The translations under genes and the position numbers were made by a program. The notes beneath the pieces are model-generated. The model was not told where the DNA came from, did not search any database, and was given only the letters and a program-made list of their open reading frames with translations. Shown piece after piece: positions 1 to 64,000 of a stretch of DNA of 64,000 nt. Origin of the DNA: Sarea resinae (lineage: Eukaryota); the NCBI GenBank assembly GCA_026026165.1, contig JAPEUD010000006.1, forward strand, positions 248,001 to 312,000, in the 5' to 3' direction. The number at the start of each line of letters is the position of its first letter. Within the stretch, counting starts at the first letter, position 1.

Positions 1-1848
1 CTATTGTAATGATAACGAGAATTATATACTCCAAGCAGTGAGTAGTAATAGCACGAAGTGTTGGGATTCCAATAGACTGATCATCCAGCACGCACGGATT
101 GCGATGAGGTCTCCTCTTGTCTCTTTTCATGAGCCGTGAAAGATGATTGATGCTACGAGAACAAGTGGCATGGAGAAAGGCGTGTCCATGACTAGCTACG
201 AGGTACCGCATGGACGAATCCAGTGCGCGGACACGATCGATGCTGAGATTTCGAGCATCAACCCTTCTTTTGGAGTGCTGCTAGCAATGTAAGCATAGAC
301 TTAGTTCGCAAGTATTCCCTTAGGTGGGAGCTACGGAGTGCTACTGTACGGAGCTCGGGAGCCAGCAAAACATTGTCGAACTTTTCTTCCCCTTCATTGG
401 AAGCTTCTTCACACCCTCCCCCTCGGTCCGGGGCGAGTCATGTTCCTGCTTCCACGCGCTGCAAACGGATGCAGCCCATGGTACTCCGAGTACTCCAGAG
501 ACCAATAGGTCGCGTGATTGAGTCGTGCCATATGTACAGTTGTACGCCGGAGTTACCCCCTTCGGACCCTGTTTGGACGCTTCCCATGTGGTGATGCATG
601 TCCCTTGGCCGTACCCATGCGACCAAGTATCTACCTACCTACCTTACCATGAAGATCGACATCATCATAGATCATGATCAGAGTAGGTAGGTACCTAGGG
701 AGGTACCTACCTTAGGAGTAGTGATTCGTACTTCGTACATTTAGATTATGGTCGCAGTGCCTGCCTCACTTCCGCTGACTGATCTCTAGGTACCTCAAGG
801 TACCTACAGTAGGTATCTTACGATGCGCTTTCATACTCGCACGACTGCGTGTGGGACTGAGCTCGAGTGAAATCTATATGAAACCGAGTACGTGCATGCG
901 AAGTATTCCCAAAAGTACCTCATCAACGATACCTCATTCTCATGCAAAAATGAGCCGACGAGAAGCGGTATGGTAATTCAACAAAATCATCGACAACGAT
1001 GAAAGCCTTCTTGACGATGAAGAGTCCTCGGAGTAGTCCAGAGCAACGATGCCACGATAGACTACCTACATTAGTACTTGCCTTAGTAAATACTTCGCTG
1101 CAAAACGTTCGAGTTCGAAAGAGCGGAGAGCGGGCGGAGCTGGGATGCCAAGATGCCGAACGGCCTTGAGTCGCCGAAGTTCTCCTTCGTTCTGGGGGAA
1201 GGGCTCCAGACCGCCCTCCCGCCAGGAAGAGACGGTGTGAAGTACCTACCGGGCGGGCGAGGACTAGGTAATCGAGATCCTTCAGGCCCTGGTGCTCCAC
1301 CTGACGACGAAAAAAGGGTTCGTTGGACTGCTTACCTCGGATCGGCGTCCTGGAGGTTTGACAATCCCGACGCTATCTCGATTCTAGCAGCCCGAGCCAC
1401 ATCCTGGAGCTCCGCTAGACCATGAGTCGCACACCCTTTCGTTCCTTCTAGAGACCTCGCCCGCAAGCCTTAGTCATCTATAGAAGTACTCTATGGAAGT
1501 ACAGAGTACTATTCTGCTCATACCAAGCGTACGATATAGGCGCTTTCATCCCCATTGGGCCCCTACCTGGTATGCTGGACTTGGTGGCGGCTGATGGCTT
1601 ACTGACAGAGTTAGTGATTGCTCAGGTGAATAGCGAAAGAGGCTCCTGCTCTCAGGTCAATCTCAATTTCACTGCTATTCCCAAAGGCAACAATGTTCAA
1701 TACTCGAGCTGCTGACACAGCGTTCTTACCGGCTGCAAGCCTACGCTGCAATGCTGTGTCCTCCAATCGGTGCCTTTATCGAAAAGCAGAAGGTTCGCGC
1801 CAGAGTTCTTTGCTACTTTACTGCCACTTTGCGAGTGAACTTGACCGG

Positions 1849-1900
1849 GTATTATTATTACTATTATGATTATCATCATCATTATTATGTTGTTGTTCTT
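1849..1900. repeat. Compound trinucleotide microsatellite (TAT/CAT/TGT)
   Basis: gtattattattactattatgattatcatcatcattattatgttgttgtt. Confidence 0.8.
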
Positions 1901-3124
1901 ATCATCACAAGGGTCGTTGCATCCATAGCCTTAGGACTCTGTCACAGTCGTGTTGCTGAGCCTCAATGAGGCTGAGTGTGGCGCTTGAGGCGGCTGTCCA
2001 GGGTTGTTCGATCCGATCTGGCAGCAATACTTCTAATCTGGTTTGTGGCTTCGCAACGATCCATGGATATCCATTCATGTTGACCGGCGAGTCCATGGAA
2101 AGTAAAAAGCCCGGAAATCCTGCGACTGCGATCCATTCTCGAGGGATGTTCGGTTCCGAGGCATAAGGCTCGGTGCGGAACAACTGTCTCTGATGTAGCT
2201 CGGACCCGAGCCATTGTGTCGTTCTCCACTATCAAAAGAACAATAATCTGGTTGGTCTTTCCTGCGGAAACACGGGAAATCTGGGCAAAGGCTAACATGA
2301 TGACGACGTCGGGCACCCTGAGGACTTCCATTCTCGATCGGAGTTTACATTCGATCCGATCGATCTGATTGTTGCCAGTCATCAGTCATACCCTGCGATA
2401 CGACTTCCGCAGCACTGCTACAATTCCGTCCGGAGTATATTGGATAAGGTATGAATTATGCCAGAACATTTATTAATCGTCAGGCTTTGCTGCAACATCG
2501 GAAAGTCGCGCCCATTGAATCTTTACTCCTGGCTAGACCCACAGTTGCATTCTAGATTTCCTTACCGTTCTTACCTAAGGGTCCAGTTCGTTGATGAAAC
2601 GAATCTTATCTCGATCTGATAAATGCAACAATCTGCCCGCGACAAGCTTTTCTTACGGAAGAGCAGTTGGCTGCGTGCAGATATACGGATGAAGATACTA
2701 TAGGGAACATAAATAGTAGATGAGCGTTGCCGTCGTATCTTTTGCGGACTGCCTTGCATAATCCATTACTTTGAATCGTTCCCCCCCCGAGACAAGGACA
2801 GCCCCCAGGACGTTACGGCACATCTTTGGAGCTCTAAGATTTCGTTCCAGTAAATTTGCCGACTGGCTCTTGAAAATGAAAGTAGAATTAGTGGACTTCG
2901 ATCCGGCTAGCTATCGCTGAGGCGAATAGCACGATGGGAACGTTTGTTGTTGTGATTCGAGTCAAGTACGGATATCTTATCTGTGATGGATATGATCTTC
3001 GGGTGAGCTGCGGGCACTCGCAGGCCGAGGGCGAATCGGCTACCCCTGCCTAAGAGACATGGTCTTCGTAGAGCCCCCAGAATCGGCAGCATCCACATGC
3101 ATCCATATCTAAGTAGCTTCCTAG

Positions 3125-4644
3125 ATGATGAATGATGTCGCCGCCATGAATCCTCACAGCCTTCTCACACGACCAAATGAGAGCCCTAAAACTTCGCTTG
3201 TCTTCTACTGCATCTTATGGAAGATTCTCTTACTACTAAGTGCATACGTCGCTCCTGGACCCGGTTACGATACATCCACAACCTTAGTCCAACCCCACAG
3301 CTTGAGAGTCATCAGCGGAGATGATACGAATCTCTCAACTGGCTGGCTTGGTCAAGGGCTGGTGAGCAAGCTTGTTAGATGGGATGGCATCTATTTCATC
3401 AAAATTGCCGAAAGAGGATACCTGTATGAACAGGAATGGGCTTTTGGATGGGGTTTCACTAAATTTGTGTCACTCACTACGAAATGTAGGTCGAGCTAAG
3501 ATGCGTTGAAAAGTCAGAAGCAACTGACGCGTTAGACCTTACTCATGATGGGAGTATCCTATCTGAAGCTTGTGTGGCTATCGCCATTGCCCATGTCAGT
3601 CATTTAGCATCGGTCTTGGTGCTGTACAGTATAGTCAAGCTGGTGCTGGGCCAGCGTACTGCCAGCAAGCGTGCTTTGGTCGTATCCCTTCTGCACATTA
3701 TCTGCCCGGCTGGAATGTTCCTATCGGCAGCCTCTCCCGAAAGTCTCTTCTCGTTGTTAAATTTTTCGGGTTCCCTATTCTATGCCAGGAGTATAATCAA
3801 AGACCAGACTGTCTCAAAACAGACTTTATCAAGCGACAAGGATTTGATTATTGCAGCCTGCTTCTTTAGCCTTGCCACGACGACGCGAAGCAATGGTTTG
3901 CTCAATGGTTTACTATATCTTTATGATGTTTCAACGTTATTGTTGAAGTTTGCTCGTTTCAATTTTGAATTCTCTGATATTCGAAGGACATGCAGCTTGA
4001 TCTTGGGAGGGATCATCGTCTCTCTGGGCTCGTTAGTGCCGCAGTTCATCGCGTATCAAGAGTATTGTTTTCCTATCACTTCAGATAGCGATACTAGGCC
4101 ATGGTGTATGGGATTGCTTCCAAGCATATACAGTTGGGTTCAGAGTCACTACTGGTATGGTATTCGCCGTCCTTATAACGTTCTCAAGCTGACTGCGATT
4201 TAAAGGAACGTGGGGTTCTTGCGCTACTGGACGATCTCGAATCTACCTTTGTTTTTGTTAGCGACGCCTATGCTCTTTGTCATGACCAGGTCTGCCGTCT
4301 GGGCGCTTTTGGCCAGAGAACGGCGCATAAATGAATGCACGGTCTCGGCCTCCAATGCGGAAGACCAGATTGATGCGAACTTCTTAATGTGCATTCGGCG
4401 ATTTGCTCTCCCACAGCTTGGGTTGGCGGTACTCGCATTTGTGGGCTACCATGTTCAGATCATTACTCGCCTTTCTTCGGGCTACTTCATTTGGTACTTG
4501 TGGCTGGCGAACAACATGGATACGATTCAGGGCGTGAAGTCATCGAGAAAGAGGACAAAGGTCGAGAAGATCATTGTGAGGGGGATGATCGTTTACGCGG
4601 TGATTCAAGGGGGCTTATATGCAAGCTTCCTACCTCCGGCCTAG
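3125..4644 (+). CDS. GPI18: GPI mannosyltransferase 2 (PIG-V/Gpi18), 3 exons
   Basis: Motifs PGPGYDTST, LVRWDGIYF, GYLYEQEWAFG, RSNG, SIYSWVQSHYW|NVGFLRYWT, HVQIITRLSS and C-terminal FLPPA. Introns 3486-3535 and 4155-4205 join three ORF-track fragments. The start ATG is uncertain (3125, 3128 or 3146). Confidence 0.93.
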
Positions 4645-5361
4645 GCTTCAGCGACCGGACAGGAGATCAATCCCCGGAATCTCGCGGGAAGTGTCATTTG
4701 TGAGGTTCAGGTGTGTAGACATCTATATTGTCTCCTTCGAGATGTTATCCTCTATCAGCCATAGATGTATTATGTTCTCTTCTCGCTTGCTTTCTGTTGG
4801 GGGCGGTGAGAGCATGAGTGAGATGTCTCGTTCACAGGCGCCGCACGGCTTCTTCCGAGGATTCCATGCGGCAAAGTCACCTTGTACTCAAGTCGTAGTC
4901 AGCTTAGCCGCTTAACGTGGTTAATAGCTTCGAGCTGCTGGCCTTCTACTACGCGACGTAATAGAGCTGCCTGAGGTGCGCCTTGAGCAACGACACGAGC
5001 AACGAAGAGACGGCGACAACACCAACGGCAACGGGTGCAGGCAGACACCGCCTACGTATCCAATACCACCATCATACCCTTTTGAACCTCGTCTCGCCGA
5101 CTGGCCATATAATCAATCTCTATCCACTACTCGCTCGTTCGCCTCATTCACTCATCTGATTGAATGTGCGTATGTGCATAGTCTCGCCTCTCTGCTGCCG
5201 ACCACTCACTCGCACCTTCATCAAATCCAAGCTCAATCTCTACTCAATCTTGGTTCTGTCTACTTTTGACGTGCACCATTTGGCCTCTTCTCTCACATCA
5301 TAGAAGCTAGCCGTCAGACGTCAGTCTACGGTTGGTAGCTCTCTTGATAGCCTCATTCATC

Positions 5362-8300
5362 ATGGATGCAGGTAGGATCGCCGACCTCATAGCCTCCTCC
5401 AAGGGCCAATCTGGTAACGACATATCGCGAGCTACCTCGCCAGGTATTGGGGGATGGGGGAACAGTAGCGCCGATGGCCAGGACTTCGATAGACAGAACC
5501 GAAACCGCCCCCGCACTTACCCTTACTTCAGTTATCTACCATACACTGTTGAGGATGAAGACAGAAGACAGAAAAATCTGGAGGAGATTCTCAAACAGCT
5601 GTATATATCGGTTGAGGCAGGAGACTTTGCACCAGGTGCTGTGCACTGGACGAGGGAGCTCAGAAGTTGGCTAGGCCTGAAATTTGATCCATCCACTGCA
5701 ATAAGAGTGAAGCTGGTGAGGCTATACTATGAGCTCGCCCTAGCCCCGGGAATTGATCCCAGTGTCTCCGAACGCTTTGCTAGCATGTTCATGGTATTGA
5801 CTAAGTAAGTTCATTAATCATGACGACCACCAAATCCGGTCCTGAATGGCGTTCCTCTAACGTATTTGACCAGGAGAAAGCATTATCTCCGGCCAGGGAA
5901 AGACCTTCTTCTAGACTGGAAACCGCTGTTCAAGGAGCTCAAGGTATTTGTCTTGCCTTCGGAGTCTGGAATGGCGCACACAACAAATGTCAAGCGCAGC
6001 ATTCGGACTCTGACCAAGCTTTGCACCTTCGCTCAATTGTACTTTGATCCAAGAGAGATCCCGAATATGTTCGACGAATTTCTTCCATATTTTAGTACGT
6101 CCTTCGCAGAAGGTGCATACGTCGTGGTTGGCCTCCTCAACCTACTTCTTCCTACGGCTCCTGCCCCTGCAGACAACGAGAAATTACAGCCTCAATACTA
6201 TATGCCTACATTCTTCCACCTGTGGTCTCTTGTAAATCGATCAAAGGGCTTTGATGTCGATTTCCTCGATATATTTTCTCGGCTGGCCCGCGACTCGTTG
6301 CCTGCTAAACACATTCCCTTTTCCGAATATGGGATCTTCACTGAGCAGCAGTCCTCACTCATCTTCACAGCCATACTTCGATTGCTTGAAATACCTGTGG
6401 GCCAGGCAACTTCGCCTTATAGTGGCGCAGTCGATCTATCGGCTGGACTTGCCCTCATGTTAGACAGAGATCAGAGGAAACATCCCACGGCGCACCACAT
6501 AGCTCGGTGGATAGTCATGTCGCTGTCACCTGCTTGTTTGGATAAGCCTAATTCAATTTTAACGAACCTTGAAGGGCTCATCCAGGCAGTAGAGACATTC
6601 TTCCACCCGTCCAACTCGGGTGGCTGGACAAGAACCCTTTCCCAGCTTGTCTACTACCTCGCCGATTTCTTTGTCATGCGGTGGAACCGCGAGAAAACGG
6701 GCGAGATGGACGTGCCAGAAGAGAGGAAACTCAACGAGGCCATCAAGAAACGATTCGTACTTTGCCTCAGGGATGTGATATTCATGGGCATCTATGCAAA
6801 GAGTGGCACAGCCATGAATTTCTCACTATCTACATTGCAGAGCTTGGCCTACTTGGAACCGAGTCTCATACTTCCTGGAGCATTGCAGCGTATTTATCCG
6901 TCTATGCAAGGCCTCGTCGAAGTCCACCGAACAACTTCGTCGCTACGATCACTCCAGGTACTGTCAAAGATAATGGTACGTGCAAAAGGTTTTAGGTGCC
7001 ATGTCACCACGTTGCTTGGCCTTGCCCTACCCGGTATCGACGCAAACGATTTGGAAAAAACACTCCATACTTTGTCATACATCCAAACTGTCTGTTATAA
7101 CATCCCATTCTATGACATGACACAGCAGCGCGATGATATCAGCGGCAGTGCCCTCGCGATGGGCTGGATCACCTCCGAAGTTGACCGAATGGAGAGAGAA
7201 GGCGCTGACGTCGAGATGGACTATGAGAATGGTTTGAGCGATGAAGATGAAGCCATGATCCTCAGTTCCTCGACCGCTGGTTTTGGCGAATTTCTAATAT
7301 CCTTCCTTGGGAGAGTATTTACCCTACTGGAAAACTTGCCAGATGCCTCCCGCGTACGCAGTGGCTCGCCAGAGGAGAACGTAGTCAATACGTTGCCTGC
7401 AACATTTACGCCTCTCCTCGCCTCTCTGTCGCCAGAGCTATATGACATGGCTCTCAGCAAGATCGCGGATTTCGTAGCAAATCATGTTATACATCAAGCT
7501 CGAGATGCTATGGCTTTCATCTGCAACGCTCTCTGCAAGGTCAATGCGGAGAAAGCACTCAAACGGCTTGTACCACTTCTCATACAGTCGATTCACACCG
7601 AGATCGAGGACAATGGTGCCGCTTCCTCTCGAAACACCGGATCGGATGTACTCCCTCGAGATCGTGGTCTCGTGTGGAATGTCAGCATGCTCAGTATGTG
7701 CGTTGTACACGTTGGAGATGCTGTTCTCAATCACAAAAGAGAGTTATTAGACATAGCTATCTACATGCAAGAAAGGTGTAAGGGTATTCCTACCGTACAC
7801 GTCTCGAATTTCATTCATCATCTGCTGCTGAACCTTACTGTCACATACACTGTCGACTACTCGCTTTACGAACCGGATGTTATAGCACGAGGACTTCAGA
7901 TCGAAGATTGGGGCCGAAGTCCGAGCCCAAATGAGCTCAGCATCAAATGGCATGTTCCTAAGAAAGAAGAGGTTGAATTCGCCGTTGAGCTCTTCCAATC
8001 TCAAGCCGAGAGTGCACTAAATCGATTATCATCCCTGACAAGCGATAGCTCTCCTATAAATCGGGATGGAACGGGCAAGGAGTGGTCAGACGAAGTGTCC
8101 AGAAATCTTGTATTGCTGAGACTGATCTTGTCCGGAGTCTCTGTCTTATTTGACCCTAAGGCTGCCTCTAAAGATGGAAAAGATGATGAGAAGCCAACAA
8201 CTAATGGTGACGTAAGCATGTCTGACGCCAACGGAGACGTCAATGAAGATCACGAAATCGACGATGCTGTCCTTGGTGAAGCAGACGACGAGGAGGTGAA

Positions 8301-11300
8301 ACCAACCTTTCAGTATCCGGCAGGATATTCCTTACAGGAGGGTGATGCATTGTACTCGACAGTTCATTCTCTCAGAGAGAGGGCTGGCGAGGTCTTGCAT
8401 GACGTGCATTGTTTCCTTACCGAGAAGCAAGAGGACGATGTCACCTGCTTCAATTCTCTCTATACGGCCTACCGCTCATGGTTCGTCGACGTCGGTATCG
8501 AGCGGTCTGCTCATGTCCTTGACCGTGTGACCAGACTGCTAGCCGCTGACATTCACCCTTACAAAGTGAGCGGATTGCGTAAAGAATATCCTAGACCTCT
8601 TCTACTGCGCAGAGCGAACGTCTATCACCTACAGCGACTGCGTCATAATGCCGCTCCTAGACCAAAGTCAGATTTAGACAAACAGTTGCTGCTTGACTTA
8701 GCGGCATCAAGTGTTTCACTCTACACCGAGATTCGACGCAATGCCCAGAGCGCAAACGAATCGGCTGTCAAAGTATTGATTGGTGCTCGTCCTTTGGTCA
8801 TCCCGTCATTACTCAAAGCCTTTAGAGAAGCAGTCGCTGCAAATGACTTTCCTCGTATCAAGGGAGCCATGTACTCTTTGCTCTTCGGAAGCTTGGCTAA
8901 AACGATAGGAAGAGACTGGAGATTTGCCCCATCTCTGATTAGATCTTTTATCGCCGTCAGTACTGTGGATAAGCCGTCCGTACAGAAGCTTTCGAGTGGT
9001 GCAACCTACCAAGTCATGGATTACGGACGGCCCTTGGAGCGAATGGTCATTCTAGATGAGGACATTGTCAAAGCGTTAGCTCCCTCTGAGGACGTAGAAT
9101 CGAGAATCTCGCGAAAGAAGCGCCATATCGAACGAAAGCGCTCTAAAGTGGAGAAGAAGAAAGCCGATCTCGCCGTCGAGCTTGTTGATCTTGCCAGAGA
9201 GTCACATTGGAAGAAGGCTAGTCGCACAGCTGCCATTGTCATCAACCTGGGTATGCGATTTGAAACCATTGCCTCGAAAAACATGGTGGATCTGGTCGCA
9301 AAAGGGACAATTGATTCTCATCCAGGGCTGCGGGGCCTCTATTCAGGAGCGCTAGTTGCGGTAGGTGAAAAATGCTATGACATGTATCTGGTCACTGACT
9401 TTTCTTAGCTATTCTCATTGGTGGAGTTACGGTCTGTCTGCAAGCATGACTATAGGAATTATCTGCTCGAGATACAAGACATACCGGCGAAGATTGAGGT
9501 TCCAACAAAGCGAGAGGATCCTAACTGGACAGAAGAATACTTGGCCAGCTTTGCGAAGGCTGATGCAAATTACTACGTGGATCATGACTACCCAGGCTGG
9601 CTCGTGTGGGGTGAAACTATGCCAGCTTATCAATCAAATCCAAAGAGGAACCTCGAGTATGACGAGACTGAAAAGGCAATACGAGCTCAAATGGGTTCTA
9701 TCCTAGATCGAAAATGGTTTTCTACTTTTTTCGGATACCTCAAGCAGGAACCTCGCGATGCCGGTGCCGATAGATTCAGAATGGCCAGCGCCATGATGCT
9801 CCTGTACGCGTTTGGACTGCTAGTTGATGGTGTTACAAAGGCAACATTCGAGGACATCAAAGAAGACATAAAGGAAGTTTATGCTGATGGTAGCGACAAG
9901 CATCAGCACCGTGCAACGGCAGAGATTCTTGGGGCCTTGATATCCGCCGTCACTGATCGTTCAGTTGAGCTGCGAACCATGGTCTGGGAGTTCACTTTCC
10001 CGTTGATTCAAAAAGTATTCGAGGATGGGCTGACTCCAGAAAATGTGGCTTACTGGGTCACATTTCTACACCTTATCCTTCAAGGAAAGGATCCAAGACG
10101 CGCCTGGCCGATCGTTGACTGGCTTGCAAGTTTCAGGCTCGACATGTCATCGAATGCAGCCTTCAAAGAAAGCTCCAAAATCCAACTTCTACAGCAATGT
10201 GTTTTGGATGCTGGTTGGCACTTTCAACTTGAAAAGCCAATCTTGGAAGACTTTCTCGCGCATCTAGACCACCCTTATAAGGGCGTCCGAGAGGCTATGG
10301 GTCAGACATTAGGGAGTATCTACCGCACACGTTATCACGAGTCTTACAAGAGCGTTCAGGCCCTTATGGAGGGAGAGAAGGCAGCATCATCGGTAGGGAG
10401 CAGACCTTACCAGCCAACTGACCAATTCACTGCCACTGTCACCGAGGTATTCCAGAGACTTGAAAGGTGGAGATTAGAGCGTACGCCTGGACAGCAGACG
10501 CCTTCTCCGTACACTTCCGGTAGTAAGACTGTCCTCCTGTGGTTGGACTCAATGCTGTCTTCACATGAGTGCACCGAGTTGCTGCAATTCTTCCCGGATG
10601 TCTTTATGGAGCAATTACTTCACATGATGGATGTCAAAGAAGATCCGGAACTTCAATCCCTCGCATACCATGTCTTCCGCCATTTGCCCAATATTCCTCA
10701 CCGTGCTGGAGAAGACCAAGAATTCATATCAGCTCTCATTCGCATCGGCACAAAGTCTCCCTTATGGCATCAACGTCTACGTGTCCTAATCAATATCCAA
10801 GTAATCTATTTCCGGCGTTTGTTCTTGATGAGCTGCGAAGAGCAGATGGCCCTCTTCAAGTGCGTCTCGGCCATGCTCGAAGATTCGCAACTCGAAGTTC
10901 GACTTGGAGCCTCAACAACTCTGTCAGGAATGATCCGCTGCTCGCCCGTGTCACTACGTTCCAAGATCGTGCAGGAACTCAAACAGAAGTTCACCCACAT
11001 GCTTACTGCGAATGCACTACCAAAGCGGTCCGGCGTTGGCACACCGACGCCAGAGCATAATAAGATCGTCCTCTTGCGCCATGCAGCAGTTCTGGGGCTA
11101 GGTGCTCTGGTTCAAGCATTTCCTTACATGTCTCCGCCGCCTACCTGGTTGCCCGAAGTCTTAGCCACCATCGCAGTAAAAGCTGCCTCAGACCCGGGGA
11201 TTGTGGGCAAGAGCGTGAAGAGCATCTTGAGTGACTTCAAGAAGACACGGCAAGACACTTGGCATGTTGACGTCAAGGTATTCCCGCCATCCCCAGCTCC

Positions 11301-11391
11301 TCAATTGGATAACACTGACTTGCAGCAGGTGTTCAATGTGGAACAATTAGAGGATCTCGAGGGAGTATTGTGGAAGAGCTACTTCGCCTAG
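5362..11391 (+). CDS. BLM10: Proteasome activator Blm10/PA200 (PSME4), 4 exons
   Basis: Protein of about 1950 aa with ETFFHPSNSGGW, LPGIDANDLEKT, DFKKTRQDTW and C-terminal LWKSYFA (like yeast Blm10 YYA). Introns 5805-5873, 9361-9408 and 11278-11325/11328. Confidence 0.95.
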
Positions 11392-11851
11392 AGTGAAGGG
11401 AGTGAAAGGGCCTTCCGATGAGCTGATGCGACCTTATGGATGCTTCCTTTGGGAATAATGTGGTTGGAACATGTTTATGGCTGCTTTGGCGACGAAAGGA
11501 ATCTTTTATATCGTCTGATACGCGCATTACTCTATTGCGAATTGCGTCTCGCGGTGTGAAATGGGGATAATTGGATGGACGCTAGTATCTAGACTTACTA
11601 CCTCACCTAAATTACTATGTATCATGAAGTATGAAGTACTTCGCTTGAAGTACGTCGACGGGCCACTCCCGAGACTGGAAGGCGTGCGAAATTTATCGAT
11701 AAGGGCTTGGGCTGTTCAATAGACTAGGCTACTCTCGAACATCTCAAGCAATCCAGAGCCGCCGTCATGAATGATTGATCCAGTCACACTTCTCAAAGCG
11801 CGCCGACTGTCGCCTCTCTAGAATTCTGTCCTGCCACTTCAATGGCCTAGT

Positions 11852-13253
11852 ATGGCACCCAGTCTTTGCGCCGTATGCCAAACGTCGCGGGCACTCATCA
11901 TAAGGCCCAAGAACCAGAAGAAGCTCTGCAAGCCTTGTTTTCTTGCCGTCTTTGAATCCGAGATCCATCACACCATCAATGCCAACTCCCTTTTTCTTCC
12001 CGGTGAACGAGTCGCAATAGGTGCGTCTGGCGGAAAGGACTCGACTGTCCTTGCTTCGGTCCTCAAGACGCTGAACGAGCGCCACGGCTATGGCTTGGAC
12101 CTCGTACTCCTCTCCATCGACGAGGGCATCAAGGGCTACAGAGACGACAGTCTGGAGACGGTGAAGAGGAACGCCGTGCAGTATGGAATGCCGCTTGAGA
12201 TTGTCGGCTACGACGAGCTCTACGGCTGGACAATGGACCAAGTTGTCCAGCAGGTCGGCAAGAAAGGCAATTGCACCTATTGTGGCGTTTTCAGGCGCCA
12301 GGCGTTGGACAGAGGAGCCGCGAAATTAGGAATCAAGCACGTAGTCACGGGCCACAACGCAGACGATATCGCCGAAACGGTGATGATGAACCGTGAGTGC
12401 CGTCCCCCGACCTCGACCCCACCCACACACCCGAGGGTCTCGCAATGAATCAACTGACGAACACATACCACCAGTCTTAAGAGGCGATCTGCCCCGCCTG
12501 GCCAGAGCCACCAGCATCGTCACGGCCTCGGCGGCTTCCGACACCAAGCGCAGCAAGCCGCTCAAGTACGCGTACGAGAAGGAGATTGTGCTCTACGCGC
12601 ACCACAAGAAACTCGACTATTTCTCGACCGAGTGCATCTATTCGCCCGAGGCGTTCCGAGGCAGCGCGAGGACGCTGATCAAGAATCTCGAGAAGGTCCG
12701 GCCGAGCGCGATCTTGGACATTGTCCGGAGCGGCGAGGACATGGCCAAGTTGGTTCCTGGACATGGCAGCGGCAGCGGCGGCGACGGGAGGGCCTGTGGT
12801 GGGAAAGGAGGCGTCGACGGCGGTAGCGTCGAGCACGACGAGGACGCCGGTGGGTGCGGGAGTACGAATGAGAGGGGCCCTACAGGGGGAGAGATGGCCG
12901 ATATGGAAGCGTCATTGCACGCAGATGCAGCGGCCGAGGAGAGAGAAATCGAAATCACCAGCGCCGCTACGGGTGGGCAGCAACACAAGCCGCGAGCCGA
13001 GAATAAAGGGAGCAAAAACCGGGCAAAGAGACCGGCGGTGACGGCACGGAAGATAAACCAGCAAACCATGGGCCAGTGCACACGATGTGGCTATCTCTCC
13101 AGCCAGGAGCTCTGCAAGGCGTGTCTGCTCCTCGAAGGCCTGAACAAGAACAGGCCGAAGACGGAGATCACGATCGGTATAGATGAGGAAGACGAGGAGG
13201 GCAGCTCGACCCTGCGGAGGCAGATGGAGGGGCTCGTCTTGACTGCGGGGTAA
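11852..13253 (+). CDS. NCS6: Cytoplasmic tRNA 2-thiolation protein 1 (Ncs6/Ctu1), 2 exons
   Basis: PP-loop SGGKDS, N-terminal CxxC pairs, [38 protein letters not shown]-terminal CTRCG..CKAC. Intron 12393-12474. Confidence 0.96.
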
Positions 13254-14317
13254 GCTATTGGAACAAGGGGTTCAAAAGTTTCTGGTTCTTTTTGTTTTGG
13301 GGGGGGGGGGCGGGGTCAGAGAGGCCGGCGGGGCGTTCATGTGTTAATAAGATAGACATATCCACGTTTATACGATTGTTCATGGGTACTTGCTATCTCT
13401 GCTCACTCTTTCTGGTTGCGATTTTACGGGTCAGAACAGTTCTCAAGCTGTCAAGCAATTTTCCGCCGAACATCAAAGACCCAGGAGTTTACGACTTTTA
13501 CGATTGAACATCTCGGGATCTACGTTCTCGGCTTTAATCATCGAATGTCTCAGAGACGAACTTTCGATCATATAACTAGCCATATCGATGCCATCCAATG
13601 CAGTCTTACCCTACATACAGGTATACCATATATAGCCCGCGTTACTCCAAGTTTTAAATACAAATTCAACTGTTTACTTCGTCTTCCCCATCTCAGCTCT
13701 TGACTCTTCAAGCCACCGACCGCCCCTCGCCCCTCTTCCCCTCCCCCGTTTACAGATCAATCTGAATTAACGTAAGAGAAAAACCCAAACCGCATCAGAT
13801 TTCCGATCAACCAATAAGTAGAGTTTAATGCATTCTCATTTATTTATTTGTCTGTCGTCTTCGTAGTCATGATAAGGAAAGTATTAGAAGAAAAAAAAAA
13901 AACCAATAAACCCAAGACAAACAAGCAGACACCCCCAAGGCCAGGAAAAGAAAATGAAAACCCGTATATCCATCCCATTCCGTCGTATCGTATCGTATCA
14001 GAAGAGCATTGATGGTTTTCCTCTGTTATCATCATCATCATTACTATCATCATAATGGGTGTTTTGTTTGTTGTTTTTGGTCGTCGTCGTCGTCAGCCCA
14101 CCCTCATCGTCGTCGTCCTCGTCGTCGTGATCATCAAGCCGGAGAAGAAGAAAACATGGAAAAATCAACAGGAAGATGGAGACGGAAAGAACTGCCACCA
14201 AAAGCATTTTTCCCATCTTCAAGGACACACAAGCCACAGACGTCCATGGCACCATACCATCAGGCTCCTGGACCGATATGAACCAAAAGCTCCTGACGAC
14301 CGTCATTTGACACCCAC

Positions 14318-17295
14318 TCACTCCCAAGCATCCACAACATCCGAACGTTCGTTTCTCCCGCCTCCCAGCCCCAAGCTCGGCAGTGCCGTAATAGCAGGTG
14401 CCTCAATCTGGGGTGGTTTCTCGGCCTTCTTCGTGGGACTGGCCGGCCTACTCTTGACCTTCTCCTCCAGCTTCGGCCCCATCCGGACGTCGCGCACATC
14501 CCACCCATCATCCACGGCCGCAGCGACCCAAGTGCGGAGCGCATCATGTACAGCACCGTAGAACTTCTCCTTGCAGGTCCTCAACGTCCCACCAAGGCAT
14601 TTCTCGTATCCTGAAAGCTTCAAATCTTCCCGCAGGATGTTACGGTCGGCAGTCGTGGGCAGAGAGGCAATGATGCCGTTAACGAGGTCGAGATGGGTAG
14701 CAAGGTAATTCGTAGCGTCCCATTCGACGCCGCCGACGTAAGGGGCAGCAGGCACAGGAGGGCGTTCCTTGGGGAAGTGCAGACGATGGTACGAGTGGGT
14801 CTCCGAAAGGGCTGTAGTAGGTGGGACGGGAATGGTGTTGAGGTTATGCAAGAAGATCCAGAAGACTTCCTTGGTTACGTTGACGATCTCTTTGCACCAG
14901 ACGCGGTAGGGGCGCGAGACGTGCATGGAGGTAATAAAGCCAAGGGGTTGCGCATCTTCAGGAGGTGAAGGATCGCGGAGGTAGGAGAGGAGGGTTTGAG
15001 CGCGCGGTGCGACCTCGGTTTCGGAGGCTGTCGACAGGTGGGTGACTGTTGTTTCGTGAGCTAGGTTGAAATCATGCAGCACGGCTCTAGACTTACAGAG
15101 AAGACTTATAATTATGCCTCGAGTGGTGAACTCGCTAGGCCCTTTCCTCTCTTCATCGAAGAGCATTTTGAGCAATGCTGGGAACAGGCTGGATTCAATC
15201 TCCGCAAGACGTTGCAGTGCAAGGTCAGTAGTACAGAGAGCTTTAAGACAAAGAAGCACCTCATGGAGAAGGGCATCCTCGTGCTCCTCGCTGAATATAA
15301 AGTAAGCATCAACCGTATCCGAGAGCCAATCGAGGGAGCATACCGCCATTCAACGTCCATGATTCTATGGAGAAGTCCTACAACTTCCATCATCCCGCCC
15401 TGCTTGATGAAAGCATCCACCCACGTGACAGTTTCGTTCCTCAAAAGTAATCTTAGCTTGTGCAGCTTGCCGACTTCGACGTTCTCTGGCTGCTGCTCCT
15501 TGCGCAAGTAAGAGATGAAGTCTCCAGGTACAGTCGGTTTGGCAGGTTTGCCCACAAATGCCATCGCCTGCGCCACCCCGGCAGAGGTCAACGACTTAGA
15601 TGAACCGCTCTTGGAAAAGTCCGTGGACTTGGTCCTTCCAGCCGTCCCATCATTCTCCGACTTCTGCTTTTTCGTTGGAGAATTGTCACCCCTACTCAAC
15701 GTGAAGGTCTTGCTTCGAGGTCGAGATCTTTTCGTAGGGCTAGCCTGCTCCGCGGGACATGCATCGCCTGAATGAACCCCTGTTGTCATGGGAGCATCCC
15801 AAAATGCCTTCATAGAGCCTGCAGCAGACTTAGTTGGACTTTCGGATTTGTCTTGCTTTTCAAAATCTGCCTTCAAAGAGCCTGCAGCAGACTTAGTTGG
15901 GCTGTCAGATTTGTCTTGCTTTACAAAATCTGCCTTTATTCGCACGTCTAGTGACCGGAGCTTGTCTCGCATATTCTGGGGAACATTTCTCGAATCCTGC
16001 GAAAACCTTAGCGTCAAAATTCAACGGCATAGGATACTCAGAACTTACCAATACGGACTCAAATTCCCTCTCAATAGCTTTGCGATCAGCTTTAACTTCT
16101 TTTGGCGTCTCTTTCTGCGCCTCCTTGGACTTTCCGTTAAGGGCAGCAACAGCTGCCATTACCCTAGCTCCACGCTTTGCGATCGTCAATGGCTCCTTTG
16201 AAGGAACACTAGCTAACATCTGAGATGCGCCACTTGACCGACGGCTTGGAGCTTGAACCTCGCCAGGGGTTCTTTCCCCGTGGGCTCTTTCCCCGTGAGG
16301 TGCACTAGACTTGCGCTGTCGGCCGCTCGAGGAGCGACTCGAGACAGAAGGGTGCATTCGGCTGTTACTGGTTCTTCGAAGCCCTGCAAAGCTCTCTGCG
16401 AGAGAATTCGTAGATGTGCTCGACGGCAAATATGCCGATTTCGGTCTTGATTTGGGCTCACCCCGCTTCGTCAAGGTGGGCTGCTCCATGCCGTGAAAGT
16501 TTCGTTGCTTCGACGGTGAGTAGGCTTTTGGTGTGTAGAGTGCGACCTCCGCGTCTACATCCTTCACGTCGTTGAGCGGAATGCTTGACGTCCTGGTCGT
16601 CTCTGCAAACGGCTGTGATGCAAATTGGGCCCAAATGGGCGGAGGGACGGCAGCTGAAGGGGTTTGAGGTGTCTGGTTTTCTTTATCTCGGACCTCACGA
16701 GAGTCTTGATGTTGGCCTTTGGATGACTTCGGACGCGAAAGTAACGCCGAAAGGCTGGATTGAGACTTAGACCTATTCGGCCTCTTTTGAGTAGACTTTG
16801 CCTCGTCTCTACTACGCTCCTTGCTCTTTCCCCCCTTTTCCTTTTCTTTTGCTAGAGTCTTGAGGGAGATAGAACTCAGTGTCTTTTTGTGTAGGCTGTG
16901 GCCCTTGCTTGCAGCGACGCTTTCTTTCGGCTCATTCGACTTCTTGGGTGACGAACGCGTCCGATCGCGATTGTGGTGAAGCTCGCCAAGAATAGCATGC
17001 TCCGAATGAGGATGATTAGGCGGCAGAAGGGGGAGAGGTTTCCTGGCATTATGGTGACCATTCGAATTTTCGTCCTCGGCAGAATCCTGGGTCAATGCCT
17101 CTCCTGCAGATAGATTTCGTCGATGATTCCGAGGTGCCATCATGGATTTGATGACAGAGGACGTTGACCGCTTGTGCTGCCGTTCCTCAGCAACCATGCT
17201 TGAGGATGCTTGAGTGTCCATTTCGGGGACTGTTTCTGGCTGTGCGAGGAGCATTAGCATAAAGCGAAGTGAAGCGGTGAGCGAGATACAAACAT
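14318..17295 (-). CDS. Formin GTPase-binding/FH3-like domain protein (Rid1-like), multi-exon
   Basis: Disordered N-terminus followed by IEREFESVL|DSRNVPQNMRDKLRSLD, LHKLRLLLRNETVTWVDAFI and EWR|EEHEDALLHEVLLCLKALCTT, typical of a Drf_GBD-like domain. ORF fragments 15905-17260, 15112-16017 and 14318-15349 join through GT-AG introns. A tiny first exon ATGTTT (17290-17295) is inferred; the alternative start is the MDTQ Met. Confidence 0.75.
15806..15937. repeat. 63-bp in-frame tandem duplication (21 aa) inside the Rid1-like CDS
   Basis: agagcctgcagcagacttagttgg...gatttgtcttgcttt..caaaatctgcctt starts at 15814 and again at 15877. It encodes KADFVKQDKSDSPTKSAAGSL and KADFEKQDKSESPTKSAAGSM. Confidence 0.95.
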
Positions 17296-18215
17296 GATAG
17301 TTCGGCGCTCAATTCGGGCTCTCTCTCCAAGTGATTTTCCGAGAAGGAGCTCCGGGCCTAGACGTCAAGACGTCCGGCTTTATTCAGACTGTCATTGAGA
17401 TGAATTGAGTGAGAGTTCAAATGATGGGAGTCTTTGTTTGGGAGGTTTATCTAATGTAGTTCCGTTCGGCAGGCCAGGTCATACGTGTCGTGCTTCCTAG
17501 AGCTCGCTGCAAGGCAACCTGGTCGCTACAGCAACAATCGATAGTGTGTCGAGGTCAACGAATCGATCGTCGAAACGACCGGGCTTCACCGCAATGGCAG
17601 TCACGGCCGCTCCTTCTGAACTTGAAATCCTAGTGTTCCAAGAATTCAAGACGTGTGCTACCACTAAGGTAAGGTCATATGGATGCAAATGATCAGGTCT
17701 GAGTGTTCTATCGGTGTCCGCTTTGTTGACGCTGGGCTTTCGGGGGACATGCTCGGAAACATTGAGACAGGGGATCGCGAGTGATTACTAATCAATGCTC
17801 TACATAAGAGAGGTTTTGTGACACAGGGTCCCTCGGGCGGATGCTCTGATACTGCAGGGAAATTCCAAAAAGACCGTCAAATCGACACTTACCTTTGCAG
17901 GAATGAGAGAGATGCCTGGGGCAGCCCAGCTCGTTGAACGCCGGTATCCGTAGATAGAGGGGAATGGGAGGGGGGCGTTGATATTGCTAGACACCAAGAC
18001 GGCTGGGACTTTGATCGATGTATCCAATCTATCTCGTGCATCATCCTTGATTCCTGTACGATTCACGAGGCAGTAACAACAGCCATTCTTTCCATTCCTG
18101 TATCCCCATCTGATCGAACACTCGAAAGAGCAGAAGACGACGCCTCCATTTGTCGATATTGGTGCCTCGGAATTCCAGCGAGACCTCTCCCGCTACGTCT
18201 CGGGGTCAGCGCAGA

Positions 18216-19287
18216 ATGGCAAAACAAGAACACCCACCAACGACATCGTACCCCACTTACACTCCCGAGCAGTTGTCCCGCTACTTCGATCACATCTCGC
18301 TGCCCGAGTCTAAGCGCTTCATCTCGCCCGCGCACGCTCAGTCTCTCGACCAGGGACTTTCCTTCTTGCGTACTCTACAGAAATATCAAGTGGCAAAGGT
18401 GCCCTTCGAAAACCTGTCGTTGCACTATACCCCGCACCACAGCGTCAGCATCGACCCTCAGCATGTGTACCATAAGGTCGTCGACCGCGGCTGGGGAGGT
18501 TATTGCATGGAAAACAACCTCTTTTTCGGCACTGTACTGAGGTCGTTGGGATTCAGTCTCTATCCAGTTGGCGGACGGGTCAGTTTTGCTACGGTAGGAA
18601 GACCCGGGAAAGGATTTGGCGGTTGGTGCGTTATCCCTTTGGTGGCAATACTCGTGCTCTTGTCGTGCGATTTTCGTCCTGGCGGAGGCTTTGCGCTGAC
18701 CTGAGTGCCCTTGGCGAATGTATAGGAGTCACATGGTCAATCTTGTCACATTTGAAGGTAAGAAGTACATGGTGGATGTGGGGTTTGGGTCGAATGAACC
18801 CACGCATCCGCTGCCTTTGGTCGACGGCGAGGTCTCGCTGGGCATCGGGCCTCAAACCCTCCGCCTGGTCTGGAGCCAACTTCCGCAGAATACAAATCCC
18901 GAACAGAAAATGTGGATCTTCCAGACTCGAAAAGATGATACGACCGACTGGCAGGATGCATATTGCTTCGCTGACTTGGAGTTCTGGCCTGAAGACTTCG
19001 GCGTCATTAATTACTTGACTAGCACGAGCCCGCAAAGCTTTTTCACCTATAGAGTCGTGTGCGTTAGGTTTCTAATGGAAGATGAAGAGCTGATTGGGAC
19101 GGTAGCGTTAGCTGGGGGGGACGTGAGGCGCAGGGTGAATGGAAAGCGAGAAGATCTAATGTCGTGTGAGACGGAAGAGCAGAGGATAGCGGCACTAGAA
19201 AGGCATTTCGAAATCATTTTGTCCCAAGAACAGCAGCAATCGATCTCAGGGATGGTGAGTGAATTGGTAGGCGCAATAAGTCTGTAG
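18216..19287 (+). CDS. Arylamine N-acetyltransferase, 2 exons
   Basis: VPFENLSLHY, RGWGGYCMENN (catalytic Cys), W|SHMVNLV (His), YMVDVGFG (Asp). Intron 18626-18724. Confidence 0.93.
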
Positions 19288-19358
19288 TGATATCGCTGCC
19301 GCCAACAGAAACGCTTTCTTGATAGATACAAGCAAAATGCAAAGTCGATATAAACATC

Positions 19359-19832
19359 TTAGAGGAAGCGCTTCTCTACCTTTTGTGAACGTTAGCAAAA
19401 GTAGCAACGAAGATCGGACGCGAGCGCGAACCTTCCAAGGATTGTTCAGCTCGAAACCCGCTGGAGCCTCTGCTTTGTCTACCTGGCCTCGCAACCGGCC
19501 AGTCAGTCGTCGATCGCGTTCCATCACTATCCCTGAGTCAGTAGTTGAGCCGCCAGTCGATATTTTCAAGAGTAATCACTTTGCTGTTCGAAAATTAGCA
19601 ATCGATTCCGTCGTATGGGGTTTGTCCACTCTCACTCTATCCCATTGATCCACCGAATGCCTTGGTCGCTTGTGGTCGTTCGCCATGTTCCTCATTTTCG
19701 AAAGTGCAGCACCGGTGACACCGTACATCTACAGCCATTTGATCAGCGGATGGGATGGCGAGATGGGCTTGATCGTCGTCTTACGCCTATGATGATCGCA
19801 TACGGGATCAAAGCCTCGAATGGCACACCCAT
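19359..19832 (-). CDS. NDUFA1: NADH:ubiquinone oxidoreductase subunit NDUFA1/MWFE (Neurospora 9.8-kDa subunit type), 5 exons including a 4-nt microexon
   Basis: Spliced product MGVPFEALIPYAIIIG|MYGVTGAALSKMRNMANDHKRPRHSVDQWDR|Q|MMERDRRLTGRLRGQVDKAEAPAGFELNNPWK|VEKRFL*, which matches the fungal MWFE family pattern. Every intron has GT..CTRAY..AG. Confidence 0.92.
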
Positions 19833-20583
19833 GGTGGATGACGATGACGGATCTTCCCCGGTCGATATTAGCACAATTAAAAAGGTCGTTGGCTCTCCGG
19901 GCACTCACGGTATTCTGAGAGGATCGGAGACGGACAAGAGAGATGATCTCGAGGACAAGTCGACGGCAATGATGATTGATGAAGTCGAATTCGGTCTTGT
20001 CGGCTCGGGACGAGGGGTGTGGCTGACCATCCAATGCCGCAACTCGTCTTTCTGCGGCTAAGCGAATACGGTTGCCACAGGAGGTACTAACCGCACAACG
20101 AGGAGACGACGAGCTTAGACGACGAGCTCATCAAAGCCAGAGGCCCAAAACATCACGATTACGTTGGAAATACGCGTAGAGTGCGCGTTGAATAAGCGTT
20201 TACTGTAAGTTAAACTACGCCGCTGATCTGAAAGTTGGTTGTTGAGTCTCATATCGACGCGCCTTACTCATCAACGTTCGCGAAGGCCAACAGAGCTGTG
20301 CTGATACGCTCTTTATCTTACAGAGACCATCGAGACGGCAGTGAATTAGATGCGCCAGTAGCGGAAATATTCACGGCACAATCAGTCGAGCTTTCCACAT
20401 GGGTTCATATCCCGCTCCATGGTGTTGAGAGACACGCGACAGCTCTGAGCGCGCAGATTCGCTCATGATAACCAGGTCGGACCGCAGCTTTATCTGCGGC
20501 TAATCTGTGGAAATCATCCGCCAGAAGACTTGCTCCCGTGCGGAAGGGCCTTGGACAACCTGGCGGCTGCTTTGTCATACATC

Positions 20584-23500
20584 ATGGCGACTGAGCCAAT
20601 GGACCTCGAGCGACAGGATGCGGAATTTGAAGGTGACATGGCAAGTAGTGACGAGGATGCAGAGCACGAGGATGACCCCATGATGGATCAAGAAGACCTG
20701 GACGGCAATGCTGGTGAGCAGCAGCTTGACCTGGAAGGCTCTGATGCGGACGCGGAAGGAGAAGACGTGGATGAAGATGAAGAGCTGGTCGGAGATGTTA
20801 AAATACCAAACCAGCAAGATGATTCGGAGAGCGAAGCTGACGCGGCAGAGGAGGCCGGATCAGACCACGACGATAGTAGCGATAACGAGGAATCAAGCGA
20901 TGCAGAGTCTGATGTTGCGGAGGAAGAATGGGTTGAAGGTAGCGATGGCGGGGAAGAAGAAGAAGCGGCAGGAACAATAGACAGAAATTGCTGCATGTAA
21001 GTGCTGGAGCAAGAGAAAGTAGTTGGGGATGTATGGCTGACAAGGAATATAGATTCTGCGGCGAAGACGAGGAACATGACCCAAGCGAAGAATTTGAGGA
21101 ATATCTTGCATGCGCTGTTTGTGGAGACAATTGTAAGTTATGGTTGGAAGAATTGACTATTTGTTGATACTTCGGATTACTCTGACGTGACCTTCCTACC
21201 TGCAGCACATCGGCAATGCGCGCGATCCGCTAGTGGTGTCAAGCCAGATGAAGGTATGTGGCAAAGGGGCCCCGATAATGCTCACCACCACTTTCTTGCT
21301 GCATGCTGTAAATTTATTAACACTCTCACAGATGCAGCGCACTGGCGATGTCCATCTTGTATCGAAAATGGACTGGAGATTGAGCAAAATGATATGCAAT
21401 CATCGCATCGACGGTCTTCGGCTCCTAAGATTGCAAGGGATTTACTTCCTTCTCTGCGAGGCGCTCCAAGGCCCGACTCTCACTCGGTCTTTAATAGTCT
21501 CATTGTTGATGACGATCCTATGGATGGCTCACGCTTGTTGCGAAAACGAAAGGCGTCGTCTGTCGAGATATCTGAAGCATTTTCGGTAACGAGAAAACGA
21601 AGACGCCCATCAAAATTGACCGACTCGGATTCCCAGGCATCGGATTTACCAGAATCTACAGATCATTATGATGATGTCGAAGTTGGTGATAATGAGAACG
21701 GCAATGAAGAGCGAGAGTTCGGGAAAGACGAATTTGTTGATGAGGAAATACCGGCGACCAATGGCATCACAAGGGATCCCTCAAACTCTCCAAAAGCAAG
21801 GCCATCAAGGCCACGACGCCCAAGGAAAGTGGACACGAAATTAGCTACCATTGCGAAGAGAAACAAATCGAGTATTATTCTACGAGTCCGCCTCGATTCG
21901 AAAAAATTATCGCGGGTGTTGGAGTCCCAACCTAAGAAGAAAAGACGACGACCCCAGCAAACGCCGGTTGCGCCAGAACAGCACGTCCATTATCCTTCCT
22001 TCTTTTCTGCAAACTATGCAACACCTTTCTATTCTTTCCACGATCGGGGAAACGACTCATTGAATTCTAAACCATATGGCGGTATCCTTTCAGAAGCTGA
22101 GGCAGACACATCCAAAACACTTCCTCAGGCTGCAGACCGTGCGCGATTTGAAGCTGCGAGGCAGAAAGCGGAGGAAGAGTGGAAGCAGAAAATTGCCGAT
22201 ACTACGGCCAATCAAGGTGAAAATGAAGGCCGGTCCCAGAAGGTTGCCGGGCCGCCTAGCAAGATCAAATGCATAAATTTTGGGGGCTTTGAGATAGACA
22301 CATGGTATGCGGCGCCCTACCCGGAAGAGTACAGCAGAAATCGGGTTCTTTATATCTGCGAATTTTGCTTGAAGTACATGAGCTCTGATTTTGTGGCATG
22401 GCGGCACAAGGTAAGATATGCATTTCCGCTCCAGCATTGCGAAGCTAATGTCAGGTAGCTCAAATGCCCGGCAAAGCATCCACCCGGTGACGAGATTTAT
22501 CGCGACAAGTCGGTCTCAATCTTCGAAGTTGATGGTCGTAAAAACCCAGTCTACTGCCAGAATCTGTGCCTCCTCGCAAAACTCTTCCTTGGCTCGAAGA
22601 CGCTTTACTACGACGTCGAACCATTCCTGTTTTACGTCATGACCGAGTATGATGAATACGGCTGTCATTTTGTTGGATACTTTTCGAAAGAGAAACGACC
22701 AAGTAGTCAGAACAATGTATCATGCATTTTGACTTTACCGACGCATCAACGTAAAGGCTATGGCAATCTCCTCATCGATTTTTCCTATCTTCTCTCGCGG
22801 GTCGAGAGGAAGACTGGATCGCCAGAGAAGCCCCTTTCTGACATGGGTCTTGTCTCTTACCGCAATTACTGGCGACTTGTTCTCTCATATCAGCTCCTAG
22901 AGCAGAAAGACGCCCTTAGCATCACTGACATATCCGCCCGCACTGGGATGACCGCCGACGACATCGTTTCTGGGCTTGAGAATCTTCGAGCGTTGGTCAG
23001 AGATCCTGTGACAAAAACGTACGGTCTGCGGCTCGATTTTGCTTACTTTCAACAATGCATTGACAGCTGGGAGGCGAAAGGCTACGTGAAGCTAAATTCC
23101 GATGCATTGGTATGGACGCCATACATTATGGGTCGCAGTAATCTGGCACACTACGAAACAGCGCCACCTTTGGCAACTGTAGCACCAAGGGAAGGGGAAG
23201 AAGATGAGGAAAAGGTGGCCCCGGAAGAGGGTGTGCAGGCTGCTCAGGACGTCTCTGCGACACGCGAAGTGATAGTCGGAAGCAACAGGAAGGTCAACGG
23301 CGATGGCCACGACAAGCATGATGGCGTTCCTACGCCCCAGGCCGACACTGAAAAGCAACTACAACAGGCTGCTGGGCCTCCTCCTTCAACAGACGTTATT
23401 GATCATGCAATCCTAAAATTAGTCGCAAAGCCATCGCCTAGCAAGCCCGTCTCGAATCCCCCCAAGGTCAACGGTCTTCAGCCACCAGCCATCCCGCCCA

Positions 23501-23826
23501 TACGTTTCGAGATCTTCCCTCCAGTTCCCGGCTCCGCGCGTAGACGGGCGGCCAAGCGGGCATCAGCAAGAGGCGTGGGGCGGAGAACAAGTACACCCGT
23601 CAGGCGAGGCGGGAAGAATCTTGATTCGATAACCCCAAGTACCAAATTGTCGACTCGCACGAGGAGCAAGCTCGCGGATATGCTGACCGATGACAACGAA
23701 GAGAAAACGCATACAGACTACGATGGTAAAACAGTGGAAGTGGTAGCAGTTACTGAGATTGAGAATGGGCATAAGGCAGATTTTGATAATGGAGCGTCTG
23801 CGGAAGCACCGATGGACGAAGCATAG
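20584..23826 (+). CDS. SAS3: MYST-family histone acetyltransferase, Sas3/Mst2 type, with N-terminal acidic tract and PHD finger
   Basis: PHD (C.FC...CAVC..HRQC..WRCPSC) assembled over introns near 20997-21052, 21133-21205 and 21254-21331. MYST domain: [59 protein letters not shown]. Further intron 22411-22458. Confidence 0.9.
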
Positions 23827-26800
23827 ATCCGGCAACTAGGGAGATATCGGAGCATTTAATGAAGGCGGCGTTAATCGAAGCTCGTCATCGTCGTCTTTGG
23901 GAGCGTTTCGGCTGGGGTCTGAGACATAAATCTTAGGGTATTTTTTCACTTGGCGTTCTGGGCTTCCTTAATTAGAAGGGCACTTCACTAGCTTCTGGAT
24001 GACGGCTTTCTGTCTGTCGGTGGCACGGGGGTGATACCTTGGCGCTTTTCCGTCCTCTCTGCGCTGATGTTCCAAGGTGATCAGGCAGAAATTGTATTAT
24101 TTGTACTATCATTTCCCTACGAATGGCATCGATAGGTGGAGACCGAATGCTAGGTGTCCAATCTCGAATGCGGGCTGGTGTGTACTTCGAACGATCACTA
24201 CTGTATTGTTAGTTTTGTCTCCATTTGACTTCCCAAGGAGTCTACTGGGTAGTAGGCGCATGATTTGACATGTCGATATGTGGTCCGAGGCAATGCTGGA
24301 CTGCTCTTTTACAAGAGTCCTAGGCGATTCATTGTTGAAAATCTCACGGCAACGGTTCATTCACCGCAGGAATTTTACAGATCGATGTTGTGCAGTCGTT
24401 CAAGGTTAGCCGTATAGAGAAGGCAGGCGGAAGGGTATATACTCCTCGTATGAGCCGGCTCACACTCATGATGTTCCACAAACAAAACATCTATATTTAT
24501 ATTGCATCGACTGATCAAGCCATGAATCTTATTGGTCGTGAATATTTGTTTGATCATGAGATAAGCTCTAGCAGCTACTCCCCAGAGTATACTGAATGCA
24601 GATTATCAAAACTCGAGCTTTCCTTACCTTGTCATAGCAGCCTAGGTATTGAAGATCGGCGTCATCTTTTCATGAGCATTCTGACAGTTGTCAAAGGGCA
24701 TTCACGGTTCTCTTCAGATTCCATTAGATGCCATCGGCTGACTTCTTGCACTAGACTCGTAGCGCAGGCCGTTTTGGTTGTCAGCCCGGATATCATTTAC
24801 CCGATCGAACCTCTCGTCCAAAGACCCCAAATGGCAAGAAAGGAAGGCACGTTGACAATGAAAAGATCACCAAAAGGAAACCCATGTCCAGGAATACTCA
24901 GATAGCATACCCGGAGAAGGAAAAGGCCATGATTTGCAGCGAGTAGGAGCACCCTCCTCGACGCATTGACCAGCTCTACCTCTGCAGATCAGCGACAGAC
25001 GGACGGATGAACTCAAGCCGCGGTAAACCGCTCGACCCTGGTGCTTTGTACGGAGTACAAGCTCTGCTGATCACCAAATCTCAGAAGCTCCTAATCGACG
25101 ATGACCCCCCCGGCTAAGAAGCCCCAGTATAGTCTTATCCGGACCTCACCAATCTATACGAGACCGCACAGGCATGATCGCTGCGAAATGCACGCAGTCT
25201 CATGCCCTTCACGCCCTGCTTCCGTAATAAAGGACTTGCCGGCCAGCACCCTTGGGAGTGCCGAGGGAACCGATAGCAGAAGGGCATCCAACGCCACCCA
25301 TTCCCTTTCGGGAAACACGAGCCATGGATCAGGAATAGAGTCTCCGACTGGGTTAGCGTGCAGGACCCATCAGCTACCTACTCATAGTATTCGGTCTGAC
25401 TGGGGAAGCCTGTCATCATTGAGGCCAATGACCATCCGCGGTATCGACGTCCGAATATTGGAGTGGCAGAGGGTTGACCAGGCTAGCAATTGGAAACTAC
25501 GAGTAGCTCACTTATGACCCTGCAGACAGAGCAAAGAGAGGTACCAAGTACAATGCCCCTTACCAGTCGATGATCTGCAGTCGTGCATTCATGGTCGCCC
25601 GGTCAAGCCTGCGACTAAGGCAAGCACTTGATCAGCACGCCAATACCAATGCCAATCTACGATGCGCACAGTCGGTCACGCACATGTCGCAGTCCAATAG
25701 GTGCGCGGTGTGGCCGCTGCTTCTCCCGCGAGTCACGCACATCGATTGCCTGTGATTGACTTTGAGACTAGCAGTCGTTGAAGCCAACGTACTGGGATGG
25801 AGCGCCATCATCGCCTTTCGACTTGACTGATTAGGCCGTTGCAACTGTCAAAACAGGTGGGAATCCTTACAAGTGGCATACCGCATTCGTCGACAAGTTA
25901 GACTATCTCGGCAGGCGATCTCGAATACGCATTTCTACCTCTGTATTTATACATTTATCCATTTCTATGCTGGGAAGGAACCCGAGCTGACAGCATACAT
26001 CTGGGATCGATCAAGCGAATCACCCGAATGTGGTGTTGCTTCAATGGACAATCATTGGACGTTTGAAAGCCAAAGTCATGAATTGCGGCAACCTACGCCG
26101 AAGTTCGATGAAACAGCTGACAGTCATTACTTTGTCCCAGATCACGAGACCGTAAAAAGTAAAGATAATGCTACTACCTATAGGTAAGATGAATAACGTA
26201 TTATGATACATATCATTCCTTAATATGTCATTCCTTCAGATATTGAGACTAGCAGTAAGATGCTACTGTTGGCATCTACCCCAATTATATCGATAAAAAG
26301 AGGCGGTAACCCGGGCTGTTCCTCATGAATTTCGACGTTGCCACAATGATTGGTTAAAGAGAATTGCAGACTACTTTTCGCTACAAGCAGGTGACATCTG
26401 GTAGGCGGCCTTTAAAGGGACGATCACGGCGGTGATGCACGTACGACGGCTTCACGGCGATCGCAACGGTCGACCTTCCCTACCTAATGTACTTCGAACG
26501 ATGCATACGCTTGGTCCCCGCCTCCTTCAAGGTACGAGACCAGTACGAAGGCGAGAAACGTGGATCAAATGATTTACGAGTATTCGAGCAGCTCCAAGCC
26601 CTCTTCATGTGACAGGAGACGCCCAGCCGTGGGCGGTCTCGCCATCAGTCAGTCGGGCATGAGAAATCATTTTCATTACAGCTGAGAGGGAATTGGGACA
26701 CGGGAGGAGGCCACCAATGATAGCAACTTGACGATAACATTCTCAAGTCCGCATTATGGTTATGCCTACTCGGAGTATATTGATCATATGCCAAACGGGT

Positions 26801-28724
26801 CATCTATCCCGGCCAGGCCAATTGTTTTGGACATGGTCGCTTCCTGTGCGGTCGGGTCCCTCACACATCACAGATCCGGGGCGGGCGAGCAAGCCTTGGT
26901 TCAATCAGCGCCTTGCGCAACTCGGCTGTGACGGTCAGGTCATGGCGCTCCATCGAGGGCGGAAAGCCTAAGCTGACGCACCTCGATCAAAGAGCATCTC
27001 TGGTTCGGTCGCCCCCATGGCTGATTGGGCTTGCATGCTCGCATCGAAAGAGCGTGAGCTTATGCGGAGGCTCGAGAACTCTATCGGACTATTCTGACGC
27101 ATCTCTGCTGCGAGTCCTTTGGCCTTCCCGAGGTTGCTGATGGGGACTTTACCTGGTAACGGTGACGACCCCGGACCTTCGTCGGAAGGGGAAGTAATCT
27201 GCAGAGGAGCAAGTTGCCTACTTCATACTCCGGAGTACTATGTACAGCGTACTCATCCATCGGCCTTGCTACGAGTACGGAGTACGGCGTGCAAAGGTGA
27301 GCCCGTCTAGCTTCGTGCTCGACTGGTCAGGCCCGCGCTTCTACCTACCGTACCTCAGAATGCTAGCAAATGCGTATGAAGTACTTGAGCAGTACGGTCC
27401 TTCGGGCGTACTTTGTACGAATGGAAGTATGAAGTACGAAGTACTCCGGAGTACTTGCCTCTGTGCATCCATTCAGAAGTGGAGATGCCATGCCGATCTC
27501 TTCGGCAAAGTTGCAGGACCTGCCTGGTCCCTCGGTCGTCTCGGTCCCCTTTCGGTGCCTACCTACCAGGTACTCGTACTGGACACTCGCTACGAATTCG
27601 TACTCCACGTATGAAACTGGTTTCCCCAAGCCGAGCTGACGATGCTGCACGCGACAATCAGGGCGCCTCTTCTCGAGTTCAAGCCCAAGTTCGAGACAAA
27701 ATGCTTCCGAGACCCGCAGCCCACGATCGATGATGCTGTGTGACCTGACCGTACGGGCAAGTGAAGCACCATGGCTTCGATCTTGCTTCGATGGATACCC
27801 TTATGTCGTGGCTGGTGTCCGTGTGCATGTCTGCCACGCGACGGAAGCATGCCGTTCTCCGTCGCCCGTTTCACAGACTTCGAACGGCGTACATTGGGCT
27901 GGATCTGGGCGGAGAGCACAATCTTGTCTCCCCCCCTCATGACTTTGCGTCCTCATCCTCCTGTCTCTCCTCGATCGAGCTTGGAAAGAGGGCGGCCAGC
28001 GAACGTCCTGGTTGGCCGGTGGGATCAGGTGGGCTGGATGCTAGGAAGAGGCGGATCGAAAGAGGGCATACCCGGACATTGTGGTGGCCCGGGCACACCC
28101 TGACGTGCACCAGACTAAGTCAAGAACCAGGGCAGCAGGGCACGACAACATGCCCTCTTCTTCCTGCCACTGCGCACTAGACCGAATCGTCCTCACTAAT
28201 GCCGCTGCGTCGGCAGGGCTGCACCATGCTACTGTCGCTTCGCCGTAGTTTCCACACTTTGCGGATGGCACTACGGTAGGTTTGCTGCCATGGTCTCGCA
28301 GACCGAGAACCCTCTCTCCAGCATCCATGGATGGGGAGGGGGGTGATTATTGTCCGTGCTCCCCAAGGTTATGAAGAATATGCCGGCCATTGATGCATGC
28401 AGCCAAGAGCAAGATGAGGTGAAGTCATGTAGGGCCCTCGGCCCCTCTTTGTACTCGAGTACATGCTGCATTGACGCGACTCTCCACTGATATCTCATTT
28501 CATCTGCATCCGTGACTTGCATCCATGGATCCATTGCCAGAGATGGATGCGACCGCAAGGTACTCGGTAGGCAGAGCGGATGGCCATGATGGGGGCGATG
28601 TGACACGGCCCCGTCCCGTCCGAGAGGTCTGACTGTCTGCGACCAGCCGACGTGCGTCTCGACTGCCATTCCTCGTAGAATCATCATGCTTGCTTGGATG
28701 ACTCTGATCCTGCCCGTGCCCTCG

Positions 28725-28761
28725 GACCTTGGTAGACCGTGGTAGACCTTGGTAGACCTTG
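28725..28761. promoter_or_regulatory. 10-bp tandem repeat carrying three CCNNGG sites about 2 kb upstream of vosA
   Basis: gaCCTTGGtagaCCGTGGtagaCCTTGGtagaCCTTGa. The repeat is seen directly; a regulatory role is inferred. Confidence 0.4.
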
Positions 28762-30735
28762 AACTGGACCCGGATCTGGATCTAGACCTGCGACACATCA
28801 AAGTCTTCACCGGCGGTACATCTACAGCCTGGCCGAACCCTCCCTCGTATCGTTCAGGGTTCCGAGGATCATCGCCGTTTGTAGCATCGCGGTTCGTGCT
28901 CGAGGAGCTTGATCGCAATACCATAGGCCAAGTGCCTTTAAGTGGCCCAGCCCTTCTCATTTGCTCATCTATCTTGCTCCTCTATCTTGGTCCTCTACGA
29001 CATGAGCGACTGCACCGACAGTACGAAGCTACGAAGATACCCTGCCTGATCATTTACGGTAGCAAGAGTCGAAGAGAGGCTGCAAATTCCCCTTCAACAA
29101 CTCTCTCCCTCCCTCCCTACCTGCCTGCTGAACCCTTTCAGCTGAGAAGAGGTTCTCAGCAGCTCTCAGAGCCACACTTGACTCGGAAGCCAAGGGTAAC
29201 CGGTCGATGACCCGTCGAAGATCTTTGGAGTCGCCAGAGGGTCAGACATTCCACCGGCTCAACCGGAGTGCATAGGCGCGCAACCCCAACGGCCAAGTGC
29301 GAATACCAACGCCAGTACGATTGCACCACACACGCAGCCCGCGCCGCCGGCCCCCCCAGTCAGGTCGCTCGCACGCATTGATCTGCCAATCTGCCAACCT
29401 GCATGGGGAGCTGATCGAGGTCCATTTTGTACTTATTAAAGATATTGGTCTCCCATTATCATTAGTATATTATTATCATCGTCGTCAACAATTTCCCCAA
29501 GAATTCGCAATCAAAAACGTGCCATTGCGGACGGGACCAGTCTTTCGATACGAGACCAAACCCCTCACGACTAGAGCGAACACGTTGTAGGCAACGCTGT
29601 CAGGCCAGCCTACTTTCACCTTATCCAGCTCCACGCTTGTTTCACGATGCTTTAATTTTTCCACGAGGTTTTCCGCAGAGGCACGCCAATCGATCGCTTC
29701 CACATTGACTTATCTGAACTCGACCAGACGGCGGGACCTTGCGGCGCGCATTGTCCATTCTCTAGAGCCAGACCGGACCCTCAATCACCCCAAAGAATCA
29801 GACGCCGCTAGCTGAATTCGCAATCCATTTGTTCAAGGTTCACCCTTCTCTCCCATTTCCTCCGTACTCATCATTGCCTTCTTGCCTTTAGAGGAACGCA
29901 AATGCTCCTCTTGCCCCACCACGGCCGCCAACGAGACGTTTTGGCGTCGTACCATTCCCTGATACCGGCTCCCCCCAGTGGTCAAAGCGAGCGAAGCCGG
30001 ACCGGGTGTGTTTCTAACTTTTCGCGTGCGGAATATATCTAAGTGTTGGCGGGAGCAGTAAACCGACCCAGAGTGCGACGGCAAGTACCTTAATTCCGGA
30101 GCATCATCTCCCCACGGCGGGGTTCTTTCAGCGTACGAGGACATTCGACCTCTCTTAGGGCAACTCTCCTCCTCTCTCCATCCACCCTCGTTACTGGAGA
30201 GCCATTTTCTGTACTCATCATAAAATTTTCGACTTCAACTGGCCGGATATACTTCCGAGCGGAAATATTTCCTTGAATATTATTTGAGGCCTTTGCCTGT
30301 AGATTATGTCATAGGCCTGTCATCCATCAGACTCTATTCAGCTTCAAGCGCAGTCTGCTGCGTTCTTTCGACCCATCGCAATATCAAGAGGATCCCTTTT
30401 CGGATTCGACACTGCCACGCGAATCAGAGCCAGGAACGTCTGGAAAGCGAGGAATCAACACAGAAGGGTTTGGGACGTTGATTGTGTCAAACTGATACCA
30501 TAGAAGGCTTTGAGCCGCCATCTGTTGCCGATTTTCCAGGATTTTCGTGGCCATCACTCCCTTTGGCGGGTCTTCTTGACGAAGACCACGAACATCTTAC
30601 AACGGACTACCATTTTCCCCCTCATGCCTGTCGGATCGTTCCCAAGTGGTTCTCAGATAGACGAGCGATCAGTCAATGCCCCCTAAGCTTGTTGTTATCA
30701 GGATCTGGGTAGCTGGCGCTTGAGGTGAAGGCTTG

Positions 30736-32682
30736 ATGAACACACACACGTTCGTTGACGCGGCGTCTTCACGGGTCAAGCTGAGAAGGTGCGCTCGGAC
30801 CCAGCGTCTGTAGTTTGCTGTCTTACGAATTCCTCCAGGCTTCGACTGACAAAATGTTGACTGTTAGCGAGGACTACGAGCTGCGGATCCGCCAGGGTCC
30901 AGAAAGGGGTCGAGTAGCTGGAGTGAAAGAAAAGGGTCAGTGTATTATGCTTCGTCTGGGATTTGGAGTGAAGGCTGAACATAAATGAATTGGTCGCAGA
31001 TCGGAAGCCCGTTGATCCTCCACCCATCATACAGCTTACCATCAAGGATGCTTCGGATCCAGCTCAGTAAGTAAAGATCATCCTTTTGGGGCGTATTGTC
31101 TAACAGCTTTGCAGGAACTATCTTCAGAGTCCATACTACTTCATGTGCTGTAATCTTTACGATGCCCATCAAGATCGGCCAGCATCTGTCGCCCCTCAAA
31201 CCGCGCTGGCCGGGACGTTGGTCTCATCCCTTCATCGCTTAAAGGATATCGACAACAGTGGTATGTAAGCCTGAGCTATATGAATTTCGTTGGCTGACAT
31301 TGCATGTCAGATGGCGGGTTCTTCGTTTTCGGAGATCTGTCCGTGAAAGTTGAGGGAGAGTTTCGATTGCGCTTTAGTTTGTTCGAGATGCTAAAGTATG
31401 CCAATTGGCCCCGATTTGCGAACAGACGAAAGCTGATGATTGCTCAAGGTCAGAGGTCGTCCACATCAAGTCGATCATATCCGAACCCTTTACTGGTACC
31501 TCTCAGCATGAAGATTCTTGCCCTGTAGATTACTAACTGATCAAAGTGTACGCTCCGAAGAATTTCCCTGGAATGTCCGAGTCTACGTTCTTGTCACGAT
31601 CCTTTGGCGACCAAGGAGTGCGTTTGAGGATCCGAAAGGAGCCTCGGACTTTAATGTAAGTTTTGTTAGCAAGACGCTTCGGTGGAGCTTACTGACCTGG
31701 CAGCAGGAAGAGGCCCCCTCCGGCAGGCTTGCGTCCGGAAGATTATCACCGACCATATCCCGCGCAAGCCTCGACGGATCCTCGAACAGCTATGGCTCAG
31801 GTACAGGCGCAGCAGGTGGGAGGCTACGTACAATCTGCTAGTCGGGAATATCCTCCCTCTTACGGAGAAACATCTTCGAAGCGACAAAGAACGTCTATCG
31901 ATATGACGGCGCCCGAGTATTATGGGAGGGATCCTCGGTATGCACAGCGTTCTTATGCCGAGCAGCCTCCATATTCCGCGTATCCTCCTCAGACTCAGCA
32001 ATATCCGAACTACGCCTACCCGCAAGGACCTCACTCGGCTCCGGCAGGTGCGCCCGACTACTCATTCCGCTATGGCCAGCCTGCCTCGTCATCAGCTCCC
32101 TCGCCATACAACTCTCCTCGTACCCAACTCTCTGGGGGCTCTCCTTCGACGACCAGCCCGGCGTACCAGCAATACGGACGATATCCTCCGCAGCAGATGG
32201 CACAAAGCCAAAATCCACCTCCTCCCATGCACGTACCTCAGCTTTCCGAGCCCGCGCCCCATAGGCGCCTACCGCCACAAAACTATCCGTCCTCTTTCGT
32301 GCCTGGCCCATCGCTACAACCTCCACCAAACCTCTCCGTGCCTTCGTCTGGACAGTCACGGTCTAATTCAGGGCATCACAGTTATCAGTCCGCTAGTAGC
32401 ACACCTGGTGCGGCCATGGCCCCACCACAGCAAGGTCGTCAGCAACAACTGACGCCGTTGACTCTTCTCCCCCCTCTACAACCTTCCAATCCACTGCACG
32501 CTGGCTCGGCGGGCTCTGGCTCCGGCGCTGATGTAGTGATGAGGCGAAGATCTGAGGCTTATGCTGGACACTTGGAGGATCAGTCGGCGGAACAAGCGAG
32601 ATATCAGCGCGGGCCCGGCCCTCGAACTCCCCAGAGCTTCGACCCTTCCCAACATCCTAGCCCCTTTGGGAGACCTTACTGA
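30736..32682 (+). CDS. vosA: Velvet-family regulator VosA, 8 exons
   Basis: Reconstructed velvet domain [53 protein letters not shown]..|[110 protein letters not shown], followed by a P/Q/Y-rich tail. An N-terminal uninterrupted velvet domain is the VosA arrangement. Confidence 0.88.
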
Positions 32683-34858
32683 GCTTTGAATACCGAAAAG
32701 TCGACGGCCCCTTTGGCACCGGCAAAGACTGGAAGTGAGGTTTTTCGCTTCTGTCATTCACCCAAAACACTTTCTCCTTTTTCTTCTCGGTAATGTATAT
32801 TACTTGCAGACTCTGCTGAAGCTGTACGATATGGCGCGATACATGGCTGGGAGTTCTGGAGCCAATGGAGCTATGCTATCCCTCTGGAAGGATCATCAGC
32901 ATGACACACGATCAAGGGTGTCGAAAAGAATTGCATCGCTCACCGCGAACCTTTTATGAGAGGACGACGAAAGATATGGCATGATGCGCTACGGAGGAAC
33001 ATGAATCACATCCTTTCATTATCCCTTTGCGGTTTTTCTGGTTTGGCTATTTCCTCATAGACTCAGGGCGATGATGGCATGAGCATGGTTTGCGTTTGGG
33101 CTTCCGGATGACATCAGCGCGAGCCTCGAGGCGGTTAGATACGGCAGTTGTTGGAGCATCACTTGTTTGGCTAGCTATCTACCTCGTCAAGTACAGATCC
33201 GGCAGCAGAGTAAATAACAGTCATTTACCTTTCATCATCGTTGTCATGATCGGGCTTCAGCCGGGGCGGGGGCAGGGGCCGGCAAGGAAAGGCGGACATG
33301 GGAGTGGGTTCTGGTCCTGCCAACCCATTGGTAAGAAGAAGTCAGTCGAATCGATCGATTGATAAGATGGCAAAGCTAGCACGCGGTAGGGGAAAAGGAG
33401 AACAGAGGGACTTGTTGCCTGACAGCGTCAATAATATGCATGCATCGGATCATGAGTGTTTCGAGACATGGACGTTTGGATGTTTGGGCGCAACGGACAT
33501 ATGCCGGGCGTCACGTAGCGAAGGGCCTCTTCCTTGGTCGGGGGTCTGTCGGGAGGGGCCCGGGGGGGGGTGGGGGGGGATGGGAATTGGCTTTGCGCGC
33601 GAAGGGGTAAGCAGCCGGATAGGGAAGGTATCTTGAAGTAAGTAATAGTACGCAGTAGAGTACTCGTAGGTCATGGATGGATCCATTACTGGCCCAGGGT
33701 ACTGCCGAGTACGGCACCGTCGACGGTGGAGTCGCGCCATACATGGTACCTGGAGGTAGAGGGGGCTCCCGTCTCCCGTGGATTCCCACGGCTGGGAGTG
33801 CGGGATGACGAGGCGGAGTGAAACCGCGTCCCAAGGTACGATTGGCGCGTGGGGTGTGCGGACTGCGACGTATTAGCATGCCGACGAAGCGACGGAACAA
33901 CACCGCCAGAACATGCCAGATTGATCAATCTCGATCGGCAGCAGCAGCACGAGAATGGGGAAAGTATGAAGTACTACGCAGTAGATGCATGCACGTATGC
34001 ATGCGATGATGCTTGTTGGCCTCCTCGCGACACTGCCGCTGGCCGTGGAATGCGAAGCAGCATGGCTCGAATACAGAGACAGAGACAGAGACACAGACAC
34101 TGGTTTGGTTGTTGCTGTCCTGATTGTCAGCGTCTGCCCATCCGTCAAGCCGTAGCCAAGTCCGTCAGCTCAACCATCGATCCATCACCAAATCAGTCGG
34201 ACAAGGGGACCACGACAGACGTCTGACCCTCTCATCCAGCCAGACCACACCAGACCACACCCAGACCCAGACCCAGACCAGGGCCCCCCCCCTCCCCTCG
34301 CACCAGGTACTCGACGAACGACTGCAGTTGGTCTGGCTGGCCCCGTTGGCCTCGCTGACCTCGCTGCCCTCACTGCCCTCGCTGCCCTGGCACGTCGAGC
34401 CGATCCCTTGGCCTACTGCCGTCCGGACTTAGAGAGATGCCAGATGGGGTCGACGAGACCGGTAACACGGCTAGCCGTTGCGCGAACTCGGTCGGTCAGC
34501 CTGGTCTGCGCGCCCTCTGCATTCTACTCGACATATCCATGAGAGGACAAGTAATACCGTGCACAGAATACCGTGCACAGTCTTGTGTCTGGCGCCATGA
34601 GGATCCATCTCTGTCCGACCGTCGACCGTCACCGCTCATCTCTCTCAGATCTAGGGTATCGTATCTCCCGTAGTCCGTAATTACGTCTGCACCGAGAAAG
34701 ATCATTAATCCGCTCTCTCCCTCCCTCTGCGTCTGCTCTTCTGTCTGTTCTGCCATCTGGAGAGAGAGTCGTGCACATTGATCCGACGCGCGCGTTGAAT
34801 GTCATCAGAGTCCGGATCGGGTTGATAGAGCAAGAATACTCGAGAACTTCTTGTCAAT

Positions 34859-34875
34859 ATGAGTGGTATGCTTGA

Positions 34876-34907
<32 letters not shown>

Positions 34908-35862
34908 CCTGTCCAATTGACCCTTCTTCTTCTCCCCCCCTCTCTCCTTTGATCTACTACGGATTCGATTCTATCTGTGGCCTGCACGCCCATACCCTCT
35001 TCACACCACCGGCAAAATGCCTATTTGTTTCTGTACCAAAGCCCATACCACCAAACAAGCACCGAGCCCGTCCACAGCCGAGAAAAGCCAAGACCCTTCA
35101 CGGCCTCGCGAATCGCCTCGCTCACCTCACCTAATGCACGACATTGTGCATGTTGACTGGAAACCCCCACGACCTTTTTGATCGCTAGTAGCACCGACTG
35201 ACCGCGCGCAAACCAAATGCACAACAGACAAAGACACCTTCAGCCGGGCCATCGCCGCCAATAACGCGTGGGCGTCGCAGACGGCGTCGTCGGACCCGGC
35301 GCTCTTCAAGGCGCTCGCGGCGGGCCAGTCGCCCGAGATCCTCTGGATCGGCTGCTCGGACTCGCGCGTGCCCGAGACGACGCTGCTGGGCCTGAAACCG
35401 GGCGACGTGTTCGTGCACCGCAACATCGCCAACGTGCTGCACCCGGCCGACCTGAACTCGGCCAGCGTGATCGAGTACGCCGTCGAGCACCTGCACGTCA
35501 AGCACATCATCCTGTGCGGGCACACGGCCTGCGGCGGCGTCAACGCGGTGCTGGGCAACGCGCGCCTCGGCCCCATCGACGCCTGGCTGCTGCCGCTGCG
35601 CGCCCTGCGCTGCCAGCACCTCGACTGCCTCGCCGAGCTGCCGTCCGACGCCGAGCGCGGCCTCAAGCTCGTTGAGCTGAATGTGCGCCAGGGCGTGCGC
35701 ACGCTGAAGTCGTACCCGAACGTCATCGACGCCATGCGCGATCGCGGCCTCAAGGTCCACGGCATGGTGTATAATGTCGGCACGGGCCACGTGCAGGAGT
35801 TGGATACGAGCGAGTCCGTCGACGAGGTCGCGCGCCGCCTGGCTGCTTTTGAGGCCTCGTAG
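34859..35862 (+). CDS. Beta-carbonic anhydrase (Nce103/Can type), 2 exons
   Basis: GQSPEILWIGCSDSRVPE, GDVFVHRNIAN, HIILCGHTACGG (zinc ligands). A 7-nt first exon ATGAGTG|GTATGC (34859-34865) spliced to 35228 gives MSDKDTFSRA. Confidence 0.93.
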
Positions 35863-36099
35863 GTGGAGGGTCGGCAGGTCGGTCTCACGGCAACTGGACT
35901 TGATGGGAGAAAAGGGAAAGGAAAGGGAAAGGAAGGGATACAGCAATGAGAGCTGTTACTTTTCTCTTCGGAGATGTGCCGATCCCGAACAGATGGCCGA
36001 ACGAGCGAGCGAGCCAGCGAACAAAGGATACGATACGATATGATATGATATAATCGAAAGGGCGGCTTTTTCCTCTTTTGACGCGTGTTTAGCTTCATT

Positions 36100-36722
36100 C
36101 CACCTCTCTCTCTGTTTTCAGTCTTCTTTTCTCCTCTTACTCTACCTCTGCCTCTCTTCTCCCTTCTACTTCTTTTTCTCTCTCTTCTATTCTGTGCCAC
36201 TAGAGTCTTAGAGTCTTAGAGACCTAGAGAAAATACCAAGCACAGATAGAGATTTCTACTATCTCTAAGCACTCTCTCCTTTCTCTTCTCTCTTCTATTG
36301 TGTGCCACTAGAGTCGTAAAGACCTAGAGTTAAAAGATTACATAGGTATATATAGGTAGATAGAGAACCCTACTATGTATCTCTAAACATACTCTCCTAC
36401 TACTACCTTGTTATTATCTCCTCTCTCCTCTTTCTTAACCTTAATCTCTCTTACTCTATCTCTCTTCTCTCTTCTCTCTTCTCTCTTCTCTCTTCTCTCT
36501 TCTCTCTGCTCTCTTCTCTCTTCTCTCTTCTCCACCTCTCTATTATATGCTAGTAGAGTCTTAGAGACCTAGAGACCTAGCAACCTAGCAATCCACTATT
36601 AGAGACTAAAAAATATTAACTGTAAATTAAGAATCTTATTATCTCTTTCTCTCTCTTTTCTCTCTCTTCTCTCTCTCTCTCTTACTCCTTACACTCTACC
36701 TCTCTCTTCTCTCTCTACTTAC

Positions 36723-36820
<98 letters not shown>

Positions 36821-37600
36821 GCACGCACTTGCACATAGAAGTCTAGAGCCTAGAGCCTAGAGCCTAGAGCCTAGAGCCTAGAAACTAAAACTAAAAAAAC
36901 TAAAAAAAACTAAATTTTAGAAACTAGAAAACTAGGTGATTCTACTCTCTCTAGTTCTAAATGCTTACCTCTTAGTTCTTAAGTCTCGAATTAAAGATAA
37001 AAAAAGAGAGATAAGAGAGAAAGAGAGAAAGAGAGAAAGAGAGTAAGAGTAGAGTAGTACAGAAGAGAGAGAGAGATATATATCCTCTAAGTATAAACAG
37101 AAGAAAGAAGAAGAAGAAGAAGAAGAAGAGAGTAAGTAAGTAACAACCTAGAGAGACCTTAATAAGTAAGGCTAACAGAAAACAGAGAGTAGGTAGAGAG
37201 TAAGAAACAAGTAAGAGAGAAACTCAAAGAAGAGAAAGGAAATCAGAAAGAAATAGAGAGGTTTAAAAAGAAAAGAAGAAAGAGAGAGAGAGAAATAGAG
37301 AGAGAGAGAGAGAGATTTAAGATTAGATTTCTTTTAGATGTAAGAGGTACTATGTTTTTAGATGTCCTTTTTTCCTCTACTCTTAGATATATATATATCT
37401 ATATATAAAAGTGTATGTCGGTGGATATTCAACTATATACTAAGGGGTTTTTAGATAAGATTAGATATCTAACGTTCTATTATTCTTGCTAGGTGTGGTG
37501 TTGTAGTGTTGTAGTGTTGTGTTGCTTTGCCGTTGGATTAATTGAGTGATGAATGGATTTTGATTGGAGATTAGCTTTGTCTATAGTTATTGCTAGTCTA
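36100..37600. repeat. AT-rich low-complexity island: degenerate tandem unit, (CTCTT)n, (CA)n(CT)n, (CTAGAGC)5, (GAA)n, (GA)n; RIP-like decay
   Basis: TpA-rich and almost free of CpG. Unit tgtgccactagagtc at 36193 and 36301, with a mutated copy at 36546. (CA)n(CT)n at about 36730-36815. CTAGAGC x5 at 36843-36877. Confidence 0.85.
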
Positions 37601-37752
37601 CGACTACCCCTAAATGTTCATTCATGATCAAGATACACGTCGTTATTTTTGAGAGCTACTTTTTCCCCTTTCTTTTCGTGGCGTTTCTCGTGGTGTCTCG
37701 TATACCGAGATCTCATACGCTCACTCTACCCTTTGGTTCAGAGACAAAGATA

Positions 37753-38917
37753 CTAATGCCCCTGGATGTTCTTCGGCAGATACGGCTCCTCGAGATACTT
37801 AATCTCCTCCTCGCTCAGCTTGAACTTGACGCTCTCGACGGCGTCATCGATACGCTCCTTCGAGCTGAGGCCCACGATCGGATTGTCGCCCTTGGCAAGC
37901 GCCCAGCCAATGGCCACCGTCGCCATCTTGACGCCGTGCTTCTTCGCCACCTCCTCGACCCGGTCGACGATGGCCTTGTCCACGGCATTCTCCCGCTGTG
38001 CCAGCAGCAGCGCCAGGAACTTGTCCGTCTGCTCCCGCTTGGTGTCACGCTGGGACCAGGGCCGAGCGAGCGCGCCCCGGGCGATCGGCGACCACGGGAT
38101 CCGGCCCACGCCCGTGGCCTGGCAGTAGGGAATCATCTCGCGCTCTTCCTCGCGGTAGAGCAGGTTGTGGTAGTTCTGCATGCTGATGAACTGGTGCCAG
38201 CCGTTGGCCGCGGCGATGTTCTGGAGCTGCTGGAATTCCCAGGCGTACATGCTCGAGGCGCCGATGTAGCGCACCTTGCCGGACTCGACCACGTCGTTGA
38301 GCGCCTTCATGATCTCCTTTTTCGGCGTCGACCGGTCGAGCCGGTGGATCTGGAGCACGTCGATGTACGTGCCCAGCCGGCTGACGGAGCTGTCGACGGC
38401 GTCGAGGATGTGCTTGCGCGACAGGCCCACCAGGTTGGTGTTCTCACCGTCGTTGGTGGACGCCGCCACCATGTCGTGGCCGCCCGACGGGTCCACGCCG
38501 AAGTAGCATTTCGTCAGGATCGTGACTTTGGAGCGGGGGATGTTATATTTCTTGAGGGCTTTGCCGACGATTTCCTCGGACCGGCCGTTGGAGTACATGT
38601 CGGCCGTGTCCCAGGTTCGGAGGCCGACTGTTTCGGTCTTCAGTACTGCATCTGGACGGGATGCATTGGATCATCATTACCTTTGTAGGCGTGCTCGAAG
38701 AGAGGCAGAGCTTCGTCCTCGTTGAGCACCCATTTCTGCCACGTGTCGGAGCCGTAGGACATGCACCCTAAGATGATCTTGGAGATCTTGAGGCCGGATG
38801 AGCCGAGGCTGGGGATATCGCCGTCAGCTTCAATTGACACTTCTTGAACCGTATTGAATCCTTGACAGAGAGGAATCAAACGTACTTGGTGTATTCCATC
38901 TTGTTTTCCGTGGCCAT
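37753..38917 (-). CDS. Aldo-keto reductase (aryl-alcohol dehydrogenase-like), 3 exons
   Basis: MEYT|NLGSSGLKISKIILGCMSYG, TWDTADMYSNGRSEEIVG, LGTYIDVLQIHR, GKVRYIGASS, QNYHNLLYREEEREMIP. Introns near 38809-38885 and 38628-38680. Confidence 0.93.
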
Positions 38918-39959
38918 CTTGAAGGCTTGGTGCACGAGGTGGGCGTCTAAGTGAGGGGTGAACTGTATTGGATTGAATTGATGGAGTGGATGAAATAAAT
39001 GAGGGTGTTGCCTCTATCGAGAAGGGATGGGGGCTAGGAATTTATATGCGTGGCTGATAGCGTTAGCTTGCGAAAAGGAGGGGTTTCTATCTAATTGAGT
39101 GCAGCAAGAGCATCGCTCAGGACATCTTTCGTCATCAAAACCCAAGGATCGATTGGCGAGGATCGCATCTAGGCGACTCTCGCGGCCGCATGTCATGTGG
39201 GGACGCCTTCCACACCGCATCCCCAGAAGCTTCGAAACTCTTACCTCCGGGGTCGTACGCAGGACGCAATTGCTTTCTCCTTTTTCTGAATGGAGCGCAG
39301 AGTGACTCTAGGAGAATGCGGTCACATTTCCGCTGTAGAGATTGACCCACCGTGAATTAAAGAAGTGCTTGACTGTCAGCAGATCGGCGGCCTCGACGGC
39401 GTTAGGCGGACTTAAGCCGGACTGGCCGGGAGTGTGTAGATGAAGCTTTACGTTACCAGCCCGCCTGGATGCTTGCTGATAACAGAATGAGTCACCGTGC
39501 TCCCGTTTGGGAGTCCACTGTTCTGGTTTCGATGATGGTCGAGGATGCTCTTCGTATGCCCTTCTCTCCAGTAATGCACCACCATACGGTCCATCGAGGC
39601 AGCAAGATTGAAGTATGTGTTGCAGAGACAATGCAATGCAGAACAGCCCCTCTGCCTGAATCTATGGACCTATGGAATCGAGCTGCCCTGCATACATGAT
39701 ACAAAAAGGAGAGACCGAGACGACTACAAACGAAAAAGAGAAACCAGTGGTATAATCCATTCCCGTCCTCCCGCCTGATACCTCGCATATCATACCATGC
39801 CATTCCATACCATACCGTATCTTCCTGCTATCCACGTCAGCATCCCGTTCCTCGAGACCCTTCATGCCTCGTCCTGCAGATATCAAGGGTTCAGGTCAAA
39901 CCTCCTAGGCTTTGCCCGCATGTCTCCATCTGCTACCCACCCTAAGCATAATACGAGCC

Positions 39960-41195
39960 TCATCCAAGCCTGACAAACACTTCCTCCCCCTCGCCTTCGC
40001 CTTCTCCCTCCGCTTCTGCACCAATCTTCCCCCCCTTCCCTCCCAGAAGACCATGGCCCTCATCGTCATCATCATCGTCGATTAGCCCCCGCACTCTGGC
40101 CTCAGTGGTGCTAGGTCTCCTCTCCTTCTTGCTCTTACTGCCTTTCTCTTTCTTATTCCCGGCTCCCAACTTTCTCATTTGGCCGTTTCCACTCATACCC
40201 ATGAATGGATTGTCATTTGCGCCATCACCGCCGCCAGTACCGAATCCGATCGCCCCCTGGCCTTCCGCACCGGAGTCATCTTCATCGGTTGACCATTGAT
40301 CATCTTCTCCTTGCTCCCCCTTCTCCGTAGCTTGCACCAGTGCCTCCTCTTCAGACGAAGACGAGCTTGATGAGGACGTCGAGTCAGACTTCGACGGTCG
40401 GCTTGACCGGTGCCGCGTGAAGAGGTCCGAGAACATGGATGCGGAATTGGAAGGACGCGGTTGTGCTTCAGCTCCGGCGTTGGAGGAGCCGGTGTTGTTG
40501 GCATCAGTAGTAGAGCCAGAGGACGACAAAGGTCGCGACGTACGCCTATGATGGCGAGGACGTGGGTGATGGTGATGAGTAATATGAGGTTGGTGCGGTG
40601 GGTGGTGAGGAAGGTGTGCCTTACCCACACTGTCTCCCCCACTCTCACTGTTTTCACTAGAAGCAGCGTTCGCAAAGCCTGGCACGCCGGACTCGTTACT
40701 AGGCAACCGTCTCAGCCTGGGCATATCGCCAATGAGATCCAAGCCAGCAGTCTCGGAATCAGAGCCTAGGCCCATCTCGACGTCCTCGAGCCCTTCGACC
40801 TCATCTAGACCCTCGACCTGGCCGAAATCTAGCTCTTCAACCTCTGCACCCTCCCATCCGTCGTCTTCATCATCCTCATCGCCAGTGGTAGTGGCAGTGG
40901 CATTATTGCGACCTGCATCTCTTTCCCCCTTTCCGTGAGAGGAGTCGTTCTTGACTTCTAGGTTGCCGTGTCGCTGACGTTCAGCTTCCTCGCGCTCGCG
41001 ACGTGTACGCATAGCAAGACGAGCGGCTAGTTGACGGCGGGCGCGCGAAGGAGGAATATTGAGAGGTGCAGGTGCATTGGAGGAAGGGGGTGGCGGAGGA
41101 GGGGCGTTCGGTGGAGGGGTCTGGCTGTCGGAAGGGTTGTTGCTGTTGATGCTGAGAGGCGAGGATGATGAAAGGGAAGAGATATAACGTGCGAA
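39960..41195 (-). CDS. Putative alternative last exon of the SAPS gene (411 aa, acidic and low-complexity)
   Basis: Branch point GCTGAC (~41220) and acceptor TACAG|TTC at 41196/41195 are in phase with donor CAA|GTGGGT at 41737. The reading frame is open from FARYISS to EEVFVRLG* and has no convincing start of its own. Confidence 0.7.
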   Translation of the reverse strand, partial: FARYISSLSSSSPLSINSNNPSDSQTPPPNAPPPPPPSSNAPAPLNIPPSRARRQLAARLAMRTRREREEAERQRHGNLEVKNDSSHGKGERDAGRNNATATTTGDEDDEDDGWEGAEVEELDFGQVEGLDEVEGLEDVEMGLGSDSETAGLDLIGDMPRLRRLPSNESGVPGFANAASSENSESGGDSVGKAHLPHHPPHQPHITHHHHPRPRHHRRTSRPLSSSGSTTDANNTGSSNAGAEAQPRPSNSASMFSDLFTRHRSSRPSKSDSTSSSSSSSSEEEALVQATEKGEQGEDDQWSTDEDDSGAEGQGAIGFGTGGGDGANDNPFMGMSGNGQMRKLGAGNKKEKGSKSKKERRPSTTEARVRGLIDDDDDDEGHGLLGGKGGKIGAEAEGEGEGEGEEVFVRLG

Positions 41196-41692
41196 CTGTA
41201 ATGAGTGGAATACTATGTCAGCACCGGTCTTTGCATTCGCTCGACAGGGGAAGGTCCAACAAGAAGAGTAGAGCAGTGAAAACCAGAAGGAAAGACGAAG
41301 AAATGGGGGGCAAGAGATCATCATCTCGTCATGTTTTAGAACATGAGGGGCTAGAAAGTCAATACAAATTACATAAGAGAAGGGTGGGACGGAGCTTTGC
41401 GGTGCGGTGGCGGCGGTAGAGACTTGCAATGACATTAATATGGCTGTTGAAATACATGATCTTGAATCGAAAGGCCGCCCCGCCCATAAGATCTTTTCTT
41501 TTACTATGCAAGCTCTATCACCCGTCCCCCACACCATCGCCCCTGGAATGCCCCCCACCGTCCGTCAAAGTAAGTCTTAGAGAAAAAACGTATGTGCAGG
41601 AAGGTATGGACAAAGTAAAGCCATGGTGGTCGCATCGCAAAGAGTCGCCCCGCGTAGATGGAAAAGAGATCATGAGATGCAGAGAGGAAAAA

Positions 41693-44600
41693 TCACCGAT
41701 AACCCATTTCGACGTCTTCAAAGGAAAGTTCACCCACTTGGTCAGAAGAGTTGATGGCCGACAGATTGCGCGTGCCCTCGTCTTCCTCGGCTTCTTCCAT
41801 CTCTTCGTCCTCCTCGTCGCTCGAGCTGCCAAAGCCGCTGAGAAGGGACCCTCCACCGAGACTGAAGCCACCAGGAGCGCTACTAGCAAGATCCATGCTG
41901 TCAAGACCAGAGCTCCCGCCTCCATTTAGGCCGGCGTCGGCCAGGGCAGACGATGCGCCATTCCCAAATCCTTGGGCTGCATTGACTGCATTCATGACTG
42001 CTTGACGCGGGCCCACCGATAGGTCAGGACGGACGCCACCTAGGATTGCATTGTCTCTTTCTCGGGTCTCTGCGAGCGTCTGCTCGACGTAATTAATCCA
42101 TTCCTCACTGATGACCTTGTCGAGCACAGATTGAGACAACAGCTCAGCCGGATGGCGCTCAGTGAACTTGACGACCTCTTCTGCGATGAGAGTGAGATGA
42201 CCCATGTACCCCAATCGCAGATTCGTCTCTGCCTGTGCTTTATCGCTCCGCTCTTGTCCCTCAACGATCCGATGAATGATACGCCCCGTCTCGAAAAGAT
42301 CTATGGCAAGCTGTCGGTTGTAGCCACGGTCCATCGGACCATTGAAGACCTGCTGAACGACATCGTATACTACATTGTGAAGAAAATTGTTCCATGGGAA
42401 ACGGAAGAAGAAGTCCTAAAGACCAGTCAGCTATGGGAAGAGGCGTGAGATGGTGGACCTACCAGTATCGTGGGGACTACTCGGTGTTTGACAAACATTA
42501 TCTTCAAAAAGTCGCCTACTACCGGCGATCCATCGATGTCAGTCTCGATGAGCGGCTCGAAGCCAGTCTCGTCACCGCTCATCAAGATCGACCGTGAGCT
42601 GTCACCCTCCGCTCCATGAGAAGTCTCGGCCGTCTCACGACCGTCGCTTTGACTCTGTTCTTGACTAAAGTTCGGTGCGCTGCTCTCTGCCTCTTCTGAT
42701 TGGGTCGATTGTTCCCGATTTTCGAAAAGCGGTGCCGGCTTATCAGTGGGATGTGGTGATAATGTAGTTTCACTGCTCGATGTGCGGACTTCAGTATCCT
42801 CGCTCTGTGCAGTGCCTTGGACCGGAGCAGAAGTTTCGCTGCTTTCGCTGCTTTCCGCTGGAGCCTCTGCGGAACCAGGAGGGTCTAGCTCGCTCGTTTC
42901 ATCACCAGCCATGACTGTATCTTTCTCCAGCTCTAAACCGTCGACTCTGTCCGTTAGTCCAGCGGTTGTAGGCGAATTTGGTCCACGATCATCCAATTCT
43001 GGTACCGGTAGAAGAGAACTCTCGTCTCCGACATTATTCTTTTCATGCTTGGCCTCCAAGCCAGGTGACGATAGAGGCTCGTCGACGAAGTCATCTTCGG
43101 AGCCGCCAACGTCTGCAAAAGGATCCTTCTCAGATGGCTTGGATTCATCCTCGTCTGGCTTCTCATCAAAATCATCCTTGACTTCTTCGTTGAGAACCCC
43201 AGAGACGGTCACATCCTCGAATCCGTCTTCCTCCCCTCTATTTTGTACTTCGAGCTTCCTGCCCTCTGGAGATCTTGATTCCATTGCTGAGGGTGAGTAT
43301 CGGTCGTCCTCGATGGGAGTATGCGCTCTAGAATGGTTTCTATGAACAGAAAATTTACCCTCCGCCTTCAGGCGCTCTCGCTCCACGTCCCTTTCCTTGA
43401 CAAAGGCTTCACTTCCTCTCTCGTTGAGTAGACCCATGTTACTGCAATGGAGAAGCTCCGCCATTAGTTCGCATGTCTTGAATCTATCAAAGCCCAAGGG
43501 TTCGATGGCCTTTCCAAATGCTACTTTGAGCTCTTTCCGTCTGACAGTAGTCGTGCCATCTTCACCGGTCACTGTGTGATTGGGACTCAATATTAAGTCC
43601 ATAAAGTCGGGCACGTGTTTGGCGAATTCGCGAAGCAGAGTGCCGAGGTAGATGGGATCGTGGCTGGATGGTGTCGAGTCAGCTCCCGTCCCAACGTCTG
43701 GGTCATAATCAGAGTTGTTTTTCCGAATGACCTCGATGACAATGCCAACTCCGACAGTGAGCGGATTTCCGCCCTGGAGCATATCCGAGATTAGATTCCT
43801 GACACAAGGCTCGGAGACTAGTTGTCTCGTGAGGTCATTAGGACCTATGCACGATTGCTCATTCTGTGACGCATTGGCTGAGATAGTGATGACAGCTTTC
43901 AGGAAGTCTCCGGCCGAAGTCTGAGTGCTGGGAGTCTGGTCGGGGGAAAGGTAGGCTAGTAGTATAGGTATGAGGTCTTTAGATTGTAGCCACTAACCAA
44001 GGAGTGTCAGCATAAGGTGGCCTCGAACGTAGAACGTTGAGTAAAGCACATACATCGACAATTCCCTGGCCGTATTCTACCTTCTCTAAGCTGATGATCT
44101 TCAGCAAAAGGTCCATAACCATTGGGCAGTCGACGTGCTGCAACATGTCGGGCACAATGTTGTCCAAAGACTTGAAGAATTCCAGCATCTCCTCGGTCTT
44201 CTTGTCTAAGAGCGTCTCGTTAATCTTGGTGAAGTAGCTAGCTTGCAAAGGGTCGAGCGAAGGTTTCCGTTTCAAAAATGCCCAGAAATCTCGCAAGTGT
44301 TGCTGGTTTTCCATCAGAGCTTCGATTATCGACCAAGTCTCCGAGGACAAGACTTCACACGCCACATAGGCGTATTTCAATCTCAGCTTATCCTCCTTCT
44401 CTTTGTCTTCCTCGTTTTTGTCCGACTCCTTTGACTTTCTCTTCTCTCCAGCGTCGCCACCTTGCTCGGCTCCCTCGGAATTGATATCGCGGTCTTCGTC
44501 ATCGTCGTATGGGCTCGGCGCAGTGACGTATTCTAGAAGTCGTCGTAATATGTTTTCATCGCGGAGGTATTCTATCAGTTTCGAGTTATTCTGCTTTAGC

Positions 44601-44710
44601 TCCTGGATCAAGTCGGATTCATCGAGGAGCTCTTCAAGTGTGACATCGGGCTTATCAAGGATCGTATCTAGCGTCGATATATTGGCGTAACCGCCAAACC
44701 GCCAAAACAT
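41693..44710 (-). CDS. SIT4/PP6 phosphatase-associated protein (SAPS family, Sap155/185/190/Ekc1-like), short isoform
   Basis: MFWRFGGYANISTLDTILDK, LLDESDLIQELK, IGPNDLTRQL, EPLGFDRFKTCELMAELLHCSNM, FFRFPWNNFLHNVVYD, RLGYMGHLTLIAEEVVKF. Introns near 43995-44054 and 42417-42461. Confidence 0.93.
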
Positions 44711-46473
44711 GATGAGTGAAGGGCTGACCGCAAGTGATCAGCGTTGACGGCGATGTGTGAAGGGAACTCGTATCAAGGCGGATCGCTGGAACGATTCAGT
44801 TCTGCATGCGACCTGACGTGAAGAGTTTCGGTCGAGAAATGACTGCAAGGATCTGGAAGATGGTATCTGCTGCTGCGATAAGGCGAGGCTGCGCTCGACG
44901 TGTTCAAGGAATGAAGTAATCCTCTCAACGCCTCAGTCTGCCGCAAGACAATTGCTGTCAGCTTTATATCCATACTTTGTAGAGCCTTTCTGATCACAAG
45001 ATATGAGGACATGGGGGTTCATGAGGAGAGCTCGCCATAGAACGGCATCAGACAGAATGCAAGTATCCATGAGATCAACGGTTTCTTCGGGGGATATTGC
45101 TCACCTAGAGAGATCATGAACTCGAGCGCGGACGAGAGAAAGTGATGATCAAAGGTTGAATCGCAAATAGAATCGTGACAGGCGTGGTTGATTGGTCTCG
45201 TAAGGTGTTGTGGATGGCGGATGGAAACGGCGAGTGAGCTGGCGTCGGGAGCGGCAGCGAGTAATGAGTGAAAAAGGCCCAACAGAGGTACAGTTACAGC
45301 ACCAGTAATTGGACCCTTGATATCAGGCTGCACGGTATTGAGCTTGGAGATGGGAGCATGAGGAGGTTCGGTGTCGTCGGGGCTGGCTGGTCGGTCGAGA
45401 TAGATGGTGTTTCGGTCGATCGTAGTACCCCATGGATCTCCCTCGAGATTAAAGTGGATCGTCTTCTGTTTGGATGTCGGTGACTGTGTCTACTACGTAC
45501 AGTCAGGTTCGGTGTCGCTGTGATGCAAGCTGTGTGTCTGGCCGTGTGGAGTCGCACTACATATATCGAGTACGAAGTACCGTACACGGGACCACCACCT
45601 GCACTGGGCACCACCTACTACCCAAAGTAGACGGTACTTGTGCTAGGAATCACTGGCATTCTTTTCTACAAGCATCAGTTCCCTTCCAGGGCGTTTCCCA
45701 CACAGATCATCATGATCAGTGGCATCAGTGGCATCAGTCGATCTCGTCATTTTTCCGATGCTTGGGTAACTATATGGTGTTGTTCAGTGTGATCGATCGA
45801 GCATGCTCGGAATACTAGATAGGTAGTGCCCTGATGCGGCTGGTAGAGGTACGAATCGAGAACCGAACAGGACTCATCCAACAGTACCGGATCCTCTCCT
45901 GTCAATGACATTTGAACCTCCGCATGCGACAACCGAAAGAAGCCCGTGATAAAGGAGCAGATTATCGATGATAGCTCGGGTGCTTGCGCTCCTCAAGAAG
46001 AAGCAAGCTCGGAATCCCAAGGACCTACCTGTCTAGGTACCTTAGATAGTGAGGGCCAACTCCTGAAATGATCCTGTCTTCCGTAGCTCGAATGATACCT
46101 AAGTAGAACCGTCTTCCCCTTTCCTGTGGCCAAGGTGAATGGCATACTACGTAGTAGGTCGCTCGGCGAACTCGCGTGGCCCTTTAGACACACCCCCGTG
46201 CATGTCACGGGGTTCGCAGTCGAGCTCGCCAAACTGCGTTGGCCCATGCGCCCCGCCAGCCCGTAGTGACGAACGACCAAGCAACGTAACATCCAGCACC
46301 GACTACGAATCCAGGCACCTATCGCAATAATAAGCTACTTTATCATCGAGCTTCAAAATCCTACACTCACCATATGGGCTCCTAAGCTTATGCGACACCC
46401 CCATCAGATCTGAGATCTCCATCTCCCGTTTCCTAGACCACCTTGCCCACCCCCCACCCCCCCCACCGTGACC

Positions 46474-47190
46474 ATGAACCGCCTCTTCGGATCCAAATCC
46501 ACCGCCCCAAAACCCACCCTCAACGGCGCCATCTCCAATGTACTACCCCCCCACCCCCCAACCAAACCCTTCCACAGACCTCCACTGCTAACACAATATG
46601 CACAGGTGGACACGCGGATCGAGTCGATCGACGTCAAATTGGCCAAACTAAACGCAGAACTAACAACATACCAATCGCGACTCTCCAAACTACGGCCGGG
46701 GCCAGGCAAAAACGCCCTGAAATCCAAAGCGCTGAAAGTGCTCCAGCAGCGCAAATTGTACGAGTCGCAGCGCGAGCAGCTTCAGCAGCAGTCGTGGAAC
46801 ATGGAGCAAGCAGGCATGATGCAGGACAACCTGACCAACGTCATGACGACCGTCGACGCCATGAAGACGACCACCAAGAGCTTGAAGAAACAGTACGGCA
46901 AGATCAATATCGATAAGATCGAGAAGATGCAGGACGAGATGGCTGATCTGATGGATGTTGGGAACGAGATCCAGGAGAGCATTTCGCGGAGCTATGATGT
47001 GCCCGATGAGGTGGATGAGGACGAGTTGGATGCCGAGTTGGAGGCGCTGGGAGAGGAGGCCGAGTTTGAGGGATTGAATGCGGGTGGGGAGTCTGAGACG
47101 CCGGGCTTTTTGGTTGATGAAGTCAAGGCGCCTGAGTTTGTGGATGAGCCGCCTGAGATGGGCGGGAAGGTTCAGGAGGTGGCAAGGTGA
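46474..47190 (+). CDS. VPS60: ESCRT-III subunit Vps60/CHMP5 (Snf7 family), 2 exons
   Basis: MNRLFG, LQQQSWNMEQA, IDKIEKMQDEMADLM, SRSYDVPDEVDEDELDAELEAL. A 66-nt in-frame intron lies at 46540-46605 (GTACTA..GCTAAC..CAG). Confidence 0.95.
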   Translation: MNRLFGSKSTAPKPTLNGAISNVLPPHPPTKPFHRPPLLTQYAQVDTRIESIDVKLAKLNAELTTYQSRLSKLRPGPGKNALKSKALKVLQQRKLYESQREQLQQQSWNMEQAGMMQDNLTNVMTTVDAMKTTTKSLKKQYGKINIDKIEKMQDEMADLMDVGNEIQESISRSYDVPDEVDEDELDAELEALGEEAEFEGLNAGGESETPGFLVDEVKAPEFVDEPPEMGGKVQEVAR

Positions 47191-47644
47191 TATCTGACAG
47201 TGGGTGGATAGGGATGTTTTTAGGAGGGCGATAAGGCAGGCAGGAATGGGAGTTGGGGTAAATCATTTTGCTGCATGTCTCATCCATCATTGTGGTTTGC
47301 GGGGAAGCTCTGTATTTGCCGGGAGTTTGGGAGTGTCTTCACCTTGCGAATGATCATATCATTTCCAATCTTTCAAGAAGACAGCCACAGTCCTATTCGA
47401 TATGGCGTCCACCTTGCTTGAAAAGCCCGAAGATCGTGTATATGAAACTTGATTGAGGAGTATATTACAGACTGGCCGTCCTATGTATCTGTTGCCAGAA
47501 AAGAAGGGAAACTCAGAAAGAACCCAAGGCTAGTAAAATGGCAAGTTGGATGATAGCCAGCCAGTGCACCCAATCATATTTCCCATTGGTAAATCGAAGA
47601 ACCCCGCCCGCGCTTGTAAGGTCAAAAAGAACTCGAAATAAGAT

Positions 47645-48874
47645 TCAAAAATCTTCAATAGTAGTCCCAACGCCCATCTCCCTAGCCAACGCCACTACAT
47701 CACCACCGACGACCAGATCCATAAGCCCCATTCCAACACTCTTATATATGACATTGCCCTTAGCCAACCACTCCCTCAGCCCATCGCTCCCTGCTTCCCC
47801 ACCACGGCCATTACTTTCCAAACTAGATTCATCGACTGGCTCTACCTCCTTGAGCCCCATAGCCTGCTTCTTTAACATCATCAGCTCTCCTACTTCAACG
47901 AGCTGATGCGGCCCCAACCCCGCTTGGATGATCTCGCCTGCTTCCTTGAGACAGGCATCAAGGCTATCCACTATCACAACACCGCCCTGTGTCGCGTGTT
48001 TGTGATGGTGGCGCGTATGCGGGGGCGCGGTGGCCTGACGCAATATGTCCGGATGCAGTTCGCACATGTGGGGTTTGTAGGAGCCTATGGCGACGAGAAG
48101 GCGACCTTTTCGCCGCCCTTCGTGCGAAGTAAGGCATTCTGGCGGAAAAAGTGCTGTCGTGGCCGGTGTACAGGTGAAGATCACGTCTGCCTTACGAACG
48201 TCCTCTTTGAGCACTCGAGCGTATTCGCCGTAATCCGCAGTCAAAACCGTGAATTTGGTGGCTCCGCGAAAGGAATCAGCGTCCTCCGAGTAGAAAGATT
48301 GGAGAAGGCGTTGGGCAGGGGCGAAAGAGCGGTTGATGATATTGACGCGTTTGATTTCAGGACCGCGGAGGAGGAGAGCCAAACGAATGTGCCAATAGGC
48401 TTGTTTGCCGGCGCCAAAGACGGTTATGTTTGAGACGTGGGTGCGACGTGTGAAGAGCAAGGTCCCCGCTAGGGCGGTGCGGAACGCGGTCAATTCCTCG
48501 GCATTGAGGAGACCGGTAGGGCTACCGGTTGCATCGAGGAGAGTGAGAGAGCCGCGCGGCGTAGTGGTGGCGCTGGTGACTGCTGCGGTCGAAGGCGAGA
48601 TGGAGGTGGAGGTGGAGCTCCCAGACAGAGTTACGATTTTCATGCCTATTGAAGTGCTAGTACTAGCAGGCATAAAGAGCGTAGTTGAGCCATTCATGGG
48701 CGAGATCGAGGTTCGCGGCGGCTGATACATGGAGCAGCAGCCATCATCTTGATTGCCAGTTGAGTAAGCGTGCAGAGCATCGGCAAGGGACCTCTGGAGC
48801 TGGACAACGTCATCACGCTGGAGCGAGTTGAGAACAGACCGGACCTCGGAGTCAGTGAGGATGGTAAGAGGCAT
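47645..48874 (-). CDS. Ornithine cyclodeaminase/mu-crystallin family protein (PrnX-like)
   Basis: Single exon. TTLFMPA..GMKIV, LNAEELTAFRTALA, VFGAGKQAYWH, AIGSYKPHM, VDSLDACLKEAGE, YKSVGMGLMDL. Confidence 0.88.
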   Translation of the reverse strand: MPLTILTDSEVRSVLNSLQRDDVVQLQRSLADALHAYSTGNQDDGCCSMYQPPRTSISPMNGSTTLFMPASTSTSIGMKIVTLSGSSTSTSISPSTAAVTSATTTPRGSLTLLDATGSPTGLLNAEELTAFRTALAGTLLFTRRTHVSNITVFGAGKQAYWHIRLALLLRGPEIKRVNIINRSFAPAQRLLQSFYSEDADSFRGATKFTVLTADYGEYARVLKEDVRKADVIFTCTPATTALFPPECLTSHEGRRKGRLLVAIGSYKPHMCELHPDILRQATAPPHTRHHHKHATQGGVVIVDSLDACLKEAGEIIQAGLGPHQLVEVGELMMLKKQAMGLKEVEPVDESSLESNGRGGEAGSDGLREWLAKGNVIYKSVGMGLMDLVVGGDVVALAREMGVGTTIEDF

Positions 48875-49483
48875 GACGTATTATCGTTTTGATCATCTAT
48901 GTCTTGGAGGGACTTTGTATTGCGATGTTCATTTTTGAGGGTGAACAAACAGACAGTGAAACGTCCATCAATCAATTAAAGGAAAGGGATTGGCTTTGAC
49001 TTTGAGCAGTGGGTAGAGAGACATGAGAAATCATGTCAGTTGCCCATGGTGGAGACGAAGCTCAGCACGGGTCGTTGCCAAGAGCATTGGGGTGCGTCAG
49101 ATCACGGACACGAGACGATGTGGAGGGGAAAGAGTGAGTAATTCCCTTGGCGGGGCGGAGAAGAAGAGTGGAACGCGAGGGGAGATCTGGAGGGGCCGAT
49201 GATCGGATAAGATAAGATCGTCTTCGCTGATGGTGATGAAAATCCTTTTGATACCCAACCTCACTTATGTGCATACTAGGTACGGACTCATCAAGCGTTA
49301 CAAACATCATCAACAGTGACTCGTGCCATCAGACGAATTGGATATTCATTCGAAATGTGCACGCCAGAAAGAACCTCTCTCATCACTATTACAAGCCAGT
49401 CTCGGAGCCAGACCAGGCAGACAACAGGCAGCCAGAGTGAAGAACGCCAAAGGTCAATTCATTTAGTGAAATCATCAACCTAT

Positions 49484-50655
49484 CTAGATCTTCAAGGTGC
49501 TCTCGAACGCCTTTCTCTTCTTCTCCGTGCGTGCGTTGGCCTTGGCACCCATGATACCACCACCCCAGTGACGCTTTTGCTCCTCGTACTTCTCGGTATA
49601 TCCCTCCTTGATGGCCGACACGAGCTTCGAGAACTCCGACTTATCCTCGGAACGGACCTCGGTGAGAGCGAGAACTGCGGCGGTCTGTATATTTATGTTA
49701 GCATGGAATCCTGAAAAGGAGCGGCCTTATAAGTGTGCGCACCTTCTTGTGCACAACAGTCCCGAGTCTAGCCTTGCCCTTAATGATGGCGTATGGAACA
49801 CCCATCTTTCGGCAAAGGGCAGGAAGGAAAATGACAAGCTCGATGGGGTCGACATCATTGGGGATCAGAACCAGGCTAGCCTTCTTGTTCTCGATCAAGC
49901 CCACGACGTGGTTGAGGCCGTACTTGGCAACGTAAGGCTTCTTGCTGACATCCTCCTTCTTCTTGCCCTCGGATACTGCAGTGGCTTCCTTGAGCAGTCT
50001 CTCCTTCTTCTCGGCCTTGGTCTCCGGTCGATACTTGTTCAGGAGCTTAAAGGCTTGGGCAGCAGTGTTACGGTCGAGGACTTGCTGGAATTGGGCGATG
50101 GCTGGGGGAACTTTGAGACGGAGGTTGAGGATCTTCTTTTGGCGTTGAAGACGGACGTATTCGGGCCATCTCACCATGCGCGAGAGGTTACGCTTGGGCT
50201 GGATGTCCTGACCGATACCAAAGTTACGGGGACGCTTCTCGATGAGCGGATTCTGTTTGAAGTGATTCGCTCGTCAGTAAAGTCAAGTCAATTATATCGA
50301 ACATGGAGAGTAGTTGCTACATACCTTGACAGTCTTCTTGGAGCTGCCGGCCTTGCCCTGAGGGAAGGGCGCGGGCGCCGCTTTACGTCCGGATTTTGGA
50401 GGCTGTCATTGAGAAAAGAAGAACATCAGCGAATCTTATCCACTAAAGCTTCTTTTGCTCTAAAGAACCGCAAAGGGCATTTCTGCGCCTCAGCGGCTCA
50501 AGCCATGTCCATCATCGACACCACCAAGCTCAGTGAGCGAGGAGCGACCGATGGAAAGTGCGCGCGCGCATGCGACGGAAGCTGCGAAGAGCCGAGGATC
50601 GCAGAGGCGTAGCAGCGGCTTGAAATTCGAGGAACAGGCGTTATATGCTTACCAT
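49484..50655 (-). CDS. RPL8: 60S ribosomal protein eL8 (L7A), 4 exons
   Basis: ATG-only first exon (ATG|GTAAGC). [77 protein letters not shown]. Introns 50404-50652, 50253-50324 and 49685-49742. Confidence 0.97.
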
Positions 50656-51453
50656 GTCGGCTGTCGTTGAAGGTTGGCTGGTTGTCGACTGAACGGGTTG
50701 CTGGTTGCAAGCTTCGTCTCTCGTTTGGTGTTGCAAAAGTTCGTGATTACTTAAGCGAGACTCGGCTGTGGGAGCAGACTAGGGTACGAGCCCTGACAAT
50801 ATGGAAGTGAGCGACCGGAACAAACAAACTACGAAGACCATCTCAACTTGAAGCGGGAAGAACGATGAGAACTCCAAGATCATGAGAAATTATCTTGGAG
50901 CTACATATTTTTGCGGTACCCCAATCGGATTTGAGAACATATAACATATGGATTCTGATTCTGGTTTTATTCTTTTCGCTCCCGCAAGACAAGGCAAGAC
51001 AGGCATATAAGTCTCTAACGCTCGATAATGACGATAACAATCAAACGCCAAACCAGTTGACCAGGCGCCAATGATGCCGAGTAAACTCCTGTCCTGTACA
51101 TATCCCGTATCATACCAATTAGAAGGGAACTGCTATCAAGTAAGCAAGCTAATAAACGCCAAGCTTGTAACTTTGTGTTTATGAATATCAAAATGAGACA
51201 CATGCCATGGATGCAAGGCCAGACTCCGCTCAACCTAAAACGAACGCCCCAACGCTATGTGTGGTATTTCCCCCTCCGCGGCTTTCAGATCTCTGAAAAA
51301 TAGACGAAGTAGCAGTATAAGCAGAGAAATGTAGACAGAAAAACAGATAAAGCAAATAACATAAGCAAAGAAGGAAAGACTTATGGTAAACCTTACGGTG
51401 AACAAGCAAGTCACGGCAAGTCAGTCTAGCTTTGCGTGATCGGCGTATGTATC

Positions 51454-53485
51454 TCAAGTCTTTCCCATGCCAAGCAATACAAGCAACGCAACATTCATAA
51501 TAGCAATTACGAGCCAGATCAAAACGGCCAGTATGGCAATGATGGGATGATTCCGCATTTTGACGCCCCTAACAGACTGCCGCTGTTCGTCTTCCTCGGA
51601 CTCCGAAGAGGAGCGCATCTCCTCTCCTGCGCTGGTGCTGCCGGCATTGTTTTCACCCTCTTGGTGGGCAGCACCGGTATCGATAGCCGCATCAACAGTC
51701 ATGTAGCGATTACGGCAGGTGAAGTAGATCAAAGGCGCGGAGACGAATGGAAGAATGACGCTCAGAGCAACCTGGGTGCCGTTCAGTGCGGCAGATAGGC
51801 CATCTTTTCCCACGGCCGCGGCGATGATGATCGAGGGAGTGATGGAGACGGCACGGGTGACGAGGCGACGCAGCCAGGGGGCTACGGTCCAGTGGATCGC
51901 GCCCTCGCTAACCATCTGCCCTGCGATGGTGGCAACGATACCAGCTGAGATACCGGAGAGGAGAAGCGCGAGAGCGAATATAGTACCCGCCGCTGGAGCT
52001 ATGGTTTGGGAAAGAAGGGAATGGATACCAAACAGGTCAGCGGATTCGGCAGCGGGTGTGGAGGAGAGCGATGCGCCTGCAACAATGAGGATGGCGCTGT
52101 TGACGAAGAGAGCAAACGATAGCAGGGATATGGTGAGTTCGACGATTGAATACGAAAGACAGGATCGAATGGCCGCGAGTGAGGGTCGGTACTTGGGGAG
52201 GTCGTAGTCGGAAGCTGAGGGCTCTGGGACGTCAACGCCGGCGTTGATGTCGAACTCTCGGAGACGCGACTGCACAATCCCACTTCCTAGGTAGAGACTG
52301 TGAGGCATGACTGTCGCACCTAGAATACCACAACTTTGGTAGATTCTGTAAACCCAGGTCAGTCGTGTTCTGAAGGCAGGGAACGATCTCACACACCCGT
52401 TTGACTCTATTAGGTACCGGGACGGTAAATAGCCTTGAAAGACCTCGCCCACGGATGTATTTTTTATCAACGATAGTTGAATGCAGAAGCAGACCACAAC
52501 GCCCAATACTAATGCTGCCACAAAGTATTCGAATGCCCGTAGACGTTTCATGGATCCAGTACCATTGTAGAAGAGCAAAATAATGAGTACATCAACTAGA
52601 GTGATGGCGCACCCGGCTACCAAAGGAATATGGAGCAGAACGTCCAAGGCGATTGCAGATCCAATGACCTGCGAAACGTTTAAATGGCTGTTCGATTCAT
52701 AGGGTATGTTGGCTTAGATATACACACCTCGGCGATATCCGTAGCAATAATGGCAGCTTCTGCAAGAATATAAAGAGAGAAGTTTAGCCACCTAGGAAGA
52801 TGCGCCCTGCAATTCTCGGCCAGATTCATGCCCGTGACTGTACCCAACTTTATGCAAAGTGATTGAAGGAAGACGGCGAAGAAGTTGGCCATTAATATTA
52901 TGAAGAGTAAACGGAATTTGAAGGAAGCTCCCGCAGCGACGTCCGTAGAATAATTGCCAGGGTCTATGTAGGCAACACTGTTGCACATCCTCGAGTCAGT
53001 CACTCTTTTCTACCTAGTAGGTAACATGAGATAGGCGAACGCTTAAATACTCACGAAATCATAAGACCTGGTCCGATGAACTTGCCAAACTTTAGTAACA
53101 TTTGCTGTCCTCGGCGGTATTTGTCTTCGACCAGCTTGAAAAATCGAGAGCAGACGGTCTTATTGTCCCTCAAAGGTGAGCCATCATGACGCATTTTTAT
53201 TGACTCTTCCTTCGATTTATCTGGCTCTCCAGAGTCAGATAGTTCGATGTCTGCCTTCCCCTGGTCTGGCCCATTATTATCCACGGGCTTCGCTGCATTG
53301 TCATGCAGACTGCTGTGAGATGAATTGACCGCAGCGGCCAATCTACTCTGATGATCTCGTTCTAATCTTGAAGTCGCCAGCCCATTGATGTCTTGACGAG
53401 TCGTAACGTTGGGTAGGAATTGGGGCGGATTCTGATTCCAATCGCCCCGAGCCAGCGCCTCCTCGGGACGGGACGGAAAATTCAT
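51454..53485 (-). CDS. NRAMP/SMF divalent metal (Mn/Fe) transporter
   Basis: KFIGPGLMIS|VAYIDPGNYSTD, AIIATDIAE|VIGSAIAL, ILGATVMPHSLYLGS, TIAGQMVSEG. Three introns near 52978-53054, 52669-52727 and 52347-52397. Confidence 0.95.
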
Positions 53486-54169
53486 ATCGCAGACAGGGGA
53501 ATAAATCGCGCTTCATGTAGTCGTCGTCGTCGTCGTCGTTGTGAATTGCAATTTGGCTTTTTCTTATTTTGAGAGTAAAAGAGGAACATAAGACCAGGGG
53601 CTACGTGGTGAGAAGGGTCGTGTTCTTGATTGTAGAACTGTTGACATATATGGAGAAAGGCAATGAAGAAGTCATGCATGACGATGATGATTCGGCAATA
53701 GATCTTGACTCTTTACGGTTCTTTCCGAACCCGTTTGGGATGGTGGGGGATCACGTGTGTGGAGATCCCGGAAATGGTCGGAACTGTCTGGCCTATTCCC
53801 TATTCGTTCGCGTTTCCCCAGATCCAATTGCCTCGATACATCTGCAGGCCCCGGGGCAGCCATCCTTTAGTTGTCGTTGCCCCATTTTCCATTGCTCCGA
53901 AGCAGATTCTCATCGGAGAGGGCACGCGACGACTTTCCATTCTCTTCTCGTTACGAGTACGGTGTTGACGGTTGATCCCGGTTGAGGGGAAGATACCGAT
54001 AGGACTGACCGAGGAGTCAGGGCATGCCGGTCCCCTCTAAAGTGATACCAATGAAGGCGAGAATCACACTTGCTGAGCAAGGGTAGCCTCTCTAGTCTGG
54101 AAATTGAGATCGCACTCCTGTATTGCCGCGAGAGTACAGAAAGGTGAAGAAAGGAGTCCGCAATGATCG

Positions 54170-54540
54170 CATTGTCTTAAAACTCGTGACGGACTGCATA
54201 TTAATTACACCTCTCTAGAGTCTCTGTTTTCTTCCTCTTTCTCTTTCTCTATCTCTTAATTTTAAATACAGCAGAGGATATCGAATAAGAGTACACTCTT
54301 ACGAGATAAGATTACCTATTTAGGTCCTTATAAGGTACTACCTTTTTGTATGAATCTTTTACCTTAGTCTCTTAGCAAGTAACTATGAATCTCTTACAGT
54401 TATAGAACGTGAATAAGGAGTCATAAATCAATAGCTGTAGTAACAGCCTAATTAATAGTGAGCAAAGCTGTGTGTACTACGTGTATAGACAGGCATATAT
54501 TAATAGTAAACTCTTTACGCTAAAGGAAATTCTTCGAGCA
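54170..54540. mobile_element. Small AT/TpA-rich patch, possible RIP-degraded repeat relic
   Basis: Abrupt rise in TA dinucleotides and loss of ORFs (e.g. ttaattttaaatac, taagattacctatttaggtccttataagg). No terminal repeats or transposon domains are recognisable. Confidence 0.35.
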
Positions 54541-55533
54541 ATACGAAAGTGAAAGGGGAGCATACCTACCGTATGTAGGTAGGCATTGCTTCCTGTATAA
54601 AGTCACCCCAACACGCGGTAGGCGCGGCGCCGCCTAAGAAGCCGCCGTCGTGGGCCTTACTTACCTTGACCTCACCTTTCTTAACCATACCTCACCAACT
54701 ATCCTAGAACACCACCGCGTTCCGCTCGCGAATTGAGGACCTTATCACTTCATCACATCATTTCCAGCAAGTACGCATGGCGAACAGCTGATTTGGAATA
54801 TTGTTTTATTCTATGCCATACCTCGTGTGTAACAGAAAGGAAAGAACAGAAGAGAAAGAAGAAAGAAAGAAAGAAAGACAGAAAGAAATTACAGATTCCA
54901 CCCAAGCACTTTTAGTCGGTCGGTATGTTAAATACTAAGACCGCTATACCTTTACTTGAGCCAGGAGAGGTCGTATTGGTGCATCTGTCAACACAGGAAA
55001 GAAGGAAAAAGAGGAAAAGAAAATCAGAAAAAAAAAAGACCAAGATACCGCCAACTTAACAAGCAACTTAGTCCAACCCAAACCAAAGCAAATCGGAGGG
55101 TCAATTCTCAGTACCAAAGCCAAGTCATTGTCGTTCATGCAGTCATGGTATCATGCCCACCAAGCAAGGCTAGGAATGAGTGAAGCTCGCTGATTGATGC
55201 TTTCGAATATCATATCCATTCAACCGCCATCGAAAAGAAAAGCCAACCAAGTGTGACAGTCATCGTCTTCATAAGCAACGAAAAGAAAAGAAAAGGACAA
55301 AGAGAAGCACGTACTGTGCGCCCCATCCTTTACCTTTCAAAAATCCCCCGAGTCCTGTACAGCAAATCATCATAAGGAATAGGAGCCGGATCAGAGAGGA
55401 GTAAGTAAAAAAGGATGCATCTCATAATGCGGCCATGCTAGAGGCTATCATCCGGAGAGAGAGATAAGCCCGCCCTATTCTCCGCGACACGCACGGGCAT
55501 TATGACCGCTGCCGATGCCGATCGGACGTACAA

Positions 55534-57138
55534 CTAGCCATCCATATTGTGAGCTTGCAACAACTCGGTCCATTCCTTCTCCATACCGAGATCCTTCATA
55601 GCCTGTAAGTTCCCTCCTAGGACTTTCTTGATTTTGTTGCGCATATTTCCCACAGAGTATTTAGCATCGGCTTTGTCCTTCAAGGCTTTTATGAGTTCTT
55701 CAACATCAGTTTCCAACCTATTCAGCTGGACTTGATTTCTATCCTGCTCTGCAGCGTAAGCCCCTTCTTCCGGGAGCGCTGCCAGGAGGTCGTCCACCAT
55801 CGACTTGTACACATCCTTTTCCTTGATGAGTCTTCGAATTGTCTCCCTCAATTGGGTCACCAACAACTTGTGCTGGAGCGTCTCGGCTGGATTGTCACTG
55901 ATTTGGGCGTCAGGGCGGGTGATGCCGAGTAGTCCCCGTTGCCTCTTGGGTGGAGGCGCCTGGAAGCTACTACTCTCTCCGTCTCCATTGGCTTTCGAAG
56001 AATTTCGTTTCGCACGAGTGGCCTCATCCAAAGATGGTCCCGTTCTCGCCGGCTCTTCAGACGTTGTAATTCGTGGATAAAACTCTTCGTCGTTCAGAAA
56101 TAGCGATGAGCTATTGGTAAAATGCTGCCTAGGGCTGTCTGGAGGGGGAGTCGAATCTAGGATTGAGTGCCTTGTAGCGGTCGTGGAGGTCTCGGTAGAG
56201 GGAACCGGAACATCTGAGATTTGAAGAGATCGGCGATGATCTCCCTGGTTTGTGGTTTTTTTTGGGTCTCTGTTTTCGCTCCGCATAGCATCGGCTTCAT
56301 TGTTCTTGGACTTTTTGGGGGCTATTCTGGAGCGCTCGCCATTCTTAGAGGTGCGCCTATGTGGTTCTGCAACCGGTTGACGATGATTACCCTGGTTTGT
56401 GGAATCCTTTGTCTTATCCTTTTTGTTCCGCTCAGCATTTGTTTCCTTGCCATTGGACTTATGAAGGTCTTTCCTGGGGCGCTCGCGATTATGAATGGCG
56501 CTCCCAAAGGATGATTCTCCCAGACCTTGCTGCTCTCCCCAGTTCTCCTTCTGCCGAGCTATGGTGCGTTCCTCGTCAGAATCGCTTACATCGGAGAATG
56601 TCTTGTCACCCAAGAACTCGTAAAGTCGACCCGTATTGAATAGCTTCGCAAATTCAGGCTTACGGCCATCTGGACGGAGTGCAGGGCGGCCACGATTTGG
56701 CCGACTTGCTCGAACACCACCCCTCTCAGGGGTGAAGTCATCCGGCCAGAAGACTCCACGCTCACGGGGTGTGTATAAGGGGCAATTGAGTATATCATAC
56801 GCAGCCTTGTCGTCCAGCTTTACCCACCGTGGAGGTTCGTTTGTGCCTTTGATAAGCTGGCCGATATCTTGTCCCCAGAGTTTCCAATTCTTCGGTTCAT
56901 CACCTGCAGCTCCATCGCCGTCACCATCTTCCCATACGACGTATTTGTCACCTTCCTTTGACATTTCATGATTGGTATATTTCCACGATATGACATCGTC
57001 AGGGCTTGCATGAAGAGGAATATTCGATATGGTATTGACGTATCCGTCTGGCCGTGATGGCGTCATTGACTTCCTAACGCTTCGTCTTACAAAACCATCT
57101 ACTGCCAGTCCATCTCTGGTCGGACTGTTCACAGGCAT
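55534..57138 (-). CDS. Hypothetical protein (534 aa): charged disordered middle, predicted C-terminal coiled coil
   Basis: Long uninterrupted ORF with start context gcagccATG and a probable 5'-UTR intron (GTGAGT near 57214, CCAG near 57152). No family recognised. Confidence 0.7.
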   Translation of the reverse strand: MPVNSPTRDGLAVDGFVRRSVRKSMTPSRPDGYVNTISNIPLHASPDDVISWKYTNHEMSKEGDKYVVWEDGDGDGAAGDEPKNWKLWGQDIGQLIKGTNEPPRWVKLDDKAAYDILNCPLYTPRERGVFWPDDFTPERGGVRASRPNRGRPALRPDGRKPEFAKLFNTGRLYEFLGDKTFSDVSDSDEERTIARQKENWGEQQGLGESSFGSAIHNRERPRKDLHKSNGKETNAERNKKDKTKDSTNQGNHRQPVAEPHRRTSKNGERSRIAPKKSKNNEADAMRSENRDPKKTTNQGDHRRSLQISDVPVPSTETSTTATRHSILDSTPPPDSPRQHFTNSSSLFLNDEEFYPRITTSEEPARTGPSLDEATRAKRNSSKANGDGESSSFQAPPPKRQRGLLGITRPDAQISDNPAETLQHKLLVTQLRETIRRLIKEKDVYKSMVDDLLAALPEEGAYAAEQDRNQVQLNRLETDVEELIKALKDKADAKYSVGNMRNKIKKVLGGNLQAMKDLGMEKEWTELLQAHNMDG

Positions 57139-58491
57139 GGCTGCAGAGCACCTGGTAACAAACTCTTCAAGATATCAGATATCTGTAAAGATGAGACGAA
57201 ATCATGACACTCACAGAAATATTGATGATGAGGCGCGTTACAGAAGCTCCCTGGCGCGTTCAAAACGCGACAAAACGCCGTCTTCTGTTGTTTTGTGGAC
57301 TCAAGTGTTGTTTGATGAGATGATGTTGTGATCTAAACCCGAGTGGTAGACTGGCCTTTTGCAATTTGAAAACCTTGGTGAGTGGTATTCTTCACAAGCT
57401 TTTCGACTATGCTTTCCGACTGGTGGCTTGATGCAAGCCGTTGATGGAAAAGAGATGGGATACTGTGAGAATTGGTTGGTGATGATGTATGGGTAGGGTG
57501 TTGAGGGTTGAAGCTTGAAATGCGGCAGCAATTCTCGCTGCAATTTATAGTCACCGAGAGGGTTGCCATGAGAAGCCAGCACGGCAAGCGACCCATTCAC
57601 TTTTCCAATTCGGCGCGAGCGCGGCGGGCCTGGAGTCGATGTGAATTTGTTATTGTGTTATGATGTGATGATGTTGTGGGTGAATTCTAGCTAGTATATA
57701 CCAACATTCACTACCAGCAACCTCGAGTCCCATTCGATTCTAAGAGGAGAAGGAACGCAACACATCAAACATTCATTCAGGGAATGACCCCCGTCGCTAG
57801 GTAAGTATGGACAAACAGGGCAAAGTCTTTCCCAGAGAGAAGGTACGCTTTATATGACCTCAGATCTCTAGATCAACAATCGCACCTTCTAATTCGAGTT
57901 GATACTGCACTGGTCTTGCGGGATCAAATTCAAACCGCGCATGATAAGAAAGGCCTGCTTTGCGATTAATGGCAGAAAGAGGCAAGAGTGTCTGGATCCC
58001 TGGAACGTGGTGGCTCAGCTGAGCGAAGGGCGCGCTGATAGCTCCAAAAACGCCCTCAGGCAGACGGTGATTAGCACCGTGGGGCCATTGCAATTGAAAA
58101 GCATACACATAGCGGAACATAGTACCATGCTTATGAGGTACACGAACGAGATAAATGCGATAGCAGCCTCTTGCCGTTTTGCGTGCCTTGCCTAAGGTAT
58201 CTACCCTCAGTTGCAAGCACGCGACGTTAGCACCAGTAGTAGTAGTAGCAGTGATGTACAAATATATTGGAACAAAGCATGCACAGGTGAAAACCCGAAC
58301 GGAAAAGCTCTCAAACTCCACAATCGATCGCCCAGCAAATGCTCCGTCTTAGATTGCATGGAAGTGAGTACAATCCACACACGCTTATGAAAAAAAATAA
58401 GGGGATAGGATAAGCAATATATCAACACTGTCAATCGCGAAGGCGATAAATCTTCTGGCAAAAGCAAAGAATGGCTTCAACCCAGCAGTGC

Positions 58492-61400
58492 TTATCGCCT
58501 AAACGCCCCGGCGATATCGTCCCTCCTCCAGTCTAACTCGACACTGCCCTCATACACGCTATCGACGATCCGTCTTGTACGATCGCCGACCTGAAGATAT
58601 TTCTCCTCGCATTCCTTCAAGACCTTTGAAACTAGGTCTCGACTCAAACTAGGCTGATCTGCGTCGCCAAAATGTTTCTCGACACGCTTTTTGAGGGCTT
58701 CAATACCGCGCCGGAGTTCTTTGCTGTCGTAAGCAGAGAGGAGCTTTTTAAATGTGGAGCGCGAGTGAGATGCCCGAGCTGCGATCGTTGGGGGAGACTG
58801 GGCAGCAAGTAGCAGGGATTCCGTGGATTCGACAAAATCCTAGGAGAGAGCCTTGTTAGATGATCGTATGTTTGGTGCCAAGAAGAGGACGACTACATAC
58901 CAGCAATTTACCAAGTGGCCTTCGCACAATGGCGTCCAGATACAAGCCCATATGCTCATTCATCTCCTGCCCCGCCGTTCGTTTCCACTCCTCCAGAACG
59001 AGGTTGTCTCGATCATCCACTTCCTCTATGTAATGGTTCATGTTCTCGATCAGTAAGATGTGATAATTCAATGCTTCCTTGTCTTCTGGGTCACCTGCCC
59101 CCTGTCCGTGAATACCCTGAGCGGCCATGATTGCCGGGCTTTCTTTAGCAATAATGTTCAAGCTCTCAAACATGGCCTTGTTGATCTTTTGATACGCTTC
59201 ATCTACCAGGCCACGGATGTCAAGCTCCTCGAGTTCGGACAAGGAAGATAACATATTCTCCACAGCAGCCGAAAAATGAGGGAACGTCTTCATGAATGCA
59301 ATAACACCTTTTCTCTTCTTGATTTTGACTTTAGTGTCCTCAATGGCACGAATTTGCTCATCAATGAAGCGATGGAAGAGACCCGCAAGTCGATCATGAA
59401 CTTTCTGTAGTGTTCGGATCAGATAATCCTGATTTGTATCCTCGAGGAACAGTATTTGATGCTCGAGAGATCCCAACACACCAACCCCTTGTCTATTGCG
59501 TAGTTAGCCAATCTGTAGATATCGATTACAAAACACGGCATTGACTTACAAGGGATCAGCTGCAATCGCCCAGTCGACAAGGTTTTGTAAGTCACCAGCC
59601 CAAAAACTGAACATGTCATCCATCAAATGAGACAATAGTCTAGTCATGCTCTTATCTGGATCGACAGGCCGTTTCGCTGAAAGATTAGTGCCCCTTCTGG
59701 CGGCCGGGGGGGCAGCTGTGACCGCATCTGCAAAATCGACATTCTCGATAGACGAAACATGGAAGAAATCAAGAACAAAATTCTGCTCCTCAAATATCAG
59801 GGGGATGATTTCTTTCAGGGCTCCAGCGAAAGCCTCGAAAGTATAAAGCTTCCCATCTTGCGTCTTAGCGCCCGCAACACGGGTGTGAGTTCCTTCACTC
59901 TGGGTTGCGCGTAATGTCTTGGCTAATGTCTGACTTCGCTTCACGGTAAGCTTTCGAGCGGTTGTGGCTAGTCCTTCGGCCTCTTTTTCGGCACTAGTGA
60001 AAAGTATCTCTTGCTCTTCGCTCGTCGCTTTCCTGGTGGCTCTCTTCCAGGCGAACACATTTTCCCTGAACTCCTCCTGGTAAGGCTTTTTGATGTCACC
60101 GACGTATAATCTCATCAGCTCTTCCCAACCCACGGTGTCCATCTCACGTGAGAACAGCATCAAAGGACTGTAAGACCATAAGCCCTCTCGGGAGACATCG
60201 TGGACTCTCGGATCCAATTTAGTTGCTTGCCTGGCAAGATCACCACCTCGACTTCGTTCGATTTCAGCAGTTGCCCTACCCATGGCCAAGCGGAACATCT
60301 GTTCCATATGCAGCTTCAGACGCCTCAAGAAGTCAATGCTCTCACTCATATATCCGTCTCTCTTTTCCCGCAAGGCTCTCATACTCCCGACTTCGCCATT
60401 GTAGCCTCCTATGGTCCTCGCACCGAGACTGGTTTGCTCAGCCAAAGGGAGGACAGAGGCATCAGATCCTTGTCGAATTGTAGGCTCTATGGTGATCATA
60501 GCTTTGTAGAGCAATGATAGTGAAGCCTCTGCAGCCTCCAGTCCCTCAGGAGTACTTATGTTGGCTCTTCTCAAGCTCTGGAGCTGTGAGGAGGAAATGG
60601 AGATGGTCTGAAGAAGATGTTCTAATTCGGTGTGTAGGAGCTTCTGGTTTGCCGTTTGGACTTGGAGTCCCTGGGATTGCGCTTCGATGAAGGCGATATC
60701 GTCATTCAGTGTCTATGATAGAAATTAGCGTGGAACTTGAAGATGGCCTAGGATCAATCATACGCTTAGTTCAACACCGTAGAGAGTTAGAAGGCCTTCA
60801 AGCTCATCACATTCGGCGATCGCTTTATCCAGCAGCTTTTCAACGGTCTCCACCCGATCATCTTTTTGCTCAAGATGGCCGAGCCAGCTCCCTGCCTCAA
60901 CTCTGCCGATTTCCCGTTTGATATCCACTTCCAGTGTCTCGACCTTTTTAGTTCGGCCATCTTCACCTCCCCATCCAAAGTCGCCGAGGACGGAATCAAT
61001 GTCAACGGTGGCACCTTCTAATATGCTAGGGTTGATATCCAAGGACGTGAGGTATTTTGCGGTCAGACCGGAGCGTCGCTTCTGGCGCCGGGCTTCTTCA
61101 GCCTTCGGAGACTTAGACCGTGATGTCTCTGGTGATGGTGCTCGTGGTTTCTCTTCTTGAGGAGTTGCTAGCTTGTCCTGGTCCTTTGTAGCTTCACTCG
61201 TGGGCTCTGAGACTTTGACCTCGGGCACCTGTTCTGCTGGCAATGATGACCGCGCAGCAGCCTTGAGAGGTAAATCAGGTGCACTACTTTGGGAAGGACT
61301 GTCTGCACTGAGGCCTCGAAGCAATGAGGGAGCAGGCACAACAGCATTAATGCCATCTGGCCCCTCCGCCTTTGGTTTCTCCTCGCGTAATCGTTCGCCC

Positions 61401-63228
61401 GCACCACCTGCTCGTGGCCTGAAGGCATTGTAAGCCGTAGCAGCTTTTCGAAAAGCGTTCGCAATGTCTTTGTTAGACTTCTTTTTGATCATTGGACCAA
61501 GGCCAGGCCGGTGGACCTCTTCGTCTTTGGGCTCGGCAGGTGGCTCGGGCGGCGGAGGCACCGTTGTAGCTGTGGAGGTTGCAGTAGTAGATGTGGTGGC
61601 GGTAGATGTGACTCTATCACTGGGAACAGAAGTCGTCGAAGCTGTCTCAGCTATCGGGGTCTCTACCCGCGTCGCGGGGCTGTTGAGCTTCTCCACATTT
61701 CTGGGCACCGGGAAGCTATCAATTGGCCTTGTCTCGACGTTTTCGTCCGGCCCAGCGCGATTTATATCGGTAACAACTCTCAGGCCAGATCTACTTCCAG
61801 GCGCTCGCTCGTCAGGACTACCAAGGGGAGTCGAAAACTCGTCATTGGACTCGGCACCGAGGCTGCGCTGTCCGGAACTATGAACGGGGCCAGCCATAGG
61901 CGGTCTTATCCTTTCCGGGGGCTGGTCATGATTCGAACCCCGAGATGGAGGGGTAGCGGCACCGCGAGTAGGAGGGCGTTGTACAGCATCCGGGGTCTGT
62001 GGCCTTCGTCCTGTAGGTGCCATGCCCTTGAGGTCAGGTCTCATTACACCATTGGGAGTCAACCTTCCAGTCTCGGAGCTCGGCATCTGCCTCGCCCCAC
62101 TAGGATGCGAGAGTTCCTGAACAGATTCAGAGCTCTGCTTCTCAGGTGCTCTCCTGAATCTTGTCGGGCTGGGCGAAGATGCAAACCCCGGACGAGGAGC
62201 TGGTTCAACGGTTCTCAGCTGTGACTGCGGGGAATCGGCGCGAGAAATTTGTATCGATTCCGGGGCTGGAAATCGTGGGGGCTGATCGCGGCTTCCAGGT
62301 CTTGGGGAAAAACGCTCCTCAGATGCTTGTGGTCTCAAGTCTCGATGCGGACTCCTCGACTGTTGCACTCGCGGTGGTCGACTGGTTGAGATTGGCGGAG
62401 CGCGTGGTCTCGGTGGATCAGGTGTTCCATTGGGTCTCGCAGCTTGTCCTGGTTGGCCTCCTAACGCTTCAAGCTCTCGAGGTCCGAACCCGATCAGCTG
62501 TGGTAGTTTGCCCCCAGTATACTTCTTGTAAATCTTGACCAAGCTCGTGATAAAGAATTCGGCTTCTTTCGGAGTGCCTGCCTGCCAATAATAAGGTTTA
62601 ATTATGGTAACGACGAATCCTAAGCTACCAGCCCATTGCTTGTGCCGCTCCTCTTCTGGATTCGTTGGCGTTACTCCCGCAAAGGTCTCTATGCAGGACA
62701 AGTCTTCTAGGCCCCATGTCTTCCCAATCGAAAAGGAGCCATTCGCGTTCTCTCTTGCCTTATGCATACGCACTCGACCCGACTTCCTGACCGCCACGAT
62801 GATCAGGCGTGGCTTCTTATTCTCAGGCGGAGAGTCAGGAGGGGCGGGCGTCGACGGGTAGCCAGCATCTTCGTGGATGCGGATGTGCGTGATATAAGAC
62901 TCCAGAGCTAGCCAAACAACCAGTCAGCACCTGGATAACAGATTTTGTAGTTCCCATCTGCTCAATCATCTCTGAACGGTGGCTCCGCAACGGCGGTCTC
63001 CACCAGGGAAAGGGAGGGCGCAAAGCGAAGAGAGTACATACGCGAGCCATCCGTATCTTCCTTCGAGAAACAGCTTGCAATGATCCTCCGCTTCTCGTCC
63101 TCGAACCTCTCGGCCTTGTTCATGCCATTTGATCGACTTGATGCGCTCCGTTGATCATTGACCGGCCGTCCGCCCTCATGGGGTGGCATGCGCTGACGCG
63201 GAGGCGGAGGAATGTCGCCCCCGTTCAT
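58492..63228 (-). CDS. SEC3: Exocyst subunit Sec3, 5 exons
   Basis: AERFEDEKRRIIASCF, ESYITHIRIHED, VRKSGRVRMHKARENANGSFSIGKTW (PIP2-binding PH-like domain), IAFIEAQSQGLQVQTANQKLL, EQIRAIEDTKVKIKKRKGV, EDKEALNYHILLIENM. Stop at 58492. Confidence 0.95.
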
Positions 63229-63976
63229 ACTGCAGGCCTCCTGGTGCTCCGGTCAGGACATGAAGGGTGTCGAGATGTCAATTCTCTATGCCGAGGTGTC
63301 CCAGCTCCAAGCCGACATGAAACGATTGGTGGCCAAGGCAGCAGTCCGAAGCACTGAATTGACAGATGAGATGGAAAGGGCAGATCAACTGGTGATGTGT
63401 AGTCTAATCTGTCATGCGAGTTGGATCAAGGTGATGCACCATCGATGCTGCGGTCAACCGAGCTGCGGCTTTTCGACGTGATAGGAACTGACCCTCGAGA
63501 GTTAAGCAAAGGTTGCCAGCTAGAGCCCTTTGCTCTGAGCAGTACGCAGTGGTGTTGAGTGATTATGATCGAAGAAGGAGTGAGACCCGGGGGACTTGAG
63601 ACTATCATCATCCCGCATCTCGCAGCAGCAGTGCCGTGTCTACCTCGGAGTACCTACCTGATACCTTGGGTACCTTACCTGACGCAGCAAGGTCGGCAGG
63701 TCGAGGCGTGCCTGATCCAAGTACCCGATACAAGTTTCCGACCTTCCTTTACTTCCATCAGTACGCCCACAGCGCTAACCCGGAAGAAGAAGTTTTCCAC
63801 TCGGTCGCAGCCACAACTTCTTTTTTTTGAATTTCGAACTTTTTCGGTGTTTCTATCACTCTTGCGTCCCGCGACGATTCAACCACGTTCGTCGTCCCTC
63901 TCTAATACGCTCGCAAACAGTTCGATACAACCTCATCAGAGCTCTTTTTCCGCCGAGCTTACCTCCAACTATCAAC

Positions 63977-64000
63977 ATGGCCAAGAAGAAGAGCAACACC
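63977..64000 (+). CDS. Probable start of a gene truncated by the window edge (MAKKKSNT...)
   Basis: Strong fungal start context atcaacATGG after a pyrimidine-rich leader, divergent from SEC3. Confidence 0.5.

Follow-up and report, generated by a model that had tools for sequence, protein, structure and literature searches.

The window, a 64,000-nucleotide stretch of Sarea resinae DNA, carries the Sit4/PP6 regulatory subunit of this genome, a member of the SAPS family, with the following features:

44054–44710, minus strand: SAPS exon 1 (ATG at 44710, MFWRFGG...), joined to the later exons in the model P0001
43993–44053, minus strand: intron 1, 61 nt, GTATGT...TAG in the window sequence
42463–43992, minus strand: SAPS exon 2, with the Pfam SAPS domain PF04499 found in P0001
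42416–42462, minus strand: intron 2, 47 nt, GTAGGT...TAG in the window sequence
41738–42415, minus strand: the part of exon 3 common to both isoforms, with the end of the SAPS domain and an acidic SSSDEEDEE tract, reading up to ...SSDQ
41732–41737, minus strand: alternative 5' splice site GTGGGT, which is at the same time read as Val-Gly at the start of the short tail; conserved among clusters
41693–41737, minus strand: short tail VGELSFEDVEMGYR plus stop (969-aa isoform), also present in named proteins
41196–41737, minus strand: alternative intron, 542 nt, from the window sequence
41217–41222, minus strand: branch point GCTGAC, at the same distance from the acceptor in relatives
41196–41200, minus strand: acceptor TACAG, phase 0; the homologous acceptor is used in the cDNAs L069 and L070
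39960–41195, minus strand: long last exon, 411 aa (1366-aa isoform), equal to the end of P0001
41016–41066, minus strand: conserved motif PLNIPPSRARRQLAARL, preceded by a polyproline run; predicted basic helix
40098–40121, minus strand: second motif RRPSTTEA (RRxS, PKA-like), of patchy conservation as judged by eye

The public protein P0001 is identical throughout to the spliced long form. Its residues 164–852 match the full Pfam SAPS profile PF04499 (E = 4.8e-175; 583 bits against a curated cut-off of 25.6), and this domain constitutes the likeness to Sap155, Sap185, Sap190, Sap4, PPP6R1-3 and MoSap1. A genome search with the SAPS protein returned one match, indicating one gene, and the long last exon likewise has a single match in the genome. 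Binding of the Sit4/PP6 catalytic subunit would be expected from knowledge of the family. The Sit4-like gene of the genome is broken into many exons.

On the minus strand, GTGGGT starts at 41737 directly after a CAA codon. Unspliced reading from this position gives VGELSFEDVEMGYR and then TGA at 41695–41693. Splicing leads through a phase-0 join into the exon at 41195–39960, whose 1236 nt encode 411 aa plus a stop with no internal stop, and GCTGAC at 41222 is the sole RCTRAC branch point within 39900–42415. The earlier note had proposed a SAPS reading with a 14-aa or a 411-aa C-terminus, reached through this donor, branch point, TACAG acceptor and 542-nt intron, with a 1236-nt ORF opening in the same phase. 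All of these elements were verified in the sequence, and the two products were confirmed to the base (969 aa versus 1366 aa); the motifs listed for the downstream ORF are all present in its translation. The prediction that annotation would split off a hypothetical gene was not borne out for this genome, as P0001 joins the long exon to SAPS, and that model lacks the short form instead.

GTGGGT was found exactly at the junction in 48 of 49 sequence clusters and in 78 of the 80 loci having a junction; these counts come from clusters related to one another, are not independent trials, and were obtained with a junction rule that favoured Gln-Val-Gly. It was adopted once a first rule had, among 68 de-duplicated loci, settled on an upstream Val in 12 and found GTGGGT in the other 56. 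None of 39 control Val-Gly pairs was encoded as GTGGGT (expectation from codon usage, 0.049), and none of 43 donors of the ordinary intron 2 had this hexamer. GTAGGT, the other Val-Gly donor and the one used by intron 2 of the same gene, never occurred at the junction. A frame-blind acceptor was in phase 0 in 30 of 32 clusters, and the downstream exon was present in all 37 clusters with enough DNA (34 by pattern, 3 by eye). Identity of the exon-3 peptides to that of the window went down to about 62%; none of the recovered loci is close to the named Sordariomycete proteins. Because the same donor hexamer, phase-0 acceptor and downstream motif recur in related fungal loci, the splice architecture exceeds chance. 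Both endings, looked for in related genomes as the earlier note had suggested, recur in the same loci. Collectively, the sequence comparison shows an architecture kept across distant lineages, with both ends conserved within the same loci and with the donor hexamer as well as the two peptides under selection.

Identity by codon position within the short tail was 0.75/0.85/0.50, versus about 0.27 past the stop. In 23 clusters codon 15 is the stop, and each of the three kinds of stop codon is used there. The short tail thus displays the signature expected of coding sequence and, with the downstream exon and its motif conserved in relatives, this bears out the earlier claim that both ends are real coding sequence. 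Exceptions were a tail of 6 aa in L071, different tails of 42–44 aa in Helotiales-like loci, and unrelated sequence in L052, L058 and L068. In the structure model of P0039, the short tail comes out as disordered. The consensus of the Atg8-interacting motif (AIM/LIR) is [WFY]xx[LIV] in an acidic context. This pattern appears here as FEDV and in 29 of 49 clusters, a figure that stands without a background count, and is absent from FDDA tails.

Conservation in the long tail is confined to a motif of ~25 aa and to RR[PL]S(V)TTEA, whose RRxS was seen by eye in 11 of 32 clusters; RRPSTTEA fits the PKA-like consensus RRxS. From motif to stop, the tail spans 91 to 377 aa in 32 clusters, and its His-rich and poly-Ser runs are absent from the alignment consensus. 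The structure model of the relative P0073 contains a helix at 991–1014 (pLDDT 77–82 over residues 991–1010) with disordered flanks. Complex prediction of the long-tail helix with two halves of the P0073 SAPS domain, run without alignments, scored 0.00 and carries no weight for or against an interaction, and an ESM Atlas feature search with residues 980–1040 of P0001 gave no usable match. A Pfam CDC27 match on the long tail was rejected, being under cut-off and apparently compositional. Of the large disordered docking tail proposed earlier, only ~25 aa and RRxS are conserved.

Transcript-like sequences show the two forms in different relatives. Four of the 80 loci are cDNA-like and all four are short, as is P0043; therefore, the short form is not rare in those assemblies. 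The GTGGGT donor is used in none of the four, loci having been ranked by match to a query with the short tail. The Alternaria-like cDNAs L069 and L070 obtain the short form by splicing from a second donor, GTATGC, downstream of the short stop to the shared acceptor. The genomic locus L076 has the second donor that they use; in the window, no GTRNGY lies between the short stop and the branch point. P0032 is joined precisely between the donor and the acceptor of L011 that are homologous to those here, which is the predicted long junction, and transcript support for the long form consists of two Logan-derived proteins (P0032 and P0027), judged to be cDNA by inference. The invariant hexamer and the P0032 junction indicate that, in relatives, a functional 5' splice site lies inside the exon.

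A stop well upstream of an exon junction, followed by a long 3'UTR, is the classic layout for NMD. L069 and L070 conform to it, with the short stop 284 nt upstream of an exon junction and a 3'UTR of 860 nt, and the L071 tail has shrunk to 6 aa. Both observations favour unproductive splicing, in which only the long protein matters and skipping of the weak donor yields an NMD transcript that tunes the SAPS level. We nevertheless consider this improbable, given the coding signature and conserved stop position of the short tail, the whole SAPS domain kept in the short protein, and the short form of all four cDNA-like loci among the 80.

Equally improbable is that each lineage uses one ending, the other being a relic or an annotation choice. 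Each examined protein record has a single ending, and no species among the examined sequences had both forms as cDNA. Set against this, both endings persist together in the same loci along with the donor and an in-phase acceptor, and the Alternaria-like species with the short cDNA still has an open long exon whose phase matches that of the proximal donor. A protein-representative search returned proteins with each of the two endings, and different strains of Glarea (P0116 and P0024) and of Paraphaeosphaeria (P0057 and P0300) are annotated short and long, respectively. A separate small gene at the downstream ORF, started from a promoter and an ATG of its own, is very unlikely: although the stop-to-stop frame of the ORF reaches upstream to 41564, with four in-frame Met before the acceptor, the first Met within the exon (aa 62) comes after the conserved motif (aa 44), many relatives have a frame that opens at the acceptor and lacks any Met ahead of the motif, the motif was fused to SAPS in 38 of 38 matches (in a search limited to longer proteins), and transcripts of relatives splice into the long exon.

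In relatives, TGTA counts were 59 versus 28.1 ± 5.8 after the short stop (scored without a long-ordinary-intron control), 82 versus 44.1 ± 5.7 after the long stop, and 13 versus 14.7 ± 3.8 upstream of the ATG. The 542-nt intron past 41693 is probably the 3'UTR of the short mRNA, with candidate poly(A) sites near 41425 and 41340. Compared with two loci having a similar short tail, it gave no alignment past the tail codons. In RNA run X1, two of 22 contigs were of high identity and both fall just short of the two predicted 3' ends, in a single run of contigs that possibly includes DNA and whose contig ends cannot mark transcript ends. The contig at 41423–41764 overlaps the shared exon by 27 nt, below the 31-nt bridging rule, and no 41738/41195 junction read was present; X1, without cover at 40088–41269 and most SAPS exons, is uninformative on expression. 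NMT1 is the type case of riboswitch-controlled fungal splicing. Control of this kind was rejected for the SAPS intron, which had no Rfam match near a gathering score and no stable structure (fold z = −0.91).

The best explanation, and in our judgement a likely one, is a weak-donor switch in SAPS exon 3 that chooses the short or the long C-terminus. The exon would hold a deliberately weak 5' splice site, GTGGGT, coinciding with the two codons that begin the short tail. When used, this site would be spliced in phase 0 to the last exon, supplying polyproline, a basic amphipathic helix and a long disordered region, with an RRxS site in many lineages. When it is skipped, 14 more codons and a stop would follow, giving an acidic-hydrophobic end. 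Both mRNAs are likely to be made in this organism. For the short one, polyadenylation inside the intron is the leading route, at about even odds; retention of the whole intron is a less probable route, and use of a non-canonical downstream donor is more doubtful still. Since the Alternaria-like cDNA gets its short form from a second downstream donor, we favour a weak-donor switch over intronic polyadenylation alone. The earlier reading is supported in its two alternative C-termini from one gene, chosen at 41738/41737; to its choice of retention or intronic polyadenylation versus splicing, the downstream donor adds a third route to the short form.

Immunoglobulin mu is a well-known case of a composite terminal exon switch. 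The SAPS arrangement resembles CR-APA at composite terminal exons (PMC12667328), in that reading on to a stop competes with a 5' site located in what could be the last exon; in relatives, the unspliced SAPS intron also has a TGTA content like that of a 3'UTR. It differs in that the short protein of one relative arises from a downstream donor and a distal 3' end. Fungi have few deeply conserved splice choices that alter the protein, and PMC3597508 gives as examples SKI7/HBS1, with alternative 3' sites, and PTC7, with a retained in-frame intron near the N-terminus, both shown by RT-PCR and SKI7/HBS1 by Western blot too. These cases share with the proposed SAPS switch an old splice choice across fungal lineages by which one gene gives two proteins; PTC7 also encodes a phosphatase, and it uses intron retention. 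In SAPS, however, a weak 5' site overlapping coding sequence would choose between C-termini, as known from sequence comparison with the forms in different species.

Human PP6R, according to PMC6363451, has a helical N-terminal domain and an unstructured C-terminal region that binds partners, an organization to which the present protein is similar. Budding yeast has four SAP paralogs with partly distinct roles (PMC6506691 and PMC13062003), unlike the single gene with two alternative C-termini here. The available portions of these three papers make no mention of two-C-terminus SAPS isoforms, and our literature search found no paper describing two-tail SAPS splicing. According to PMC13062003, Rts3 is an acidic-helix inhibitor of Sit4-Sap185/190 that acts via a positively charged cleft, and Sit4-SAP is under the control of short helical motifs carried on disordered chains. 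The acidic short tail could in principle reach this cleft. Rts3, however, acts in trans, and the SAPS long-tail helix is basic, of opposite charge.

There is perhaps an even chance that the switch keeps the Sit4-binding helical domain while swapping a short linear motif for one of opposite charge, changing the holoenzyme's partner, location or activity, a task that in budding yeast is divided among four SAP paralogs. More tentatively, an ancestral Pezizomycotina switch at the invariant, sub-optimal GTGGGT might generate two opposed SAPS forms in a ratio set by nutrient/TOR signals through splicing and 3'-end factors. The acidic end might reach the basic Sit4-SAP cleft in cis, acting as an internal counterpart of Rts3, or might engage a reader of acidic motifs, the basic helix and PKA-type site might retarget the phosphatase, and the switch might replace the paralog diversification of yeast and animals.

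The phosphatase that SAPS regulates belongs to the TOR pathway and has been studied in filamentous fungi as MoPpe1-MoSap1 (reviewed in PMC11541241). Many of these fungi probably obtain two regulators from one SAPS gene, of which catalogues usually list one; gene models give the short form in some genomes and the long form in others, even within one species. Therefore, C-terminal tags and complementation clones may catch one isoform only. One question raised in PMC6363451 is whether PP6 regulatory subunits choose their partners through the unstructured tail, and two natural tails on an identical SAPS core would provide a direct test of it.

The SAPS-family gene of the window, which encodes a Sit4/PP6 regulatory subunit with a full Pfam SAPS domain, can be read to two alternative ends.

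44710, minus strand: ATG start of the SAPS gene, by sequence reading
44053-43993 and 42462-42416, minus strand: the two ordinary introns
41738, minus strand: end of exon 3 (...SSDQ)
41737 to 41196, minus strand: alternative intron of 542 nt, donor GTGGGT at 41737, TACAG ending at 41196

Read-through past 41738 yields VGELSFEDVEMGYR and a stop (969 aa), and the 542-nt splice leads without a frame change into an exon of 411 aa, for a product of 1366 aa. The sole RCTRAC branch point within 39900-42415 lies at 41222. With scoring restricted to the best candidates, a single genome match was obtained for exon 3 and likewise for the long exon. P0001, a public protein assigned to Sarea resinae by its source, is identical to the long form, and annotation has thus joined the long exon and left out the short form, the opposite of the expectation in the earlier note that the long exon would be split off as a separate gene. 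In the window, EDVEMG in the long tail echoes the short-tail core (40770-40787 and 41702-41719, minus strand, alike at 15/18 nt) and is preceded by two similar acidic repeats.

Several neighbouring features were recorded. An aldo-keto-reductase-like ORF (named by eye; 37753-38670, minus strand) has ~66% GC versus ~52% in its neighbours and adjoins a long CT/GA/CA microsatellite tract (36350-37400). Minus-strand ORFs at 46414-47190 and 47645-48880 resemble, by eye, Snf7/Vps60 and ornithine cyclodeaminase/mu-crystallin proteins. Separately from these neighbours, two PP2A-family catalytic genes, L086 (G000:C82), which appears Sit4-like, and L089 (G000:C98), carry low-complexity insertions of tens of residues within the catalytic domain.

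The junction was compared in the window and 79 of the best 80 loci (together 49 clusters), out of 207 confirmed in a metagenome scan, and was chosen from the peptide alone by a rule changed after the first pass. Within this set GTGGGT occupied the junction in 78/80 loci and 48/49 clusters, and the lone exception had GTGAGC, which is donor-like too. The same hexamer encoded none of the 39 other Val-Gly pairs of exon 3 (codon-use expectation 0.049) and none of 43 ordinary intron 2 donors, 20 of which were GTAAGT. GTAGGT, a synonymous Val-Gly sequence and the donor of the window gene's own intron 2, never appeared at the junction. From this near-invariance, the absence at control sites and the missing GTAGGT, we infer that GTGGGT is kept by selection for a tuned, weak donor. 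Downstream, the long motif, a conserved stretch of ~25 aa after the polyproline run, was matched by pattern in 34 of the 37 clusters whose sequence extends 900 nt or more past the short stop; in the remaining three, inspection by eye showed the same branch point and acceptor followed by a diverged motif. A frame-blind rule (last branch point before the motif, then first AG) placed the acceptor in phase in 30/32 clusters. The clusters of all these counts are related to one another and are not independent trials. The rule was silent for 17 clusters: 11 without the motif pattern (8 from short contigs), 4 without an AG after the last branch point and 2 without a branch point. The core idea of two endings in the earlier note holds, with corrections on annotation, tail and mechanism; donor, in-phase acceptor and both ends are conserved in the same loci of relatives, and the observation is real.

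Some loci showed additional sites. L078, L068 and L072 have an extra branch point and acceptor, 235-355 nt further downstream than the first, and their long exon may be split by another intron. In PVSDSEQVG-type loci (L001, L009, L013, L016, L017, L027), Val-Ser is encoded as GTGAGY at 18 nt before the junction; this donor-like site is stronger, shares the junction's phase and is possibly a further alternative donor.

Judged by its codons, the short tail reads as coding. Across 23 clusters selected for a 14-aa tail, whose common length is thus built in, pairwise identity over codons 3-14 was 0.75/0.85/0.50 at codon positions 1/2/3 and dropped to ~0.27 after the stop, with all three stop codons represented at codon 15. 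TGTA occurred 59 times in the 250 nt past the short stop against 28.1 ± 5.8 in shuffles (32 clusters), 38 times against 28.4 ± 4.9 in the antisense, 82 times against 44.1 ± 5.7 past the long stop (32 clusters) and, without enrichment, 13 times against 14.7 ± 3.8 upstream of the ATG. In TGTA content, the region past the short stop resembles that past the long stop, not that upstream of the ATG. UGUA is an upstream polyadenylation element (PMC12667328).

Pleosporales-like loci share a non-coding element, TTGGTGCGTTT, ~20-60 nt past the short stop (~10/43 clusters), which is not in the window. Helotiales-like loci (L003-L012, L023, L050; protein records P0009, P0016, P0021, P0023, P0024, P0035) end instead in an acidic short tail of 42-44 aa that is well conserved among them. 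Several of their gene models splice from close to the end of this tail into the long exon and so contain both motifs, a third form.

Both endings also recur in protein records. A long-exon query (first 120 aa, searched among longer proteins) gave 38 matches, all SAPS proteins with PPPPPLNIPPSRARRQLAARL in common. The C-terminal 70 aa of the short form drew 98 matches; many of these terminate in VGELSFEDV[ED]M[ED]YR or in a variant of it, and in others the sequence passes at that very point into the long motif. Among named matches, those with the short end include Dothideomycetes, Xylona and lichen-forming Lecanoromycetes, and those with the long end include Leotiomycetes, Sordariomycetes, Geoglossum and Lecanoromycetes, with Dothideomycetes in a third search. 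In Glarea lozoyensis and in Paraphaeosphaeria minitans the model differs between strains, short in one and long in another.

Four of the best 80 loci (L010, L054, L069, L070) lack intron 2 and are cDNA-like; all four read through GTGGGT, in a ranking biased to read-through by the short tail in the query. L069 and L070, which may come from one study, match genomic L076 at 3945/3957 and 4084/4097 nt but lack three ordinary introns and one 156-nt intron, running from GTATGC, 284 nt past the short stop, to the long exon's own acceptor. Living cells thus do use the acceptor, and a competing downstream donor is another route to the short protein. Over exon 3, both encode the same peptide as proteins recorded under Alternaria alternata, whose models take the long junction. 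In the window, the corresponding interval from short stop to branch point has no canonical donor. With this further route, the event is a weak-donor switch and not solely the intronic polyadenylation proposed in the earlier note. The long-form P0032, found only in Logan (1157 aa, from a contig of 3968 nt), is spliced at each of its three junctions, and in other Logan entries intron 2 is translated through; as the Logan caller appears intron-blind, P0032 is probably cDNA. Its break point is exactly the GTGGGT donor and branch-point acceptor of L011 (95.5% identity in exon 3). Further spliced proteins are P0027 (long) and P0043 (short).

Compared with L057:4547-4607, the L054 cDNA lacks a 60-nt in-frame exon-3 segment that, with the cut shifted one base right, reads GTGGGT...ACTAAC...AAG, an exitron with the junction's donor hexamer. 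Its loss takes out the conserved LLSGF..SSDE motif. The deletion recurs in annotated P0286, P0290 and P0294; a branch point is absent at this position in the window.

RNA of the window's organism came from one run with a small share of matching words, and two of 22 contigs aligned to the window were near-identical.

41423-41764: RNA contig, 2 differences, spanning the short tail and intron, unspliced
39621-40056: RNA contig, 9 differences, spanning the long stop and 3' flank

In the contigs of this run no splice joint was seen, and the first of these two overlaps the shared exon by just 27 nt. The positions of the two near both predicted 3' ends are suggestive, although contigs mark neither ends nor strand and DNA is possibly present.

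In the P0039 model from a relative, the last 104 residues are disordered, short tail included. In that of P0073, the long motif folds as a helix on its own (991-1014; pLDDT 77-82 across 991-1010) with disordered stretches on either side. Of the large disordered tail suggested in the earlier note, the conserved part is this short motif, past which the length varies from 91 to 377 aa; RR[PL]S(V)TTEA is present in 11/32 clusters. Based on these two models, the switch would retain the helical core, with a polyproline-basic helix in place of the acidic-hydrophobic end.

In its working the SAPS switch resembles a composite terminal exon, and it joins SKI7/HBS1 and PTC7 (PMC3597508) among the few splice choices in fungi that alter the protein and are conserved; it is only putatively intronic polyadenylation proper. 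In the literature searched, which held few subscription papers and covered MoSap1 through a review (PMC11541241), SAPS isoforms of filamentous fungi were not found described; the event may be listed unremarked in genome-wide splicing or poly(A) tables. In human PP6, the SAPS domain binds the catalytic subunit and the unstructured C-terminal region the partners (PMC6363451), an acidic helix of yeast Rts3 sits in a positively charged cleft of Sit4-Sap185 and inhibits it (PMC13062003), and Sit4's work in yeast is divided among four SAP paralogs (PMC6506691). By analogy with these precedents, there is an even chance that the exchange of tails switches the partner, location or activity of the phosphatase.
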